Positions 1 to 13,984 of a stretch of 13,984 nucleotides of DNA are shown one piece after another. The notes beneath the pieces are model-generated. The model was not told the origin of the DNA and ran no database searches. It saw only the letters and a program-made list of their open reading frames with translations. The DNA is from Gemmatimonadota bacterium. GTDB lineage: Bacteria > Gemmatimonadota > Gemmatimonadetes > Palauibacterales > KS3-K002. Where the stretch lies: contig JBDHJS010000068.1 in the NCBI GenBank assembly GCA_039586795.1, forward strand, positions 1 through 13,984, read 5' to 3'. Position numbers and translations under genes: made by a program. Numbering within the stretch: the first letter of the stretch is position 1; the number at the start of each line of letters is the position of its first letter.

Positions 1-30
1 ACGCTCGATCCGATAATCGCTCTTTGCCAT
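1..30 (-). CDS. 5' end (partial) of probable class II fumarate hydratase / aspartate ammonia-lyase
   Basis: Minus-strand ATG at 30, preceded by GGAG, reads MAKSDYRIER off the window edge. This resembles the 'YRIExDsmG' N-terminus of FumC/AspA. Only 10 codons are visible. Confidence 0.55.
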   Translation of the reverse strand, partial: MAKSDYRIER

Positions 31-113
31 CCCTGAGCTCCGTTTCTCGCACACGGGCTCCCGGCACGAGGAGTGTACACTGTTCAACGTAAAATAATAG
101 GCTAGTCAGGTGG

Positions 114-162
114 TGTACGATAGACGGTAGACGGTGGACGGACGTCCGTCGACGTCGACGGC
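114..162. repeat. Heptamer tandem repeat plus overlapping palindromes (composite intergenic element, copy 1)
   Basis: tgtacga-tagacgg-tagacgg-tggacgg (114-141); perfect palindromes gacggacgtccgtc (137-150) and ccgtcgacgtcgacgg (146-161). Confidence 0.7.
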
Positions 163-250
163 GTGCTAGCAGGCTTGATTATTCGTGGCGCCTCAGGTCG
201 GGCAGAGCACAAACGACGCCTGGCGAATTGGCGTTTGGACGGCAGCACTG

Positions 251-415
251 GTAAGGCAACTCGTTTGGTCCAAGGCCAACGTGATCTGGCTCCGGGTCCT
301 CATCGAACTGCACCGTATCGATCTCGTCTCTGCCCCTCAGTGCGGCCTTAGCGACGCGATGCATGCCATCCATCACGGCCCCACTAGACGGGAGTACTAT
401 CGGAAACGATCGGGT
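251..415 (-). pseudogene. 5'-truncated fragment of a ParB/Srx-like domain protein
   Basis: Frame reads *TRSFPIVLPSSGAVMDGMHRVAKAALRGRDEIDTVQFDEDPEPDHVGLGPNELPY, with the ParB-like 'PIvl...vmDGxHR' motif. There is an in-frame TAG immediately upstream (416-418), so the N-terminus is missing. Confidence 0.6.
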
Positions 416-538
416 CTAGAAGTAGTACTGCTTTCGCACAAGCAATCCCACTCGACGCCTGATGCCGCTAGAGCCGGCCTCAACTGCTCCTATAGAGTCA
501 CGTTTGCCCCCCCGCGACATTCTCCTACCTGGTGAAAG

Positions 539-838
539 CTAGGCCTCGACTTTATAGATCTCGCGGCGACCGTTGACCAGCAGATCGTGATATCCCGCCA
601 TGGCTGCCTTCGCGCTTGCATCCGACATCAACTGGGACTCGATTTCCCCGAACGAATCGAGGCTCTCGTATTCGTGCTCGAGCACCAACGTCCAGAAGGG
701 CTCGCCGGCCACATCCGTATAGATCCGGAGTGGCGCGAGCCCCATCGACTGCCTCACCTCGTCCAGAGATTTGAACTTGTTAACGAGTGCGCGAACATTT
801 CCAGGCCTGCAGCTGAGAACCTCCCGGATCATGAACAT
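539..838 (-). CDS. NIPSNAP-like / dimeric alpha-beta barrel protein (99 aa)
   Basis: AAGGAGG Shine-Dalgarno before ATG at 838; MFMIREVLSCRPG...YTDVAGEPFWTLVLEHEYESL...GRREIY pattern. The ORF-track start at 1009 is probably too long. Confidence 0.7.
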   Translation of the reverse strand: MFMIREVLSCRPGNVRALVNKFKSLDEVRQSMGLAPLRIYTDVAGEPFWTLVLEHEYESLDSFGEIESQLMSDASAKAAMAGYHDLLVNGRREIYKVEA

Positions 839-1053
839 CGATTCCTCCTTGGCTTGCGGATGGTACTGCACAACCGTCGGTAACTTTGGGCTGCGGTTTG
901 CACAGATCTTCTCAGTCAAACGTGTCCGCGCCGCCGCTTGTTCCTTCCGGGCGGCTCTACCAGAGGCCAAGTCGATCTCCCACGAGGAGATGAAGAAGAG
1001 TACCGGCACAAAGAGTGTTCCCTTTGAACTTCTGAAGATAGGGTGGGGAGGGG

Positions 1054-1150
1054 TGTGCGGTAGGCGGTAGTCGGTAGAAAGTGGACGGAAGCCTCACCGC
1101 CCGTCCACGTAGACGTCGACGCCCCGTCGTCGCCCGCGCCTCACGCCCCG
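1054..1150. repeat. Composite intergenic repeat element, copy 2 (heptamer tandem, hairpin, segment shared with 12948-12990)
   Basis: tgtgcgg-taggcgg-tagtcgg-tagaaag-tggacgg (1054-1088); inverted repeat gtggacgg/ccgtccac (1081-1088/1101-1108); 1106-1133 matches 12948-12975 at 24/28. Confidence 0.65.
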
Positions 1151-1351
1151 CCCCAACGACTCCAACATCAAATCACCATTGAACGTTGCTCTCGCAGACG
1201 CGGGATGAGGACGAGAGCGCGGACGAAGCGTCAAACTCGCTGCTCCAATGGCGTGAATCGTGAAGCCGACATGATCGTGAAACGCAACGGCAAGCGCACT
1301 ACGCCGATCGGACCGTGGAGCGTACAGAATCTTGCCGCCCACCGGCGCCGA

Positions 1352-1432
1352 GTGTCTCGTGACGCATCCCGCTGAGTCGACCAAGACACCGTCCAGATCG
1401 AAGAGTATCGCGTTGCACTCCAGGCGAGTCAC
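1352..1432 (-). pseudogene. N-terminal fragment of a HAD-superfamily hydrolase
   Basis: GTG at 1432 reads VTRLECNAILFDLDGVLVDSAGCVTRH (HAD motif I, DxDGxLVDS). No further HAD motifs follow and the frame runs into repeat DNA. Confidence 0.65.
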
Positions 1433-1438
1433 AAGCGT

Positions 1439-1463
1439 CGTCAGCTTCTCTTGTGGGTTGGGC
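1439..1463 (-). repeat. Probable orphan R''/L'' half of an attC site
   Basis: Minus strand GCCCAAC-ccacaaga-GAAGCTGACG is an RYYYAAC with the same 8-nt spacing to G(A/C)AG as the intact sites (GCCTAAC-atgcaaat-GAAGTTG; GCCTAAC-aagcgttt-GCAGCGG). No partner half is present. Confidence 0.4.
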
Positions 1464-1490
1464 ATCGCCGGACCCGATCAGCTCGCCTGC

Positions 1491-1532
1491 TTGACGACGT
1501 CAGGAATGGCGCTTACTTTGCGTTACAAAGTA
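1491..1532 (+). promoter_or_regulatory. Sigma70-like promoter with an overlapping operator-like palindrome
   Basis: TTGACG (1491-1496), 17 nt, TACTTT (1514-1519). Inverted repeat TACTTTG-N5-CAAAGTA (1514-1532) covers the -10 and start site, upstream of the 1596 gene. Confidence 0.55.
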
Positions 1533-1595
1533 CTTGTGTGGCTCAATCCGTACCAGCATGGCTGGCACCGGCCGCAAATGCATTGGGAGGTAGCA

Positions 1596-2075
1596 ATGAA
1601 GAGATGGCTGCGACGCATCCGCGGCGCAATCGGCATGGGTCTGACCTGGGCGTTGGCATGGTTCGGCGCCGGCCTGATCCTCCTGGCCGTTGTCGGCTTT
1701 GGCGCCGCCGACGTCCCGTTTCCCCTCTTCTTTGCCCTCCTCGGCTTCCTTGCCGGCGTCATGTTCTCTGGCGTCCTCGGGATAGTCGAGGGCCGGCGCA
1801 GGTTTGACCAGATGTCGCTTACGAGATTCGCAGCGTGGGGAGGTGCCGCGGGTCTTCTGTTGGCCGGGGCCCTTGTCTTGGCCGCAGCGCTTGGATGGGA
1901 TGCTCTTGTGGTGTTGGGACCAGTGTTCGCGCTGGCGGGTGCGGGCTCCGCTGCGGGTTCGCTGGCCCTGGCCAGAACGGGGGAGGACAGAGGATTGCTC
2001 GACGCCAGCATGGACCCGGGCGAGGACGAGCTCGTAGAAGGTGAGGCGCAGGAGCTGCTCGGAGGCGGGGGCTGA
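1596..2075 (+). CDS. Hypothetical integral membrane protein (~4 TM helices, 159 aa)
   Basis: GGGAGG SD before ATG at 1596; MKRWLRRIRGAIGMGLTWALAW..., four Gly/Ala-rich hydrophobic stretches and an acidic tail. This is the only convincing plus-strand gene. Confidence 0.8.
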   Translation: MKRWLRRIRGAIGMGLTWALAWFGAGLILLAVVGFGAADVPFPLFFALLGFLAGVMFSGVLGIVEGRRRFDQMSLTRFAAWGGAAGLLLAGALVLAAALGWDALVVLGPVFALAGAGSAAGSLALARTGEDRGLLDASMDPGEDELVEGEAQELLGGGG

Positions 2076-2145
2076 CCTCTCCACGTGGCTCCAGTCTAGG
2101 GCTTGGACAACGTTGCTCGTCCGGTTGTTGGCCGGTGGCCGAGCG

Positions 2146-2622
2146 CTAGGCAGAGTCCGCTCGAAGATCTTCCATCTGGGCTCGATGGTAATGATAGTCG
2201 GCCATCAGATCGTCCACGGTACTCCTCACCGTCAGCGTCTCGCCGTCGTGCCGGACCCCGAAGTCGTGGTCCCAGGTGTCAGGATCAAGTTCTCGAAGGA
2301 AGGCGGTCAACTCCGCTGTCGATGCGGCCAGGCTCTCCAGCAGCGCGGATCGATCCGTATCCGCGTACTCCCGAACGAGCTCAGCGTTCACGTTTGAGTA
2401 GTCAGGACCGGGATCCACATCGTAAAACGGCAGCTCGCCGCGCATGATCTGTCTGGCGCCCCTCACAATGTACCGGTTCCACCCGATCAGGTGAGCCACG
2501 ATATCCCGCGCCGTCCATCTATTCATCTCTCTGAGAAACAGAACTTCGTCGAGCGAAGCAACGGAACCCGCGAACGCTGCGACGCACGACTCGAGCTGGT
2601 CCAACTGTTCCTTTAGGGTCAT
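2146..2622 (-). CDS. DinB/YfiT-like (ClbS/DfsB-like) four-helix-bundle protein
   Basis: WTARDIVAHLIGWN motif and a C-terminal DYHYH His cluster, typical of the DinB superfamily; AGAGG SD. Confidence 0.8.
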   Translation of the reverse strand: MTLKEQLDQLESCVAAFAGSVASLDEVLFLREMNRWTARDIVAHLIGWNRYIVRGARQIMRGELPFYDVDPGPDYSNVNAELVREYADTDRSALLESLAASTAELTAFLRELDPDTWDHDFGVRHDGETLTVRSTVDDLMADYHYHRAQMEDLRADSA

Positions 2623-2669
2623 GGTTGGGCCTCTATCTTGGAACGCTTGCCGGCGGAGTCAGTCAGCGT

Positions 2670-2733
2670 GTCCAACGACCGTATTGCAGAAGAACCCACC
2701 CGACTGCGGAGCGCGCTGCAAACGCTTTTAGGC
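2670..2733 (-). repeat. Degenerate short attC site
   Basis: Minus: GCCTAA(-)AAGCGTTTGCAGCGCGC...CTGCAATACGGTC-GTTGGAC. R'' has lost the C of AAC; the R''/L'' end matches the 115-bp family; R' GTTGGAC fits GTTRRRY. Confidence 0.65.
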
Positions 2734-2757
2734 TGCGCCATCTCAAAAGCACAGCAA

Positions 2758-2865
2758 CTACTTCTTCTTCTCTGAATAGACAGACACAAACCACAGCGCG
2801 CCAATCCCCAAAAAGAAAACTCCCAAACCCCCAAGGAAATGGCCGAGTGCTACTAAGTTCTCCAT
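2758..2865 (-). CDS. Small single-pass membrane protein (35 aa), not in the ORF track
   Basis: GGAGG-atgat-ATG, then MENLVALGHFLGGLGVFFLGIGALWFVSVYSEKKK-TAG: a hydrophobic Gly-rich helix with a basic tail, ending 24 nt before an attC R''. Confidence 0.7.
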   Translation of the reverse strand: MENLVALGHFLGGLGVFFLGIGALWFVSVYSEKKK

Positions 2866-2928
2866 ATCATCCTCCGCTCTGCGCGGGCGCGCCCGCAATG
2901 TAGGGTCCTTCCTCGAAGCGCTTCCTAT

Positions 2929-4230
2929 CTACCGAAACAGCGACGTCACAATCTCCCGGGCGTAAGCATGCACCCACAGTGTGCTCTGGTACGCGGAGGA
3001 GAACCAGACTACGACGGTATCCGTCTCAGGCGAGACGCACAGCGCCTGACCCGATCGCCCGGACTTGTAGAGATCGCCGTCCGGAAAGACGGCGTCCCAC
3101 TGATACGAGGCCCCCATCCCGATGTTGCCGAAATCGCGAATCATACGATCGCCCATGTTGTTTCCGGCGAAGATCGCCGGGTCTGAGGCGTCATAGACCT
3201 TGGATAGGTAGCCCTCCGACACCACACGCTCATCCCCAACCACGTCCCAACTCGGCGTGAAGAGCATGCCATAGCGCGCGAAGTCGCGCAGGCGGGACGC
3301 GAAGATTCCGAAGGCCGAGGGCTCCCCGCTAGGGGAAAGCCCAAGCAAACCATCGCCCTCCATTCCGGCCCTGCTCCAGACCCGTTCGGTGAGCGCGTCG
3401 TGGAACGCCATTCCTGTGAGTCGCTCCACCAAGAGTACGAGCGCGTACGTGTTGAGCGACGAGTACTCGAACAGAAAGCCCGGCTCACGGAGTGTTCCGG
3501 CCGCCGTCATGCTGGCCAGGAAGGAAGGGTCCGCGCCCTCGGCCCCGGCGAACGTGGCATAGAAGAGCGTGGTCGGGTGTCCGGGCGTTCCCAGGCTGGC
3601 CTCACGGATGTCTAGACCCGACCGCTGGTGGAGAACATCGGCCACGGGGATCTCGGCCCAAGCTGTGAAGTCCAACTCCGGCAGGTAGCGTGCGATCGGG
3701 GCCTCTAGGTCCAAGAGGCCCTCCTCTTCCAGTTGGTGGACCAAGAGGCCCGGGATGGTCTTCGTAGCGGAAGCCCACACGTGCGTATCCCAGGGGCGGA
3801 TCCCGACGTATTCCTCGTAGACCAGCTTGCCCTGGTGGACGACGGCAATGGCGCGCATGCGGGATCGCGGATCGTCCATCATCTCGCGAAGTGTCATCGT
3901 CCCCAAGTCGGTCGTCGCGGTGACGTCTTGGATCTCGGGCATCGGCGCACTCTCGAGCGGGACCGCTGGTCCTGCGCGGCTGACCAGAGCGGTCGGGAGC
4001 ACCTCGCCAATGTGCACGACCGCATTGGCCCCCACGTCCCCGGCTTCCGTCAGAGACCCACCGTCATACGCCCTGCGGTAGCGGAGGCTCTCCTCGGCGG
4101 AGTATCCGTCCCGCCACGTCCAAACCGGAATGAGCCCAGCCGGTATGGTGTAAGCGTCCTGCGCAGACGCGGACGCCGTCGCCGACAGAGCGACCAGAAA
4201 GGCAACGAGTCCTGCCCTTGCCGTCTTCAT
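2929..4230 (-). CDS. Secreted serine hydrolase, beta-lactamase/NylB-like family
   Basis: Signal peptide MKTARAGLVAFLVALSATASASA; SxxK (ASATK), F-x-YSS and KSG motifs. GGAG SD supports the start at 4230 rather than 4299. Confidence 0.85.
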   Translation of the reverse strand: MKTARAGLVAFLVALSATASASAQDAYTIPAGLIPVWTWRDGYSAEESLRYRRAYDGGSLTEAGDVGANAVVHIGEVLPTALVSRAGPAVPLESAPMPEIQDVTATTDLGTMTLREMMDDPRSRMRAIAVVHQGKLVYEEYVGIRPWDTHVWASATKTIPGLLVHQLEEEGLLDLEAPIARYLPELDFTAWAEIPVADVLHQRSGLDIREASLGTPGHPTTLFYATFAGAEGADPSFLASMTAAGTLREPGFLFEYSSLNTYALVLLVERLTGMAFHDALTERVWSRAGMEGDGLLGLSPSGEPSAFGIFASRLRDFARYGMLFTPSWDVVGDERVVSEGYLSKVYDASDPAIFAGNNMGDRMIRDFGNIGMGASYQWDAVFPDGDLYKSGRSGQALCVSPETDTVVVWFSSAYQSTLWVHAYAREIVTSLFR

Positions 4231-4324
4231 GCGCTGGCTCCGTTTCGGTGTACTTCGACTTGTCAGGTAGTGCGGGCCACAGGAACGAAGGAGGAGCACA
4301 GCGTCCTGAACCTGGTCCCCGGAT

Positions 4325-4386
4325 TCCTAACGTTTCTTTGTTTCAGCGGCGCCGTGACGAAGTCGTGGCGTCGCGAGAACGTCTAT
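4325..4386 (-). repeat. Truncated attC (L'/R' half of the 115-bp family)
   Basis: tcctaacgtttctttgtttcagcggcgccgtgacgaagtcgtggcgtcgcgagaacgtctat matches the first ~62 nt of the intact copies, then stops abruptly inside the 3' end of the DUF885 ORF. Confidence 0.85.
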
Positions 4387-6127
4387 CCCCGCCCCCGCCT
4401 CCCACCAGAATCGGATCCTTCCGGCCGGACATTTCCCAGCGCACAAGCGTGTGCGGAATGACGCCGGCGTCAAAGTAGTCGTCGAAGAAGCTTCCGACGG
4501 TGAACGCGTCCCCACGCTCTAGGGCTACCTCGGAGACCAGTTCCTCGAGCTGGATCTTCCCGGTCACGTAGCTCGTGCCGTAGCCCGGCTGACGGAGGTA
4601 GAGTTGCTGCTCGCCCCGGACCAAGTCGGCGTCCGGGAGCCAACCCCGGGGCGTCCATCGCCCCGCGTACTCTACCGCCTCTTCCATCGTGAACTCGTTG
4701 CCCAGGAGGTAGAGGCCGGCGAGCGCCCGTGCAGCCCGCTGCGCGAGCATGATCCAGACGAGTTCGCGCGAGCGGGGAAAGTCGTCGTAGAGCCCGGCGT
4801 GCATGAACATCTCCTCCACACCCGTCGCGAGGCCTTCCGAACGGTCGTCGTAAATGTTGTAGAGGGGCGGGGCGCTCCGGATCGGACTCGGGTGCGGCCT
4901 CTCCTTGATGCGGGCGAGCTCGATCCAGTGGTGCTTGTGTGTCAACAGCACCATGGGGTCCCGGTAGTTCACTTCCTGGAAGAAGTTCCGGAGTTCGTCC
5001 GGGCCCGCGGGGGTGAAGGTCCCCATCTGCGCGCGGAGCGCGGGGTCCATCCACTCCTCTATCGTGTGGATTTCCTCTTCATCCAGGAACTCCATATACC
5101 GGGTGACCGCGGCGTTCAGACGTCGGTCGTACTCTTGGGCGTCGTCGATGCGCTCGAGCTCGGGGAGGTCGCGGTTCCGATTCTCCTCCAGCCGAAGCGA
5201 TGAATGCGCCCGCGCGAGCTCCCGACGCATGAGCGTGAGCTGTTCCTCCCAGGAGAACGGGACGAGGTGGACGTTCTGCATGTACCAGGTGTAGTTGTCC
5301 TTCCCCACACCCGAGGCTCCGGTCTTCGAGGGGGCTTCTTCCTCGAGCCACCCGATGAAGGCTTCCGTAGCCTCACGTGCGGTGACGATCGCCGCATCGA
5401 GTTCGGCGCTCGTTCCTCCGACCCGCTCCCCCAGGCTCTCGAGGTCCGCTACCTGCCCGCGGAATGAGCGGGGGCTCGCCAGCCAGAGATCGCGTGCATT
5501 CCCTGTGAGGTTGACCCGGGCTTGCTCCAGGATCTGCGAGGTGGCCCCGATGCGCTCCGCGAGCTCCTCGGCATCTTCTGCGGACAGCGGATAGTCGTAG
5601 AGCCAGAGGTCGATCCACCCGTGGATCGCCGGGCCCTCATGGGCGGGCACATCGCTCTGCGCGGGGTAGATGGTGATGTAGAAGGCGGGGTCTCGCTCCC
5701 AGGGCCGACGCACACGGTGGTCGAATTCGAGGCCGTTCATCTCCGCCCGCACAAGGTGCCAGTCGATTTGTTGGGCGACGGGCCAGCCCTCGACGTCGAA
5801 GCCGTCGAGCCGGTCCTGCCACTCCGCGAGAGCCGTGCGCTGCGCGGCCATCGCACTCGCGGAGTAGTCGGGCACGCCATCCACGAACTCGGGCATTTCG
5901 AAGGCGCGCCACTCGTCGAACAGGGCGAGGAGATCATCGTAGGTGCCGCCGGTGGATGCCTCCTCGCGGGCGGGCGCGCAGGAAATCGAGGCCGCGATGA
6001 TCCCAGTCAACGCTAGGGTCACGAGAGTCCTAGATCTCGCCGCCGGGTGGACCGGGGTGAGTTGGGTGCGGCGCGGGATGCGGGAGTCAAGCATCGATCG
6101 CTCCTCGGCACGATGTCTCGTAGTCAT
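4343..6127 (-). CDS. DUF885-family (metallopeptidase-like) exported protein / lipoprotein
   Basis: 594 aa; GGAGGAG SD; hydrophobic segment ending ...AASISC; EGLATGVEE and QPGYGTSYVTGKIQL segments resemble the DUF885 'EGWA..E' and 'PGQA.sY..G' motifs. Confidence 0.75.
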   Translation of the reverse strand: MTTRHRAEERSMLDSRIPRRTQLTPVHPAARSRTLVTLALTGIIAASISCAPAREEASTGGTYDDLLALFDEWRAFEMPEFVDGVPDYSASAMAAQRTALAEWQDRLDGFDVEGWPVAQQIDWHLVRAEMNGLEFDHRVRRPWERDPAFYITIYPAQSDVPAHEGPAIHGWIDLWLYDYPLSAEDAEELAERIGATSQILEQARVNLTGNARDLWLASPRSFRGQVADLESLGERVGGTSAELDAAIVTAREATEAFIGWLEEEAPSKTGASGVGKDNYTWYMQNVHLVPFSWEEQLTLMRRELARAHSSLRLEENRNRDLPELERIDDAQEYDRRLNAAVTRYMEFLDEEEIHTIEEWMDPALRAQMGTFTPAGPDELRNFFQEVNYRDPMVLLTHKHHWIELARIKERPHPSPIRSAPPLYNIYDDRSEGLATGVEEMFMHAGLYDDFPRSRELVWIMLAQRAARALAGLYLLGNEFTMEEAVEYAGRWTPRGWLPDADLVRGEQQLYLRQPGYGTSYVTGKIQLEELVSEVALERGDAFTVGSFFDDYFDAGVIPHTLVRWEMSGRKDPILVGGGGGDRRSRDATTSSRRR

Positions 6128-6178
6128 TTCTCCTCCAGCGGCTGGGGCATTCGTTCTGCCCTTCCACTTTGTCAGTAT

Positions 6179-6293
6179 CAGAAACGGTTCTTCGTTTCAG
6201 CGGCGCCGTGACCACCCAATGGCGTCGCAGGAGCATCTATACAGAAGAGTCTACTCCAATGCATAGCGCGCCCGCTGCAAACGCTTGTTAGGC
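6179..6293 (-). repeat. attC site, 115-bp family (non-consensus R' GTTTCTG)
   Basis: Full-length match to the other copies; R'' GCCTAAC at 6287-6293; R' keeps GTT but not RRRY. Confidence 0.9.
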
Positions 6294-6321
6294 GGAAGCG
6301 ACCTCTGCAGCCGCACCAAGC

Positions 6322-6750
6322 CTATGGAATAGAGTCGGCTAGTTCGACCCGCCAAAGACGCAGTATGTTCACGCCTGGCGTGGCCTCTTCATCGGTCGGC
6401 CATTCAGGACGAATACCATCCATGGGCCGCAGAACCCACATCAGTGTCTTGCCGTCACTCGATTCCTCGCACCGCACGAGCGTTTTCCATGGCGCCATCG
6501 TCGTGTCTTCGAACTGAAGGTCAAACCAGATAGGGTCTCTTGAGAGATCGACCGTATGGCTGAACGGCATCGCTTCGACTTGATCTCTTATGTAGCCCCT
6601 GCCTCCCTCTCGAATCACCAGGCGGCTCGGAGCAGTGGTCGACCTTAGGTCCCAAACACCCGCCAAGCTGAAACCTTCCGGACATAGCGATTGGGGCCCC
6701 GTACTAGCGACTGCTGCGTCTAGAAGTGCGAATAGAAACATCCAGGTCAA
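6322..6750 (-). CDS. Hypothetical exported protein (cassette gene)
   Basis: GGAGG SD before TTG at 6750; hydrophobic N-terminus; fills the space between two attC sites. Confidence 0.7.
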   Translation of the reverse strand: MTWMFLFALLDAAVASTGPQSLCPEGFSLAGVWDLRSTTAPSRLVIREGGRGYIRDQVEAMPFSHTVDLSRDPIWFDLQFEDTTMAPWKTLVRCEESSDGKTLMWVLRPMDGIRPEWPTDEEATPGVNILRLWRVELADSIP

Positions 6751-6780
6751 CTGCGGCCTCCAGAGTATGCAGAAGCTGCG

Positions 6781-6835
6781 GCCTAACGGTTCTGCGGATA
6801 AGCTGCGAACGCAAACTCACCAGCTGCAGAACCGT
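6781..6835 (-). repeat. Partial attC, second family (R'/L' half only)
   Basis: gcctaacggttctgcggataagctgcgaacg...caccagct resembles 7657-7701; no intact R'' (gttRRRY on +) before the upstream gene's stop at 6906. Confidence 0.7.
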
Positions 6836-6905
6836 AGAGAATTCAACGCAACTGTTGATAACGTCTCATGAATACGCTTTCTTCACCGCTAGCCGCCAGG
6901 CCCAC

Positions 6906-7625
6906 TCAGTAGATGCCGGGAACAAGCCGAAAGTGAACACGCCGCGCATACTCGCGGTAGCCTGGTAGCTCTTCCTGAAGCGTCTGGTCTTCAAGTGCGG
7001 TCCTAATTACCAGGATGACAATTGCTACGACTGCCGGGATGAGTGTCCACAATGATCCCAGAGCGAGTGCAATGCCAGGCAGAGGCAGTAGGTGGCCGGC
7101 ATAACCCGGATGCCGTATGATGCGATAGGGGCCAGTATCACAGACAACATGGCCTCGGTCCCTTTGAATGCGGACTACGCTGGCAAAGTAGGGGTTCTCC
7201 ACCAATGCCATTGTAGCAAACGCGTATCCAAAGGTGACCAAGATCAGGCCGAGAATGTTGAGCCACGTTGGGAACACTGGCGACCAACTGTGACGGTGAT
7301 CCAACCCTGCGACGATGAAGAGCGGCAGAGATATGCTCACCGCCGTAAGTGGCGCAAGGACCCTGTCCCATGGCTTTGCGGCGTGCAGCTTCTCAAGACT
7401 CTGTCGTTCGGCGAGCAATCCCGGATGTCGCCGGTCCGCCCAAAGGCGCCCGCCTATGCCGGTTACAAGAAACACAAGAGTATAGGCCCACGCCTGCCAC
7501 CATCGGAGATCCGACGCTGGAACCCAAAGAGCCAGTAGCAAGATGACAAATACGATAAGAGAACGAGTCAGAAGAACCAGCATCGACGTTCGAGCCGGCT
7601 CTTGGTCATGACGTGTCGGTTTCAT
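6906..7625 (-). CDS. Isoprenylcysteine carboxyl methyltransferase (ICMT/PEMT) family membrane protein
   Basis: Multiple TM helices; ENPYFASVVRIQ..H.V..TGPY.IIRHPGY and RT.LED..L.EEL.GY..Y motifs; GGAGG SD. Confidence 0.88.
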   Translation of the reverse strand: MKPTRHDQEPARTSMLVLLTRSLIVFVILLLALWVPASDLRWWQAWAYTLVFLVTGIGGRLWADRRHPGLLAERQSLEKLHAAKPWDRVLAPLTAVSISLPLFIVAGLDHRHSWSPVFPTWLNILGLILVTFGYAFATMALVENPYFASVVRIQRDRGHVVCDTGPYRIIRHPGYAGHLLPLPGIALALGSLWTLIPAVVAIVILVIRTALEDQTLQEELPGYREYARRVHFRLVPGIY

Positions 7626-7656
7626 GCAATGCCTCCGATCACGATGACCGTGCGCT

Positions 7657-7789
7657 GCCTAACGACTCTGCACATAAGTTGCGAACGATAGTTCACCAGC
7701 TCCACGGAATAACTTGGTGTCATTGATTTCACCATGCGCACAAAACGATTGGTCCCCCAGCGTTCGCCAACTTCATTTGCATGTTAGGC
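7657..7789 (-). repeat. attC site, second family (133 bp)
   Basis: gcctaac (7657-7663) ... gttaggc (7783-7789); inner arms aagttgcgaacg / cgttcgccaactt pair with one extra base. Confidence 0.88.
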
Positions 7790-7828
7790 AGCCACCGGCG
7801 TTCATGTGCCGCCCTGCTCATCTCAACT

Positions 7829-8866
7829 CTACGCAACTCGGCGATAAGTGTCGGTCACAAGCACGACCTTCCCAGTGTGCCCCCCTCGTTCGAGTCGCTC
7901 ATGCGCTCCGGACGCATCGGCCAGCGGGAACCGTTCGGAAACAATCGGTCGGATCAAGCCCGAAGCAGCCAGGTCGATCAGTCCAGAGAGCGTCGAACGG
8001 TACCAACCCGGATTCGCCAACGCGTGAGTGCCGACGTCCGGAGTCACCGGTACCGAACGTCCACCTGGAAGGCGGCGCAACAAGGAGGCCATCAAGAGAC
8101 TGGTGAGGCCGATACTCAGGCCCTTGTCTCTCGTCGCGGCAGAGCCGAGCCAAACCAGCCTCCCGCCGTGTCGGAGCGTGCGGTAAGAGCGCATCAGCTG
8201 TCTCGCGCCCCCGACCGTGTCGACCACGGCATCGACCCCGTCGCCGGTCAGTTCAGCGATTCGCTCCACGAAGTCTTCGGATCGATATTCGATCGGCTCC
8301 GCGCCAAGTCGGGATACGACGGGCAGATTGTGCTGAGATGCCGTCCCGTACATCTCGAGCTCGGCGACTCGACCGAGTTCCAAAACCGCCGAACCAACTC
8401 CGCCAGCCGCCCCATGCACGAGGAGCTTTTCTCCTGGCTGCACACGTCCGTACTCATGTAGATGGAGATGCGCAGTCAGGTAGTTCGCCACGAGGCAGAC
8501 CGCTACGGCTGCATCCAGGTCTTCGGGCACTGGTACGAGTTCGCCTGCCGGTAGGCAGATAGACTCCGTATAGCCGCCGCCAACACCCAGGGCCCAGGTG
8601 GCCGCAGCGACTTTCTGACCGACCGCTAGTCTCGAGACATCCGGCCCGAGCTTGTCGACCCTGCCCACCACGTCTTCACCGAGCGCGAAAGGCAGCGGAG
8701 GGCAACCAGGCAGTCGACGCCAACGCCTGTAGATGAGATCGAACCCAGAGACGCCGGCGGCCTCGACCACCACCCGGGCCTCACCGCCTGCGGGCTCAGG
8801 GGGCTCTTCGGTGCTCGGTAAGAGAACCTCGGGTCCACCGTGTCTCGATACGACGATGCGTATCAT
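7829..8866 (-). CDS. Medium-chain dehydrogenase/reductase, NADPH:quinone oxidoreductase-like
   Basis: GGPEVL, GED.VG.V, HGAAGGVG nucleotide-binding motif, C-terminal GKVVL; GAGGAG SD. Confidence 0.88.
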   Translation of the reverse strand: MIRIVVSRHGGPEVLLPSTEEPPEPAGGEARVVVEAAGVSGFDLIYRRWRRLPGCPPLPFALGEDVVGRVDKLGPDVSRLAVGQKVAAATWALGVGGGYTESICLPAGELVPVPEDLDAAVAVCLVANYLTAHLHLHEYGRVQPGEKLLVHGAAGGVGSAVLELGRVAELEMYGTASQHNLPVVSRLGAEPIEYRSEDFVERIAELTGDGVDAVVDTVGGARQLMRSYRTLRHGGRLVWLGSAATRDKGLSIGLTSLLMASLLRRLPGGRSVPVTPDVGTHALANPGWYRSTLSGLIDLAASGLIRPIVSERFPLADASGAHERLERGGHTGKVVLVTDTYRRVA

Positions 8867-8884
8867 CGCTCAAGGTACTCCTCT

Positions 8885-8904
8885 GCTGCAAACGTTTGTT
8901 AGGC
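8885..8904 (-). repeat. Truncated attC (R''/L'' only)
   Basis: gctgcaaacgtttgttaggc is 19/20 identical to the right end of the 115-bp family. The rest is missing, and the next gene's SD follows directly. Confidence 0.85.
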
Positions 8905-9135
8905 CGCCCCTTCTTTCGACTTTTGCGGCTTCCAGTGCAGCGCAAGGCGTCGACCACTCGCGGCGCAATCTCTAAGGTAAAGGTTTATCAATGTCTGGTA
9001 CGGGATTCCGGTCTCCGCGGCCAGGTCCTTGAAATAGGCAATTGTCGACTCATCGAGGCGAATCGTCACCGGCTTCTTAAGCCGCTTGGCGTATGGATTC
9101 CTTCGGGCCTTCGAAAAATCGTACTGCTTCCTCAT
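8899..9135 (-). CDS. brnA: BrnA-family antitoxin
   Basis: MRKQYDFSKARRNPY...KKPVTIRLD...YFK..A...GIPYQTLINLYL; ATGA overlap with the toxin stop; its own TAA lies in the attC R''. Confidence 0.9.
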   Translation of the reverse strand: MRKQYDFSKARRNPYAKRLKKPVTIRLDESTIAYFKDLAAETGIPYQTLINLYLRDCAASGRRLALHWKPQKSKEGAA

Positions 9136-9428
9136 GGCTTCCACCTCTTTTCGTACTCCGCGCGCTCAGGGCGGGTCGCCTTCCGAGCGGAAATGATTTT
9201 GATGATATCACCGGCTTCCCGATAACAGTGACAGACCACAAGAGTCCGCAGACTGGCACTCAGACCGAGCAAGACAAACCTATCTTCATCTTCGGAATGA
9301 TCGGGATCATCAATCAGCAGGGCCCGCTCATCAGAAAACACGGTGAGGGCTTCCTCGAAGCTGACGCCGTGCTTGCGCTGGTTGGCGGTGTTCTTTCGCG
9401 GATCCCAGTCAAAACGAAGTTCGGCCAT
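9132..9428 (-). CDS. brnT: BrnT-family ribonuclease toxin
   Basis: FDWDPRKN..N.RKHGVSFEEA..VF.D...DHS..EDR...LG...IISARKAT..E...Y. Confidence 0.92.
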   Translation of the reverse strand: MAELRFDWDPRKNTANQRKHGVSFEEALTVFSDERALLIDDPDHSEDEDRFVLLGLSASLRTLVVCHCYREAGDIIKIISARKATRPERAEYEKRWKP

Positions 9429-9433
9429 AGCTT

Positions 9434-9463
9434 AATGTACATACGATGTATGTATACTGTCAA
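9434..9463 (-). promoter_or_regulatory. Cassette-internal promoter of the TA operon with operator palindrome
   Basis: Minus strand TTGACA (9463-9458), 18 nt, TACATT (9439-9434), then 5 nt to the ATG with no SD. Palindrome TACATAC-N3-GTATGTA at 9438-9454. Confidence 0.75.
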
Positions 9464-9486
9464 TCAGCGTGTGGGGAGGATGGACG

Positions 9487-9601
9487 GCCTAACGGTTCTT
9501 CGTTTCAGCGGCGCCGTGACGTTGTCGCGGCGTCGCAGGAACACCCATACAGAATAGCCTACCCCGATGCATAGCGCGCCCGCTGCAAACGCTTGTTAGG
9601 C
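9487..9601 (-). repeat. attC site, 115-bp family
   Basis: gcctaac...gttaggc ends; arms cgtttcagcggcgc / gcgcccgctgcaaacg pair with two extra bases. Confidence 0.95.
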
Positions 9602-9621
9602 GACGTGTTCACACAGCGCAG

Positions 9622-10086
9622 CTAGGAATCGTTCGAGATCAGGGCAGCGAATCGCCACTGGCCGTCGGCACCGCGGCGCAGCACATGGACGTACTTGCGG
9701 GAACTACTGAATCCGGGCATGGTTGGCTCGATGGATAGATTCTGCGTGCCCACTTCGTATGCCAAATCGCCAACACCGTATAAGTCGACGGGCAACAACT
9801 CAAGGCTTGTGACCGTTACGGCCTCGAACATGGCTGCGTTATGTGCCTCTAGCTCCGCCCTGCCAGTGATCAACGGTGCCCCTGGATGCAAGAGCTGCAC
9901 CTCCTCGGTGCATAGTTTTGCATAGGCAGCTGCGTCGCCGGCTTTTATGGCGTCTATTACCGCGCCTCGCAGGCTGTCGATGGCGGCGATATCATCAGGC
10001 GATAGTGTCGGAGGTTCTTCCGAGCTAGTGTTGCATCCCACTGCCAAGACGCTCGCTAGGATGGACATAGCCACGATTGTTTTCAA
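9622..10086 (-). CDS. SnoaL/DUF4440 (NTF2-like) lipoprotein
   Basis: TTG start at 10086 after GGAAGG (the longer ORF-track start lies inside the attC); lipobox LAVGC; GD..A.A.L.TE..., GR, KY..VLRR..DG.WR motifs. Confidence 0.82.
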   Translation of the reverse strand: MKTIVAMSILASVLAVGCNTSSEEPPTLSPDDIAAIDSLRGAVIDAIKAGDAAAYAKLCTEEVQLLHPGAPLITGRAELEAHNAAMFEAVTVTSLELLPVDLYGVGDLAYEVGTQNLSIEPTMPGFSSSRKYVHVLRRGADGQWRFAALISNDS

Positions 10087-10124
10087 GTGACCTTCCCATT
10101 TGGGGTTTGACTCCAACGAGTGTC

Positions 10125-10239
10125 GCCTAACGGTTCTTCGTTTCAGCGGCGCCGTGATGAACTGGCGGCGTCGCAGGAACATCTATACAGAAGCGCCCAC
10201 TCCAATGCGCAGCGCGCCCGCTGCAAACGCTTGTTAGGG
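10125..10239 (-). repeat. attC site, 115-bp family
   Basis: gcctaac...gttaggg; full-length match to the other copies. Confidence 0.95.
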
Positions 10240-11070
10240 CGACCGCTCGCTGGCGGAGAGAAGATCCAAATAGGCCCGGGCAAAGCGACGGCCTAGCTCG
10301 AGTTGTCCGTCTGTATTGTAGTGCACCTCATCCCCGTGCTTCGGCAAGTCATCAGTGAGCACCAGACGTGTACTGGAGATCTGACCTTCTGCCTCACGCT
10401 GCGCTTCCCGAACAAGGTCCGCCGCGGCCCAGCGGTCCGGTGGTGGGTTCACCTGCCCAAGCACGAATGGCGTGTTCGGTTTGCCAAGATCTTCACGCAG
10501 GCACTGGACCAACTTCTCCAAGTTCCTCAGGTATTCAGCGCCCGCCGCTGGGAAGTAAGCATCCCTCTCCCCTTGCATCCATAGGAAGCCGGCGAACTCC
10601 GCATCCGCCCGCAGCGGGACCAAAGCTACGATGTCTAGAAGATTCTCATAGAGAGGCCCGTCCAGAACGTTCTCTGTAATGGCAGCACCCACAGAATCCC
10701 AAACCGGCGCCCAAGCCAGCAGCGAGGTCGCATCCACTGCGTACTTGAGGAGCACGATTTGGCGTTCCGGCCAAGCGCTAGCCAGCTCGTGTGCGAACCC
10801 CACTTCCGGTCCGAACCGTTCTTGCTCCGCAAAACGGGTTAGCTCACCCTCGAGGAAATACTGGACATTCGCCGGGGTCCGGGCCATTTCCGGTGGGAGC
10901 TCCGCAGATACGCCACGGCCCACCATGTTCGACTGCCCAGCGAGGAGAAACACGACTTGGCTAGACTCTTGTGCGAACGTGCCACTCGCGAAGGCGCAGA
11001 TGGACAACCACGCCGGCATCAAGGCGTGTCGTAAGCGAGCCGGGCTATTCCAATGCGAGGGGCGCATCAT
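10234..11070 (-). CDS. Sialate O-acetylesterase / CE6-like SGNH esterase, exported
   Basis: LLAGQSNM, FGPE, WMQGE and DEVHY catalytic motifs; signal-like N-terminus; stop codon inside R''. Confidence 0.88.
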   Translation of the reverse strand: MMRPSHWNSPARLRHALMPAWLSICAFASGTFAQESSQVVFLLAGQSNMVGRGVSAELPPEMARTPANVQYFLEGELTRFAEQERFGPEVGFAHELASAWPERQIVLLKYAVDATSLLAWAPVWDSVGAAITENVLDGPLYENLLDIVALVPLRADAEFAGFLWMQGERDAYFPAAGAEYLRNLEKLVQCLREDLGKPNTPFVLGQVNPPPDRWAAADLVREAQREAEGQISSTRLVLTDDLPKHGDEVHYNTDGQLELGRRFARAYLDLLSASERSP

Positions 11071-11132
11071 GGCTCAAGTCACCTCTTACGTCTCGTGTAG
11101 TCTAGCCGCCGACCCGATCCCGCGCCTGGGCG

Positions 11133-11247
11133 CCCTAACGGTTCATCGTTTCAGCGGCGCCGTGACGTTGTCGCGGCGTCGCAGGAACAGCCATACAGAA
11201 GAGCCTACACCAATGCATAGCGCGCCCGCTGCAAACGCTTGTTAGGC
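11133..11247 (-). repeat. attC site, 115-bp family
   Basis: ccctaac...gttaggc; full-length match. Confidence 0.95.
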
Positions 11248-11263
11248 GGATTGGCTTGCGGAT

Positions 11264-11980
11264 TCATCGCTGGAGGTACGCCAGTAGGATCCCCAGCAAT
11301 TCGACCGCCTCGGTTCGCGTGACCTCCAGACGATTGTAGGCGAAAGCCGCATAGTTTCGCTCAGCGGCCAACTGGCGCTGCAAATCTGAACTTCGCAGCC
11401 TGTCGACAATGCCGGTAACATCGATCTCCAGCGCTGCCGGAGCCTGGCCACTGGACTGTCCGGTCTGAGGTAGGATGCCCGGTGGAACAAGACTATAGAC
11501 CATAGGAGCGTAAGCAGTGCCGCGCCGCTCGACCCTGTTCGCACGGTGTAGCGCATTCTGATAGTACTCGATTACAGCAGCGCGCACGGTAGCCTCTTGA
11601 ATCAGACCCAGGTTGCCTGTACTGGTGAGATCCTCAAACGTAACCGTACGCAAGGGCGGGATAATCCACCCGTAGTCCGTCCCTGTAGCAAGAGCGTTGA
11701 TAAGATCAGCTGTATCCGCTACAGAACGCGGATCCCCATCCGTGAGTTCAGCTAGCGACTCCAGGCTCTCCTGCTTCTCCACAAGACCCGCGAGGATGGA
11801 CGAGAGCGTCGCTGTATCCGCCTGGACATCTTCGTAGAGTCGCTCCAGATACTCTCTCTCCTGCGCTCGCTCATCACGTGACTGGTTCCATCTGTCAACG
11901 GCCAGGGCAACCAGTACACCAATCACGATAATCAGGAATTCCGCGATACCGCGACGCCAGCTAGACAACGGTGATTTCAT
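11264..11980 (-). CDS. Hypothetical N-terminally membrane-anchored helical protein (DUF6090-like)
   Basis: EFLIIVIGVLVALAVDRWN TM motif, a coiled-coil-like stretch and TF..L.STG.L.LI. The start is uncertain (11980 ATG versus 12025 TTG). Confidence 0.72.
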   Translation of the reverse strand: MKSPLSSWRRGIAEFLIIVIGVLVALAVDRWNQSRDERAQEREYLERLYEDVQADTATLSSILAGLVEKQESLESLAELTDGDPRSVADTADLINALATGTDYGWIIPPLRTVTFEDLTSTGNLGLIQEATVRAAVIEYYQNALHRANRVERRGTAYAPMVYSLVPPGILPQTGQSSGQAPAALEIDVTGIVDRLRSSDLQRQLAAERNYAAFAYNRLEVTRTEAVELLGILLAYLQR

Positions 11981-12028
11981 AGGCCCTAGAACAATTTCGA
12001 CGGCACCATGTAGAGACTCGGACAATCC

Positions 12029-12143
12029 GCCTAACGGTTCATCGTTTCAGCGGCGCCGTGAAGAGCCTGCGGCACCGCAGGAACATCTACATAGAAGAGT
12101 CTGCCCCGATGCATAGCGCGCCCGCTGCAAACGCTTGTTAGGC
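12029..12143 (-). repeat. attC site, 115-bp family
   Basis: gcctaac...gttaggc; full-length match. Confidence 0.95.
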
Positions 12144-12152
12144 GCCGTGCTG

Positions 12153-12641
12153 CTAAGAATCGGGGCCCGGTGGCGGCGCATCTGAATTCCAGATGTCCGT
12201 GCTTATCCGCCAGATCCCATCGGGCCCTTTTCGCACAATCCAGAGATACTTGCCGATCTCCGATACCGGATCGGCGGAGCCCGGCGGAACAAATGTCATG
12301 CTGAATGTCCCACGATTGTAGGCCAGGTTGTTGACACCGTCGATCGAGGCGGAGGCTGTCGTGAAGACCTTTATCTCAAGTCCTGACTTGCTGAACCAAT
12401 CCACAATTACCCCGCGGCCGATCACTTCAGCCAAGTTAGGTGGCATCAGAACCGCGTCTTCAGTGTAGAGAGAGGCAAGCGCCGTCCAGTCCTTTTCCAG
12501 AATACTCTGCCGAAACCGCTCATCAAGCTCGGCGATCGCAGCAGCGTCTTCCTCGCTAAGGGCATCAGGTGAAGGCGGCCCACAGCCGACGATGACCAGC
12601 AACAGTCCCATGCACGCAAGTGAGAAGCTTTGGATTATCAT
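12153..12641 (-). CDS. SnoaL/DUF4440 (NTF2-like) lipoprotein, first cassette
   Basis: GGAG SD; lipobox IVGC; LYTEDAVLMPPN...GR...GKYL.I.RK.PDG.W.I..DIWNSD. Confidence 0.88.
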   Translation of the reverse strand: MIIQSFSLACMGLLLVIVGCGPPSPDALSEEDAAAIAELDERFRQSILEKDWTALASLYTEDAVLMPPNLAEVIGRGVIVDWFSKSGLEIKVFTTASASIDGVNNLAYNRGTFSMTFVPPGSADPVSEIGKYLWIVRKGPDGIWRISTDIWNSDAPPPGPDS

Positions 12642-12674
12642 GATCCAGCTCCGTGTCAGAGGCTAGGACAAGGC

Positions 12675-12870
12675 GCCTAACAGGTCTTGTGCCGCCACAG
12701 CCAAGGGCGGCTGCGTCGGCCATGAAGCTGCCTAATCTGTCTTTGTAGAGGCTGCGCACGAGGAGTATGTTATTCAACATACAGCACTTACGGCCGATCG
12801 ACCAGTTTAGGCTGCGCGTGTAACACTGCTAAAGCGGCAGCCTAATCCGAAAGCAGCCTAATCCAGCCAG
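12675..12870 (-). other. Putative attI-like / array leader region with core site GTTAGGC
   Basis: Core site at 12675-12681 whose downstream bases complement the first cassette's R'' flank (12/13), but with no 115-bp attC body. Direct repeats gcagcctaatcc at 12837-12848 and 12853-12864; variants at 12727-12737 and, inverted, at 12807-12815. Confidence 0.5.
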
Positions 12871-12947
12871 GCTGTCGATGCCTGGTCACAGCAGGTGGTA
12901 GCGGTACAGTCGGATTGCGCTAGATAGTGCGGTTCCAAACTGTTGAA

Positions 12948-12990
12948 CACGTCAATGTCAACGCCCCGTCGTCGCGGGCGCTGACGCTAC
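12948..12990. repeat. Composite intergenic repeat element, copy 3
   Basis: cacgtcaatgtcaacgccccgtcgtcgc versus 1106-1133 cacgtagacgtcgacgccccgtcgtcgc (24/28, last 15 nt identical), same orientation. Confidence 0.6.
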
Positions 12991-13011
12991 GTCGACGAAG
13001 ACGAGCTTACC

Positions 13012-13983
13012 CTAGTCCTCCAATGTTGATACGTCGCCTTCGGGTAGGCCCTGTGCTCGGGCTTTCAATAGGCGACGCATGATCTTCCCGGAACGCGTCT
13101 TCGGCAGGCTATCCACGAACTCCACCTTCTCCGGTTTCGCGATCGGTCCCACTTCCTTGCCGACGTGCTGGATCAGCTCATCGGCTAGTTCGGGGCTATC
13201 AGGATAGCCGGCGCGGAGAATGACGTAGCTGTAGATCACATTTCCCTTCACATCGTGCGGGATCCCAATGCTCGCCGCCTCCGAGACCGCGTCATGGCTG
13301 ACCAGCGCCGACTCGATCTCCGCCGTGCCCAGACGGTAGCCCGATACTTTGATCACATCATCCATGCGGCCGATGATCCAGAAATAGCCGTCCTCATCGA
13401 CCTTTGCCGAATCGCCGGTCAGATACTTGCCATCGTACGTCGACCAGTACTGTTCGATGTAGCGGTCGGGGTCCTTGTAAATCCCACGCAGCATCGAGGG
13501 CCACGGCGTCGTGATCACCAGCTTGCCTTCCTCGCCCGGCGGTACCTGTTTCCCTTCCTCGTCCAGGATCTCTGCCGTGATGCCGGGGAACGGTCGGGTG
13601 CCCGAGCCCGGCTTGAGGGGGAACGACGGGACCGGAGTGATCATGAAGGCGCCGGTCTCCGTCTGCCACCAGGTATCGATCACCGGGCAGCGGCTCTTGC
13701 CCACCACCTCGAAGTACCAGCGCCAGGCCTCCGGGTTGATCGGTTCGCCGACGCTGCCCAGCAGCCGCAGCGTCGATGTGTTCCGCTTGTTCACCCACGA
13801 CTCGCCGAACCGCATCAACCCGCGGATCGCCGTCGGCGCGGTGTAAAGGATGGTGACGCCGTACTTCTCGACGATCTGCCACCAGCGGTCGGGGTAGGGG
13901 TAGGTCGGCGCGCCCTCGTACATGATCGATGTGGCGCCGAGGATCAGCGGGCCGTAAACGATGTAGCTGTGGCCGGTGATCCA
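13012..13983 (-). CDS. acs: Acetyl-CoA synthetase (acetate--CoA ligase), 3' part; continues beyond the window
   Basis: [35 protein letters not shown], GRx[15 protein letters not shown]. Confidence 0.95.
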
Positions 13984-13984
13984 G

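Follow-up and report, generated by a model that had tools for sequence, protein, structure and literature searches.

Integrase-less arrays and inverted integrons

Clusters of attC sites without a nearby integrase gene (CALINs) are common. They are defined by their attC sites only, mostly come without an intI pseudogene, and three origins are treated for them in PMC4889954, namely insertion at secondary sites, loss of intI and rearrangement. In the Treponema-type 'inverted integrase' integrons, intI is transcribed towards attI (PMC3607928; PMC4889954), and archaeal integrons likewise are described with attI downstream of intI (10.1101/2022.02.06.479319). T. phagedenis keeps its array after intI loss (PMC3607928), and in Xanthomonas intI has been lost by deletion or stop codons, with extra CALINs elsewhere that are described as mobilizable in trans (10.1101/2025.06.18.660453). 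We found no description of orphan attI sites in the literature searched.

Here we analyse a 13,984-nt stretch of DNA (hereafter the window), which is one whole contig (JBDHJS010000068.1) of a Gemmatimonadota bacterium assembly (GCA_039586795.1; 107 contigs, 97.8% complete). Like the CALINs described in PMC4889954, it holds a gene–attC array without a nearby intI, with similar attC sites within the array and other arrays in the genome, but unlike them it starts with a complete attI platform, and the genome has three such platforms. The array was probably loaded through this likely attI-promoter platform by the lineage's IntI, acting from a gene at a different locus until an internal deletion disabled that gene, and is probably frozen today.

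The array occupies the acs–fumC interval

As an earlier note on this DNA had it, the array lies between acs and a fumarase-like gene, fumC. The claim that both flanks reach housekeeping genes inside the window holds for the 3' 323 codons of acs (acetate-CoA ligase; TIGR02188/NF001208; 13012..13984, minus strand), the rest of which continues on contig C25. On the left, fumC is represented by its first 10 codons alone (1..30, minus strand); the complete gene (463 aa) is on contig C102, which overlaps the first 60 nt of the window exactly. Both flanks are outside the element, and about 2 kb of non-cassette DNA separates fumC from the array. A copy of a genome-wide intergenic repeat (12948..12981) lies between acs and the platform; a TTGAC motif in this gap is part of a host repeat. 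An apparent alignment of an intI tail to the same gap failed shuffling, with 85–639 of 1000 shuffles scoring as high for the seven intI tails.

In six relatives, acs and fumC are direct or near neighbours, with an array-free gap of 176–4073 bp, compared with 12,982 bp here; the array also is absent upstream of fumC in a seventh relative. A 9-nt motif match in the gap of one relative (G022) falls in coding sequence. The comparison of intervals supports insertion of the array between acs and fumC in this lineage, and the array does not occupy the same locus across related species, as a sedentary chromosomal integron would. Since none of the six intervals holds an integron or a platform, the arrival of a whole integron at this locus finds no support among these relatives.

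Two types of attC sites

Five 115-nt attC copies (6179–6293, 9487–9601, 10125–10239, 11133–11247 and 12029–12143, all minus strand) are present where the earlier note had placed them, along with half copies. They are related rather than near-identical, sharing 96–109 of 115 nt (83–95%) in pairwise comparisons. Nor do they form a homogeneous family of the array's own, as the note had it. Sites of this family also stand at the head of arrays on contigs C22, C59, C102 and C15, and the family is matched in 20 of 30 family genomes, many of these being short arm matches, and in the window it is mixed with a second attC type that had been overlooked along with the attI platform. The second type comprises an intact 133-nt site (7657..7789), whose minimum-energy structure is the full attC hairpin, and a half site with L' and R' (6781..about 6835). 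The remaining sites on the minus strand are a half attC with R'' and L'' only (8885..8904), a half attC with L' and R' (4325..4386) and a decayed attC (2640..2733), to which a decayed trace (about 2883–2905) and an R''-like heptamer after the last cassette (2127–2133) can be added from the sequence. In total, the array contains five sites of 115 nt and one of 133 nt besides the halves, where at least two clustered attC sites make a CALIN.

On the plus strand, which corresponds to the attC bottom strand, the R''/R' and L''/L' inverted repeats of the 115-nt copies fold, the R boxes pairing and the L stem containing one extrahelical C, with AAC/GTT conserved. Over 17 family copies, pairing reaches 92% in the R box and 99.5% in the L stem, compared with 31–51% when the partners are slid; covariation is weak, most stem pairs being invariant. 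The R/L boxes, AAC/GTT, the G after AAC, the single extrahelical base in L'' and the variable terminal structure are shared with canonical attC sites (PMC5027507; PMC2727003), where the extrahelical base is usually G rather than C, and spacers usually, although not absolutely, measure five to six nt per arm (PMC5027507). Here, the central spacers are 9 nt (R'–L') and 5 nt (other arm). Among 60 distinct strict attC sites from fetched loci, 50 have 9/5 spacers, eight have 8/5, and one each has 7/5 and 6/5, a count biased by the fetching of these loci largely with the 115-nt family itself. The 9/5 spacer may be a mark of matching IntI specificity.

The four 115-nt sites proximal to the platform are intact, with fold probabilities of 0.03–0.5, whereas the copy at 6179 has a degenerate R' and a recombinogenic fold probability of 3e-4 and is predicted to be a poor substrate. 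Decay is polar, with the four intact sites beside attI and the half sites distal. These calls are based on our own profile and on folding rather than on the model of IntegronFinder; Rfam gave no match. A generic attC finder, which yielded 38 matches genome-wide, about 30 of them background, and missed the sites at 6179 and 7657, was used locally only.

Cassette content

The array comprises 11–12 genes of unrelated families, all co-oriented on the minus strand, as the earlier note had described, and their stop codons lie 0–40 bp from R'' at the six complete attC sites. According to the protein family scan, the first cassette encodes a DUF4440/SnoaL-like protein of 162 aa (12153..12641) and is followed by those for a DUF6090 protein (238 aa; 11264..11980), a SASA-family acetylesterase, the stop codon of which lies inside R'' (10234..11070), a second DUF4440/SnoaL-like protein (158 aa; 9622..10098) and, as cassette 5, a type II toxin-antitoxin pair (8899..9428; BrnT, 9132–9428, and BrnA, 8899–9144). 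Cassette 6 encodes a 345-aa protein of the zinc-type alcohol dehydrogenase/quinone reductase family (7829..8866); cassette 7, a 239-aa ICMT/PEMT-family methyltransferase (6906..7625); cassette 8, a 142-aa protein without a Pfam family (6322..6750); cassette 9, a DUF885 protein, the frame of which runs into a half attC (4343..6127); and cassette 10, a predicted serine hydrolase of the beta-lactamase fold family (PF00144; 2929..4230). A possible ORF (2758..2865) that has a ribosome-binding site and would encode a hydrophobic peptide of 35 aa lies between two decayed attC sites, and the last cassette encodes a DinB/MDMPI-family protein (2146..2622). PADLOC matched none of 15 proteins.

Arrays of other genera carry four of the cassette genes at different loci. 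Homologues of the cassette 7 methyltransferase are found in arrays of G041 and G005, a 65% identical homologue of cassette 8 lies next to attC matches in G020, an 88% identical homologue of the DUF885 gene follows an attC arm in G017 (L037), and DNA 82% identical to the last cassette is found downstream of a platform in G004.

A probable attI platform without intI

A complete platform of about 190 bp (12675..12862, minus strand) heads the array, of a type found 3' of co-directional intI. It carries tandem direct repeats of the TTAGGC type along its 5' edge, together with a −10-like box that is conserved (12776–12781), a third repeat (about 12727–12736) and the attI core, with an R box (GTTRRRY; 12675..12681) that aligns with the R boxes of intI-linked platforms and is the predicted cassette insertion point. 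The TATCTT-like box conserved in the platforms may mark a promoter, and three relatives have a similar box ahead of fumC; a sigma-70 scan of 12500–13100 returned no promoter. By homology and position, the array is headed by a predicted attI, as a complete integron is.

The window platform is 65% identical to the DNA 3' of an intI remnant on contig C22, and none of 500 shuffles aligned as well. Model R1, built without the window platform, matches it over its full length (E 1.2e-10), and profiles from the platforms of other genomes only match it weakly (E 0.17 and 0.3). The left-edge motif retrieves 52 metagenome loci, 45 of which are directly behind intI; its distance to a crossover-like site is 179–185 nt in all 52 and 180 nt in the window. 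The closest relative is the C22 platform (score 171.5; next, 109), which also was the only convincing match in a BLAST search of 31 family genomes. The platform tree is mostly open (10 of 15 inner branches unresolved), with 75/68 support for the three copies of this genome. Across 150 other genomes of the phylum, R1 with stricter filters gave one weak match. Two matches to the platform pattern on viral contigs are not platforms.

Both published alternatives for the origin of CALINs (PMC4889954; 10.1101/2022.09.11.507474) could be invoked here, in the form of a block rearranged from the C22 integron or of off-target (attG) insertions, with the platform-like DNA being incidental. However, a full-length platform is located exactly at the array head, C22 retains its own, and the two are 35% diverged, so that we consider such an origin very improbable.

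In the assembly, only a deleted IntI remnant

The earlier note described the array as integrase-less, and this was borne out: no tyrosine recombinase is found among the 16 window proteins scanned, the window contig has no match to PF00589 in a genome-wide search or to TIGR02249, and no integrase gene is nearby, let alone the adjacent intact intI of a complete integron. With six intact IntIs of the family as tblastn queries, nothing was found on C28, C102 or C25, and only XerC, XerD and the C22 remnant rose above noise in the assembly. This remnant, the only IntI-like sequence in the assembly and the outcome of the search for IntI elsewhere that had been proposed, carries an in-frame internal deletion, the junction of which is spanned by one independent contig without a difference. 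The loss appears recent because the remnant is uninterrupted by a stop or frameshift over 113 codons and its C-terminal part is 75–80% identical to the IntI of most relatives. For the C22 remnant, as for the integrons of the family, intI is co-directional with the cassettes and attI lies 3' of it, as in the Treponema-type integrons, whereas the window has the platform only.

The earlier note proposed that the array either was serviced in trans by a distant IntI or was orphaned. Both histories fit the evidence. A distant IntI is unlikely to service the array at present, the sole IntI-like sequence of this assembly having lost an internal part; the array is probably inactive now. We regard it as improbable that the array remains active through an intact IntI either missed by the assembly or visiting on a mobile element. 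An intact intI may be missing from the incomplete assembly; a genome of the same genus has an IntI open over model positions 1–234 to the contig end, with a short gap, and the four proximal attC sites retain their fold probabilities. In addition, a contig from a sequencing run matches the cassette 6 dehydrogenase (four differences in 829 nt) and leaves the window sequence at 8889, in a half attC, for other DNA. However, a deletion in the attC of the window itself would also account for this divergence, the tblastn search recovered nothing further, and no attC-crossover joint with at least 31 letters on both sides is among those listed from four sequencing runs. These runs, all consisting of contigs, gave no evidence of cassette excision and no array-spanning contig, the listed joints being short-sided. 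The run that best matches the window may be its source sample. The recent activity read earlier from the intact right end is supported only indirectly.

Platforms with and without intI across the family

The family layout is intI, about 200 bp, attI and co-oriented cassettes, with intI transcribed towards attI. At 10 of the 11 intI loci first examined, the R box lies about 190–240 nt 3' of the end of intI; the remaining one meets an assembly gap. Many platforms stand alone: 40 of 57 platform matches examined are without intI, and family platforms form a series with full (9), partial (7) or no (40) intI remnant. At 30 of the 40 orphan platforms, no attC was detected within 4.5 kb, and the motif upstream of intI was found at only one of the 42 listed platforms without an IntI match, lending no general support. 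The neighbours of intI-linked platforms differ between genera. The integrons of Treponema are described as sharing a single syntenic locus and having one attI apiece (PMC3607928), and in Xanthomonas intI stays at ilvD (10.1101/2025.06.18.660453); here, there are many platforms per genome at unrelated loci, and the extra arrays carry attI platforms.

Two orphan loci are syntenic between genomes and differ in the first cassette, which suggests loading in trans. G041 and G020 share a locus (80% identical from 218 nt upstream) with different first cassettes, and that of G020 has 98% identity over 132 nt with the cassette standing first at an intI-linked platform. Another locus is common to G015 and G005 (90% over 2.2 kb, divergent downstream), and the first cassette of G015 has 93% identity over 111 nt with that at its own intI-linked site. 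Both matches are short and are cut off by a contig end or by an N gap.

Decay in place, in which a complete integron at acs–fumC loaded itself and then lost intI cleanly with nothing acting in trans, is less likely in our view. Deletion of intI at a fixed locus has a parallel in the family, where G005 lacks intI and half of the platform at a locus at which G023 has both, and such deletions are published for Treponema phagedenis (PMC3607928) and Xanthomonas (10.1101/2025.06.18.660453); the attC families, matched in 20 of 30 genomes, might be common through an environmental cassette pool. However, no intI remnant is found at the window locus, yet the four proximal attC sites remain intact and reach 94% identity with sites of the C22 array, and orphan loci in relatives appear to have changed their first cassettes.

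About ten orphan platforms from two genera, 72–83% alike and located at several unrelated loci, form a sub-family, most members being closer to each other than to intI-linked platforms; some orphan copies adjoin tRNA-like ends. This is compatible with a scenario, which we put forward only tentatively, in which the promoter–attI module of about 190 bp spreads alone without intI, seeding satellite arrays around the chromosome to be loaded in trans by one integrase.

A scenario for the window array

Under the preferred reading of loading by the lineage's IntI from another locus, an integron, or its platform, would have been duplicated into the acs–fumC gap long ago. With intI pointing towards attI, the promoter and attI would lie wholly outside the gene and outlive its deletion. 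The bottom strands of attC sites would fold, and IntI would recombine them into attI, itself in double-stranded form, at position 12681; the newest cassettes would then be found closest to acs, and the oldest ones, whose attC sites are decayed, towards fumC. The platform promoter would drive expression of the first cassettes, and the BrnTA cassette would stabilize the array. Loading of the window and C22 arrays appears to have been shared after the duplication because the two platforms have no more than 65% identity, while attC sites from one array match those from the other at up to 108 of 115 nt, about as well as the best pair within the window (109).

Implications

There is nothing unusual in the array as such, in its cargo or in its probable inactivity, and CALINs abound; this one carries a recognizable attI platform. 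The family presents a graded series from the intact integron to the bare platform, together with orphan sites that apparently have changed cassettes. This suggests a concrete route by which an intI that points to attI could be deleted without harm to the dock, which another integrase can keep using. Such docks go uncounted because standard tools seek intI and attC. Independent spread of the platform, if true, would make a network of one integrase and many docks and provide a further route to CALINs.

Architecture of the cassette array

The window represents an entire contig (C28) of an assembly of 4.68 Mb in 107 contigs, rated 97.8% complete. Five 115-nt repeats are located where the earlier note placed them (6179–6293, 9487–9601, 10125–10239, 11133–11247 and 12029–12143), with 83–95% identity among copies, and display the attC anatomy: they carry R boxes, an L stem in which a single C is extrahelical, and an extended terminal part. 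In a set of 17 copies drawn from this genome and its relatives, pairing reaches 92% in the R helix and 99.5% in the L helix, with most positions invariant. This geometry (9/5 spacers) is undescribed in the full-text literature searched, although supplements of attC-model papers may show it. The computed probability of the recombinogenic fold is 0.28, 0.03, 0.5 and 0.07 for the four acs-proximal sites and 3e-4 for the site at 6179. A second attC type is present as a complete copy at 7657–7789, and the remaining cassette borders are marked by half sites (8885–8904, 6781 to about 6835, 4325–4386, about 2883–2905, 2640–2733 and 2127–2133). All 11–12 cassette genes lie on the minus strand; their products are two DUF4440 proteins, DUF6090, a SASA esterase, BrnT-BrnA, a dehydrogenase, an ICMT-type methyltransferase, an unknown 142-aa protein, DUF885, a PF00144 hydrolase, DinB and possibly a 35-aa hydrophobic peptide. 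The latter (2758–2865) has a strong ribosome-binding site and is smaller than usual gene-calling limits.

Insertion between acs and fumC

Exact overlaps carry acs on into contig C25 and fumC on into C102. Comparison of this interval in relatives, as proposed in the earlier note, bore out an insertion: the gap measures 12,982 bp in the window genome versus 176–4073 bp in six relatives with both genes on one fetched stretch (207 bp in a same-genus relative; 176, 1772, 1841, 1877 and 4073 bp in the others), and the attC motif is absent from the gap in all six. In a seventh relative, of the same genus, a different gene precedes fumC and there is no array within 1.5 kb. The array is an insert specific to this lineage.

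The stretch from fumC to the array holds non-cassette genes (539–2075): an ORF without a family that could encode at most 156 aa (539–1009), a truncated HAD phosphatase start that NCBIfam matches weakly (1094–1465), and, on the plus strand, a membrane protein (1596–2075); none was found in the relatives' fetched loci. Short intergenic repeats of two families, present in tens of copies genome-wide, border the insert and the 539–1009 ORF (118–160, 1065–1160 and 12948–12981).

An internally deleted integrase gene

A PF00589 search of the genome yielded three matches, two of which we take to be XerD and XerC from their length and sequence. The third, on contig C22, is an IntI remnant (6830–7171) in which the first ~22 and last ~85 residues are joined by an in-frame internal deletion (about residue 22 to about residue 229–233). 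Given that the intact gene of a relative carries a short direct repeat at both joined positions, the deletion likely arose through microhomology. One contig from a run that may be the source sample crosses the junction without a difference. The IntI of relative G030 is fused in a comparable way (about residues 42 and 226), indicating that internal intI deletions keeping both ends recur. Intact IntI is absent from the assembly, and a hidden IntI appears improbable. Among relatives, IntI above the family cut-off was found in 7 of 40, and in three of five additional ones. In four genomes (L010, L008, L012 and L105), intI is directly preceded by a gene or gene remnant that terminates in LAE(L/M)FAP-like codons and presumably resembles a PemK/MazF toxin.

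In the C22 array, one attC site keeps both arms with the terminal part deleted (L001:5505–5550), and there is a third attC type of 75 nt (L001:3821–3895).

A platform at the head of the array

The description of the array as integrase-less in the earlier note holds, the C22 remnant being the only IntI match, but the platform at its head (12675–12862, minus strand) had been overlooked. BLASTN (E 3e-7 to 4e-7) reveals homology of this region to the DNA that immediately follows the C22 remnant on its 3' side; 131 of 201 alignment columns are identical and none of 500 shuffles was equally good, and an incidental origin is highly improbable. A sequence-only model of 17 platforms (R1; window copy excluded, C22 and C59 included) recovers the window platform at full length (E 1.2e-10), and profiles built from other genomes alone match it weakly (E 0.17 and 0.3). 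In the family, intI is directed towards the cassettes, a layout described for Treponema (PMC3607928), with the R box about 190–240 nt beyond the intI end.

As an independent test, metagenomes were searched with the platform's left-edge motif as derived from the window and C22 copies; this retrieved 52 loci, 45 of which have an IntI C-terminus within 80 bp; six (three distinct) lack IntI in 1.3 kb or more and one is too short. A GTT core follows the motif at 179–185 nt in 52/52 (three core patterns allowed), compared to 180 nt in the window, and 8 of 29 distinct pre-crossover sequences have more than one following sequence. Judging from these sequences, such loci behave as an attI does. This large integron group (L199–L250) shares the left-edge repeat and the 180-nt spacing, the rest of the platform being different.

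The third platform of the genome heads an array on C59, preceded by what is presumably a purL-like FGAM synthase gene. At the small attC clusters of C102 and C15, and at the one that opens C59, the model search gave no platform match. The C102 cluster (L004:3900–5400) has the same attC family, about 4 kb past fumC, in opposite orientation.

Distribution and classification of platforms

Searching 31 genomes with model R1 at E ≤0.05 yielded 88 matches, spread over 27 of them, with up to 11 in one single-contig genome. Apart from the window's own match there are 87; among the best 57 of these (down to E 1.2e-4; 17 being training sequences), IntI sequence lies directly upstream of 16 (9 near full length and 7 partial, the shortest a 24-aa tail), one sits at a contig end, and 40 have no IntI in 1.1 kb or more, one of these with a non-IntI recombinase fragment. 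An attC or half-site occurs within 4.5 kb of 10 of the 40 and is absent from that distance in 30, some near contig ends or gaps. The partial intI of G015, which borders an N gap, may be intact in reality. At a fixed locus, G005 has a deletion relative to G023, which retains the intI and the half platform that G005 lacks. At orphan loci shared by G041/G020 and by G015/G005, the first cassette differs, and each pair includes a match (93–98% over 111–132 nt) to the cassette that comes first behind an intI-linked platform. Several orphan platforms (L086, L087, L190 and L169) lie beside tRNA-like 3' ends, identified by eye, and one of them has a recombinase fragment; integrative islands may have carried these platforms or left them behind.

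The array qualifies as a CALIN and neither as a complete integron nor as a locus-fixed sedentary integron; it is a genuine CALIN of a variant form that has an orphan dock, the predicted attI. Published work already covers integrons of Gemmatimonadota, CALINs, intI genes co-directional with their cassettes, and the decay of intI (PMC8618304, PMC4889954, PMC3607928, 10.1101/2025.06.18.660453; see also 10.1101/2022.02.06.479319, 10.1101/2022.09.11.507474, PMC2727003, PMC5027507, PMC8352920). Multiple orphan attI platforms per genome are not described in the full-text literature searched, with subscription papers mostly outside it.

Probable loading of the array in trans

IntI is known to insert circular cassettes through recombination of attI with the bottom strand of a folded attC (PMC2727003, PMC8352920). 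The parts, their homologies and the lack of an intact IntI in the assembly are direct observations. The attC sites are as similar between the window and C22 arrays as within an array. Decay in place between acs and fumC is a possible but rather doubtful alternative. The window platform would be an old paralogue of that on C22, where intI appears to have broken recently; together with the attC likeness across arrays, this suggests that the C22 IntI probably loaded the window array in trans and that all arrays in the genome are now probably frozen.
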